A stretch of DNA of 44,133 nucleotides from Candidatus Spechtbacteria bacterium RIFCSPLOWO2_12_FULL_38_22 (lineage in GTDB: Bacteria; Patescibacteriota; Minisyncoccia; Spechtbacterales; 2-12-FULL-38-22): positions 1-44,133 of the forward strand of contig MHOK01000009.1 in the NCBI GenBank assembly GCA_001820055.1, in the 5' to 3' direction. Below are positions 1 to 44,133 of this stretch, in pieces (position 1 is the stretch's first letter; each line of letters begins with the position of its first letter). The translations under genes and the position numbers were made by a program. The notes under the pieces were generated by a model, which was not told the DNA's origin, searched no databases, and saw only the letters and a program-made list of their open reading frames with translations.

Positions 1-96
1 CAAAGGAGGCGGGGCGACGGACTCGCCCGCGCGGAGGAGGGGTCTGGGGAGGAATCCGCGCGGGCTTCGGCTTTCTTTTTTTAAAAAATCGGCGGC
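1..96. repeat. Left arm of a long GC-rich inverted repeat (truncated by window start)
   Basis: Bases 1-96 are the exact reverse complement of 1644-1739. Internal 11-bp hairpin GCCCGCGCGGA/TCCGCGCGGGC (25-35/55-65). Confidence 0.97.
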
Positions 97-165
97 TAAA
101 AAATTAGAAAATGTCATAGTGTATTTTAGTATAACATTGTCTGTAAATATAACAAAGTGTAAAAT

Positions 166-501
166 ATGGATAATATGGCTGATAAGTTCAGATCAGATAA
201 ATACCGCAAGGCGAGAGATGGGTACTCTCGGTTTTTGAATGTTCTTTGCGAACATTGTGGCGCAAAAATCCTTGTTTATCAGAAAGACGGCCCCGGCCCT
301 CTGAAACGTCTTTACCTAGATAGGATTTTTGCGCCAGAAAATTTGGCAAATTTTCAAAAACTCTCAATAGGTAATGTGCCGAATTTAATTTGTCAAAAAT
401 GTAAATCTGTTTTGGCTATTCCATATATTTACAAAAAGGAGCAACGAAAAGCATACCGGCTTTTTGTGGGTGCAGTCACTAAAAAAATTACAAAAGTATG
501 A
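166..501 (+). CDS. Basic Zn-ribbon hypothetical protein
   Basis: Two CxxC pairs (CEHC, CQKC). ATGA overlap with the next gene. Confidence 0.75.
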   Translation: MDNMADKFRSDKYRKARDGYSRFLNVLCEHCGAKILVYQKDGPGPLKRLYLDRIFAPENLANFQKLSIGNVPNLICQKCKSVLAIPYIYKKEQRKAYRLFVGAVTKKITKV

Positions 502-704
502 ATCCAGCTTCCGAAAAATTAGGCCTAAACATGAAGCGCATCAGAGCCAAAAAGAAAATGTCGCAAGGTGATATTGCTCGCGCTTTAGAGGTTGATAGGG
601 GTTATATTAGTAATATTGAGAACGGCAAGAAAAATCCAACCCTTGCGACAATCCAAAAGTTGGCTGATGCGCTTGGAGTATCGGCTGATGAACTTTTGAA
701 ATAA
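498..704 (+). CDS. XRE-family HTH transcriptional regulator
   Basis: MSQGDIARALEVDRGYISNIENGKKNPTLATIQKLADALGV is a classic HTH_3 pattern. Confidence 0.95.
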   Translation: MNPASEKLGLNMKRIRAKKKMSQGDIARALEVDRGYISNIENGKKNPTLATIQKLADALGVSADELLK

Positions 705-708
705 ATTT

Positions 709-1245
709 ATGAATATGTTATACGAACAAATTGCAAAAATCATAGAGCCCTCAATCTGCGACAGTGAAAACACTCGCATAAATTTCCTTAAGAGATTAGA
801 AGAAGGAAATTTTACTAGAGACGAAAATCCGCAAACTCACTATTGCGCCTATTTCCTTCCTTACGACCAGAAGGAGAAAAAAGTTTTTATCGTCCATCAT
901 AAAAAGTCCGATCTTTGGCTTTCTCCTGGCGGACATATTGATAAAGGCGAAGGACTTTTAGAAACTTTGAATAGAGAAATTGATGAGGAGCTTGGAGTAA
1001 AAAACTTTTTTAAAGAAGCCCAATCTCCATTTTTATTGACTATCACTCCGATTGAAAATAAGGTTCAACCTTGTAAAGTTCATTATGATATTTGGTATTT
1101 AGTTCTCACAGACGGTTCAAATTTTAATGTTGATCCGAAAGAATTTCACGAAACAAGATGGCTAACGATTGAGGAAGCAGAGAAAATCGTTACCGATGGA
1201 CCAAACAGGAAAGCATTAGAAATTGTAAAGAAAAAATATGAATAA
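709..1245 (+). CDS. NUDIX hydrolase
   Basis: Nudix box PGGHIDKGEGLLETLNREIDEELG. Confidence 0.93.
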   Translation: MNMLYEQIAKIIEPSICDSENTRINFLKRLEEGNFTRDENPQTHYCAYFLPYDQKEKKVFIVHHKKSDLWLSPGGHIDKGEGLLETLNREIDEELGVKNFFKEAQSPFLLTITPIENKVQPCKVHYDIWYLVLTDGSNFNVDPKEFHETRWLTIEEAEKIVTDGPNRKALEIVKKKYE

Positions 1246-1639
1246 AAAATCACTAGACCCAGCTGGACATTTAACGCTCGCCGTTAGTAATCTTGAAAAA
1301 AGCAAAAAATTTTATAAATCCTTGTTTGGAAAACTGAAATTCAAACAGATTCGAGACGGCGAGCGTAGCGTGGCTTGGGCTACGCGAGAAGGTTTTGGTA
1401 TTTGGATTAGGCAAGCAAAACATGCCAAGCCGCGCTATAAGTATTTTGCGCCTAGCCTTCAACACTTATGCGTAAAAGCAAAAACGAGGAAAACAGTTGA
1501 TGAAATCTACAAGCTTATGTCGGCAAAGAAAATTTTCGTCTTTGACGAACCAAAAGCTTATCCTGAATATACGCCGAAATATTATGCCGTTTTCTTTGCC
1601 GACCCAGATGGAATAAAAATTGAGATTGCCTATTATTAA
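1238..1639 (+). CDS. VOC/glyoxalase family protein
   Basis: HLTLAVSNLEKSKKFY at the N-terminus, QHLC, and FFADPDGIKIE at the C-terminus. Confidence 0.92.
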   Translation: MNKKSLDPAGHLTLAVSNLEKSKKFYKSLFGKLKFKQIRDGERSVAWATREGFGIWIRQAKHAKPRYKYFAPSLQHLCVKAKTRKTVDEIYKLMSAKKIFVFDEPKAYPEYTPKYYAVFFADPDGIKIEIAYY

Positions 1640-1643
1640 TGTT

Positions 1644-1739
1644 GCCGCCGATTTTTTAAAAAAAGAAAGCCGAAGCCCGCGCGGATTCCTCCCCAGACCC
1701 CTCCTCCGCGCGGGCGAGTCCGTCGCCCCGCCTCCTTTG
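1644..1739. repeat. Right arm of the GC-rich inverted repeat
   Basis: Exact reverse complement of 1-96. Begins after a 4-nt gap following the VOC stop codon. Confidence 0.97.
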
Positions 1740-1788
1740 CCCCAGAAAAATAGTGGCGGGGCGCATCATTTCAGATTTCGCTCTGCGC

Positions 1789-1814
1789 CCGTCCATAGCT
1801 TTACGCGAAGGAGG
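1789..1814. repeat. REP-like short element (CCGTCC...CGAAGGAGG)
   Basis: Shares both ends with the element at 29531-29565. Confidence 0.5.
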
Positions 1815-1960
1815 GTTTTGGATTTGTGTATCAAATTTGGTAAAATAATTTCAAAAGTTTGTGAAGGTTTTAATTCGGGAGCCAATTTTTGAATCATATT
1901 TTGTAATAGTTGTTTTTAATACCCCCCCCGCAGGGTTTATATATTTGATATACTTAGAAT

Positions 1961-2428
1961 ATGAAAAAAATAGTGTTGCTAGGTCGTGGTGGGGCAGGTA
2001 AATCAACCACAGCTAGAAAGATCGGTGAGATAGCAAGCTTACCCGTTATTGAATTAGATAAATATTTTTGGCAACCAGGCCTAATACCATTAAGCAAAGA
2101 GAGGTGGATATTAAAACAAAGAGAACTTGCTATTAATGATAGGTGGATTATGGACGGTGACTTGGGCAAATACGATGTTTTAAATGAAAGATTAAAACTA
2201 GCTGATACAATAATAATTTTAAACTTTCCTTTTTGGACCTGTTTTCTTCGTGCATCAAAACGCTCAAAAGAAAGAATGGATTTTTGGTGGTGGCTATTCA
2301 CTTGGCGCTTTTTAGAACTACCTAAAATTATGAAAATGATTAAAGATTATTCGCCGACATCTGCAGTTATAATAATAAAAAGTCAGAAAGAATTAGACAA
2401 TTTTTTAATGAAAATTAAAAACAACTAA
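1961..2428 (+). CDS. P-loop kinase, adenylate kinase/FlaR (topology modulation)-like
   Basis: GRGGAGKST, ELDKYFWQPG, WIMDG, RLKLADTII. Confidence 0.85.
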   Translation: MKKIVLLGRGGAGKSTTARKIGEIASLPVIELDKYFWQPGLIPLSKERWILKQRELAINDRWIMDGDLGKYDVLNERLKLADTIIILNFPFWTCFLRASKRSKERMDFWWWLFTWRFLELPKIMKMIKDYSPTSAVIIIKSQKELDNFLMKIKNN

Positions 2429-2512
2429 ATCATTTTTTATTTTTATCCAATCCAAAGTTCTAAATCTGTCTAACAATGCGAGCCAAGAAACTAGATATGT
2501 TAAAATGAAAAC

Positions 2513-3967
2513 ATGAATAAAGTTTTTAACACAAGATATTTAGTACATTTGGTATTGGCTGGTTTGTTTAGTTTTTTAGTTTTTAACTTGACTTATGCTG
2601 TTAGGCCAAGCGACTATGATCTAAAAGAAGGTGACACTACTAGCGCATCCGGATCTGATGACCCAGACGTTTATATAATTAACGAACATGGATATAAAAG
2701 GTTATTTTTGAATCCAGTCATTTTTAATTTTTATGGACATTTAGGGGGCTTTGCAAAAGTAAAAGCAATTTCTCCAAGTACTCGAGATGCATTTATAACT
2801 TCAGGGCTGTTTCGCAATTGTGAAGCAAACGACGAGAAAGTATACGGGTTAGAATCAACTGGCGAAGATACTTCAATACTTCACTGGATTAACACCACCG
2901 GCGCTCAAGCGGTAATTGACGACCCTAATTTTTTCAAAAAGGTATTTTGTATTAATAATAATGAGTTTAATTGGTATTTAAAAGGCTCAGATTACAACTC
3001 TGTAAACCAAATACCCGTTTACTCTCGAGATACTACATCAACGTCTACTGTAAGAGTGGGAATTATAGAATTTGTGCCACAAAATGTTGTTTATGGTGAT
3101 GTGCACTATGCTTATTTGAAAAAAACATCTGGGTGTTGGCTTAGCTCCGGTGGAGAAATTGGAAACTATTATTGGGTGTCCGGCTCAAATCAATCCATTC
3201 ACTCAAGTGATTGTTACGACATACTAGAAACGTATTCTTTCCTTGATATTTTTAATAACCTCAGTAAGGGCATATCCAAAAATGTTCAGAGGACAATATA
3301 CGGGGAGGAGGATACTATGGAAACACTACATTCTGTTTATTACATTAAAGATTTCTATGAAAAGGAAGCATTAAAATACGGCGTTTCCGACCTAGCAATT
3401 GATATTGATGTAAAGGGTCCTTATATGCTTGCAAGCGATCCACCGTTAGGTGGCCGGTGGGGTGTGGGGGAGGGGGTATGTAACGCCAGTCTAACGGAGT
3501 TTTTTGTCAACGAGGCGATAAGTAGAGGGGTTGATGAAAGCCAATATGATGTAATCGCATACGTATATTTGGGCGATTGGCAACTGTCTGGTAGATCGTA
3601 TGAAGGATTTACGAGTTGCGCAACTGGTTCAAAAAGTTTTATGACAGTTACTACGTGGCGACTTCCACAAGAGGATGAGGGCGTAGTGACACTCGCTCAT
3701 GAATTAGGTCATAGTTTTGGAGCGAGCGATTATTACACATCGCCTTGCCCTCAAAATCCTACATTGTGGTCTTGCGTGAAGGACCCGGAAGGCATACCGG
3801 AGCCAAATAAAATACCTAAGTATCCACAAACAAAGGGCTGCTTGATGGCTCAGATTATAGCATACAATAAACCAGGGTCAGATGAAGCAGGCGACGCAAC
3901 TAGTATTTCCAATCTTAATCAGGCTGTAATATGTGACGCCACAGCCAGAGAGTTTGGCTGGAGATGA
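2513..3967 (+). CDS. Secreted zinc metallopeptidase with a distinct N-terminal domain
   Basis: Signal peptide, HELGHSFGASD (HExGHxxGxxD), candidate Met-turn CLMA. Confidence 0.8.
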   Translation: MNKVFNTRYLVHLVLAGLFSFLVFNLTYAVRPSDYDLKEGDTTSASGSDDPDVYIINEHGYKRLFLNPVIFNFYGHLGGFAKVKAISPSTRDAFITSGLFRNCEANDEKVYGLESTGEDTSILHWINTTGAQAVIDDPNFFKKVFCINNNEFNWYLKGSDYNSVNQIPVYSRDTTSTSTVRVGIIEFVPQNVVYGDVHYAYLKKTSGCWLSSGGEIGNYYWVSGSNQSIHSSDCYDILETYSFLDIFNNLSKGISKNVQRTIYGEEDTMETLHSVYYIKDFYEKEALKYGVSDLAIDIDVKGPYMLASDPPLGGRWGVGEGVCNASLTEFFVNEAISRGVDESQYDVIAYVYLGDWQLSGRSYEGFTSCATGSKSFMTVTTWRLPQEDEGVVTLAHELGHSFGASDYYTSPCPQNPTLWSCVKDPEGIPEPNKIPKYPQTKGCLMAQIIAYNKPGSDEAGDATSISNLNQAVICDATAREFGWR

Positions 3968-4064
3968 TACTAAACTGTTTGCTCTCCGGACTGGAATTTT
4001 ACATAAACACATATTTGTGCGGGGTAGTTAAAAATAACCCAATAAGTTGTGTTACAATTAGGTT

Positions 4065-4523
4065 ATGAAAAGCAATTTTATTTCAGCAGTTGTTAATATC
4101 ACCATTCTTTCTGTTACTATTTTTGCTGTCAGTATTTATTTTATTTCTAACAATGAACTGATTGGCGTAATAATTTTTGGATTAGGTATTCTTTGTCTTA
4201 TTTCTTTAATTCCCTTTAAAATATCCATAAGTAAGATTTGGCCAGATATCATTTTTGGGTTAATTGATGACGGAATTTTAGCAATATTAGCTATTTTTGG
4301 AGGAAAGATAGCCGGAGTTGCCGGCGCGGTTATCGGCGGTGTTGTTGGCAACGCAATAACAGACGGTATCGCCGGAGTATTCGAGGGATATGCGGCGGAA
4401 AAAATGAGAGCAAAGAACATTTCTGACCAACGGACAATGTTAGGTTCGGCCGTAGGGAAAATGGCAGGATGTCTATTGGGTGCAGGAGCGGTTTTAATCG
4501 TAGCGAACCTGTTTAATATTTAA
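4065..4523 (+). CDS. Gly-rich membrane protein, TMEM65/VIT1-like
   Basis: Hydrophobic helices with FGLIDDG, GNAITDG and GCLLG motifs. Confidence 0.6.
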   Translation: MKSNFISAVVNITILSVTIFAVSIYFISNNELIGVIIFGLGILCLISLIPFKISISKIWPDIIFGLIDDGILAILAIFGGKIAGVAGAVIGGVVGNAITDGIAGVFEGYAAEKMRAKNISDQRTMLGSAVGKMAGCLLGAGAVLIVANLFNI

Positions 4524-4561
4524 GTCTGGTATATAAATATAATTATTTTGCCATTTAAAAT

Positions 4562-5023
4562 ATGAATCTCACAAACTTTTTTCAAAAAAATACTGTTTGG
4601 AAGAAACTTTTTTTCGTATCGTTCTTCCTTTTTCTATATTGGCCCCTAACTAATATACTAGAGGGAGATTACATATCAGCTTTGTGGACTTTTGGAGTCG
4701 GCACGATGCTTTATGCAGGTTCGTATAGTTTACTTAGGTTAGATGGAAAGATACAAATGTTTTGTGGAGTGGCAATTGTTAGCGCAACAGTTTTAACAAT
4801 GTTTATGCTTTTTAGTTTAGGATTAGGTACAGCGACTGAGATTAATTACATAGAATTGGCACCATATATTTTTTCGTCGATTTTTATGTTCATAGCTAGC
4901 TCTCTTAGATTTATTCAAAAATGGGGCTTGAAAACCTTACTTTTGATTTTGTTGATTGCCTGGTTTTCAATAAGGGTACTTAGCTACGTAAAGAGTAAGA
5001 GTATGTTTTATTTGGGATTATAA
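4562..5023 (+). CDS. Multi-pass membrane protein, unknown function
   Basis: About 5 hydrophobic segments. Confidence 0.7.
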   Translation: MNLTNFFQKNTVWKKLFFVSFFLFLYWPLTNILEGDYISALWTFGVGTMLYAGSYSLLRLDGKIQMFCGVAIVSATVLTMFMLFSLGLGTATEINYIELAPYIFSSIFMFIASSLRFIQKWGLKTLLLILLIAWFSIRVLSYVKSKSMFYLGL

Positions 5024-5111
5024 AGATAAACTGTTTTGCAACGCTCATAATTCGGAGATATAATAAATTTTTGTTACTGAACCCGAGGTTAGTAGGTTCA
5101 GTTTAAAATAT

Positions 5112-5141
5112 AAAAAAACCACCTTTCACTTGGTGGTTTTT
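5112..5141. terminator. Bidirectional intrinsic terminator
   Basis: AAAAAAACCACC-loop-GGTGGTTTTT between convergent genes. Confidence 0.75.
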
Positions 5142-5156
5142 GATGTGTCGTTTTTG

Positions 5157-5723
5157 CTACTCGGAAGGTGCAATTTGGATACGCACAGGTTCTGTATTCA
5201 AAATAAGTGGCTGGTCAAAAACCAGAAGGTTATCACCGTAGATTATTCCCATAGCATCTGTTGCCGCATCTTTAACAATCCAACCAGTACACGATGCACT
5301 TGCGCCCGCCCCGCCGTAGTAGATGCCATCAAGCGACGGCGCTGTAAGGATCATGTTTCCCCATTGACTTTCTTTTATATCCTCCGTAGAAGAAAGAAAA
5401 GCGCATACATTAACAGGGATAGTAGTGCTTACAAAGTAGAGGACCGCATTCCCATTCTCTCCAAGAACATATATATACCACGGATGGTTTATAAGATCTT
5501 GGCGCTGTGTATACTCTACTAAAAGTTCGCGTAAAGGGAAGTTCTCTTGCATGGGTGCTGGGTATAACGCTTCAGCACGTTCAAAGTTCTTCCAACGTGC
5601 GGAGATTGCATCCTTGCGGCTTTCCTCTCCACCCGGAGTTTCTGTAGTGTCACCACATGCCGTACCAAGTAACAAAAAGGCAAGTATTGCTAACAGGAGC
5701 TTGATTCCTAGTTTATTGCGCAT
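5157..5723 (-). CDS. Lipoprotein, unknown function
   Basis: Basic N-terminus, hydrophobic core, lipobox LGTA-C. SD AAGGAGGT 8 nt upstream. Confidence 0.85.
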   Translation of the reverse strand: MRNKLGIKLLLAILAFLLLGTACGDTTETPGGEESRKDAISARWKNFERAEALYPAPMQENFPLRELLVEYTQRQDLINHPWYIYVLGENGNAVLYFVSTTIPVNVCAFLSSTEDIKESQWGNMILTAPSLDGIYYGGAGASASCTGWIVKDAATDAMGIIYGDNLLVFDQPLILNTEPVRIQIAPSE

Positions 5724-6151
5724 CTGGTTTTACCTCCTTCGGGGTAGTTTGTGTCTGGAATCTGGTAAGGAAGATCTGTATCGCGGAATTGTCCTTCGGT
5801 CCAGTCTTTCAAAGCGTCCTGGTTGTATCGTGCGATCGCCTGATGGCGTGCGCCCTTAACTCCGGCGATACTCGTTACTGTGATATTGTATTCACGCGAT
5901 CCAGATTGGTAATATCCAAGTGCAGTAGTAAGTTCATCGATCTGTCCTTCAAGGCCCTGAATGGAAGCACATTGGTTGAAAAAAGTCTGATATGCCTGAA
6001 TCTGGAAGTCTGCCGACTGGATGTCTTTGTGGGCTTCACCACGGCCATAGATGCCCGCGGTTGCAACACCAAGACCCCAAATCGCAACGACTACTAACCA
6101 CAATGCAAGAAAAACGAGTATGACAGTTGTTACTGCTTTACGGTTACTCAC
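5708..6151 (-). CDS. N-terminally anchored helical protein, unknown function
   Basis: GTG start with AAGGAG SD. One TM helix. 16-nt overlap with the lipoprotein gene. Confidence 0.85.
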   Translation of the reverse strand: MSNRKAVTTVILVFLALWLVVVAIWGLGVATAGIYGRGEAHKDIQSADFQIQAYQTFFNQCASIQGLEGQIDELTTALGYYQSGSREYNITVTSIAGVKGARHQAIARYNQDALKDWTEGQFRDTDLPYQIPDTNYPEGGKTRCAIN

Positions 6152-6171
6152 GTTTTCTCCTTTCGGTGATG

Positions 6172-6242
6172 ATTATAGCAAAATATTAAAAAAAGTCAAG
6201 AGCTCACGATAATTTGACTAACTGTCAGTTTTGTGATAGTAT
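6172..6242. promoter_or_regulatory. Back-to-back sigma70-type promoters
   Basis: Minus strand: TTGACT(6199-6194)-16-TATAAT(6177-6172). Plus strand: TTGACT(6214)-17-TAGTAT(6237). Both have TGn. Confidence 0.75.
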
Positions 6243-6268
6243 TTTTTTAGTTGTTAGGAGCTGAGAAA

Positions 6269-6586
6269 ATGTCACAAGAAGCTTACAAGGTATTAAAAGA
6301 AGATCTAACAAACGTAGGACTTTTAAATGCTCCCCAAATACAATACGCTTTTGGAAGATGGATTAGCCCCATAGAGCCACTGTCCACTCATGCAAGAAAA
6401 GGTGGCGGGCTGTGGGTAGCTCCGACGCTATCTGTTGCTAGGCAATATGTTAGATATTTAAGAAAAAAACATGGTATTACGGCCAGAGTATTTAAGTGCC
6501 GTATAGGAAAAATTCTTTACAGATCATCGTGCAGAATAAAGACAGATAAGTTATTTTTTACAAAAGCGGACGAAATAAAAATATAG
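6269..6586 (+). CDS. Basic hypothetical protein
   Basis: ATG 6269 is preceded by TAGGAG, so it is preferred over TTG 6251. Terminator follows. Confidence 0.75.
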   Translation: MSQEAYKVLKEDLTNVGLLNAPQIQYAFGRWISPIEPLSTHARKGGGLWVAPTLSVARQYVRYLRKKHGITARVFKCRIGKILYRSSCRIKTDKLFFTKADEIKI

Positions 6587-6618
6587 AGCTCATGCGTTCA
6601 CTCGATATGGGCTTTTTT
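6586..6618 (+). terminator. Intrinsic terminator
   Basis: GAGCTCATG...TATGGGCTT stem with G-U pairs, then a T tract. Confidence 0.55.
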
Positions 6619-6678
6619 ATTGCGAGGGTGCTGTTTAGTATGGTATGCTCCAAATAGCACCTATACAGGGGAAAGAAA

Positions 6679-6954
6679 GTGAGTTCTCTCGATATGTTCG
6701 GGGTATTTAATACTCCATGTCCTAATTGTGGTAGTAAAGTGGAATATAAATACTATTCTCCTGGATGCGACACCCCGCATCCCCAAGGTGGTATTTACTG
6801 TACGAACGAAAATTGTTGTAACGAATATTCTATTACCGAGTGGTTAGAAATTTCTGCGGGAGAAATAATTGATAAAAGATTGATATCTAGTTTACTAGAT
6901 ATCGAACGAGATAGGGCGTTTAGAAAGCATGGATTAACATGTTGTCCCATCTAA
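6679..6954 (+). CDS. Cys-rich Zn-ribbon hypothetical protein
   Basis: CPNC and CTNENCC. Purine-rich SD (AGGGGA). Terminator follows. Confidence 0.7.
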   Translation: MSSLDMFGVFNTPCPNCGSKVEYKYYSPGCDTPHPQGGIYCTNENCCNEYSITEWLEISAGEIIDKRLISSLLDIERDRAFRKHGLTCCPI

Positions 6955-6961
6955 CATATTT

Positions 6962-6986
6962 AGTCGTCCGTTAGGGCGACTTTTTT
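6962..6986 (+). terminator. Intrinsic terminator
   Basis: AGTCGTCC-GTTA-GGGCGACT plus T tract. Confidence 0.8.
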
Positions 6987-7019
6987 CTTTGAGCACAAGA
7001 ATCGTGTTAAAATAAAATT

Positions 7020-8231
7020 ATGAATCTGAAATTTCCAGAGAATTTTTTTTGGGGATGCGCTACAAGCGCGCATCAAGTGGAGGGCAATAATAAAAACAAT
7101 GATTGGTGGCGCGCAGAACAGATAGGAGAAGTGCCATATAAATCAGAAGAGGCGTGTGATTCATATAATCGCTATCAAGAAGATTTTGATTTAGCAAAAA
7201 AAATGCACAATAACGCGCATCGCTTTTCTATTGAATGGAGCAGAATTGAACCACGCGAAGGAAATTTTAACCAAAATGAAATAGAGCATTATCGTAAAGT
7301 AATTCATGCGCTCAAAGAACGCGGTATGGAGCCGTTTGTTACACTTCATCATTTTACAAACCCTATTTGGTTTGCTGACATCGGTGGTTGGGCAAACAAA
7401 AAAGCGCCTTTTTATTTTGCGCGCTACGCAGAATATGTGGTTAAAAATTTAGGAGAGGAGGTTAAATATTGGATAACCATAAACGAGCCAAATGTATATG
7501 TGGGTATGTTGGCCTTAGGATATGGTCCCTGGACACATTGGCCCGACCAATCTCGTAAAAATTTTTTTAGGTTTATGCGTTTAGCAAAGAACATGACTAA
7601 AGCGCATAAAAAAGCTTATAAAAAAATAAAAAAGTTACAGCCCAATAGTTTTGTAGGGCTTAACCACGGGAATGTTTTTGTTGGTCGCGCTAACAATAAT
7701 CTTGTTACTTATTTCGTCTGGTTTTTAGTTAATTGGTTTAAAAATAAGTTATTTTTAAATAAAGTAGCAAGGTATTTGGATTTTGTAGGTTTTAGCTACT
7801 ATACACGAGTTATAATCACCCCCAGTTTTTCTAATCCGGAAACGTGGGTAAGGTGGGAGCATAAAGATGACAGACCGGTCGCAGATGGTGGCTGGGAAAT
7901 ATATCCGCAAGGTATATATTTTGTTACTAAACAGGCCATGCGCTACAAAAAACCAATTTTTATTTTTGAAAATGGCATAGCCGACGCAGACGACGACCAA
8001 CGGTCTATGTTTATAAAAAACCATTTACGTTGGCTTCATAAGGCAATAAGCGAAGGGGCGGATGTGCGCGGATATTTTTATTGGTCGCTACTGGACAATT
8101 TTGAGTGGGCAGAAGGTTTTAAGCAGAAGTTTGGATTAGTGGAAGTTAATTTTAATACGTTTGAACGTAAAGCGCGCCCAAGCAGTATTTTTTATGCGCA
8201 AATATGTAAAGATAATGAGTTAAAAATTTAA
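7020..8231 (+). CDS. Glycoside hydrolase family 1 (beta-glucosidase-like)
   Basis: FPENFFWGCATSAHQVEG, TINEP (acid/base), FENG (nucleophile), YWSLLDNFEW. Confidence 0.96.
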   Translation: MNLKFPENFFWGCATSAHQVEGNNKNNDWWRAEQIGEVPYKSEEACDSYNRYQEDFDLAKKMHNNAHRFSIEWSRIEPREGNFNQNEIEHYRKVIHALKERGMEPFVTLHHFTNPIWFADIGGWANKKAPFYFARYAEYVVKNLGEEVKYWITINEPNVYVGMLALGYGPWTHWPDQSRKNFFRFMRLAKNMTKAHKKAYKKIKKLQPNSFVGLNHGNVFVGRANNNLVTYFVWFLVNWFKNKLFLNKVARYLDFVGFSYYTRVIITPSFSNPETWVRWEHKDDRPVADGGWEIYPQGIYFVTKQAMRYKKPIFIFENGIADADDDQRSMFIKNHLRWLHKAISEGADVRGYFYWSLLDNFEWAEGFKQKFGLVEVNFNTFERKARPSSIFYAQICKDNELKI

Positions 8232-8241
8232 AATAAGTTTT

Positions 8242-9315
8242 ATGTTTCAAGTTTTAGGTTTTAAGAAATTTAAATACGGGTTTTTTAAAATTTTTTTCGG
8301 ACTACTTTTGATAGTTTATTTTTTATTTGTAGCTATATATGCTTTTCTTTTTGTTGGTCCCGCACCCAAACCAACAAACATAGAAGAAGCGACTTGGGGA
8401 ATTAATTTTTCACACAGGCAAGCGGAAACACTGGGACTTGATTGGCAAGAAACATTTTTAGCTCTTGCCGATGACTTAAGTGTTGAGTACTGGCGTATTC
8501 CTATTTACTGGGATGAACTAGAACAAGTAAAAGACGAATATGATTTTACAAAGTGGGATTGGCAGATACAAGAGTTAGAAAAAAGAAACGCGAAAGCAAT
8601 TTTAGCAATAGGAGCTAAACTGCCCCGATGGCCTGAATGCCATGTTCCAAATTGGCTTGATGAAGCAAGTCAGGCGACATATGAACAACAGTTATTTCAG
8701 TATATTCGCGAGGTCGTAGCGCGTTATCGTGATAGTAAGGCTGTTTTAATGTGGCAAGTAGAAAACGAGCCATTTCTTTGGCCCTTTGGTGAATGTCCAA
8801 AGCCAGACAGCAAACTATTGGATAAAGAAATTCAACTTGTCAAAGTTTTAGATAAAAAAAATACTTTTGGGGTTCAACATCCAATAATGATTACAGACTC
8901 TGGTGAGTTATCTGTTTGGCTCCCCGCAGGAAAGCGAGCGGATGTTTTTGGTTCAACTTTATATCGCATAATACATAACCCAAAAATTGGATTTTTAGAA
9001 TATACATTTTTTACACCAACTTTTCACGCAAGAAAGGAGGTGTTTTTACATTGGTTTTATCCAGATTTAGAAGTTCAAATTGTTGAGCTTCAGGCAGAAC
9101 CGTGGGTTACTGAGTTGCCAATTAGTGATGTATCTATAGAAGATCAATATAAAACCTTGTCGCCCGAACAATTTGATAAAAATGTTCAATTTGCGCTCGC
9201 CATAGGCACAAAGACATTTTATTTATGGGGAGCTGAATGGTGGTATTGGTTAAAAACTGAAAAAGATATGCCAGAGATTTGGAATAAGGCCAAAAATCTG
9301 TTTTATAAAAATTAG
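8242..9315 (+). CDS. Membrane-anchored clan GH-A glycoside hydrolase (GH5/GH42-like)
   Basis: N-terminal TM, RIPIYWDELE, WQVENEP, ELQAEPW. Confidence 0.8.
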   Translation: MFQVLGFKKFKYGFFKIFFGLLLIVYFLFVAIYAFLFVGPAPKPTNIEEATWGINFSHRQAETLGLDWQETFLALADDLSVEYWRIPIYWDELEQVKDEYDFTKWDWQIQELEKRNAKAILAIGAKLPRWPECHVPNWLDEASQATYEQQLFQYIREVVARYRDSKAVLMWQVENEPFLWPFGECPKPDSKLLDKEIQLVKVLDKKNTFGVQHPIMITDSGELSVWLPAGKRADVFGSTLYRIIHNPKIGFLEYTFFTPTFHARKEVFLHWFYPDLEVQIVELQAEPWVTELPISDVSIEDQYKTLSPEQFDKNVQFALAIGTKTFYLWGAEWWYWLKTEKDMPEIWNKAKNLFYKN

Positions 9316-9359
9316 TTTGATTGAGGGAATAGCTAAATTTTGTTAAAATTATTTAAACT

Positions 9360-9884
9360 ATGGTGTTGGATATAAAATTATTCTATTTTTTTAATAACCT
9401 TGTTGATAAGTTTCAGATTTTTGACACTCTCGTTGTTTTTTTCGCCGCTTATTTGCAGTATTTTTTTGTCGCATCATTTTTTATATTTTTGTATTTTTCA
9501 GCGTATTCAAAACGGAAAAAACTTTATATATTGGCAGTAACCACTTTTTCTAGCATTTTTGCTCGCTTGGGAGTAACCGAAATTATTCGCTTTTTTTATC
9601 ATCGTCCTCGTCCGTTTATTACATACCAAATTCATCAACTTATCCCTGAAAACGGCTGGTCGTTTCCATCAGGTCATTCGGCTTTCTTTTTTGCAATAGC
9701 AATGTCTGTGTATTTTTATAATAAAAAATGGGGTATTGGATTTTTTGTTGGCGCAATTTTAATGAATATAAGTCGTATTATCGTAGGAGTACATTACCCA
9801 TCGGATATTATTGGTGGCGCAATTGTGGGCGTGCTTGTTAGTTTTATTGTTTTTCGTATTACCAAAAAATTATCTAAAAAGTAG
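9360..9884 (+). CDS. PAP2 phosphatase (undecaprenyl-PP phosphatase-like)
   Basis: RPRP, FPSGHS, SRIIVGVHYPSD. Confidence 0.93.
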   Translation: MVLDIKLFYFFNNLVDKFQIFDTLVVFFAAYLQYFFVASFFIFLYFSAYSKRKKLYILAVTTFSSIFARLGVTEIIRFFYHRPRPFITYQIHQLIPENGWSFPSGHSAFFFAIAMSVYFYNKKWGIGFFVGAILMNISRIIVGVHYPSDIIGGAIVGVLVSFIVFRITKKLSKK

Positions 9885-9938
9885 GAAAAGGTGTATACTA
9901 AAGTATAAAATAAATAGTAATTTAATCTTAGTATATTT

Positions 9939-10061
9939 ATGTCAAAAAGAAGAACTGGTGTTGAAAAGCATAGAAAGTCACGCTCTCACAAAACCCAAAA
10001 ACGTTTAGAGATAAAACGACTTATGCTTGAAGCTAAAAAAAGTAAGAAAAAGCAAAAATAA
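9939..10061 (+). CDS. 40-aa highly basic small protein (absent from the ORF track)
   Basis: MSKRRTGVEKHRKSRSHKTQKRLEIKRLMLEAKKSKKKQK, 18/40 K+R. Fills the intergenic gap. Confidence 0.65.
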   Translation: MSKRRTGVEKHRKSRSHKTQKRLEIKRLMLEAKKSKKKQK

Positions 10062-10072
10062 GGTCCTAGCTC

Positions 10073-10101
10073 TTGCAATTTTTTAAGAAGTATTGTATAA
10101 T
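10073..10101 (+). promoter_or_regulatory. sigma70-type promoter
   Basis: TTGCAA-17-TATAAT. Confidence 0.8.
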
Positions 10102-10126
10102 TAAGCTAGAAAAGGAGGGAGCCAGA

Positions 10127-10393
10127 ATGCTATTTGGAGTAAGCCTAACTCTTTTTTTACTTAGCTATCACCTCTGCAAATTCACCGATATTCACGCTAA
10201 GGGCATGCGGCGCTTTGTGCAGACTCTCTTGCTTCTAGGGTTTTTGTTTTTTCTAGCAGGACTTGTCGCCCTTGGGCTAAATCACTGGCTTACACGCATT
10301 ATTGCCAATGTTGTCACTGTGGGTTTCGGCGTTTGGTTGTTGTGGCATAGTCCATGGGCAAAACCCAGAGCAACAGTGCAGGATATTCGATAA
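10127..10393 (+). CDS. Small 3-TM membrane protein
   Basis: ATG 10127 follows AAGGAGG. The ORF track's TTG start at 10073 is the -35 box. Confidence 0.75.
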   Translation: MLFGVSLTLFLLSYHLCKFTDIHAKGMRRFVQTLLLLGFLFFLAGLVALGLNHWLTRIIANVVTVGFGVWLLWHSPWAKPRATVQDIR

Positions 10394-10397
10394 GAGC

Positions 10398-10426
10398 AAG
10401 TCCGCCTTCTGAGGTGGACTTTTTTT
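10398..10426 (+). terminator. Intrinsic terminator
   Basis: AAGTCCGCCT-loop-AGGTGGACTT plus T tract. Confidence 0.85.
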
Positions 10427-10430
10427 GTGC

Positions 10431-10459
10431 TTGAAAAGCATACTAAACAGTGGTATTCT
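10431..10459 (+). promoter_or_regulatory. sigma70-type promoter
   Basis: TTGAAA-17-(TGG)TATTCT. Confidence 0.65.
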
Positions 10460-10489
10460 TTTTTTAGTTCTTGAAAAGGAGGTTGACCT

Positions 10490-11287
10490 ATGTACAAAGT
10501 TGGAAATCCGAGTCAGTTAATTATCGTAAGGCATGCGGAATCAGAATTAAATGTTTTATTACAGGATATAGTAAATGATCCAGAATTTAGAAAATTAAAA
10601 GAACTACTTAGAACAAACCCCTATTCTGGTGTAGTAAGGAAAATCGCCGAAAAATTAAGGCAAAAATATGCTGGTCGCATGGTTGCGGACTATTTGGTTG
10701 GCTTAACGGCGGAGGGCGAACGTCAAGCTCTTGAGACGGGCGTAAAATTAGGACAGATTATTGAACCTTCGGAGATTAATGTTATTTTTGTGTCACCCTA
10801 CGCCAGAGCGTTGCAAACACTAGAAAAACTGAAGGAAACATGGCCAAAACTCAATAACGTACGCACTAGTAGTGTTTTTGTTGAGGACGCGTTAAGAGAA
10901 CAAGAAATGGGCTTAGCGCATACGTATGGCAGTTTTGTTTTATTTTTTGCTCTTAACGATCAAGATAGAAATATGTATTATGTAGACGCGTACGCCCCGT
11001 ATTTTTACAGATTTCCTAACGGAGAAAGCGTGGCTGACTTAAGAGCACGAGTAAATAGTTGGTATGACAGAGTAATGCTTGAACACAGAGGTAGAACGGT
11101 TTTGGTTGTGTCGCATGGTCGTACGATATCCGCAATTAGGGCAAGAATAGAGAATTGGAGTTCTCAAAGGTTTATAGACGAACATGTGGACGGCAAAGTT
11201 CATAATTGTGGTGTTAGTATCTATAGAGATATAAAACAACAACGTGGAATGGAATTAGTGGATTTTAATATGAAACTTTGGGATTAA
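10490..11287 (+). CDS. Histidine phosphatase (phosphoglycerate mutase-like)
   Basis: IIVRHAES, SPYARALQT, LREQEMG, PNGES, VVSHG. SD AAGGAGGT. Confidence 0.92.
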   Translation: MYKVGNPSQLIIVRHAESELNVLLQDIVNDPEFRKLKELLRTNPYSGVVRKIAEKLRQKYAGRMVADYLVGLTAEGERQALETGVKLGQIIEPSEINVIFVSPYARALQTLEKLKETWPKLNNVRTSSVFVEDALREQEMGLAHTYGSFVLFFALNDQDRNMYYVDAYAPYFYRFPNGESVADLRARVNSWYDRVMLEHRGRTVLVVSHGRTISAIRARIENWSSQRFIDEHVDGKVHNCGVSIYRDIKQQRGMELVDFNMKLWD

Positions 11288-11310
11288 AACGGCTTTAAAA
11301 GCCGTTTTTT
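11286..11310 (+). terminator. Intrinsic terminator
   Basis: AAAACGGC-loop-GCCGTTTTTT. Confidence 0.8.
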
Positions 11311-11327
11311 ATGGTATTATCAGTAGT

Positions 11328-11795
11328 ATGGTTATTGTTTTAGACAATATCAGAAGCATACAAAATGTTGGTACAATTTTTCGTACCGCCGACGCCATAA
11401 ATGTAGAAAAGATATACTTATGCGGAATTACGCCCAGTCCGTTGGACGAATTTGGAAGAAAGCGCCAGCAGTTAGTAAAAATTTCTTTAGGCGCGGAAAA
11501 TTCTATAAAATGGGGGAAATGTAAACAGACATATCGCGTGTTGGATGATTTAAAAAAACAGGGTTACAGAATTTATGTAGTAGAACAAGCTAAAAATTCT
11601 ATCCCGTATTTTAAGGTTAAAATATCAAATAGGAAAAAAATAGTTTTAGTTTTGGGGCATGAGTTGGGAGGAGTATCCAAAAGTACTCTTAAAAGAGCGG
11701 ATAAGATTTTGGAAATACCTATGGCGGGCTCTAAACAGTCGTTGAACGTAGCAATCGCAGGAGCAATTGTTATGTTCCATCTTGAATATACCTAA
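11328..11795 (+). CDS. SpoU/TrmH-family RNA methyltransferase
   Basis: LDNIRSIQNVGTIFRTAD, LGHE, EIPMAGSKQSLNVA. Confidence 0.94.
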   Translation: MVIVLDNIRSIQNVGTIFRTADAINVEKIYLCGITPSPLDEFGRKRQQLVKISLGAENSIKWGKCKQTYRVLDDLKKQGYRIYVVEQAKNSIPYFKVKISNRKKIVLVLGHELGGVSKSTLKRADKILEIPMAGSKQSLNVAIAGAIVMFHLEYT

Positions 11796-12055
11796 TGGAT
11801 ATTGAAACAGAGTTGGGAAAATTAAAAAACTGGAAATTGCAGGATAATAAAATTATTAAGGATTTTGTATTTAAAAATTTTGCCCAAACAATGATATTTA
11901 TAAATAAGGTAGCAGAGTTTGCAGAAGAACTAAATCACCACCCCGATATGTATATATCGTATAACAAGGTAAAAATAGAATTAACAACTCATGAGGTTGG
12001 TGGGGTCTCTGAGAAGGATTTTGTATTGGCTAAAAAAATAGATGATACTAACTAA
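11795..12055 (+). CDS. Pterin-4a-carbinolamine dehydratase
   Basis: AEELNHHPD, LTTHEVGGVSEKD. Confidence 0.94.
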   Translation: MDIETELGKLKNWKLQDNKIIKDFVFKNFAQTMIFINKVAEFAEELNHHPDMYISYNKVKIELTTHEVGGVSEKDFVLAKKIDDTN

Positions 12056-12314
12056 AAAAAATAGAAGGTTAAAGAAAAATTTTAAACATCATAACGACAA
12101 ACCTCGTATTTTTACTATTATCCGAAAAGAAGATGAAAGCGGTGTAAGTGGTCGTGGCAGAGTTTTGGATGGAGTTGTATTTACTGACGGAAAAACCGTA
12201 GTCAATTGGAGAAGCGACAAACCGAGTATAGCGGTTTACGGCAGTTTTGAAGAGTTTAAAAAAATACACATAGACAGCCATCCCAAAAATAAGACAGAAA
12301 TAGTATGGTTATAG
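12042..12314 (+). CDS. Conserved-looking hypothetical protein
   Basis: DESGVSG-G-V-DGVVFTDG motif. Overlaps both neighbours. Confidence 0.7.
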   Translation: MILTKKNRRLKKNFKHHNDKPRIFTIIRKEDESGVSGRGRVLDGVVFTDGKTVVNWRSDKPSIAVYGSFEEFKKIHIDSHPKNKTEIVWL

Positions 12315-12886
12315 ACAAAAGACTATTTGTAGCGATTGAAATATCAGAAGAATTAAAAAATGAACTTCTAAAAATCAGTTCAAAATACCAAGATAAGGAT
12401 ATCCGTTGGACGAAAGATAAAAATCTACATATCACAGTACAATTTTTAGGTAACATTAAAAGTGTATACACAAAACAGATAGAACAAGAATTAGATGATA
12501 TTGCTCAAAACACAAATCGATTTAGACTAACCATAGATAAAATTATATATGCGCCGCCTGGGGAAACAAAAAATATGATTTGGGTTGTGTTGTCTGACGG
12601 CAGTGGGTATAAAAATTTAACGCTAAAAATATCCAATGCGTTAAGAAAATATATAGATAATAATTTATTGACGAAAGATAAAAATGTAATGCGCGAACAA
12701 AGGACTGCGCATATAACTCTAGCTCGTTTTAAAAGCTATTTAAAATTTGACGATCTTAATTTAGAAAATATCAGAATACAAAATAAGGAGCTAGAGGTAG
12801 GCGGGTATTCCTTGTGGGAGTCATTCCGTGGAAGCAGGGGGACTGAATATAAAATTTTAAAAAAATTTAAATTTAAAAATGTTTAG
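12305..12886 (+). CDS. thpR: RNA 2',3'-cyclic phosphodiesterase (2H family)
   Basis: RLFVAI, two HxT motifs (HITV, HITL). Confidence 0.92.
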   Translation: MVIDKRLFVAIEISEELKNELLKISSKYQDKDIRWTKDKNLHITVQFLGNIKSVYTKQIEQELDDIAQNTNRFRLTIDKIIYAPPGETKNMIWVVLSDGSGYKNLTLKISNALRKYIDNNLLTKDKNVMREQRTAHITLARFKSYLKFDDLNLENIRIQNKELEVGGYSLWESFRGSRGTEYKILKKFKFKNV

Positions 12887-12954
12887 ATCGCAAGAGTAAC
12901 TTTAAGAAATTTGTATTATTTTTTTATAATATTAGTACTAATTTCTATATTTAT

Positions 12955-13194
12955 ATGAAGACACCAGAATTTTTTCCAGGGAATGAATTACAAGGTCCAT
13001 TAAAAAATGTTCAAGAATTACTACAGCAACAAATACAAGTTGATCAACAACTTACAGAAACTGATCCAGCGTATCGCAGAATTAAATCAGAAATGGAAAC
13101 AATTCAAATGCAACTAGAACAAGTTACGCAATGCATTGCACTTTTGGAAGCACATAAAAAATTTCTTGAAGGAAGAAGAAGTAAGAAAAAATAA
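12955..13194 (+). CDS. Small coiled-coil protein
   Basis: Q/E/L-rich heptads, operon position. Confidence 0.55.
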   Translation: MKTPEFFPGNELQGPLKNVQELLQQQIQVDQQLTETDPAYRRIKSEMETIQMQLEQVTQCIALLEAHKKFLEGRRSKKK

Positions 13195-13203
13195 AGGAAT
13201 AAT

Positions 13204-13458
13204 ATGCATAAAACATTTGCGCAAAAGGTATATCAAGTTGTACACGATATACCAAGAGAAAAAGTTTTGACCTACAAAGAAGTGGCACAACACGCAGGAA
13301 GTCCTCGCGCTTATAGAGCTGTGGGTAATTTAATGAATAAAAACTACGACAATACTGTGCCATGTCACAGGGTGATTAGGAGTGATGGAAAGATAGGCGG
13401 TTTTCGCGAGGGTACTACAAAAAAAGTTGCCTTACTTAAAAAAGAGGGCGCAATATAA
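13204..13458 (+). CDS. O6-methylguanine-DNA methyltransferase, single domain
   Basis: YRAVGN, VPCHRVIRSDG. Confidence 0.92.
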   Translation: MHKTFAQKVYQVVHDIPREKVLTYKEVAQHAGSPRAYRAVGNLMNKNYDNTVPCHRVIRSDGKIGGFREGTTKKVALLKKEGAI

Positions 13459-13482
13459 AAGTCCACAGCAATGCGGACTTTT
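13457..13482. terminator. Bidirectional terminator
   Basis: AAAAGTCCACA-GCAA-TGCGGACTTTT between convergent stop codons. Confidence 0.8.
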
Positions 13483-13483
13483 A

Positions 13484-13753
13484 TTAAGTAGGTATTATTC
13501 TTATCACTCCGCTTACTTGGCTTCTAGGTTCTTGGTTAGAGTATTGTTTCCATTGTCCATACGGACCGTCAGAAGTTAGAAGTTCTTTTATCGTAATACC
13601 ACGCGCAAGATCATGACCGCAGCTCAAACCATTTTCAGTTCTGATTTTGTCACAAAAAAAGTAAGGATCCCATCGAATATTTCCACTCCGCACTGTAATA
13701 GAAACATCAGTATCGCTTGAAAGTTCCTGTGGTAGATCTTGACCGACTAACAT
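13484..13753 (-). CDS. Orphan hypothetical protein
   Basis: G-rich SD-like run, stop codon abuts the terminator. Confidence 0.55.
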   Translation of the reverse strand: MLVGQDLPQELSSDTDVSITVRSGNIRWDPYFFCDKIRTENGLSCGHDLARGITIKELLTSDGPYGQWKQYSNQEPRSQVSGVIRIIPT

Positions 13754-13816
13754 ACTCCCCCCTAAGACACAAGCTGTGTATAGCGTAACATATTTTAATT
13801 ATTTAATCAAGTTTTT

Positions 13817-14263
13817 ATGGATAAATACATTTGGACTTCACATGCTCAATACAAGATGCGCTATTATAGAATGTCAGAAAGTCTGGTAAAAAGAGTGGTT
13901 CGTTACCCCACAAGGGTAGAGGAGGGGGTGATAGAAAACGCAGTTGCATGCATGAGACCTGCGCATTTAAATAGTACTTCGACCCGTTCGGTACCAGTAG
14001 GCGTTTTGACTGTGGGCTCCCAGCCTTCTCCGCCAGCTGGCGGATTCGGCGGGCAGGCGAAACAGGCCAAGCCTAAAAGATATTCTGAACTGTGGGTAAT
14101 GTATTTGTTGACTTCGTCGACGGGTAACAAAAAACAAACAGAAAGTAATAAACAAAAGCAAGTAAAGATTATCACTGCATGGAGATATCCTGGACTTAGT
14201 CCAAAACGCAATCCAGTACCAGCAAACATACTAGAGGAGGCCAAGAGAATAATTAGTATATAA
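13817..14263 (+). CDS. Hypothetical protein, possible RelE/BrnT/DUF4258-like fold, with internal repeat-derived insert
   Basis: WTSHAQYKM...KRVVRYP...KIITAW. GC-rich low-complexity insert at about 13960-14075. Confidence 0.7.
   Translation: MDKYIWTSHAQYKMRYYRMSESLVKRVVRYPTRVEEGVIENAVACMRPAHLNSTSTRSVPVGVLTVGSQPSPPAGGFGGQAKQAKPKRYSELWVMYLLTSSTGNKKQTESNKQKQVKIITAWRYPGLSPKRNPVPANILEEAKRIISI
14023..14058. repeat. REP-like palindrome inside a CDS
   Basis: Perfect 16-bp palindrome TCCGCCAGCTGGCGGA at 14029-14044, encoding PPAGG. Confidence 0.8.
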
Positions 14264-14272
14264 TTCTCAAGG

Positions 14273-14731
14273 TTAATTTATTTCTAAAATAATATATTCT
14301 TTAACTCCAGAAGGGAGTTTTATTTTTATTTTTTCTTTTATTTCATGTCCCATAAAAGCGTTGCCGATGGGGGAGTCGTAGGAAATTTTGCCACTACTGG
14401 GGTCGGAATTTTGGGCTGAAACAATAGTAAAGCCTTGTTCCTTTCCGTCGGAATTTTTTACTTTTAGAATTGAACCGACCTGCACCTTTCCACTGTTAGT
14501 TTTTTCAACTATTATCGCTTGTTTAATAATTATCGCTAGTTCTCTTATACGCATTTCTAATCTAGCCTGACGATCTTTTGCCTGATGGTAGGCATCGTTT
14601 TCGCCCAAATCTCCTTGTTCTATAGCTTCCTTTAAAAGTTTTGCAACAACGGCTCTCTCGTCTTTTTCAAGTTTTTCAAGTTCTTTCTTTAGCTCGTCGT
14701 ATTCTTTTTTTGTAAGTTTAATTTTATCCAT
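14273..14731 (-). CDS. greA: Transcription elongation factor GreA
   Basis: GDLGENDAY (GDLxENxxY), VQVGS, ISYDSPIGNAFMG. Confidence 0.96.
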   Translation of the reverse strand: MDKIKLTKKEYDELKKELEKLEKDERAVVAKLLKEAIEQGDLGENDAYHQAKDRQARLEMRIRELAIIIKQAIIVEKTNSGKVQVGSILKVKNSDGKEQGFTIVSAQNSDPSSGKISYDSPIGNAFMGHEIKEKIKIKLPSGVKEYIILEIN

Positions 14732-14770
14732 ATAGGGATCAGGATTTAAGCTAGAGTTAATTTAGCGGAA

Positions 14771-14881
14771 TCAATTTTATAAAAAATAGTACAATTTATT
14801 CCACGCTGCCACTTCGTTCCCGCCTGCCTACGGTAGGCAGGCTTACGACGGAATAAATTGTACTATTTTTTATAAAATTGA
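14771..14881. repeat. 32-bp perfect inverted repeat enclosing a GC palindrome
   Basis: 14771-14802 is the reverse complement of 14850-14881. Inner GCCTGCCTAC-G-GTAGGCAGGC at 14822-14842. Confidence 0.95.
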
Positions 14882-15027
14882 CCCGTCCTAGAGAGAAACT
14901 AAATTCTGGTTTGAATCCCGCTCCTTAAATACTAGCACATTCTCAAGGAAGTTAAAACTTGATTTACTATTCTGCGGGCTTGACTAGCATGGTATAATAA
15001 GAAAGTATAATTATTAACATTTTAATT

Positions 15028-15264
15028 ATGACTAACGTATTAATCTATTCAACGTCAACGTGTCATTATTGTCATATGGCTAAGGAGTTTTTTAAAGAAA
15101 ATCACATAGAATATAGCGAAAAAGATGTTGGTACGGATATGGATGCAAGGCGCGAAATGATAGAAAAAACAGGTAGTTTAGGGGTACCCGTTATTCAAAT
15201 TGGGGAGGAGACTATTTTAGGATTTGACAAAAAATGGTTACAGGAAAAACTAGGAATTAAGTAA
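15028..15264 (+). CDS. Glutaredoxin-like (NrdH/YruB-type) protein
   Basis: YSTSTCHYC, GVPVI, GFD. Confidence 0.93.
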   Translation: MTNVLIYSTSTCHYCHMAKEFFKENHIEYSEKDVGTDMDARREMIEKTGSLGVPVIQIGEETILGFDKKWLQEKLGIK

Positions 15265-15283
15265 GCTCGCGCTATGCGCTCGC

Positions 15284-15381
15284 AGTAACCAGTAACTAGT
15301 AACAAGTAAAAATTTTAACGCGTTAGAACAAAAAACATTTCGCCGTAGACGGAATAAAGATTATTAGTTACTTATTACTTT
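15284..15381. repeat. Inverted heptamer arrays
   Basis: AGTAACC-AGTAACT-AGTAACA-AGTAAAA at 15284-15311 versus TTATTAG-TTACTTA-TTACTTT at 15361-15381. Confidence 0.65.
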
Positions 15382-15406
15382 TTATGAGCTTAACAAAATA
15401 AAAGTT

Positions 15407-15853
15407 ATGAAATTTTTAGGTAAGGTTATTGATGCAGGAAATGTATACGCGCATTGTGATTTAATGTGCGGGGTTTACGATCCTGCTCAGGCACGGATTG
15501 AAGCGCAATCTGTTTATAATGCGGTAAAACTATATCAGACAGCACTCAATGACGAGGCGTTTAAACAGCGCACAATTCTTATAAAGGAAGAACGAGCACA
15601 AATAGTTAAGCACCATTTGTGGGTTTTGTGGACGGATTATTTTAAAGAGGAGCATGCGAAAAAATTTAAAAACCTGCATGATTTATTTTGGCAAGCTACA
15701 AAAGCCGCTGGGGATATAAAAAAATCCGTAGAGCTGGCGGATGCGCAGAAATTAATTGATTTGATAGACGAAATTGGTTATATTTTTGAACAAACTAAAG
15801 AAGGATATAATTACAGCGCAGTGAAAAAGAATTTAGAAATTCAAACTAAATAA
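15407..15853 (+). CDS. sodN: Nickel superoxide dismutase precursor
   Basis: 15-aa leader, then Ni-hook HCDLMCGVYDPAQARIEA. KHHLWVLWTDYFK. Confidence 0.95.
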   Translation: MKFLGKVIDAGNVYAHCDLMCGVYDPAQARIEAQSVYNAVKLYQTALNDEAFKQRTILIKEERAQIVKHHLWVLWTDYFKEEHAKKFKNLHDLFWQATKAAGDIKKSVELADAQKLIDLIDEIGYIFEQTKEGYNYSAVKKNLEIQTK

Positions 15854-15879
15854 AAATAAGTTTACTTAATATGGAATAA

Positions 15880-16182
15880 ATGGCGTGGAAATTATCTCCC
15901 ATTTTTAGATATACAGTAGTAGGAAACAGTATGGAGCCAACTTTTTTTGAGGATGACAAAGTCCTTGTAAACAGGTTGGCTTATTTGTTTAAAAAACCAA
16001 AAGTAGGGGACATTGTTGTCGTGAAGCATTCTGGATATACAGACAGGAGCATAATTAAAAGAGTAAAAAACGTAAAAGGTTCTAAGTTTTTTTTGGTGGG
16101 AGATAATATAAGCAATAGCACCGACAGCAGACATTTCGGAGAGATAAGCGAGGAGTATGTTGTAGGAAAAGTAGTAATATAG
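15880..16182 (+). CDS. sodX: Ni-SOD maturation protease (S26 type)
   Basis: GNSMEPT, IKRV, GDN...STDSRHFG. Directly downstream of sodN. Confidence 0.9.
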   Translation: MAWKLSPIFRYTVVGNSMEPTFFEDDKVLVNRLAYLFKKPKVGDIVVVKHSGYTDRSIIKRVKNVKGSKFFLVGDNISNSTDSRHFGEISEEYVVGKVVI

Positions 16183-16262
16183 TTTTTATTCTATGATATT
16201 TAGAGTTGTTTTTTAAATTTTGTATGGTATACTGCTTCCAGCACTAAATACGAGGACGAACC

Positions 16263-17276
16263 ATGCGCAGATTAGCGGTAGTTCTGGTGGTAATGGCTAT
16301 AGTTGCAACAGCTTGTTTCAGCGAAGCCGAAACGACCACAACCACTACACAATCGTTTCATAGCTTGCTTGAATTTCCTGATACACTTACGATTCATTAT
16401 GCCGATGGAGTAACTCCGCATGAAAAAGAAATAATAGAATTTGCTTTAGATAGCGTAGATAAATACATATTTCAAGCGAGTGGTATTGAAATGGTGGGCG
16501 AGATGTACATAACTGTAAGTTGGTTGGATTATAAGGATAAGGCGCAACAAATACTTGGCCAAGACGAAGAAACTGCAGAAAGAATGGGTATGAGTTCAAA
16601 GGGCGTTACTGTAACAAAAAGAGGTATAGTTATTATCAACTTGGAGCTTATAAGAGCACTACACGCTAACGATGACCCACGACAAAAAGAGCTTTCTTTT
16701 GACTATGACTTATTCTATGTTATAGCACATGAGTGGTATCACGCTGCGCAGGGCGCTCTATCGTTTGGATGGGACGGTTTGGCTAATTTGCCATCTTGGT
16801 TTACCGAATCTACAGCTAACATGGCAGCTGAATACACAATGAATGCCGCAACTTGTATGGATCTAGGCGAGTTATCAAAAGCGGGACAGCTCAAAGCGAA
16901 AGATTGTACTGACCAAGAAATTATGGAAAAAACCTATAACAGCTTGGCGTATAGATACATGACTTCTTCAGATGAAAGCTACCGTATGTTACGAGCTTTA
17001 TTCCTCTACTTGGTTCCCAAATATGGAGTTCTGCCGGTAAACGATTTTTATAAGATGCTGGGGGATTATGCAGCCCGCCTACATTTAAGCGGGGGTAGTA
17101 GCACTCAACAGAAGTCTTTTCAAGTTTTTGTAAACTCTGTGTGGCAAAAAACACTATTAAGCGCGTATGGTGTACAAGATCAAGCTGAGTTGTTCAGGGT
17201 CGCTAGTAGTTTTGTTGACGAACAGAGCCAGTCGATAGAAGGCAGAGCTATAATCGTTTTAGAACATACACAATAA
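16263..17276 (+). CDS. Lipoprotein with gluzincin-type metallopeptidase motif
   Basis: Lipobox VATA-C, poly-T linker, HEWYH...WFTESTA. Own TGn-TATACT promoter, SD and terminator. Confidence 0.8.
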   Translation: MRRLAVVLVVMAIVATACFSEAETTTTTTQSFHSLLEFPDTLTIHYADGVTPHEKEIIEFALDSVDKYIFQASGIEMVGEMYITVSWLDYKDKAQQILGQDEETAERMGMSSKGVTVTKRGIVIINLELIRALHANDDPRQKELSFDYDLFYVIAHEWYHAAQGALSFGWDGLANLPSWFTESTANMAAEYTMNAATCMDLGELSKAGQLKAKDCTDQEIMEKTYNSLAYRYMTSSDESYRMLRALFLYLVPKYGVLPVNDFYKMLGDYAARLHLSGGSSTQQKSFQVFVNSVWQKTLLSAYGVQDQAELFRVASSFVDEQSQSIEGRAIIVLEHTQ

Positions 17277-17284
17277 AAAAATAC

Positions 17285-17310
17285 ATCCCCGAGTAAAGTC
17301 GGGGATTTTT
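17285..17310 (+). terminator. Intrinsic terminator
   Basis: ATCCCCGA-GTAAAG-TCGGGGAT-TTTT. Confidence 0.85.
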
Positions 17311-17349
17311 ACTTGTTTTTTACTTTTTTTGCGCTAGAATGTACATTAT

Positions 17350-18126
17350 ATGGACAACACAGTACAAATACAGGGTTTGCCTGTATTTTATCGTGATAAG
17401 GGGCAAGGAGCGCCTATTTTAATATTACATGGATGGGACTCAAAGTCTGACACCTGGGTAAAGGTACAAGGAAACTTAGTAAATGCGGGTTTTAGAGTTA
17501 TTATCCCGGACTTACCAGGTTTTGGACAGACACCCCAGCCTCCGCGTGTTTGGAGCTTAAAGGATTATTGTGAATTTATACACGAGTTTACTCATAAATT
17601 GAATGTCAGTAAATTTACACTTGCAGGACATTCTTTTGGTGGTAGGATTTCCCTTGCTTATTGTGTCCGCTACCCAGAGGACTTAGATAAGCTCGTTTTG
17701 ATTGCGACAGCTGGAATTAAGCGATATAAACAGTGGAAAGTAAAAATATTTTTATTTCTAGCAAAAATAGGTAATGTTATTTTTTCGGTTCCAATTTTAA
17801 AATATTTTAAATCAATGACAAGAAAAGTTGCCTATAAACTTACAGGAGGACATGACTACGAGAAAGCAAGTCCTAGAATGCGGGGCATAATGAAAAACAT
17901 TTTGAATGAAGATTTGCGCGCTTTTTTGCCTCAAATTACAATACCCACGCTTATTCTGTGGGGGAATAAAGACAAAATGACTCCAGTTAAGGACGCTAGA
18001 ATTTTAAACACAGAGGTAAAAAATAGTCACTTGTATATTTTCCCCAATCAACCTCACGCCCTACAGTTAACAATGCCGGAAGAACTAGCCAGTCGTATGG
18101 CGGACTTTTTAAAAATTGAAACCTAA
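17350..18126 (+). CDS. Alpha/beta hydrolase
   Basis: LHGW, DLPGFG, GHSFGG, WGNKD, C-terminal His. Confidence 0.94.
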   Translation: MDNTVQIQGLPVFYRDKGQGAPILILHGWDSKSDTWVKVQGNLVNAGFRVIIPDLPGFGQTPQPPRVWSLKDYCEFIHEFTHKLNVSKFTLAGHSFGGRISLAYCVRYPEDLDKLVLIATAGIKRYKQWKVKIFLFLAKIGNVIFSVPILKYFKSMTRKVAYKLTGGHDYEKASPRMRGIMKNILNEDLRAFLPQITIPTLILWGNKDKMTPVKDARILNTEVKNSHLYIFPNQPHALQLTMPEELASRMADFLKIET

Positions 18127-18138
18127 AAACTACTACAC

Positions 18139-19776
18139 ATGTCTATTTTAATTCCAATAATTTTTACACTCTGGGCTACAACCACATTAAAAAATGTATT
18201 ATTTTGGACATACATATGGCAAGTAAAAGAGTACCGCTTGGACAGAATGAGGGTTCACTTTGAAATGCCAACTAGCGGAAGGTTGGTACTTAATAAACGC
18301 AATCTGGGGTTATCTATATTTTTACTATTTAGTTTTTTGCCATTCAACTTCACAACAGTACTAACTGCGGTTTTAATGCTCGTTTTATACGGATTTTTCA
18401 GTATACGAGTAGTGCAAGAGTTTCAAAACACAGCTCTAAAATTACCTCGTTTTACACTGCGAGGCAGTTTAATTGTCTCGCTGACGGCTGTAATATATAT
18501 ACTTTTAAGCACGGTCGTGTTTTTGTACTTCAATAAATTCATTCTAAACTGGTTTTTACTGGCAGATATTCTAACGCCTCTATTTGTTGCAGGTTCCATT
18601 TTATCTACCCATCCCTTAGCGCTTTGGTCTAAAAATAGGATTATAGCAAAAGCCACGAAGCGCAGAGAAAAATTTAGAAATCTTTTGGTTATTGGCGTAA
18701 CAGGCAGTTACGGTAAAAGCAGTGTTAAAGAGTTAATTGCTGCTATGTTAAAAGATAATTTTCAGGTTGTAAAAACCCCTGCAAATATCAATACGGACAT
18801 AGGAATCGCTCGTATACTGTTAAATAATGTAACCGACAAACACAACGTATTTGTAGTTGAAATGGGAGCCTATAGAAAGGGGGAGATAAAAAAAGCTGCA
18901 CAAATAGTAAAACCCCAAATTGGAATTTTAACTGGAATTAACCCTCAACACATTTCTTTATTTGGCAGTTTGCAAAATATACAAAAAGCTAAGTACGAAC
19001 TTATTGAAGCACTGCCAGATAAAGGTCTTGCGGTATTTAACGGAGATAACGAAAATGTTTTGTCTTTATTTCGTCAGTGTAAAAAACCCAAACGATTATA
19101 TACAACCGCTGGTACATTAGAAAAAATTTACCAAACCATTACTGTTAATTCGCTAAAAAATACACCTCGCGGGCTAGAGATTACTATAGCGGAAAAGGAA
19201 GAAGGAGAGGTTGTATTAAAATCTTCTCTTTTGGGTTTACATAACGCAACAAATATCATCGGTGCGGCAACGGTTGCTCGTGAATTAAATATCAAATATA
19301 GCGACATTAAAAAAGCTCTACTTAAAGTTAAAGCACCACCGCACACTTTACGTATTAGAAAAGGAATAAAAGATTCGACTGTAATTGATGATGCATATGC
19401 GGCAAACGAAGACGGCGTTTTAGCCGCGCTGGAGGTACTGAATAATATGAAAGAAGGATATGGTAAAAAAATATGTATTATGCAACCCCTCATAGAACTG
19501 GGTGATAACGCCGAAAGAGTGCATAAAAGAATCGCATCTCGCGCGGCCGAGGTTTGCGATTATTTAATAATGACATCCCGAGATTATTTTTCTATTGTAT
19601 TTAAAGAAGCTTTGGATAATGGAATGGATAAAGAAAAAATATTTTGTCTGCCAAAATCACAAGAAGCCCTTCGTAAAGCTCAAGAGATAATAGAAAAAGG
19701 TGATATTGTATTAATAGAAAATAGAGTGCCAGATGTAGTATTGAATGGAGTCATACTTCATTCAGCTGACAAGTAA
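18139..19776 (+). CDS. murF: MurF-type ligase with N-terminal membrane domain
   Basis: VTGSYGKS, VEMGAY, FNGD, HNATN, IDDAY. About 160 aa of hydrophobic N-terminus. Confidence 0.85.
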   Translation: MSILIPIIFTLWATTTLKNVLFWTYIWQVKEYRLDRMRVHFEMPTSGRLVLNKRNLGLSIFLLFSFLPFNFTTVLTAVLMLVLYGFFSIRVVQEFQNTALKLPRFTLRGSLIVSLTAVIYILLSTVVFLYFNKFILNWFLLADILTPLFVAGSILSTHPLALWSKNRIIAKATKRREKFRNLLVIGVTGSYGKSSVKELIAAMLKDNFQVVKTPANINTDIGIARILLNNVTDKHNVFVVEMGAYRKGEIKKAAQIVKPQIGILTGINPQHISLFGSLQNIQKAKYELIEALPDKGLAVFNGDNENVLSLFRQCKKPKRLYTTAGTLEKIYQTITVNSLKNTPRGLEITIAEKEEGEVVLKSSLLGLHNATNIIGAATVARELNIKYSDIKKALLKVKAPPHTLRIRKGIKDSTVIDDAYAANEDGVLAALEVLNNMKEGYGKKICIMQPLIELGDNAERVHKRIASRAAEVCDYLIMTSRDYFSIVFKEALDNGMDKEKIFCLPKSQEALRKAQEIIEKGDIVLIENRVPDVVLNGVILHSADK

Positions 19777-19786
19777 CTAAAAACAC

Positions 19787-21031
19787 ATGGTTCATATATC
19801 TCTTTCACCAAATTTAGAAAAAGATGACCTTTTAACTGCTTTGAGTAGATTATTTTTTGTTTGGGAATGGAAGGGGAGTAAATATCTAAACAAACTAAAA
19901 AAAATGTTTGCAGATTATTTTGCAAACGATAGTATATATTTTTTTAATAGTGGCAGAAGCGCTCTTTTTGTTTTTTTAAAATCTCTACATCTTAAAATAG
20001 GGGATGAAGTAATAATGCAATCTTTTACTTGCAACGCAGTTGTAAACCCAATCTTGTGGGCTGGCGGTAAGCCAATGTATACAGATATAGATGAAACTTT
20101 TAATTTAGACATACAATCTTTAGAAAAAAATATAACACAAAATACAAAGGCGATAATCGTACAAAACACATTTGGCATTCCGGCGCGCATAGATAAAATT
20201 TTGGAAATCGCAAAAAAACATAGCATTTTAGTAATTGAAGATTGCGCGCATGCTCTAGGAGCTACATACAAAAAACAAAAAGTTGGCACGTTTGGAGATG
20301 TTGCTTTTTTCAGTTTTGGCCGCGATAAGGTTATATCTTCGGTTTATGGCGGAGCGCTTATGATAAATAATGACCTTTTGAAAAAAAACTTTGAAAACGA
20401 ATATAAAAATATTCAACGGCCCTCTGTTTTTTGGACACTTCAACAGTTGTTACATCCTTTAATCACGTATGTTGCTTTGGGCATGTATAATTTTGGAGGC
20501 AAATATGTATTGTTCGGCGCACAAAAAATACATTTATTATCCAAGGCGGTAAGTAAAATAGAAAATTTTGGTAAAAAACCGCAGTACCTTCCATGTTTTT
20601 TGCCCGACTCATTAGCCGCATTGGCATTGAACCAATTTAAAAAACTAGATAATTTAAATCTACACAGACGCAACTTGGCGCGTATTTATGAAAAAAATTT
20701 TAAAGATAGAGACGATGTTTTATATATTGAGCATTACGACGAGGGTACTATATGGTTGCGTTATCCAATAATGCATAGCGATGCAGACAAGATAAAAAAA
20801 GAGGCAGAATTGCGGGGTATGATTTTAGGAGATTGGTATAGAGAGGTTATAGCGCCAGACGGTACAAATATGGAAACTATGAATTATCAACTAGGCAAAA
20901 ATAAAACGGCAGAATATGTGGCTTCAAAAGTGCTTAATTTGCCGACAAACATCAGAACTAGCCAAATGGAAGCGCAAGAAGTTGCTAGTCTTGTAAAAGC
21001 GTATAACTGGAAACAGCAATTTAAAAAATAA
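19787..21031 (+). CDS. DegT/DnrJ/EryC1/StrS PLP-dependent aminotransferase
   Basis: SGRSAL, IEDCAHALG, FSFGRDK, LNLP. Confidence 0.93.
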   Translation: MVHISLSPNLEKDDLLTALSRLFFVWEWKGSKYLNKLKKMFADYFANDSIYFFNSGRSALFVFLKSLHLKIGDEVIMQSFTCNAVVNPILWAGGKPMYTDIDETFNLDIQSLEKNITQNTKAIIVQNTFGIPARIDKILEIAKKHSILVIEDCAHALGATYKKQKVGTFGDVAFFSFGRDKVISSVYGGALMINNDLLKKNFENEYKNIQRPSVFWTLQQLLHPLITYVALGMYNFGGKYVLFGAQKIHLLSKAVSKIENFGKKPQYLPCFLPDSLAALALNQFKKLDNLNLHRRNLARIYEKNFKDRDDVLYIEHYDEGTIWLRYPIMHSDADKIKKEAELRGMILGDWYREVIAPDGTNMETMNYQLGKNKTAEYVASKVLNLPTNIRTSQMEAQEVASLVKAYNWKQQFKK

Positions 21032-21057
21032 AAATCCCCGTGGTTTACGAGGATTTT
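21031..21057. terminator. Bidirectional terminator
   Basis: AAAATCCCCGT-loop-ACGAGGATTTT. Confidence 0.75.
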
Positions 21058-21072
21058 GCAAGAAGAGTACAA

Positions 21073-21252
21073 TTACCGTAAATTTTTACTATTTCCGATA
21101 TCCCTCCCAATCATGTATGCCAAACCAAGAACAACAACTACTGCAAAACTAATTATCGAGTAAGTGACCCAAAGTACCAATAATGCGCAAAATAAACCCA
21201 AACCAATCAGAACTAAAAGCCCCAAACCTAAGTCTTTAAGCGCAGTAAGCAT
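21073..21252 (-). CDS. 59-aa two-TM membrane peptide (absent from the ORF track)
   Basis: MLTALKDLGLGLLVLIGLGLFCALLVLWVTYSIISFAVVVVLGLAYMIGRDIGNSKNLR. AGGAAAAGG upstream, terminator downstream. Confidence 0.65.
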   Translation of the reverse strand: MLTALKDLGLGLLVLIGLGLFCALLVLWVTYSIISFAVVVVLGLAYMIGRDIGNSKNLR

Positions 21253-21310
21253 TGTGCCTTTTCCTGGCTAGACGGCCGATCTAAAACCACATTAGCATAC
21301 TATATATTTT

Positions 21311-22360
21311 ATGTCAAGTACATCTCTAAAAATCTACGAAATAAGAGAAAAACAAGTTTGGGAAAACTTTGTAACCTCGCAAGAGGAACATTCTTTTTTG
21401 CATTCTTGGGCATGGGGAGAGTTTAATAAAAGCATGGGGGATAAAATATGGCGTCTTGGGGTTTATGAAAGTGGTGAATTAATTGCTGTAGCGTTACTTA
21501 TTAAAGTTCATGCAAGGCGCGGAGATTTTTTATTTGTACCACACGGACCGATCATAGAAAACCAAAAGTATAATTTAAAATTTAAAATTTTAGAAATTTT
21601 GACTAAAGAATTTAGAAAAGCGGCTAAAGAAGAAAAAACTAGTTTTGTTAGAGTAAGTCCGTTATTTAAAAATACTGAAGAAAACGCAGAAGTATTTAGA
21701 AAATTACAGTACAGACCAGCGCCTATATATATGCACGCTGAAGTTACCTGGACATTGTCCTTGAAGAAATCTGAAAATGAACTGCTGTATGGCATGCGTA
21801 AAAATACGCGAAATTTGGTAAGGCGTGCAGAAAAAGAAGAGGTTAAAATAGAGTTTGGCACCAGCCCCGATGCGCTCGATGAATTTATGAAATTATATAA
21901 ACAAACCTCTCACAAGCACTCTTTTATTCCATTTTCTAAGCGTTACATAGAAAATGAAATAAAAGCATTCGATCAAGAAAAAAAATGCAGTATAAAAATT
22001 TATCTTGCCAAATATAGCGGACAATGCATATCGGGTGCTATAATTGTGTTTTACGGAAATAGCGCCTTTTACCACCATGGAGCAAGCGGAAGCGGTTTTT
22101 CAAAGATTCCGGCATCGTACTTATTGCAGTGGGAAGCTATGAAAGATGCAAAAAAAGAAAATAAAGAGTTTTATAACTTTTGGGGCATAGCAAAAAATGA
22201 AGAAGATAAAAAACATCCATGGTATGGACTTAGCTTATTTAAAAAGGGGTTTGGCGGAGAACGAAAAGATTATTTGCATGCGCAGGATTTAGTTATATCG
22301 CCATTGTATTGGTTAAGTTATGCTGTAGATAAAGCAAGACTATGGAAAAGGGGGGTATAA
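21311..22360 (+). CDS. FemABX-family tRNA-dependent peptidoglycan peptidyltransferase
   Basis: SFLHSWAWG, VPHGP, MRKNTRNLVRRAEK, YLLQWE, YNFWG, FKKGFGG. Confidence 0.92.
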   Translation: MSSTSLKIYEIREKQVWENFVTSQEEHSFLHSWAWGEFNKSMGDKIWRLGVYESGELIAVALLIKVHARRGDFLFVPHGPIIENQKYNLKFKILEILTKEFRKAAKEEKTSFVRVSPLFKNTEENAEVFRKLQYRPAPIYMHAEVTWTLSLKKSENELLYGMRKNTRNLVRRAEKEEVKIEFGTSPDALDEFMKLYKQTSHKHSFIPFSKRYIENEIKAFDQEKKCSIKIYLAKYSGQCISGAIIVFYGNSAFYHHGASGSGFSKIPASYLLQWEAMKDAKKENKEFYNFWGIAKNEEDKKHPWYGLSLFKKGFGGERKDYLHAQDLVISPLYWLSYAVDKARLWKRGV

Positions 22361-22421
22361 AAAAGTTAAAAGTTAAATACAAACTTAAAAAATAAAAACC
22401 AATGTGCTAAAATAGATTGAT

Positions 22422-23828
22422 ATGACGCAAAGAATACCAATTAAAGATATAGTTAATAACAAAGATAACTCGGTTACACTCGCTGGATGGGTAAATACTA
22501 GAAGAGACCACGGTAAACTCATTTTTTTAGATTTGAGAGACAGAACTGGTATAGTTCAGCTTGTGATTTCTCAAAAAAATAATCCAGAACTTTATAAATC
22601 CGCCCAAGACATTAAAGACGAATGGGTTATTGAAGTAAGTGGAATGGTAAAGGAGCGTCCTGATAATATGAAAAATCCGCAATTAGAAACAGGACTTTTT
22701 GAGATACCAGTTGCCCAATTAAAAATTCTAAGCAAGGCTGAAACTTTACCCTTTTCAGTAAATACAGACGGATATGATATCTCCGAAGACTTGCGTTTAA
22801 AATATAGATACTTGGACTTGCGCAGGCCAAGAATGGTAGAGCTTCTAAAAATAAAAGATGCCTACAAAGCGGAGATTTCATCTTTTCTTAGAAAAAAAGG
22901 GTTTATGCATATTGATACTCCAATTTTAACCAAATCTACGCCCGAAGGAGCGCGAGACTTTCTAGTGCCTTCACGCAACTACCCAAGTAAGTTTTACGCG
23001 CTACCGCAGTCACCTCAACAATATAAACAGTTGCTTATGGTGGCGGGCGTTGAAAAGTATTTTCAATTTGCAAGATGTTTCCGCGATGAAGACTTGCGTC
23101 AAGACAGATTATTGGAATTTGAACAAATAGATATAGAAATGTCTTTTGTAGATCAGGAAGATGTTTTGAAGTTAATAGAGGAACTCGTTATTTATGTGTC
23201 AGAGAATGTGCTGGGTAAAAAAATTCAAGACAAACCGTTTCCGCGTTTCAGTTACGAGGAATCTATAAAAAAATTTAAAACAGACAGGCCAGACTTAAGA
23301 AAAAATCCAGATGATTCTAGTGTTTTAGCTTATACATGGGTAACCGACTTTCCTATGTTTGAAAAGTCGCAAGACGGAACTATAAACCCCGCGCATCATC
23401 CTTTTACCGCGATTCAAGATAAAGATATACAAAAACTAGACGATAAAAAAGAAGTTTTAAACATAAAAGCAAAGCAGTACGACTTGGCCCTCAACGGTTC
23501 TGAAGTATTTGGAGGAAGTATTAGAACGCATCAATCGGATATTTTACAAAAAGTTTTTGAAGTTTTAGGACATACAAAAAATGAAATTGAAAAAAAATTT
23601 GGACACCTCTTAGAAGCTTTTTCTTATGGAGTTCCGCCCCACGGAGGAATTGCCGCCTCTGATAGGTGGCTAATGGTAATGCTGGGAGAACGCAGTATAC
23701 GAGAAGTATTTGCTTTTCCAACTACAGGAACTGGGCGCGCGGCGATAATGGATGCTCCCAGTGATGTAGATAGCGAACAACTTAGGCAGTTGGGTTTAAA
23801 AATAGTTAAGGCTAGTAAAAAGAAATAA
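22422..23828 (+). CDS. aspS: Aspartyl-tRNA synthetase, short form (probably non-discriminating)
   Basis: RRDHG, RLKYRYLDLRR, STPEGARDF, LPQSPQ, CFRDED, YGVPPHGG. Confidence 0.96.
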   Translation: MTQRIPIKDIVNNKDNSVTLAGWVNTRRDHGKLIFLDLRDRTGIVQLVISQKNNPELYKSAQDIKDEWVIEVSGMVKERPDNMKNPQLETGLFEIPVAQLKILSKAETLPFSVNTDGYDISEDLRLKYRYLDLRRPRMVELLKIKDAYKAEISSFLRKKGFMHIDTPILTKSTPEGARDFLVPSRNYPSKFYALPQSPQQYKQLLMVAGVEKYFQFARCFRDEDLRQDRLLEFEQIDIEMSFVDQEDVLKLIEELVIYVSENVLGKKIQDKPFPRFSYEESIKKFKTDRPDLRKNPDDSSVLAYTWVTDFPMFEKSQDGTINPAHHPFTAIQDKDIQKLDDKKEVLNIKAKQYDLALNGSEVFGGSIRTHQSDILQKVFEVLGHTKNEIEKKFGHLLEAFSYGVPPHGGIAASDRWLMVMLGERSIREVFAFPTTGTGRAAIMDAPSDVDSEQLRQLGLKIVKASKKK

Positions 23829-23829
23829 T

Positions 23830-24924
23830 ATGTTTAGAATCCATCTAAGAAAAATAAAATATAAACTTCAGGACATAAGCAGAAAACACAGAACAAAAAT
23901 AAAAGTCTTAGGCCCCCTTTCTGCGTTTATATTAGTAGTAGGGGGTACTATACTACTACTAAACAATTTTGGACAAAACAATGTGCGTCATGACGCTTTA
24001 GAGGACAATGAGTTTAAATTAAGCTTAGTTTCCAGAGAGGATTTTTTAAAAAAGTATCAAAATTTGCGACTAAATACCTTGCCCCAAGGTGATACGCTAA
24101 GCTCGTCCATAAGCGGATTCATAAAAAATAATACTGTAGATGCTCTTTTGCCTGCGCGAAACTGGCAGGTGCAGTTTGAAGATGTTGAAGCAACTAGCGC
24201 ATTAGCAATTTATATGCCCGAAAAAAGAATTTTGTATGGAAGAAACATATTTGAAACACGGCCTATCGCAAGTTTAACAAAACTAATGAGCGCGCTTGTA
24301 ATAATGGATGAATTTAACCTGGATGATGTAATTACAATAACCAATGAAGCAATACTGGAAGAGGGGGATTCCGCGAATTTAGTTGCAGGAGAACAATTTA
24401 GCGTAAAAGAACTACTATACGCACTGCTTTTGGAAAGCAGTAACGATGCAGCCACTGCTTTTAAAATACAACTTGAAAAAAACAAACCTCAAACAAGTTT
24501 TGTTGCCTTAATGAATCTTCGCGCGAAAAATATGGGGCTTCAAAATACTTTGTTTGTAGAACCGTCCGGACTTAGTGAAAAAAATGTATCAAGCGCATAT
24601 GAGCTATCACAAATTTTTTATACAGCGTTTGAAAACCCAATACTCGCCCAAACCATGGCAGAAAGTAGCTACACAACAAAATCTTTAAATAAGGACATTA
24701 CTCATTTTTGGGTTAATTTAAATAGTTTACTGGGCGCTTACGAAGGCTTGCTAGCTGGTAAAACCGGTTTTACCAATGAAGCAGGACCTTCAATGGCCGG
24801 AATCGTTGCCTCACCCATAAAAGACACACATGTTGTTTCTGTAGTGCTTGATGCCCAGGATAGAATAGAAGCAACCCGTCAACTTTTTGACTGGGTAAAA
24901 AAAGCATACATTTGGGAGGAGTAA
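23830..24924 (+). CDS. D-Ala-D-Ala carboxypeptidase (S11)
   Basis: ASLTK (SxxK), SSN (SxN), GKTG. N-terminal TM. Confidence 0.93.
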   Translation: MFRIHLRKIKYKLQDISRKHRTKIKVLGPLSAFILVVGGTILLLNNFGQNNVRHDALEDNEFKLSLVSREDFLKKYQNLRLNTLPQGDTLSSSISGFIKNNTVDALLPARNWQVQFEDVEATSALAIYMPEKRILYGRNIFETRPIASLTKLMSALVIMDEFNLDDVITITNEAILEEGDSANLVAGEQFSVKELLYALLLESSNDAATAFKIQLEKNKPQTSFVALMNLRAKNMGLQNTLFVEPSGLSEKNVSSAYELSQIFYTAFENPILAQTMAESSYTTKSLNKDITHFWVNLNSLLGAYEGLLAGKTGFTNEAGPSMAGIVASPIKDTHVVSVVLDAQDRIEATRQLFDWVKKAYIWEE

Positions 24925-24946
24925 ATAAATATAACAAGTATTTATA

Positions 24947-25984
24947 ATGGAAACATTAGAACTAGTTAGAATAATCATTTTAGGAGCTACTGCGTTTGGT
25001 GTGGCATTTTTTTTAACACCTCTTGCAACCCATTTTTTATATAAATATAAATTTTCAAAACAAATAAAATCAGAAAAGGTTGCGCCAGTGTTTAATAAAT
25101 ATCATAAACATAAAGTTGGCACACCTACAATGGGCGGCGTACTTATATGGGGAACTGTTTTATTGTTGTTAGTATTTTTTTACTTAGTTCATCTAATATT
25201 TCCAAACTCTGATTTAGCAAGTTTAAATTTTTTAGATAGAGGTGAAACCTATTTGCCAATTGCTGCTTTAATAATCGCCGCCCTATTTGGATTAGCAGAT
25301 GATATTTTAGGAGTATTACATATCGGTCCTCGGGGTGGGGGATTGCGAATGTCCCATCGCATACTTTTGTATACTGTTGTAGGTGCGCTTGGGGCACTCT
25401 GGTTTTTTTTCAAATTAGATTTGACAACTCTCAACGTGCCTTTCTGGGGTGAGTTTAATATCGGCATATGGTACATACCATATTTTATATTTATTATCGT
25501 TGCTACGGCTTTTTCCACTAACGAGACTGACGGTTTAGATGGATTAAGTAGTGGGATACTTATGGTTGCTTTTGCCAGTCTTGGTATTTTTGCATTTTTA
25601 CAAGGCCATTATCATCTTACGAGCTTTATTGCGATAATATTGGGCGCTTTACTTGCATTTTTGTGGTTTAACATTCCACCCGCCCGTTTTTATATGGGCG
25701 ACACGGGGTCAATGAGTTTAGGAGTAACATTAGGGGTTATAGCTATGCTTACGAGTGCGTCTTTATTGCTTCCATTTATTGGATTTGTATTGGTTATGGA
25801 ATCTTCATCCGTAGTAATTCAAACAATTTCAAAAAAATTTTTTAAAAAGAAAATTTTTCATTCAACTCCAATTCATCATCATTTCGAAGCTCTTGGATGG
25901 CCAGAAAGCAAAATTGTAATGAGATTTTGGATAGTAGCTGTTGTTATGGCCGGATTTGGAATTGTTATTGGAATAGTAGGATAA
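24947..25984 (+). CDS. mraY: Phospho-MurNAc-pentapeptide translocase
   Basis: GTPTMGG, DD, TDGLDG, MGDTGS, PIHHHF. Confidence 0.97.
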   Translation: METLELVRIIILGATAFGVAFFLTPLATHFLYKYKFSKQIKSEKVAPVFNKYHKHKVGTPTMGGVLIWGTVLLLLVFFYLVHLIFPNSDLASLNFLDRGETYLPIAALIIAALFGLADDILGVLHIGPRGGGLRMSHRILLYTVVGALGALWFFFKLDLTTLNVPFWGEFNIGIWYIPYFIFIIVATAFSTNETDGLDGLSSGILMVAFASLGIFAFLQGHYHLTSFIAIILGALLAFLWFNIPPARFYMGDTGSMSLGVTLGVIAMLTSASLLLPFIGFVLVMESSSVVIQTISKKFFKKKIFHSTPIHHHFEALGWPESKIVMRFWIVAVVMAGFGIVIGIVG

Positions 25985-26011
25985 ATTTAATAAAAATATA
26001 AAACTTTTTAT

Positions 26012-26800
26012 ATGCGGCCAATAATACTTTTGGATTCCGGGGTTGGTGGTTTTTCTGTATATAAACCAGCAAAAGAGCTTCTTCCAAACGAAGATTTTAT
26101 TTATATTGCGGATAAAAAATATTTTCCTTATGGTGACCAGCCTGCAAAAATTGTGCAGGAAAGAGTGTTTTCTATAGCCCAGTGGGCTATAGAAAACAAA
26201 GCAAAGATGTTTGTTTTAGCTTGCAATACAGCTACAGTTACCGCAGTCAAAAAATTACGCAAAAAATACTCCAGCATACCAGTCATTGGAATGGTCCCTG
26301 TTATAAAAACTTGTGTGGAACAAACAAAAAATGGAAAGATTGGTGTTATTTGTACACCGCGAACTGCTCGCAGCGCCTACCAAAAGGAATTAATTACCCG
26401 CTTTGCAAACGATAAAAACGTTTATATTAGAAGCTGTCCAGGACTTGTAGAATCAATTGAAAGCATAAAAGGACATGCGGTTGATAATTTATCTGAACTG
26501 CAAAAAGCTCTTTTGTATTTAAAAAATAAAAATATAGATACTTTAGCGCTTGGGTGTTCTCATTTTCCACTTGTTAAAGATAACATCCAAAACTTAGCAG
26601 GAGAAAATGTTTTAATTTTGGATTCGGGGGGGGCTGTATCTAGGCACATAAAAAGAGTCCTAAAAAATAACAAGGATTTGTATAAAAGCAACCACAAAGG
26701 AAGAACACAATTTTACACAACCGCAAAACCGAGTGAATTTGATATAATGATAAAAAGGTATCTGAATCTTAAATCACGCTCTAAACTACTTAGAGTTTAA
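26012..26800 (+). CDS. murI: Glutamate racemase
   Basis: DSGVGG, FPYG, ACNTA, LGCSHFP. Confidence 0.97.
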   Translation: MRPIILLDSGVGGFSVYKPAKELLPNEDFIYIADKKYFPYGDQPAKIVQERVFSIAQWAIENKAKMFVLACNTATVTAVKKLRKKYSSIPVIGMVPVIKTCVEQTKNGKIGVICTPRTARSAYQKELITRFANDKNVYIRSCPGLVESIESIKGHAVDNLSELQKALLYLKNKNIDTLALGCSHFPLVKDNIQNLAGENVLILDSGGAVSRHIKRVLKNNKDLYKSNHKGRTQFYTTAKPSEFDIMIKRYLNLKSRSKLLRV

Positions 26801-26806
26801 TAAAAC

Positions 26807-28357
26807 ATGTTAATAAAAAATGGAACAATAATTGATGGATCGGGTAGCAAACGATTTGCTGCAGATATTCGAATAGAAAATAAAAAAATAAAAGAAACCG
26901 GCAGGTTAAATAACAAGGGCAATGAGGATGTTTTAGATGCAAAAGGATTATATATAACTCCCGGATTCGTTGATGTTTTGAATCACTCTGATGCTTATGC
27001 TACGTTATTTAGCAATCCCGAACAGGAAAGCTTACTACAACAAGGAGTTACTACTATTTTGATGGGTAATTGCGGAGCTTCTTTGGCGCCTCTTGTTGAT
27101 GGAGTTTTTGTAAACTCTGTACAAAAATGGGGGAGGGTATCAAAAATAAATGTGAACTGGCTAAGCGTTGCTGAATATCTGGAGGAACTAAAAAAGCATA
27201 GTTTTGGCGTAAATGTAGCAACCCTTATTGGCCATTCTACAATTAGAAGAGCACTAAGTGGAGATGAAACTCGCAATTTAAATAATTTTGAACAAAAACA
27301 GCTAGAATATATGGTAGAAACAGGAATGCGGGAGGGAGCTTTTGGCGTATCAAGCGGACTTGCCTATAGTCACGGAGCAAGCGCAACCGCAAAAGAACTG
27401 CGAGCAATTATGGGTATAGTTAAAAGCTATAACGGATTACATTCTATTCATATAAGAAATGATGCGGATAAATTTACCGAATCTGTTAAGGAGGCGCTAA
27501 GCCTTGCAAAAGAAACAGGTGTTAATACAGAACTTTCACATTTTAAAGTGGTGGAAAAAAAATTCTGGGAAAATTTTAAGGGGGCTTTGTCATTGATAGA
27601 AAAACTTAAAAACATTAACTTCGATATTTACCCATACAATTTTACAGCGAGTGTCCTTTATTCATTTTTGCCCGCATGGGCAATAAAAAACGGCAATACT
27701 AGTCTTTTACCAGCGATAAAAGATAAAGTAAAAAAAGCTGAACTAGTAGAGGATATGAAAAAAGATCCCTATTCTTATGGGGAAATGACTGTTGCGATGG
27801 GCTCTATAGCTAATACATATTTTGGTAGAAAAATAGCAGACATTGCCAAAAATCAAGAAAAAGAAGTAGAGGAAGTGGTTTTAGATCTTATTTTAGCTTC
27901 CCACAACAGATTAATTGTGTTTAGCCCAAGCATAGACGAATCTAATATAGAGCTTGCAATAAAAAATCCGAAAAGTTTTGTGAGTTCTGACGGTGTTGGT
28001 TATAAAGAAGAAAATAGAATTGAAGCTGGGTTTGCTCATCCAAGATATTTTGGGGCTTTTCCTAAATTTTTGAATGAATATGTATACAATAAAAAATTAA
28101 TAAGTTGGGAGGAAGCAATAAATAAAATTACCTTAGGACCCGCGCAAAAAATTGGTTTAAAGGATAGAGGAAAAATAGAAAAAGGTTATTTTGCAGATTT
28201 AGTTATATTTAATCCTAAAAAATTACAAAGTAATTCAGATTTAAACAACCCTTATCAATATCCATCCGGCATACATTGGGTTTTGGTAAATGGTCAAGTA
28301 GCTATAAAGGATAAAAAATTAAAATCAAAAGCCGGAACTGTATTAATTAGAAAATAA
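26807..28357 (+). CDS. N-acyl-D-amino-acid deacylase (D-aminoacylase) family amidohydrolase
   Basis: PGFVD..HSD, GVTT..GNCG, HIRND, SHFK, SDG, HPRYFG. Confidence 0.9.
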   Translation: MLIKNGTIIDGSGSKRFAADIRIENKKIKETGRLNNKGNEDVLDAKGLYITPGFVDVLNHSDAYATLFSNPEQESLLQQGVTTILMGNCGASLAPLVDGVFVNSVQKWGRVSKINVNWLSVAEYLEELKKHSFGVNVATLIGHSTIRRALSGDETRNLNNFEQKQLEYMVETGMREGAFGVSSGLAYSHGASATAKELRAIMGIVKSYNGLHSIHIRNDADKFTESVKEALSLAKETGVNTELSHFKVVEKKFWENFKGALSLIEKLKNINFDIYPYNFTASVLYSFLPAWAIKNGNTSLLPAIKDKVKKAELVEDMKKDPYSYGEMTVAMGSIANTYFGRKIADIAKNQEKEVEEVVLDLILASHNRLIVFSPSIDESNIELAIKNPKSFVSSDGVGYKEENRIEAGFAHPRYFGAFPKFLNEYVYNKKLISWEEAINKITLGPAQKIGLKDRGKIEKGYFADLVIFNPKKLQSNSDLNNPYQYPSGIHWVLVNGQVAIKDKKLKSKAGTVLIRK

Positions 28358-29751
28358 TGAGCTCTAAAAGCAAAACTCGCTATTTAAATACCTGGCGAGG
28401 TAAAACAATAACCCTCATGGGATTTGGTTTATTTGGTGGCGGCACAGAAGACGCCATTTTTTTTATTAAAAACGGTGTTAAAAAATTAATTATTACAGAT
28501 TTAAAGACGAAAAAAGAATTAGAATCTTCAGTTCGAAAGGTAAACCAATTTTTATCCACCATAGAGCAATCCGATCGCCCAATGGTGGAATGGGTGCTAG
28601 GAAAACACAGAGAAAAAGATTTCATAAACACTGATTTAATTATAAAAAATCCCGGAATACCAAATAACTCCATATATCTACAAATTGCAAAAGGTCACAA
28701 TGTAAATGTCGATACATCTATTGGAATATTTTTTAAACTTATGAATCCCAAGAAATTGATTGGTATAACGGGAACAAAGGGTAAAAGCACTGTTTCAAGT
28801 TTAATATACGAAATTATAAAAAATAAATATTCTAATAGCTACATAACGGGAACGCCAGGGACTTCACCGTTAAGTTTTGTAGATAAAAAAGGTTGGGGGG
28901 TTTTAGAATTATCAAGCTGGCGGTTGGAAGGGGTAGATCGCTATAAAAAAAGTCCACATATCGCAGTAATTACGAATATAGAACAGGATCACCTCAATAT
29001 GCATAAGTCTTTTGAAGAGTACAAAAAGGCAAAGAAAATAATATTTAAGTATCAAAATAAAGATGACTATTTAATACTAAACAAAAAATTAAAAACTTTG
29101 GCAAAGAGGACTTTTTCAAAAGTACATTATTTTTCTGGGACACGGGGCTCTGATACTCCCGCAATAGGAGAAGTCTACGCTGAAAATGTAAATGCTGTAC
29201 TACAGGTGGCCAAAGTTTTAAATATTAATAAAAGAGAAGCTATTAACATAATAAAAAAGTTTAAGGGGTTGCATGACAGAATGGAGTTGGTAAGTACAAT
29301 TAATAAAACTAAAATTTATAATGATACAACAGCAACAAATCCGTTTGCGACATTACGCGCTTTAGATAGATTTAAAAACAAAAAAGTTGGTTTGATTATT
29401 GGTGGAGAAGATAAAAATTTAGATTATACTAAGTTGTCAAATGCACTTAAAAAACTTCATTTTGTAACTTTGTTGCCTGGCTCTGCAAGTGATAAAATAT
29501 ATAATACATATAACTTGAAACTTACCGCGTCCGTCCGAAGTTCGCTAACTGGCGGACGAAGGAGGAAAACTTACAACAAAAAACTAACCCAAGTCAAGAC
29601 TCTTCATCAAGCGCTAGCAAAAAGCATTGACTCGAATCCGGAGGTAATTTTATTTTCACCTGCGGCGGCTAGTTTCAATATGTTTAAAAACGAGTTTGAT
29701 AGGGGTCAAAAGTTTAAAGAAACAGTTTTTGAATATAAAAATTCTTTGTAA
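28357..29751 (+). CDS. murD: UDP-MurNAc-L-Ala:D-Glu ligase
   Basis: NPGIP, ITGTKGKST, ELSSW, DHL, YNDT, IGGEDK, SPAAASF..F..RG..F. Confidence 0.94.
   Translation: MSSKSKTRYLNTWRGKTITLMGFGLFGGGTEDAIFFIKNGVKKLIITDLKTKKELESSVRKVNQFLSTIEQSDRPMVEWVLGKHREKDFINTDLIIKNPGIPNNSIYLQIAKGHNVNVDTSIGIFFKLMNPKKLIGITGTKGKSTVSSLIYEIIKNKYSNSYITGTPGTSPLSFVDKKGWGVLELSSWRLEGVDRYKKSPHIAVITNIEQDHLNMHKSFEEYKKAKKIIFKYQNKDDYLILNKKLKTLAKRTFSKVHYFSGTRGSDTPAIGEVYAENVNAVLQVAKVLNINKREAINIIKKFKGLHDRMELVSTINKTKIYNDTTATNPFATLRALDRFKNKKVGLIIGGEDKNLDYTKLSNALKKLHFVTLLPGSASDKIYNTYNLKLTASVRSSLTGGRRRKTYNKKLTQVKTLHQALAKSIDSNPEVILFSPAAASFNMFKNEFDRGQKFKETVFEYKNSL
29531..29565. repeat. REP-like element in frame within murD
   Basis: CCGTCCGAAG-TTCGCTAACTGGCGGA-CGAAGGAGG. 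Core is 13/16 identical to the palindrome at 14029-14044. Confidence 0.7.
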
Positions 29752-29752
29752 A

Positions 29753-30847
29753 ATGCCTAAGAAAAAAACACAAATTCCAGATAAAATTTTGCTTTGGACT
29801 GTCGTGGCCTTAATTATTATTGGGCTTATTGTATTAATTTCTGCCTCAATTTCTGAAAGTAAAAAAAACTTTAATAATATATATAGTTATTTTTTACACC
29901 AGATAATCTATGGGCTTGGCGCTGGAGGAATACTAGGTTATATCATGTATCGTTTTCCGTACAAAAATTTAAAAAAACTAGCGTTGCCGTCATTTTTAAT
30001 TTCCCTTTTACTAATGCTATTAGTATTTGTACCTGGAATTTCTATAACGACCCGCGGAGCACATCGATGGCTCAATCTCGGTTTTATAACAGTTCAACCT
30101 TCTGAATTTATAAAACTTACTTTTATTATATACCTTTCTGCATGGCTATCCACGCACATAAAAGAGGTGGGCAAAAAATCTAGTTTAATACCTTTTTCAG
30201 CTCTACTAGGTATTTTAACCTTGCTTTTGATATTACAACCAGATCTAAGCACATTGGGTATTATAGTAGCTACTGCGGTTTCTATGTATTTTGTGGCAGG
30301 AGCTAGGTTTAAATACTTGGCCATAATGGGCCTTGCAACCGCAAGTGCATTATTTTTATTCATTAAAACTTCGCCATATCGCTTAAACAGGGTTCTGACA
30401 TTGCTTAATCCATCTAGCGACCCCTTGGGGGTGGGCTACCAAATAAATCAAATTCTAATCGCCGTCGGATCTGGTCGGTGGTTTGGAACAGGTTTATTGC
30501 AGGGAGAACACAAAAAGTTTCTTCCTCTTGCTATGAATGACTCAATATACGCAGTTTGGGCAGAAGAAACAGGATTTATCGGTTCTATTATTTTGATAGT
30601 ATTATTTTTACTACTAGCAGGCCGCGGTTTTAAAATAGCTACATTAATTAAAGATAATTTTGGAAAATTTATAATGACAGGAATTGTAGTTTGGTTTTTC
30701 TTTCAAGCATCTATAAACGTTGCCGCAATTACGGGCATTTTCCCGCTAACCGGTGTTACGGTTCCCTTTATCAGTTATGGGAGTAGCTCCATGGTTATTA
30801 CATTAATGGCAACAGGGCTGATGTTGCAACTGTCAAAAAATGTCTAG
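29753..30847 (+). CDS. ftsW: SEDS-family protein FtsW
   Basis: GAHRWL, QPSEFIK, QPD, GYQ, PFISYGSSS. Lies between murD and murG; ATG 29753 is preferred. Confidence 0.93.
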   Translation: MPKKKTQIPDKILLWTVVALIIIGLIVLISASISESKKNFNNIYSYFLHQIIYGLGAGGILGYIMYRFPYKNLKKLALPSFLISLLLMLLVFVPGISITTRGAHRWLNLGFITVQPSEFIKLTFIIYLSAWLSTHIKEVGKKSSLIPFSALLGILTLLLILQPDLSTLGIIVATAVSMYFVAGARFKYLAIMGLATASALFLFIKTSPYRLNRVLTLLNPSSDPLGVGYQINQILIAVGSGRWFGTGLLQGEHKKFLPLAMNDSIYAVWAEETGFIGSIILIVLFLLLAGRGFKIATLIKDNFGKFIMTGIVVWFFFQASINVAAITGIFPLTGVTVPFISYGSSSMVITLMATGLMLQLSKNV

Positions 30848-31973
30848 AAAAAAAATAAAAATAGCGTTAACCGGAGGAGGCACTGGGGGACATACTATTC
30901 CTTTAATTGCTGTTGTAAGGGAACTTAGTAGGCGAAGGCAGGTTGAAGCTTTGAATTTAAACTTTACCTATATAGGTCCGAGGCAAGGTTCACAACAAAT
31001 TAAATTAGAAAAAAATATCCAAATAAAACTAATAGTAACAGGTAAATTTAGAAGGTATATAACATTTTCTAGTATTCTTTTTAACTTTATAGATCTTTTT
31101 AAAATACTAATCGGATTTCTTCAAACATTTTTTTACTTAATTTTTGATAGACCAAGTGTGATATTTTCTAAGGGTGGGTATGGTAGTTTTCCCACAGTAG
31201 TAACAGCTTGGATATTAAAAGTACCAGTGATTTTACACGAATCTGATAGTATCTTGGGAGCAACAAATAAAATCTTATCTAGATTTGCAAAAAAAATTGT
31301 TTTATCGTTTTCAACAACTACTAGTTACTTACCAAAAGAAAAACTTATTGTTCTGGGAAATCCCATTAGAACAGAGCTATTTGGAGGAAACCTGCAAGAA
31401 GCAAAAAAAGAGTTTGCCATACAAAGTGATAAACCTGTTTTACTAGTTACGGGAGGTAGCCAGGGCGCGCGTCAAATTAATGATCTAGTGTTAAAAAATT
31501 TAAAAACTTTAGCACAAAATTATGAGATAATACATCAAGCGGGAGAAAAAAACTATTCATCCATTCAAAAAACAGTGTCCGATTCAATAGATAGCTACCA
31601 TGTTTACGCTTTTTTAAACGAAAACCAAATGAAACTTGCCTATGCAATTTCCCAACTTATCGTAGCTCGTGCTGGAGCTGGGATATTTGAAAAAGCTGCT
31701 TTGGGAAAACCGAGCATACTAATTCCACTTCCAACATCTGCAGCTGGGCATCAATTAAAAAATGCGCAAATTTACGAAGAAGCAGGGGCATGTATAGTTT
31801 TAGATCCATTTTCTGTAACACCAAACCAACTTTTAAATACTATTAACCAACTAATGGCCAATAAACAAAGATTGCAAACTATGAGCGAGGCAGCGTTACG
31901 ATTTTCTAAACCAAACGCAGCGCGAGATATAGCAAAACTTATTTTAAAAACCGTAGATGACAAACAAAAATAA
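30840..31973 (+). CDS. murG: Lipid II GlcNAc transferase
   Basis: GGGTGGH, KGGY, GNPIR, GGSQGA, HQLKNA. Confidence 0.96.
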   Translation: MSRKKIKIALTGGGTGGHTIPLIAVVRELSRRRQVEALNLNFTYIGPRQGSQQIKLEKNIQIKLIVTGKFRRYITFSSILFNFIDLFKILIGFLQTFFYLIFDRPSVIFSKGGYGSFPTVVTAWILKVPVILHESDSILGATNKILSRFAKKIVLSFSTTTSYLPKEKLIVLGNPIRTELFGGNLQEAKKEFAIQSDKPVLLVTGGSQGARQINDLVLKNLKTLAQNYEIIHQAGEKNYSSIQKTVSDSIDSYHVYAFLNENQMKLAYAISQLIVARAGAGIFEKAALGKPSILIPLPTSAAGHQLKNAQIYEEAGACIVLDPFSVTPNQLLNTINQLMANKQRLQTMSEAALRFSKPNAARDIAKLILKTVDDKQK

Positions 31974-33408
31974 AAAAGTGGTTGTTCGCATAGCGCCATC
32001 ACCGACTGGCGCTCTTCATGTAGGAACCGCAAGGACTGCACTTTTCAATTATTTATTTGCAAAACACTATAGGGGTAAATTTATACTTAGAATAGAAGAT
32101 ACTGACAAAGAACGCAGTGATAAAAAGTGGGAAAAGGATATTTTAGACGGATTGCGTTGGCTTGGTATAGATTGGGACGGAAAAATTCATCATCAAAGTA
32201 AAAGAATAAAAATTTATAAAAAATATCTCGATAAAATGCTCAAAGAAAAAAAAGCGTTTTATTGTTGGCACACAAAAGAAGAACTAGATAAAGAACGCGG
32301 TGAACAAACAAAACAAAAACAAGCCCCAAGACATATTTGTAGCTATAGAAATAAAGATGCAACTAAAAAAAATTTAAAAGATGCTATTATTCGTTTTAAA
32401 AACGATACTAAGGATACTTTAAAATTTAACGATCTAATACGCGACGAGATTAAATTTGAATCAGAAAATTTTGGCGACTTTTCAATTGCAAAAAGCCTAA
32501 CCGAACCATTATATAACTTTGCAGTTGTAATAGATGACTACCAAATGAAAGTTACCCATATAATTAGAGGCGAAGACCATATACCCAACACTCCTCGCCA
32601 AATATTGCTACAACAAGCACTGGGTATGCCGATGCCGAAATATGCACATCTTCCGTTAATACTGGGCTCAGATAAAAGTAAACTAAGCAAGCGACATGGC
32701 GCGACTTCTGTCACAGAATATAAAAAACTTGGATATTTGCCTGATGCTCTTTTCAATTTCTTAGCTATTTTAGGCTGGCGCGGAAAAAACGACGAAAAAG
32801 AAATATTAGATCGCAAAGAAATAATACAAGAATTTCTTCTTGAAGATGTGCAAAAATCAGGAGCTATTTTTGATGTAGAAAAACTAAACTGGATGAACGG
32901 TGAATACATAAGAAAAATATCATTAAAAGAACTAACACAATTGTCTATTCCTTATCTCACTGAAGCTGGTTACTTAGACGGAATCAAAAGAAATACTCTA
33001 CAAAAAATACAAAAAATCATAGCGCTAGAACAAACAAGAATGAAAAAGTTATTAGACATTGTAGATACAGCCGATTTCTTTTTTAAACAAAACGACTACG
33101 ACATAACCAAACTATTATGGAAGGACATGAGGAAATTGGAATTGCAAAACATTCTTTTTAGTCTGGATGATATAATAAAAAATATAGATCTAAAAAGTTC
33201 TTGGGATAAAGAAAATTTAGAAAAAATTATCATGCCAGAAGCTGAAAAACTTGGTGACAGAGGAAAAATGTTGTGGCCGTTAAGATACGCCCTTTCAGGA
33301 AAAGACAAATCTCCCGGACCTTTTGAAATAATGGAAATTATAGGTAAAGAAGCAACAATCGCAGTTATAAAAAAGGCCCAAAATAAAATTGCGAAATTAC
33401 AAAAATAA
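31957..33408 (+). CDS. gltX: Glutamyl-tRNA synthetase
   Basis: APSPTG-LHVG, RIEDTD, RGEDH, KLSKR. Confidence 0.97.
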   Translation: MTNKNKKVVVRIAPSPTGALHVGTARTALFNYLFAKHYRGKFILRIEDTDKERSDKKWEKDILDGLRWLGIDWDGKIHHQSKRIKIYKKYLDKMLKEKKAFYCWHTKEELDKERGEQTKQKQAPRHICSYRNKDATKKNLKDAIIRFKNDTKDTLKFNDLIRDEIKFESENFGDFSIAKSLTEPLYNFAVVIDDYQMKVTHIIRGEDHIPNTPRQILLQQALGMPMPKYAHLPLILGSDKSKLSKRHGATSVTEYKKLGYLPDALFNFLAILGWRGKNDEKEILDRKEIIQEFLLEDVQKSGAIFDVEKLNWMNGEYIRKISLKELTQLSIPYLTEAGYLDGIKRNTLQKIQKIIALEQTRMKKLLDIVDTADFFFKQNDYDITKLLWKDMRKLELQNILFSLDDIIKNIDLKSSWDKENLEKIIMPEAEKLGDRGKMLWPLRYALSGKDKSPGPFEIMEIIGKEATIAVIKKAQNKIAKLQK

Positions 33409-33410
33409 TT

Positions 33411-34676
33411 ATGCGCAAAATTTTAATATTGTGTGTTGTAGTATTTTTAATTACAACCCCGTATTTAAATAGGGGAGAGGTTAACGCGCAAACAGACCAG
33501 GAAATAGAAGATATCCAAACAGAAATTGAAGAACAAGAACGCATACTGCAAGAATTACAAAAAGAACATGAAAGTCAGCAAAAAAACTTACAAGAAGTAC
33601 AAGAGTATGCCGGAAGTTTAAAAGCGCAAATAAATAATTTTGCCGGCCAGGTAAATTTATTGCAAGGCAAAATAAATATTAAAACACAAGAAATTTATAC
33701 CCTGCAGTTAGCGGTACAGAAGTTAGAACTTCAAATTCAACAACAAGAAGAAGAAATTCAGAATAGCAAGGTTCAAATGGCTAGTTTATTTCAAGAAATT
33801 TATAAAAACGATGAAGAAAGTGTCGTAGAGTTATTGTTTAAATACGAAAGTTTTTCTACATTTTACAATCAAGTATATGCCCGCAAAACCCTTAATGATG
33901 CAATCAGTTTAAAACTAGACGAACTAAAGGTGCTGAAAGAAGAACTTGGAAAAGCCCAGGACTCTATAGGGGAAGAACAGCAAGTACTTAGACAAGAACA
34001 GCAAGGCCTACGAGGGCAAAAAATAATTTTAGACGGTCAAAAAATTAAACAGCAGGAACTATTATCTGAAACAAAAAACAGGGAGTCGGCATACCAGGAA
34101 TTAATAATAAGTATACAAGAAAAAGAGCAAGCAATTGAAAGAGAGATATTTGAGCTAGAAGAACAACTTCGTCTTGCTTTAGACCCAAATAGTGTTCCTC
34201 GTTCTTTTCCGGGGTTATTTATGTGGCCAGCAGAAGGACTAATGACTCAAGAATATGGATGTCTTCATACTAAGTGGGCTAAACGCGCATATCCTGCTTG
34301 CGATGAAGGAAAAGGAGGTTTTCACAATGGCGTAGATGTCGCAGCCGCACTCGGAACACACATTGTCGCCGCCAACGACGGTAGGGTAGTGGCAATAGGT
34401 TATGCTCCTTATGCATATGGATATTGGCTCGCGATAGAACACACAAACGGTCTTGTCAGTGTGTATACACACATGTCCTCTTCCAGACCGGTTTCTATAG
34501 GATATAATATAAATAGGGGAGAGGTTGTAGGTTACATGGATAGTACAGGGTTTTCTACAGGTTCGCATACACATTTTATAGTATACGCGCCAAATACATT
34601 TGTTGTAAAACCAAGTAAGCTTTCGGGAACTTTGCCTATTGGAGCAACTGTTAATCCTTTTAATTACCTTCCATAA
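33411..34676 (+). CDS. Coiled-coil plus M23 peptidase (EnvC/MepM-like)
   Basis: Signal peptide, long coiled coil, HNGVD, YTH, STGSHTHF. Confidence 0.92.
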   Translation: MRKILILCVVVFLITTPYLNRGEVNAQTDQEIEDIQTEIEEQERILQELQKEHESQQKNLQEVQEYAGSLKAQINNFAGQVNLLQGKINIKTQEIYTLQLAVQKLELQIQQQEEEIQNSKVQMASLFQEIYKNDEESVVELLFKYESFSTFYNQVYARKTLNDAISLKLDELKVLKEELGKAQDSIGEEQQVLRQEQQGLRGQKIILDGQKIKQQELLSETKNRESAYQELIISIQEKEQAIEREIFELEEQLRLALDPNSVPRSFPGLFMWPAEGLMTQEYGCLHTKWAKRAYPACDEGKGGFHNGVDVAAALGTHIVAANDGRVVAIGYAPYAYGYWLAIEHTNGLVSVYTHMSSSRPVSIGYNINRGEVVGYMDSTGFSTGSHTHFIVYAPNTFVVKPSKLSGTLPIGATVNPFNYLP

Positions 34677-34707
34677 GAAATAGCCATAAAAATTAATAAA
34701 TGTCAAT

Positions 34708-34998
34708 ATGCTTAAAATTATTCGTTTAATTGCAACAATTCTAATTTTATTAGTGCTGGTAACGATAGTAGCACCAGATAGTTTTATTGCCAAAATACCT
34801 TTTCTTTCTAGTTTAAAAATTTTTGTATATGACTTGGGTAGCAATGCCTGGGATTTTTTCACAGATTTATTTGGTAACTTCGGTGACTGGTTAGACCAAC
34901 GCACGGGAAACATAATATCAGATACATTTGATAAAGCCGAGGAAACTACTCAAAATGCCGCAAAAGATACTCTAAATAATATTATCCCTAGTGAGTAG
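34708..34998 (+). CDS. Small membrane-anchored hypothetical protein
   Basis: N-terminal hydrophobic helix, amphipathic tail. Confidence 0.6.
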   Translation: MLKIIRLIATILILLVLVTIVAPDSFIAKIPFLSSLKIFVYDLGSNAWDFFTDLFGNFGDWLDQRTGNIISDTFDKAEETTQNAAKDTLNNIIPSE

Positions 34999-35128
34999 TG
35001 TTAGTATGTAAAACGATTACTTTTGTACATGGGATTTACGATAACTTTCCACAGGGTAGTGATTGAATAAGATAATAAAGTTATTGTATTATAGAGATAT
35101 AGATACATTCAAATAAATGTGTACGCTG

Positions 35129-35170
35129 GGTAAAGCGTATTATTAAAAGGATATTATAATACGCTTTACC
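35129..35170. promoter_or_regulatory. 15-12-15 palindrome upstream of xer (candidate recombinase site or operator)
   Basis: GGTAAAGCGTATTAT-taaaaggatatt-ATAATACGCTTTACC. Confidence 0.55.
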
Positions 35171-35199
35171 TATATTGTGCGAATAATACTGTACCTACT

Positions 35200-36162
35200 A
35201 TGCAACACTCCCCTAAACCTATACTAGACCACATTCCTGACTTCTTAGATTACTGCGAAATAGAAAAGGGATTAGCATCTAAGACGCAAGAAAATTATCA
35301 AAGGTATTTAAATATATTTGTACTTTGGTTAAAGCAAACTAAAAATGAGGGTTTACTCCCCCACCAGCTTACAGCAGAGAACATATGGGATTATAGATTA
35401 TTTCTTTCCCGTAAATATAAAACACAGCAGGGCGGAACTCTTAAAAAAATAACTCAAAATTATTATCTTGTAGCGCTTAGAGCATTACTAGATTACTTTA
35501 CGGACCGCGATATTACTTCCCTGCCCTCTGGCAAGATAAAATTGCCGAAAGATGCAAAACAAAAAACTATAAAATTTCTAAACTTGGAACAAATACGTAA
35601 ACTACTAGAAACTCCTGATATTAAAACTAAAAGCGGGCTTCGTGATAGAGCTATAATTGAAACGCTTTTTTCAACCGGTTTACGCATTGCAGAGCTTACT
35701 GCCCTAAACCGCAATCAAATACATTTTAAGGACAAAGATGGCCTAGAATTGACTGTTGTGGGCAAAGGAAATACCCCTAGAACTGTCTATTTTTCGCCCA
35801 GAGCCCTCCAATGGCTAAAAAGGTACTTGGATAGCCAAAATGACATGGATGAGGCCTTGTTCGTCCATTTTAGAGCTAAAAACAGTGCTGAAAGCAAGCG
35901 ATTATCGGCCCGCTTCATAGAATCGGCTATAAAACGCTATTCCCAGCTTGCAGGGCTTCCCATAAGTGTCACACCACATACATTGAGGCATTCCTACGCC
36001 ACCGACCTTTTAACGCAAGGCGTAGATCTCCGTACGGTGCAGGAATTTTTAGGGCATAAAAATATAACAACTACTCAAATTTATACCCACATTACAAGCA
36101 AGCGCCTAAAGGATATTCACAGAAAATTCCATGGCGGTAATAAGTTAGACAATGAAGAATAA
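35200..36162 (+). CDS. XerC/D-type tyrosine recombinase
   Basis: N-terminal SAM-like domain, RDRA, TGLRIAEL, GKG, TPHTLRHSYAT, LGH, TTQIYTH. Confidence 0.96.
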   Translation: MQHSPKPILDHIPDFLDYCEIEKGLASKTQENYQRYLNIFVLWLKQTKNEGLLPHQLTAENIWDYRLFLSRKYKTQQGGTLKKITQNYYLVALRALLDYFTDRDITSLPSGKIKLPKDAKQKTIKFLNLEQIRKLLETPDIKTKSGLRDRAIIETLFSTGLRIAELTALNRNQIHFKDKDGLELTVVGKGNTPRTVYFSPRALQWLKRYLDSQNDMDEALFVHFRAKNSAESKRLSARFIESAIKRYSQLAGLPISVTPHTLRHSYATDLLTQGVDLRTVQEFLGHKNITTTQIYTHITSKRLKDIHRKFHGGNKLDNEE

Positions 36163-36240
36163 AAATCAAAATGCAGTATCTTGGCATGAAGCCGAGGCTA
36201 AAATATATAAGGAGGATGTTTGTTTATATTCTCTTTGACA

Positions 36241-36474
36241 CTAAGATTCGTTTCGATGTGAAGGGAACCAGTCAATCACCTTTTTTCGATGTTGGTCTAT
36301 AGACCACATATTATTGCGTTTAAATAGCGCCGGATGTGTTGTTTGAAATTTCTTTAATGCTGTCGTAGTTACGCGGGGAAATCCTGTTGGAATATTTTTA
36401 TTATAAGTTCGTAAAAACTCCGCAAGCGATACTTGTATTTGATTTAATTCTAAATTTTCTTGATTTCCTTGCAT
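36241..36474 (-). CDS. Small hypothetical protein
   Basis: Protein-like 77-aa ORF. TACAAT box 8 nt upstream of the ATG. Confidence 0.65.
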   Translation of the reverse strand: MQGNQENLELNQIQVSLAEFLRTYNKNIPTGFPRVTTTALKKFQTTHPALFKRNNMWSIDQHRKKVIDWFPSHRNES

Positions 36475-36565
36475 TATAAGTAATTGTACAATACATTAAT
36501 TAAAAAATCAAGGTGTTTCCATTATTTATATAATAAAAATGTCACATGGTTTTACCACATGACAT

Positions 36566-36799
36566 TTACCAACGCGCTTCTCCAAATCTGTTATGCCTCT
36601 CGTCTCCATTTGGATCAGGAAGTACAAGCAACGCTAACTGGGCAAATCCCCTACTCCGAGCAAGTTCAGCTGAAGATAATTTCAACTTTTCTTTATCAGG
36701 TAGGTCATAAAAATTACCTCCGCTATTCATACCATACCTGCGTGCGGCTAGCTCCACAGCTTCTAGCGGAGTAATGAACCTCGGTGTTCCTAAAAACAT
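36566..36799 (-). CDS. Orphan hypothetical protein
   Basis: AAGGTG SD, promoter at 36837-36864, hairpin after the stop codon. Confidence 0.65.
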   Translation of the reverse strand: MFLGTPRFITPLEAVELAARRYGMNSGGNFYDLPDKEKLKLSSAELARSRGFAQLALLVLPDPNGDERHNRFGEARW

Positions 36800-36836
36800 T
36801 GAGCACCTTCTTTCTTTTTAGAGCGTAACCTTTTCT

Positions 36837-36864
36837 AATATAGCACTCGGAATTAGTATGTCAA
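36837..36864 (-). promoter_or_regulatory. sigma70-type promoter
   Basis: TTGACA-16-(TGC)TATATT. Confidence 0.75.
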
Positions 36865-36897
36865 CAATACACAATATTAAACTAACTTAAAACTCCT

Positions 36898-37503
36898 CTA
36901 GTTAGGAGGAGTTTGTGAATTACCTTGCGAGACACGGTCAAGAATTTGGACCGCAAATCCCAATTCAACCGTCAAAGGGTTTCTTGGCCATTTTTTTAGC
37001 AACTTCTCAACGATTCTTCTTTGATTTGCAATATATTTTTCTTTTCCTGTGTTAAATCTGCTGAACGCGCTTTCACCTTCTCTTGCGTAATCTTCAAGCA
37101 AATCGTTCAAGTTTGAAATTAAATCAGCAGATTTTATTAAAAATACACGCCAGTCATCACATCTGCCCAAATCATCCAACATTATTTGTTTACGCTCGTC
37201 CCATGACAAGCTCTTGTCTTTTTCTGTAACACTATGTACCAGATATGCGACCGTTGGCCCAAATCTTGTCATTAATTGTTCTTTGGTAACTTTTCTCTCG
37301 ACAATACTGTCTTCTATGGTATCGTGTAAAATTCCTGCGGCAATTGTTTCTTCGTCGTCAGTTACTCGAGCTAAAATTAAACCCACAGCCAACGGATGCA
37401 CAATATAGGGAATATCTTTGCCTTTTCTTCTTTGTTTGCGGTCTATTTCGTGAACCTGAATCGCAAAATTTATGGCGTCCTTAACTAAACCGCTAAAAAT
37501 CAT
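36898..37503 (-). CDS. HD-domain protein, small alarmone hydrolase (Mesh1/SpoT-HD-like)
   Basis: RKGKDIPYIVHP, AAGILHDTIED, VTE, IKSADLISN. Confidence 0.88.
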   Translation of the reverse strand: MIFSGLVKDAINFAIQVHEIDRKQRRKGKDIPYIVHPLAVGLILARVTDDEETIAAGILHDTIEDSIVERKVTKEQLMTRFGPTVAYLVHSVTEKDKSLSWDERKQIMLDDLGRCDDWRVFLIKSADLISNLNDLLEDYAREGESAFSRFNTGKEKYIANQRRIVEKLLKKWPRNPLTVELGFAVQILDRVSQGNSQTPPN

Positions 37504-37534
37504 GGTCCCCTTTCCTGTTTTGTAAACTATGTTT

Positions 37535-37563
37535 AATATAACTTATACAACTAACTTTGTCAA
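37535..37563 (-). promoter_or_regulatory. sigma70-type promoter
   Basis: TTGACA-17-TATATT. Confidence 0.8.
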
Positions 37564-37572
37564 TATAAAAAT

Positions 37573-37593
37573 AAAAGCGGTACAACCGCTTTT
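37573..37593 (-). terminator. Intrinsic terminator
   Basis: AAAAGCGGT-ACA-ACCGCTTTT. Confidence 0.8.
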
Positions 37594-38092
37594 AAGGAAC
37601 ACTATTCGTGGGAAATGGAACTTTTGTATTTACAGTACCAAGCGGAACTACAACAGTATAACGATCTAAATATTTATCGTGGATATGCCACATTTGCAAA
37701 AAATCTTTAGTATCCTGCGATATAGTAACCCGTGGACTTGCGCCATCCTCTTCAACTATGTTTATTCTTCCTGGACTTATTGAATATCTAAACGGAAGAC
37801 CATCACCATCCTTGTCAAAATAAATAATATAGTAATAATAACCATCTGTTTCAAGATTAATATCAACATAGAATGGATTTCCCTCTACTCTTTGCAATGG
37901 GTATGTTCCCGTAATTTCGAAATTAGGTTGAGGTGCTCCCATCCCAATTAAAAGATTAAGCAGTAAAGCAAGTACAAGGCTCGCAAAAGACAGTAAAAAG
38001 AAATCAGTAAGAACCTGCCCTATTTCATAGTCAATGTTTGCAGAAATTGAAAAGATCAACGCTATCACGAAAGCTAGCATGAACCAACCCAT
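37592..38092 (-). CDS. Two-TM protein with C-terminal beta-rich domain
   Basis: Start at MGWFML (ATG 38092, GAGGT SD) is preferred over 38182. Confidence 0.7.
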   Translation of the reverse strand: MGWFMLAFVIALIFSISANIDYEIGQVLTDFFLLSFASLVLALLLNLLIGMGAPQPNFEITGTYPLQRVEGNPFYVDINLETDGYYYYIIYFDKDGDGLPFRYSISPGRINIVEEDGASPRVTISQDTKDFLQMWHIHDKYLDRYTVVVPLGTVNTKVPFPTNSVP

Positions 38093-38270
38093 CGGCGACC
38101 TCTTTCCATTGGCCACATTTACTAAAAAGAGTATATCATATAATAATTCCTCTGTCCAGTACATTATCCCTAAGTTCGACAAGAAAGTGCAACAACACGT
38201 TTCCAGCTGATTAACGCCGATGAGTTACAAAACGTTTACTAACAATAACTAAACCAAGGATAACATAATA

Positions 38271-38296
38271 AAAAAAATCCTACACTAGTAGGATTT
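38271..38296 (-). terminator. Intrinsic terminator
   Basis: AAATCCTAC-ACTA-GTAGGATTT with an adjacent A run. Confidence 0.8.
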
Positions 38297-38744
38297 AAAT
38301 AGAAAAAAGTATAATTAATGTAACTACTATGGCGTTGTGGGTCGCATGGGCTATAACAGATGTAAAATAACCTCGTTTCAAGTACACATACGCATATAAT
38401 AAACCTGTAACTCCCTGTATCAACATAAACTGTGGTCCTCCGTGTAACCAACCAAAAAGTACAAAGGAGGTTAAAAATATAACAATATTTTGAACAATCT
38501 TTGTATGAGACGCAAATAATTTTATGGGGAGCGTTCGAAAAAGAAATTCTTCTATAATCGGGGCCGCCACGACAGCTGTAATAAATACCCTTACATAATT
38601 TACGTTCTTATCTCCTAAAATTCCTCCTGAAAAGTTTAAACCCAAAGCGCTTAAGATTGATACGGCTATCGATGAATAAACGACACTTAGTACTCCGAAT
38701 CCAATACCAAACTTCATTCTTTCTGCGTAGCTATACTTTTCCAA
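38295..38744 (-). CDS. CPBP/Abi (CAAX type II) intramembrane protease
   Basis: EEFLFR, FGWLH, HATHN. Confidence 0.9.
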   Translation of the reverse strand: MEKYSYAERMKFGIGFGVLSVVYSSIAVSILSALGLNFSGGILGDKNVNYVRVFITAVVAAPIIEEFLFRTLPIKLFASHTKIVQNIVIFLTSFVLFGWLHGGPQFMLIQGVTGLLYAYVYLKRGYFTSVIAHATHNAIVVTLIILFSI

Positions 38745-38787
38745 TTAGCACCATCTTGTAGAAACTGTACAAATTATATCACAAAAA

Positions 38788-39318
38788 TCAAAAATCCAAA
38801 CCTTTTCTGCGCATTTTCCAACTTTGAAGTTTTGGAAATAATAAACTTAGAAAATCAAATACTATAGCGAACACACACTGTTTTACGTATTCTTTCCAGG
38901 AAGTGGCGTGACTAGTTGCCCTGACACTTACTTTATTAAATGGTTTCATCAAGAACAAGCTTAGTAATTTAACCTTCAGCCACCAAGGACGCTTACAGTA
39001 AATTACAATTTCGGGTTTAAAATTTAAATCTGGAAATAGTGTAAGCAAAATCTGTTTTGAGTATCTTAGATTATCTATACTGCTCAAGGCTTGTTCTTCT
39101 CTAAATATAACCAAACTAGAGTTTCTCTTTAATAAATATTCCTCCATAACTGCCGCTTCGCTCAAATTCTTATTTTTTGGATTTGTAAATCCCCCAGAAA
39201 CTAAAACAAAATCAAACTTATCCGCATCTTTTGCAACAGCGTCTAAGTGTTCTCTATAAGTATCGTCTAGTTGCGTTCCGTACCCGCACACTATTCCAAC
39301 ACAAAGTTTCCTGGGCAC
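38788..39318 (-). CDS. YdcF/DUF218-like protein
   Basis: VSGG, SEAAVM, EEQALSSIDNL. Confidence 0.75.
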   Translation of the reverse strand: MPRKLCVGIVCGYGTQLDDTYREHLDAVAKDADKFDFVLVSGGFTNPKNKNLSEAAVMEEYLLKRNSSLVIFREEQALSSIDNLRYSKQILLTLFPDLNFKPEIVIYCKRPWWLKVKLLSLFLMKPFNKVSVRATSHATSWKEYVKQCVFAIVFDFLSLLFPKLQSWKMRRKGLDF

Positions 39319-39566
39319 CCTCTGCTTGCTTTCTAAAAAACTAAATCAACCTTAGCACAAAGTTATCTGCGTGTCTATATTGACATAGGTGGACAAATTG
39401 TGGATTAATTGCACTTGACTTAGGTAAAAAATGATAAAATGAAAGTACGGACAAAAATAAACTATACTAATAATTTGTCTGTCAGATGCTACTCTAGATA
39501 AAACTTATCAAGTTTGTAGCATAATATGCACCATGATGTGAGAAAGAAGCCGTTTTTAACACACCA

Positions 39567-40544
39567 ATGCAAGCGCCATTAAAATTTAATAAGCGCAGAA
39601 AAAGTAAAGTAAATAACTTTTTAATAAGGATCTTTCAGCGTCTTGAAAGATGGACCACGCTTGCAGGGTTTAAAGAATTTTTAAAGCATAGAGCAAAAAC
39701 GTTACTTTACGCAGACGGCTTCAACAAAACTTTAGGAGCTATTGGAATTTATGGATTGTACTTATTGGTAACTGTTATACAATTTACAACTCTTATCATA
39801 CTGGTACTCTCTATAGTCGGAAATATCGCCGGAAGCACGGCTCCAATGCTTGCGACCATTGTAAACTCGGACTTAACAGTATTAGAAAAAGTAAAAACTG
39901 TCACGGGATTCACAAAAATTATATCGGCGGATAACGACGACGAAAAGAAAGGAGAACTGAATTGTTCCGATAGCTCACTCCAGTGGAGACCAGACTTAAA
40001 TACTTACATAAAGGAAAATAGAATATACTTAAAAGACGATAAACACGCAGGAACCATAATCTTAAAAGATCCGGTTAGCAGTTTTCTAGGATTTGAGATA
40101 AGTTTTAAATCTTCCATGAGTACCGGAATAAATACAATTCTTTCTTTCAAAAATAGCGAAGGTACACTCAAATACGCCATAGGAGACGGTGATTTTAAAA
40201 CAATCAGATATTCCTTCACTGACAAAACTGGTATTTTGCAAATTCTAGAAACAACAAAGCTTCCCACAAGCATTAATAACCAAGAAGAAATCGGTTTTAA
40301 ATTAAATACACTGGAAAAAGCGCAAGGTACGCTAGTATCAAGCACAATAAGTTACACAGATTTATACAATCAAAACAACAACAAGGACTTAAATGATATT
40401 AACATAACGAGTCCAAAACAATTATATCTTAATATAGGTTTTGGAATTGACGCAAACTTAGAAGATAGTGCTTCGCAAGCGTACCTAGAGATAACGAATT
40501 GTTCTATTGAACAAAACGAACCCTCTAAGTTGCTAAATATCTAA
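39567..40544 (+). CDS. Membrane-anchored beta-rich hypothetical protein
   Basis: Basic N-terminus, TM helix, beta-strand-like extracellular part. Confidence 0.75.
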   Translation: MQAPLKFNKRRKSKVNNFLIRIFQRLERWTTLAGFKEFLKHRAKTLLYADGFNKTLGAIGIYGLYLLVTVIQFTTLIILVLSIVGNIAGSTAPMLATIVNSDLTVLEKVKTVTGFTKIISADNDDEKKGELNCSDSSLQWRPDLNTYIKENRIYLKDDKHAGTIILKDPVSSFLGFEISFKSSMSTGINTILSFKNSEGTLKYAIGDGDFKTIRYSFTDKTGILQILETTKLPTSINNQEEIGFKLNTLEKAQGTLVSSTISYTDLYNQNNNKDLNDINITSPKQLYLNIGFGIDANLEDSASQAYLEITNCSIEQNEPSKLLNI

Positions 40545-40577
40545 CAAATTGGAGGATTATAATTAATTACGGCTTCG

Positions 40578-40612
40578 GGAAAACACGCATTAAAACCGCG
40601 TGTTTTCCTTTT
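40578..40612 (+). terminator. Intrinsic terminator
   Basis: GGAAAACACGC-loop-GCGTGTTTTCC-TTTT. Confidence 0.75.
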
Positions 40613-40687
40613 ATATATAAATATAATCATTGTGCGACTAATTGGTTCATGATATTCTTAGTTTTAGTTCCGCATACGGAGTTAAAA

Positions 40688-41680
40688 GTGAAAAAAGCAA
40701 ACATCGTAATTGTGGGTGCAACAGGTAATGTAGGCAGAGAGATGATTGCAGTTTTGGAAGAAAGAAACTTTCCAATTGCTAGATTAAAACTGGTAGCTTC
40801 TGAAAAATCTAGTGGAAAATTTATGAGATATAGAGGCTTTTCACAAGGTGTGGAAGGTTTAAGTAAAGAAATCTTCCACGGCTACGATATCGCACTCTTT
40901 TCTGCAGGAGAAGCTGTAAGCCGTACATGGGCCCCTGTTGCGTGGGAAAGTGGTTGTGTAGTTATTGATAACTCAAACGCATGGAGAATGGACGATGAGG
41001 TTCCTCTTGTTATTCCCGAAGTAAATCCAGAAACTATCGCCGACTACATACGTAAAGGCATTATCGCAAACCCGAACTGTTCTACAATTCAGATGGTTAT
41101 GGCTTTATCACCTTTAGACAAAAATCCTCATCACTACGGGATACAAAACATTATTGTTTCTACATATCAATCCGTATCTGGCGCAGGAGCAGAAGCTGAA
41201 GCAAGGCTCGCAGAAGGCTCTCATGAATTTGATGTAATTCCTCAAATCGGCGAATTTTTAGAAGGTGGCACATGTGAAGAAGAGGCTAAAATGATTAGGG
41301 AAACCAAAAAAATAATGGAAAAGCCCCATTTAAATATTGTCGCAAATACGGTACGAGTTCCTATTTTAAGAGGGCATAGCGAATTTGTATTATTTAACTT
41401 TGATTATTCTTATATCTCTATTGAGGTTGTTAAAGCTTTACTTGCTAGCGCTCCGTGTATAAAACTGACAGATTCATACCCTATAGCACAAGACGCAGTT
41501 GGTACAGATTATGTACTAGTTGGAAGGGTTAGAGAAGAAAAAATATCAGGAGCTGACGATAACCAAAAATGGTTCAGTATGTGGGTTGTAGCAGATAATA
41601 TAAGAAAGGGTGCTGCGACCAATACTGTCCAAATTGCAGAACTACTGTGGAACGGCTATTTAAAAAAGGCATCTAATTAG
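40688..41680 (+). CDS. asd: Aspartate-semialdehyde dehydrogenase
   Basis: VGATGNVG, IDNS, ANPNCST, TYQSVSGAG, GHSE, DNIRKGAA. GTG 40688 follows GGAG. Confidence 0.95.
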   Translation: MKKANIVIVGATGNVGREMIAVLEERNFPIARLKLVASEKSSGKFMRYRGFSQGVEGLSKEIFHGYDIALFSAGEAVSRTWAPVAWESGCVVIDNSNAWRMDDEVPLVIPEVNPETIADYIRKGIIANPNCSTIQMVMALSPLDKNPHHYGIQNIIVSTYQSVSGAGAEAEARLAEGSHEFDVIPQIGEFLEGGTCEEEAKMIRETKKIMEKPHLNIVANTVRVPILRGHSEFVLFNFDYSYISIEVVKALLASAPCIKLTDSYPIAQDAVGTDYVLVGRVREEKISGADDNQKWFSMWVVADNIRKGAATNTVQIAELLWNGYLKKASN

Positions 41681-42366
41681 ATGCCTTTTAAATTTTCCCT
41701 TATAGAGTTTTGGATATTTCTAAGAAGCTCAATCTCTGTGTCATTGGGAAATGTAATACTTTTTATCCTGGAGGGAAGTTGGTGATACATTAAGTCACCC
41801 TTATCCCCTCCGTGACCTAAACCCAAACAGTGTCCGACTTCGTGATTTAAAATTGAAAAAAAATAACGGAAATTTGAAATTGCAGGATACCTTCCAAACG
41901 GAGTACTGACGTAGGCGATCACGGGTGGTGGAACATAGATATTACATACATACCCCACGTCTGACCAGTAAAACATATAAGCACAAGCCACAGCATCTTT
42001 AATATTGTTACACAGTTTTATTATATCTTGAGGTGAAGCAAGTCTAATTGCAATACGAGCATCGCTTAAATTATCTATTTTTTGAAAAGATAGGTCTCCT
42101 GCCCTTCCCCAATTTTGTGGGTGATTCAATACAAATTCTATAACGACCTCACTGCCTTCATATACTTTGAGATCCAACCCATTATCAATAAAGTACCCTT
42201 CATCTACAGCCCATGTAACTATAAATTCGTTTGTACTTTTGTTATGCTGTGCGTCAACAAGAACGCTAGCTCTATCAACAGCAAAAGAAACTCCTGTCAA
42301 GGTAGTTGCCAATATAAATACCAAAAATCCAACCATCCTAGTACTCTTATACCTTTTCGCCACCAT
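41677..42366 (-). CDS. Secreted metzincin (matrixin/DUF3152-like)
   Basis: Signal peptide, RLASP...LC, NHEVGHCLGLGH, LMY Met-turn. AAGGAG SD. Confidence 0.85.
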   Translation of the reverse strand: MVAKRYKSTRMVGFLVFILATTLTGVSFAVDRASVLVDAQHNKSTNEFIVTWAVDEGYFIDNGLDLKVYEGSEVVIEFVLNHPQNWGRAGDLSFQKIDNLSDARIAIRLASPQDIIKLCNNIKDAVACAYMFYWSDVGYVCNIYVPPPVIAYVSTPFGRYPAISNFRYFFSILNHEVGHCLGLGHGGDKGDLMYHQLPSRIKSITFPNDTEIELLRNIQNSIRENLKGI

Positions 42367-42396
42367 ACTCCTTTTATGAAATAACTATACTCATAC

Positions 42397-42435
42397 TAAC
42401 ATAAAATGCCGCCTCTTTGGACGGCTTTTATGTTA
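42397..42435 (-). terminator. Hairpin/terminator downstream of the CAP gene
   Basis: TAACATAAAA-TGCCG...CGGC-TTTTATGTTA. Confidence 0.55.
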
Positions 42436-42458
42436 AGTAAGGGGGCTCTATGAAGATG

Positions 42459-43514
42459 TTAAATCTGTAGTATCAGCACCAGAAATGTAAGGGAAAGCGC
42501 CCGTTGCACAAAATTGGGCATACCTCGTTTCAATATATATTCTGAAATTAAAAGCCAAGCCAATATAACCCCTAAAAATCCACTTAAACTTATTTTTAAC
42601 ATACTTGGCAATTTGCTAACTAAAATTGTGCGTATATTTAGAAAAAAATCGCTATCCCCCTCTTGCGTAAAGGCTGGTTGATTTTGACTAGTTTGAATTA
42701 AATTATTTTCTTCCTGTAAAATTTTATCTGTAGCTTTGCGCACAACGAACAATTTATCCGGAGACGGAGCATCCTGAATTGGTTCTTGGGTTTTGGGGTT
42801 AGCTAAATCCGGTTGTGGTTTATTCGATTCTTGGGAAGTTTCTTCCCCTAAAATTTCCTCACCGGCTTTCTCATTGGTAACTACTGGTCCTTCTTTTATA
42901 ACCTCCTGTAAAGAACCGCCAGATTGGACAGCCAATGTTTCAAGTACGGGGGTTATCGGGCGCGCAACAAACATTGCAACTACAGTGGTTTGCACCCCAT
43001 TCATATCTCCTGTTGCTACCCCCACTCCAATTTCGGTAAAATAATCGTTTAATATATTGCGCGCGTGGGATGGAGAATTTAACCATGCGGTCACAAGAGG
43101 TTCAACATCATAAAAATCTTTTGCTAAATTTTCTCCAGCAAGAGCATACTTATATCCTACCTTATCTAACCATTGCCATGGCCTTTTACCATCGGGGTCG
43201 TTATGTGAAAAATAATTCCTATCCAACATATCTTGGGCTTTCATTTCTGCGGCTTTAGTAAGTAGATTGCTAGTTCCAAGAGGCAACAAACTTTGAATTT
43301 CGCGAGCAGGATTAACTTGTGAAATAATTATATCTTTTGTAAGCGAGGCTCGTAAAGAATCGGTGTAAAAACTATAAAATGGAGAAACAACCCCTATTAA
43401 AAACATAGAAATAAAAGCGTAACTAATGAACGCCTTTCGTGTATAAGCTCTGGGTATCATATTGTCTTGTGTCTGAACAAAAAATGTTTTCATAAAATTT
43501 ATAAAATTTTTCAT
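42459..43514 (-). CDS. CAP/SCP-domain membrane protein
   Basis: KAQDM...YFSH, AGENLA, WLNSPSHARNIL, EIGVG. Confidence 0.93.
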   Translation of the reverse strand: MKNFINFMKTFFVQTQDNMIPRAYTRKAFISYAFISMFLIGVVSPFYSFYTDSLRASLTKDIIISQVNPAREIQSLLPLGTSNLLTKAAEMKAQDMLDRNYFSHNDPDGKRPWQWLDKVGYKYALAGENLAKDFYDVEPLVTAWLNSPSHARNILNDYFTEIGVGVATGDMNGVQTTVVAMFVARPITPVLETLAVQSGGSLQEVIKEGPVVTNEKAGEEILGEETSQESNKPQPDLANPKTQEPIQDAPSPDKLFVVRKATDKILQEENNLIQTSQNQPAFTQEGDSDFFLNIRTILVSKLPSMLKISLSGFLGVILAWLLISEYILKRGMPNFVQRALSLTFLVLILQI

Positions 43515-43579
43515 AAAATAAATACATTATCCATACTTATATTATGCCATACATTCAAAAATTCTCGCCAACCTTACGC

Positions 43580-44133
43580 TTAGTAAATTAATTCTGCTCT
43601 TACAACTAAACGCTCCTTGGTAGAAAATAATGGATTACAGGTAATAAGAGTAATTGTTGGATTTTGAGTTGGATCTAAAACCTCTATCGCATCTGGAGTT
43701 ACTATTTTGCTCTCTACCACCTTATAATCATACTGCCTGCCTTCCCAAATTATAGTTATACTATCCCCTATCACTAACTTATCTAAAAGATAAAAAGTAT
43801 CCGAACTAGGAGGGCGATACTGATATCTGTGAGCGCTAAAGGCAGAATTGCCACCATTGTCCGGAGTTGATGTGCTTGGAAAATGCCACGCTCCATTGCT
43901 TAGCGCATACTTTTCATCATCATTTGAGATAACATCAATATCCACGCCAATTTTAGAAATAATTATTCTGTTTTGATTTTCATTAGCAATAACACCGCTA
44001 TCTACAGCGTTTGCTACTGGGCTTGGATCAAAATTCCCCAATGTAACAACCTGCGGAGTGCTTTCCACGTAAGGAATAGAGCCTGACGAGTTTATTTTAT
44101 ATACAACAATAGGGATAAACGGATAAATAACCA
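43580..44133 (-). CDS. Sortase (5' end beyond window)
   Basis: SAHR, TLITC, RLVVRA. Frame stays open from 44068 to the window edge (..VIYPFIPIVVY..). Confidence 0.92.
   Translation of the reverse strand, partial: VIYPFIPIVVYKINSSGSIPYVESTPQVVTLGNFDPSPVANAVDSGVIANENQNRIIISKIGVDIDVISNDDEKYALSNGAWHFPSTSTPDNGGNSAFSAHRYQYRPPSSDTFYLLDKLVIGDSITIIWEGRQYDYKVVESKIVTPDAIEVLDPTQNPTITLITCNPLFSTKERLVVRAELIY

Follow-up and report, generated by a model that had tools for sequence, protein, structure and literature searches.

At the start of the window, as we call the whole stretch of 44,133 nucleotides analysed here, four genes lie between two inverted copies of a GC-rich repeat. The features of this locus are listed below; the minus strand quoted for the right arm is its G-rich strand, which reads inward.

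1-96, plus strand: left arm, the inner 96 nt of a repeat unit of ~241 nt; the window opens in the middle of hairpin H2
26-64, plus strand: left copy of hairpin H3, with 9-bp G/C stems and a 21-nt G-rich loop
97-174, plus strand: conserved head control region (promoter scan; alignment A7 of nine heads)
175-501, plus strand: Zn-ribbon gene, the first head gene, 108 aa, with an alternative ATG upstream at 166
498-704, plus strand: XRE/Cro-C1-type HTH regulator, the second head gene, 68 aa (HTH_3, 3.4e-19)
709-1245, plus strand: cargo gene 1, a NUDIX hydrolase (Pfam NUDIX, 8.1e-16), unmatched in the cassettes of relatives
1238-1639, plus strand: cargo gene 2, a VOC/glyoxalase-fold protein (Pfam Glyoxalase/VOC, 4.6e-11), unmatched in the cassettes of relatives
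1644-1884, minus strand: right arm, the full repeat unit (alignment A2; 158 bits with model R1)
1676-1714, minus strand: right copy of hairpin H3, whose stems covary in relatives
1724-1763, minus strand: hairpin H2, with 9-bp stems and a 22-nt loop, spanning the point at which the left arm is cut off
1783-1815, no strand: 33-nt insertion within the arm, present in the window copy only (alignment A2)

The initial annotation described a perfect inverted repeat, and this was borne out: positions 1-96 and 1644-1739 are reverse complements over 96 nt at 100% identity, with 1547 nt between the arms. The inner end of the repeat is genuine, positions 97 and 1643 being unpaired, and the outer end on the left simply reflects the window edge at base 1. 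As the sequence stops there, 96 nt are all that can be seen of the left arm; the length first given, at least 96 bp, is therefore right as a 96-nt match but is cut by the window edge, the repeat unit being ~241 nt long. Consistent with this, the hit of model R1 to 1-102 begins at model position 28 and is flagged as 5'-incomplete. In the right arm, the inner end lies at 1644 and the outer end at 1884, the limit of its alignment to the arms of two related elements (L001 and L002, below). The arms are richer in GC than their context, as initially noted, with values of 0.62 in 1-100 and 0.60-0.68 in 1651-1800 against a window mean of 0.362, and the GC-rich block continues beyond 1739, up to 1884. 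A 39-nt core of the arm occurs in 2 copies in the 44,133 bases, with a match in 0/100 shuffles, and CCGCGCGG occurs 4 times, in the arms only, against an expectation of ~0.15 (4 copies were reached in 0/100 shuffles). No arm copies besides these two were found in the window. The TAA of the last ORF occupies 1637-1639 and the right arm runs from 1644, which reproduces the 4-nt gap originally reported.

The four reading frames between the arms are tightly packed or overlapping (166/175-501, 498-704, 709-1245 and 1238-1639), and Pfam detected no recombinase or transposase domain in 1-1739, in agreement with the earlier view of a compact segment that lacks a mobility gene. The head control region holds a sigma-70-like promoter with its -35 box at 137-142 and its -10 box at 160-165, both of which are kept across nine heads; conserved repeats upstream in this region may be the operator of the XRE regulator. 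Translation of the Zn-ribbon gene probably starts at 175, a start that is likelier because homologues of the protein are 108 aa long. The start of the XRE gene overlaps the Zn-ribbon stop, and its product gives a PADLOC 'Control_protein' match (2.5e-16).

The label 'Zn-ribbon' is based on two CxxC pairs and on sub-threshold Pfam matches (E 0.007, 16.5 bits; cut-off 27). A PDB profile search with this protein returned only an S27e-like match (E 0.16), comparison with PADLOC and NCBIfam gave no match, and tblastn against plasmid and phage collections found none. The comparison set comprised 78 loci (L001-L078) obtained by a head-protein search of genome contigs; the window's own genome is absent from it. 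A word-based search for longer forms of the Zn-ribbon gave none, but an exhaustive search revealed fusions to nucleotide enzymes; the domain also occurs next to such enzymes. The 78 loci hold 90 copies of the Zn gene; an XRE gene follows in 7, which are exactly those of L001-L007, and the remaining 83/90 have none. The Zn-ribbon family is thus tied to nucleotide enzymes and not to mobility, and these associations do not indicate a role of the head in gene capture. A role as a mobility protein was rejected, as it has no such domain and its fusions are to nucleotide enzymes, and so was a type II toxin-antitoxin pair with XRE as antitoxin and Zn-ribbon as toxin, since so few Zn copies are paired with an XRE and the links are instead to nucleotide enzymes.

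The same architecture was found in seven other Patescibacteria/CPR genome records, L001-L007, which share a layout of GC-rich arm, conserved promoter, 108-aa Zn-ribbon, 68-aa XRE, varying cargo, and the arm again in inverted orientation. DNA identity of the head to that of the window is 82.9-90.4% in L001-L006 and 69.8-73.0% in L007; at the protein level, the XRE is 88-97% identical to those of L001-L006, 69% to that of L007 and 81% to a further XRE, the second one in L001. The cassette plan thus comprises a conserved head, 2-5 exchangeable cargo genes, and a GC-rich repeat of 200-260 nt with two conserved hairpins, inverted at both ends. The cargo sets of the relatives are HIT and NUDIX; Ham1, HIT and two more; CYTH and HAD; GrpB and DUF218; DUF218 and isochorismatase; a methyltransferase and two unknowns; and ASCH and GNAT. 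Cargo is distinct in each element, with one HIT gene common to L002 and L004 (90.4% DNA identity, in differing gene orders). These data uphold the initial proposal of a fixed Zn-ribbon and XRE head with variable cargo between inverted arms, which now extends to seven more records with cargo that differs throughout. For that cargo, small nucleotide or 'house-cleaning' enzymes is a better description than 'detox genes', the products being mostly small hydrolases for nucleotides or related metabolites. Homology between elements stops at the XRE stop codon and restarts at the arm. Moreover, the last cargo stop is the TAG of the arm-terminal TAGCC in 4/8 cassettes, and in the other four the arm begins 1-4 nt downstream.

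An arm is present on both sides in 4/4 loci that have both sides inside the contig (L001, L002, L004 and L006). The inverted pairs measure 264 nt (97%) in L002, 195 nt (96.4%) in L006, 58 nt (84%) in L004 and 55 nt (94.5%) in L007, and L001 has a pair of 128 nt and two inner pairs of 42 nt. The contig of L005 begins and finishes within the inner arm ends. L003 has intact head and cargo and a single arm, so two arms are not required for the persistence of the operon. Across the window, L001-L004 and L006 taken together, model R1 recovers 11 copies of the arm (E<=1e-12), and it gives no match below E 0.5 in L008-L078, the 71 other CPR loci; the inner-end motif has scattered single matches only elsewhere in the loci. 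Contig ends fall inside arms in 3/8 elements (the window, L005 and L007), and assemblies tend to break within the arm repeat.

The surroundings of these elements are unrelated: a blastn comparison of the window, L001-L004 and L006 gave 0 matches beyond the elements themselves. The loci span 34-45% GC, against 36-39% for the heads, and the records carry labels of different candidate phyla, these host labels being those of metagenome bins, some of them plainly unreliable (e.g. bins titled 'Gammaproteobacteria'). The GluRS encoded in the window shares no more than 73% identity with any other protein found, whereas for the Zn protein of the window identity reaches 91%. Genes for tRNAs adjoin 3/8 elements (L003, L004 and L006). 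No target-site duplication was evident: within 20 nt on either side, none of the four elements L001, L002, L004 and L006 has a shared direct word exceeding 4 nt (0/4). The repeat of L002 extends farther out, so that the elements lack a sharp outer boundary.

Arms are more alike within one element than between elements. Identity within an element is 94-97%, and 100% across the 96 nt visible in the window, whereas between elements it is 57-95%, though the heads remain ~85% alike. At the level of sequence comparison, this pattern shows concerted evolution of the two arms of an element, which is what the suggestion of active homogenisation had anticipated.

Hairpin H3 has 9 G/C pairs, or 11 in the minimum-energy fold, and a loop of 19-21 nt. 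The 11-bp hairpin with a purine-rich loop of the initial annotation is recovered in that fold, but its loop is purine-rich solely on the plus strand of the left arm. In H2, 8/9 helix pairs are changed on both sides in the covariation alignment. Pairing across the arms is kept in 96.6% of cells, against 79.8 +/- 2.1% in shuffles and 40-60% in slid controls, and double-sided pair changes stand at 10/18, attained by 0/500 shuffles, all in an alignment that had been fitted to the model and that holds few independent arm lineages among the eight elements. RNAalifold on a plain MAFFT alignment recovers both helices, with 8/22 compensatory pairs. The folding energy of single arms is no better than that of shuffles (z -0.09 to -1.59), and the structural case therefore rests on covariation. 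A third hairpin, H1, was rejected as a conserved feature, half of it lying within the 33-nt insertion specific to the window.

Arms of this kind need not have a role in mobility. They could be paired structured RNA genes or terminator/insulator modules, with the operon spreading solely through uptake of DNA in the ordinary way and recombination, whether homologous or illegitimate, a reading to which we give some credence while regarding it as doubtful. The covariation of the hairpins and their loops, which are nearly invariant, are as expected of a functional RNA, G-U pairs favour the G-rich inward-reading strand by 4 to 1, and where each arm has its inner end this strand terminates in a T-run. 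The junction between the two cassettes of L001 forms an A-run/T-run hairpin (20 bp in the fold, z -6.45) with the textbook shape of a two-way terminator, and the absence of a target-site duplication and of a sharp outer end would also be explained. However, the T-run of the window arms starts 10 nt past H3, which would make for a non-canonical terminator, and the terminator scan did not list this site. No Rfam family corresponds to the arms: at the gathering score, Rfam 15 gave 0 matches in the whole window and tRNAs only in L001-L007, and a search of 1560-2000 (E<=10) gave best E-values of 4.6-9, which are sub-threshold. A tRNA/tmRNA scan of the window likewise found none. Moreover, the absence of arms from the 71 other CPR loci argues against a housekeeping RNA, and the arms accompany the cassette into unrelated flanks and coincide with the limits of similarity between genomes. 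Entry into new sites is also left unexplained by this reading.

A recombinase inside the cassette is absent from all eight Zn-XRE cassettes. In L006, a 501-aa large serine recombinase lies between 124-nt inverted repeats of its own, adjoining the Zn-XRE cassette and a tRNA-Ala; the inner ends of these repeats resemble the arm ends, and the enzyme resembles XisF (1e-28) and CcrB (5e-25), both under the family cut-offs. A serine recombinase is a neighbour in 1/8 elements, the visible left flanks of L003 and L004 being without one, and recombinase homologues lie within 10 kb in 5/78 loci. A tblastn search of the window with the L006 recombinase found none, no invertase was found in window positions 1-6600, and the window encodes a single tyrosine recombinase, an Xer-like protein (35200-36162) 33 kb from the cassette; no tyrosine recombinase was seen beside L001-L007.

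Long, near-identical inverted repeats around a segment, together with the serine recombinase that adjoins L006 between inverted repeats, recall a programmed switch, in which a site-specific invertase would flip the 1.5-kb segment between the arms and so alter expression; the contig break at the arm might also reflect coexisting orientations. We consider such a switch improbable, since the operon has its own conserved promoter and regulator between symmetric arms, such that orientation should not alter expression. Furthermore, no invertase adjoins the cassette in the window, L003 or L004, L003 has one arm only, and the usual invertase sites are about ten times shorter than these repeats.

Passenger genes that lie without a transposase between inverted ends, in differing insertion contexts, would also suit a classical non-autonomous transposon (a mobile insertion cassette or a composite), in which the arm tips would be the terminal inverted repeats of an insertion sequence and a DDE transposase would act in trans. 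This is very improbable given the lack of target-site duplications in all four elements with both flanks and the inconstant outer ends, the repeat of L002 being longer outward. Pfam scans of the ORFs around the elements showed no transposase, and the arm, compared with plasmid and phage collections in distant mode, found no related sequence. Finally, it is scarcely credible that the left arm is an assembly artefact, a spurious fold-back at the contig end: the arm does start at the first base of the window, and its length of 96 would be compatible with a k-1 overlap at k=97, but a fold-back predicts that 1-870 is the reverse complement of 870-1739, of which only the 96-nt arms match, and the two-armed layout occurs deep inside the contigs of four independent records (L001, L002, L004 and L006) with contig names in the styles of different assemblers.

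We therefore favour, as the probable explanation, that window positions 1-1884 are a member of a family of recombinase-less mobile operon cassettes among CPR/Patescibacteria, whose structured terminal repeats act as a substrate for recombination and homogenisation. What these genomes show directly is the architecture, its repeated occurrence among unrelated flanks and under different host labels, the replacement of cargo, the conservation of the hairpins and the concerted evolution of paired arms; the best reading of this is that the cassette family spread between distantly related CPR bacteria without a mobility gene of its own. Against mobility, no movement was observed in these data, with neither an empty site, a circular junction nor an orientation pair. 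In a mobile cassette of this kind, the arms would be the recombination substrate, and whole cassettes would enter new sites, often beside tRNA genes, through a recombinase acting in trans; the one lead to such an enzyme is the large serine recombinase type encoded by the cassette neighbouring L006, which has repeat ends of similar kind. Exchange by homologous recombination or gene conversion, between arms and between the heads and arms of different elements, could both keep the arms alike and swap cargo, with flipping of the segment as a possible by-product of arm recombination. The arms probably also shield the operon from outside transcription.

A bolder proposal, which we think unlikely, is that these elements constitute a system of cassette exchange in CPR bacteria that had not been recognised before. 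The hairpin modules of 200-260 nt would then be structure-specific sites with a role comparable to that of attC, recognised by a trans-acting serine recombinase, and the inverted bracket would arise from a palindromic site split upon insertion. No published description of this element was found in the accessible portions of the open-access literature, including those of PMC12455944. If such a system exists, tiny genomes would be able to capture, shuffle and transmit ready-regulated enzyme operons across candidate phyla.

The genomes of CPR/Patescibacteria are tiny, these bacteria rely on nucleotides that they salvage, and few of their mobile elements have been characterised. If the mobile-cassette reading holds, a self-regulated, recombinase-free cassette that takes interchangeable enzymes, for nucleotide handling and other small ones, from one distant CPR lineage to another would provide a concrete route to their metabolic flexibility. 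Breaks of one type in assemblies would be explained as well. Homologues of the Zn head gene are often found on contigs just 0.6-2.7 kb long, and binned genomes may therefore contain too few of these cassettes. Further copies could be located directly with the arm model together with the head gene.

Several known systems share part of this design. SCC-type elements and their recombinase-less relatives are moved by Ccr large serine recombinases. The CPR cassettes resemble them where a recombinase-less cassette lies beside a large-serine-recombinase cassette (L006), in their terminal inverted repeats, and in being located where a conserved gene, which here encodes a tRNA, has its 3' end; unlike in SCC, no flanking direct repeats were found, a recombinase is a neighbour in only one of the eight elements, and insertion sites vary between genomes. 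Integron cassettes carry attC at their 3' end in one orientation and are promoterless, in a system that comprises an integrase, attI and a common promoter. As in integrons, the cargo is compact and its ORF ends in or at the putative recombination element (4/8 stop codons lie inside the arm), the boundary elements form hairpins whose structure is conserved more than their sequence, as in attC, and the two cassettes of L001 are joined by one palindromic element. In contrast to integrons, no integrase, attI or common promoter was found around the CPR cassettes, each of which has its own promoter and repressor, and the arms stand inverted on both sides, whereas attC occurs once per cassette in a single orientation.

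Mobile insertion cassettes (MICs) and the Tn3-derived TIMEs are described, in the available parts of the reports, as passenger genes between inverted repeats with no transposase (PMC3913671, PMC4337579, PMC4133298). The CPR cassettes share with them, so far as these parts go, the passengers, the lack of a transposase and a presumed mobilisation in trans. By the same accounts, MIC ends reproduce short terminal repeats that belong to a known insertion sequence, and the target is duplicated on insertion, whereas the CPR arms are long and structured, duplications stand at 0/4, and the parent insertion sequence is not known. The dif modules of Acinetobacter plasmids are, in the portions available, gene modules between inverted XerC/XerD sites (PMC6449649, PMC13141974, PMC12907356). 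A dif-like core, ATAA-N6-TTAT with at most one mismatch, was absent from 10/10 arm regions, this core being generic and possibly not that of CPR bacteria. On the available descriptions, dif modules and the CPR cassettes are alike as gene modules without a recombinase, bounded by inverted sites, shuffled between replicons and set side by side. The dif modules, as described there, are bounded by 28-bp Xer sites and the CPR cassettes by hairpin-rich repeats of 200-260 nt; unlike these plasmid modules, moreover, the cassettes are chromosomal, occur in CPR bacteria and carry a common, fixed regulatory head.

The initial annotation described a four-gene cassette at the left end of the window, bracketed by a perfect, GC-rich inverted repeat. 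Positions 1-96 and 1644-1739 are indeed exact reverse complements separated by 1547 nt, at 60-68% GC against 36.2% for the window, and the right arm follows the last stop codon after a 4-nt gap. Positions 97 and 1643 are unpaired, so the inner boundary of the repeat is real; the outer boundary of the left arm is merely base 1 of the window, and this copy is truncated mid-hairpin (H2, described below). The 96-nt match stands, but the repeat does not stop at 1739: the GC-rich block reaches ~1884, and when aligned with the arms of two related loci (L001 and L002) the right arm spans 1644-1884, with a 33-nt insertion at 1783-1815 specific to the window copy. This alignment puts the true repeat unit here at ~241 nt. 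A 39-nt arm core occurs twice in 44,133 bases and in none of 100 shuffles, and CCGCGCGG occurs four times, every one in the arms (expected 0.15). The window holds no further arm copies beyond the two; scans of it for Rfam families, tRNAs and tmRNAs gave no match, and no similar sequence was found in plasmid and phage collections.

The arms enclose four closely spaced ORFs:

ORF 1: Zn-ribbon protein, 108-111 aa, two CxxC pairs; Pfam zinc-ribbon matches sub-threshold only
ORF 2: XRE/HTH_3 protein, Pfam 3.4e-19
ORF 3: NUDIX hydrolase, Pfam 8.1e-16
ORF 4: VOC/glyoxalase-fold protein, Pfam 4.6e-11

A conserved sigma-70-like promoter (-35 at 137-142, -10 at 160-165) lies only ~10 nt upstream of the ATG at 175; together with the Zn-ribbon and XRE genes it is termed the head, and the genes between head and right arm the cargo. 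In PADLOC, the XRE protein resembles restriction-modification 'controller' proteins (2.5e-16) and CapH (2.9e-11).

The remainder of the window is ordinary chromosome, with a mur/ftsW/murG cell-wall cluster, Asn- and Glu-tRNA synthetases and greA, and its right end cuts a sortase gene. An Xer-like tyrosine recombinase (XerC model 2e-66, under the curated cut-off) is encoded at 35200-36162, at the end of the cell-wall cluster and 33 kb from the cassette. The first gene right of the cassette (1961-2428) encodes a small P-loop protein resembling 'DNA topology modulation protein' models (4e-34, under cut-off). The sole other GC-rich patch (13950-14060, GC 0.57-0.63) is dissimilar to the arms and falls inside a 148-aa ORF (13817-14263) that has no Pfam match and adjoins greA; a Ni superoxide dismutase gene (15407-15853; Sod_Ni, 2.2e-36) is also present in this CPR-type genome. 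The window GluRS is closest to proteins named Spechtbacterales (54-60%), and its identity to the other proteins found does not exceed 73%; the host is thus a Parcubacteria-type CPR bacterium of which no near relative has been sequenced.

Of 284 candidate homologues of the Zn-ribbon protein, 282 pass E<=0.001 (best 91% identity), many of them on short contigs of only 0.6-2.7 kb. A scan of genome contigs with the Zn-ribbon protein alignment gave 306 relatives, from which 78 loci (L001-L078) were kept, apparently all from CPR-type metagenome genomes, with some bin titles clearly wrong and the window's own genome absent. When window 1-2000 was compared with these loci by blastn, DNA similarity across the promoter, Zn-ribbon gene and XRE gene was common to L001-L007, and in five of these (L001-L004, L006) it extends to the arm. 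The heads of the window and L001-L006 match one another at 82.9-90.4% and that of L007 at 69.8-73.0%. Identity of the window XRE protein is 88-97% with its counterparts in L001-L006, 69% with the L007 protein and 81% with a second XRE in L001. The repeat-bracketed cassette is real and not an isolated oddity; the same architecture recurs in other records. Self-comparison of each locus detected arm pairs around the heads.

Arm pairs of related cassettes (left / right, length, identity)
L001: 283-410 / 5164-5291, 128 nt, 96.9%; plus two inner 42-nt pairs
L002: 80-342 / 1933-2191, 264 nt, 97%
L004: 1574-1631 / 4208-4261, 58 nt, 84%
L006: 9729-9923 / 11725-11918, 195 nt, 96.4%
L007: 1-55 / 2626-2680, 55 nt, 94.5%

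The L005 contig, 1763 nt long, has both termini in the inner arm ends, and L003 has a right arm only, a tRNA-Ala abutting its promoter on the left. The heads are shared and the cargo varies, as initially proposed: blastn found the window's NUDIX and VOC genes in none of the seven loci.

Cargo of the cassettes
Window: NUDIX, VOC
L001, first cassette: methyltransferase, two unknowns
L001, second cassette: XRE, reverse transcriptase, membrane protein
L002: HIT, NUDIX
L003: DUF218, isochorismatase-like
L004: Ham1, HIT, unknown, serine hydrolase
L005: CYTH, HAD
L006: GrpB, DUF218
L007: ASCH, GNAT-ASCH

Similarity between elements ends at the XRE stop codon and restarts at the arm, whose terminal TAGCC supplies the TAG stop of the last gene in four of the eight cassettes (window and L001-L007); in the remaining four the arm follows the last gene within 1-4 nt. 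The HIT genes of L002 and L004 share 92.7% protein and 90.4% DNA identity over 500 nt, in differing gene orders. The second L001 cassette (2613-5291) sits back to back with the first within the same outer arms, with the same promoter, an XRE gene and its own 42-nt inner repeat pair and without a Zn-ribbon gene; its reverse transcriptase is of defence type (PADLOC RT_UG13b, 2e-136), and its membrane protein has a lycopene-cyclase domain.

At E<=1e-6, comparison of the window, L001-L004 and L006 found no sequence shared outside the arms. Locus GC varies between 34 and 45% while head GC keeps within 36-39%, and record titles name Doudna-, Magasanik-, Yonath-, Jackson- and Peribacteria, separate candidate phyla at NCBI where checked. 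The unrelated flanks, differing locus GC, and differing titles combined with the GluRS contrast point to horizontal spread of the cassette, although bin labels may be mistaken.

The Zn-ribbon proteins form a large family (566 representatives at E<=0.001, 430 at E<=1e-10), often multi-copy per locus, and just 7 of 90 copies in the loci precede an XRE gene. The scanned neighbours of the other copies (72 of 233 ORFs) include seven guanylate-kinase-like, seven GTP cyclohydrolase II, five OMP-decarboxylase-family and three NUDIX proteins. Among 23 long representatives scanned, four are fused to a guanylate-kinase domain and one each to GTP cyclohydrolase II, a cytidylyltransferase-like domain and an NTPase; 16 are without another Pfam domain. 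Judged from these neighbours and fusions, the Zn-ribbon protein is an accessory of nucleotide enzymes, a role consistent with the abundance of nucleotide hydrolases in the cargo. A mobility protein or toxin was rejected on the same associations and the few XRE-linked copies. Distant members in L008, L012, L015, L018, L022, L032 and L040-L042 recur next to a gene set encoding guanylate-kinase-like, GTP cyclohydrolase II and OMP-decarboxylase-family proteins, and L018, L021, L067 and L073 carry tandem or multi-copy genes; this looks like an uncharacterised CPR nucleotide pathway. In an Uhrbacteria contig (L063:3487-11099), a dispersed ~30-40-nt repeat, unrelated in sequence to the arms, occurs in many copies on both strands within 8 kb, and one inverted pair (9961-9998 / 11056-11093) brackets the Zn-ribbon gene of that genome.

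A covariance model of the inner 129 arm positions detected 11 arm copies at E<=1e-12, confined to the window, L001-L004 and L006, and nothing below E 0.5 in L008-L078; the arm is thus part of this cassette rather than a repeat general to CPR genomes or a housekeeping RNA. It contains two conserved hairpins with nearly invariant loops, H3 at window 1676-1714, which is the hairpin initially noticed and recurs at 26-64, and H2 at 1724-1763. In an alignment fitted to the model and drawn from few independent lineages, which limits the covariation evidence, 96.6% of alignment cells pair against 79.8 +/- 2.1% in shuffles, and 10 of 18 hairpin pairs show both-sided changes, matched by 0 of 500 shuffles; a slid-partner control gave only 40-60% paired. 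RNAalifold on a plain MAFFT alignment recovered the same two helices, with 8 of 22 pairs compensatory. The reading that the arms act solely as RNA or terminator modules ranks next after recombination at the arms. The G-U pairs show a 4 to 1 bias towards the G-rich, inward-reading strand, a weak signal; this strand terminates in a T-run at its inner end, and the L001 inter-cassette junction folds into one 20-bp hairpin between an A-run and a T-run (z -6.45). Folding energies of single arms do not stand out from shuffles (z -0.09 to -1.59), and the window T-run begins 10 nt past H3, unlike that of a canonical terminator.

Arms within one element are 94-97% identical (100% over the window's visible 96 nt). 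Between elements, arm identity drops as low as 57%, even with heads ~85% alike, so the arms evolve in concert. The cassette is bounded by terminal inverted repeats that are long and structured and evolve together. The most likely, albeit putative, mechanism is recombination at the arms: insertion would depend on a recombinase provided in trans, and arm homogenisation, cargo exchange and incidental inversion on homologous recombination or gene conversion. A programmed switch, with inversion as its purpose, is less likely. Less likely, too, is a classical transposon: target-site duplications were found in none of four elements. The reported lack of a mobility gene extends to all eight cassettes, none of which encodes a recombinase, and no generic dif-like core was found in the arms. 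Artefact is the least likely reading, assembly being ruled out as the origin of the architecture by the two-armed layout inside contigs of four independent records.

tRNA genes abut three of the eight elements (L003, L004, L006). In L006, a recombinase cassette (7937-9734 region) lies directly between tRNA-Ala and the Zn-XRE cassette; the large serine recombinase that it encodes (501 aa) is bracketed by a separate pair of 124-nt inverted repeats (8005-8128 / 9611-9734), whose inner ends resemble the arm ends. The last 41 codons of the recombinase gene lie within one of these repeats, and the recombinase-cassette repeat starts where the tRNA-Ala ends; past the far Zn-XRE arm, 11919-11975 holds the 3' part of another tRNA, together with an 11-nt direct repeat. 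Homologues of this recombinase occur within 10 kb in 5 of the 78 loci and not in the window. The L002 repeat reaches further outward, with a 24-nt indel; the 79 nt left of its left arm (1-79), at which the contig ends, show a weak likeness to the inner L006 recombinase-cassette repeat (21 nt, 90%, E 0.06).

A full-text literature search found no published description of such cassettes, and the portions consulted of a survey of gene exchange in Patescibacteria (PMC12455944) make no mention of such repeats. The L006 recombinase resembles XisF and CcrB, under family cut-offs. The window element itself is, on the comparative evidence, a single representative of an operon cassette that lacks a recombinase and spreads horizontally.
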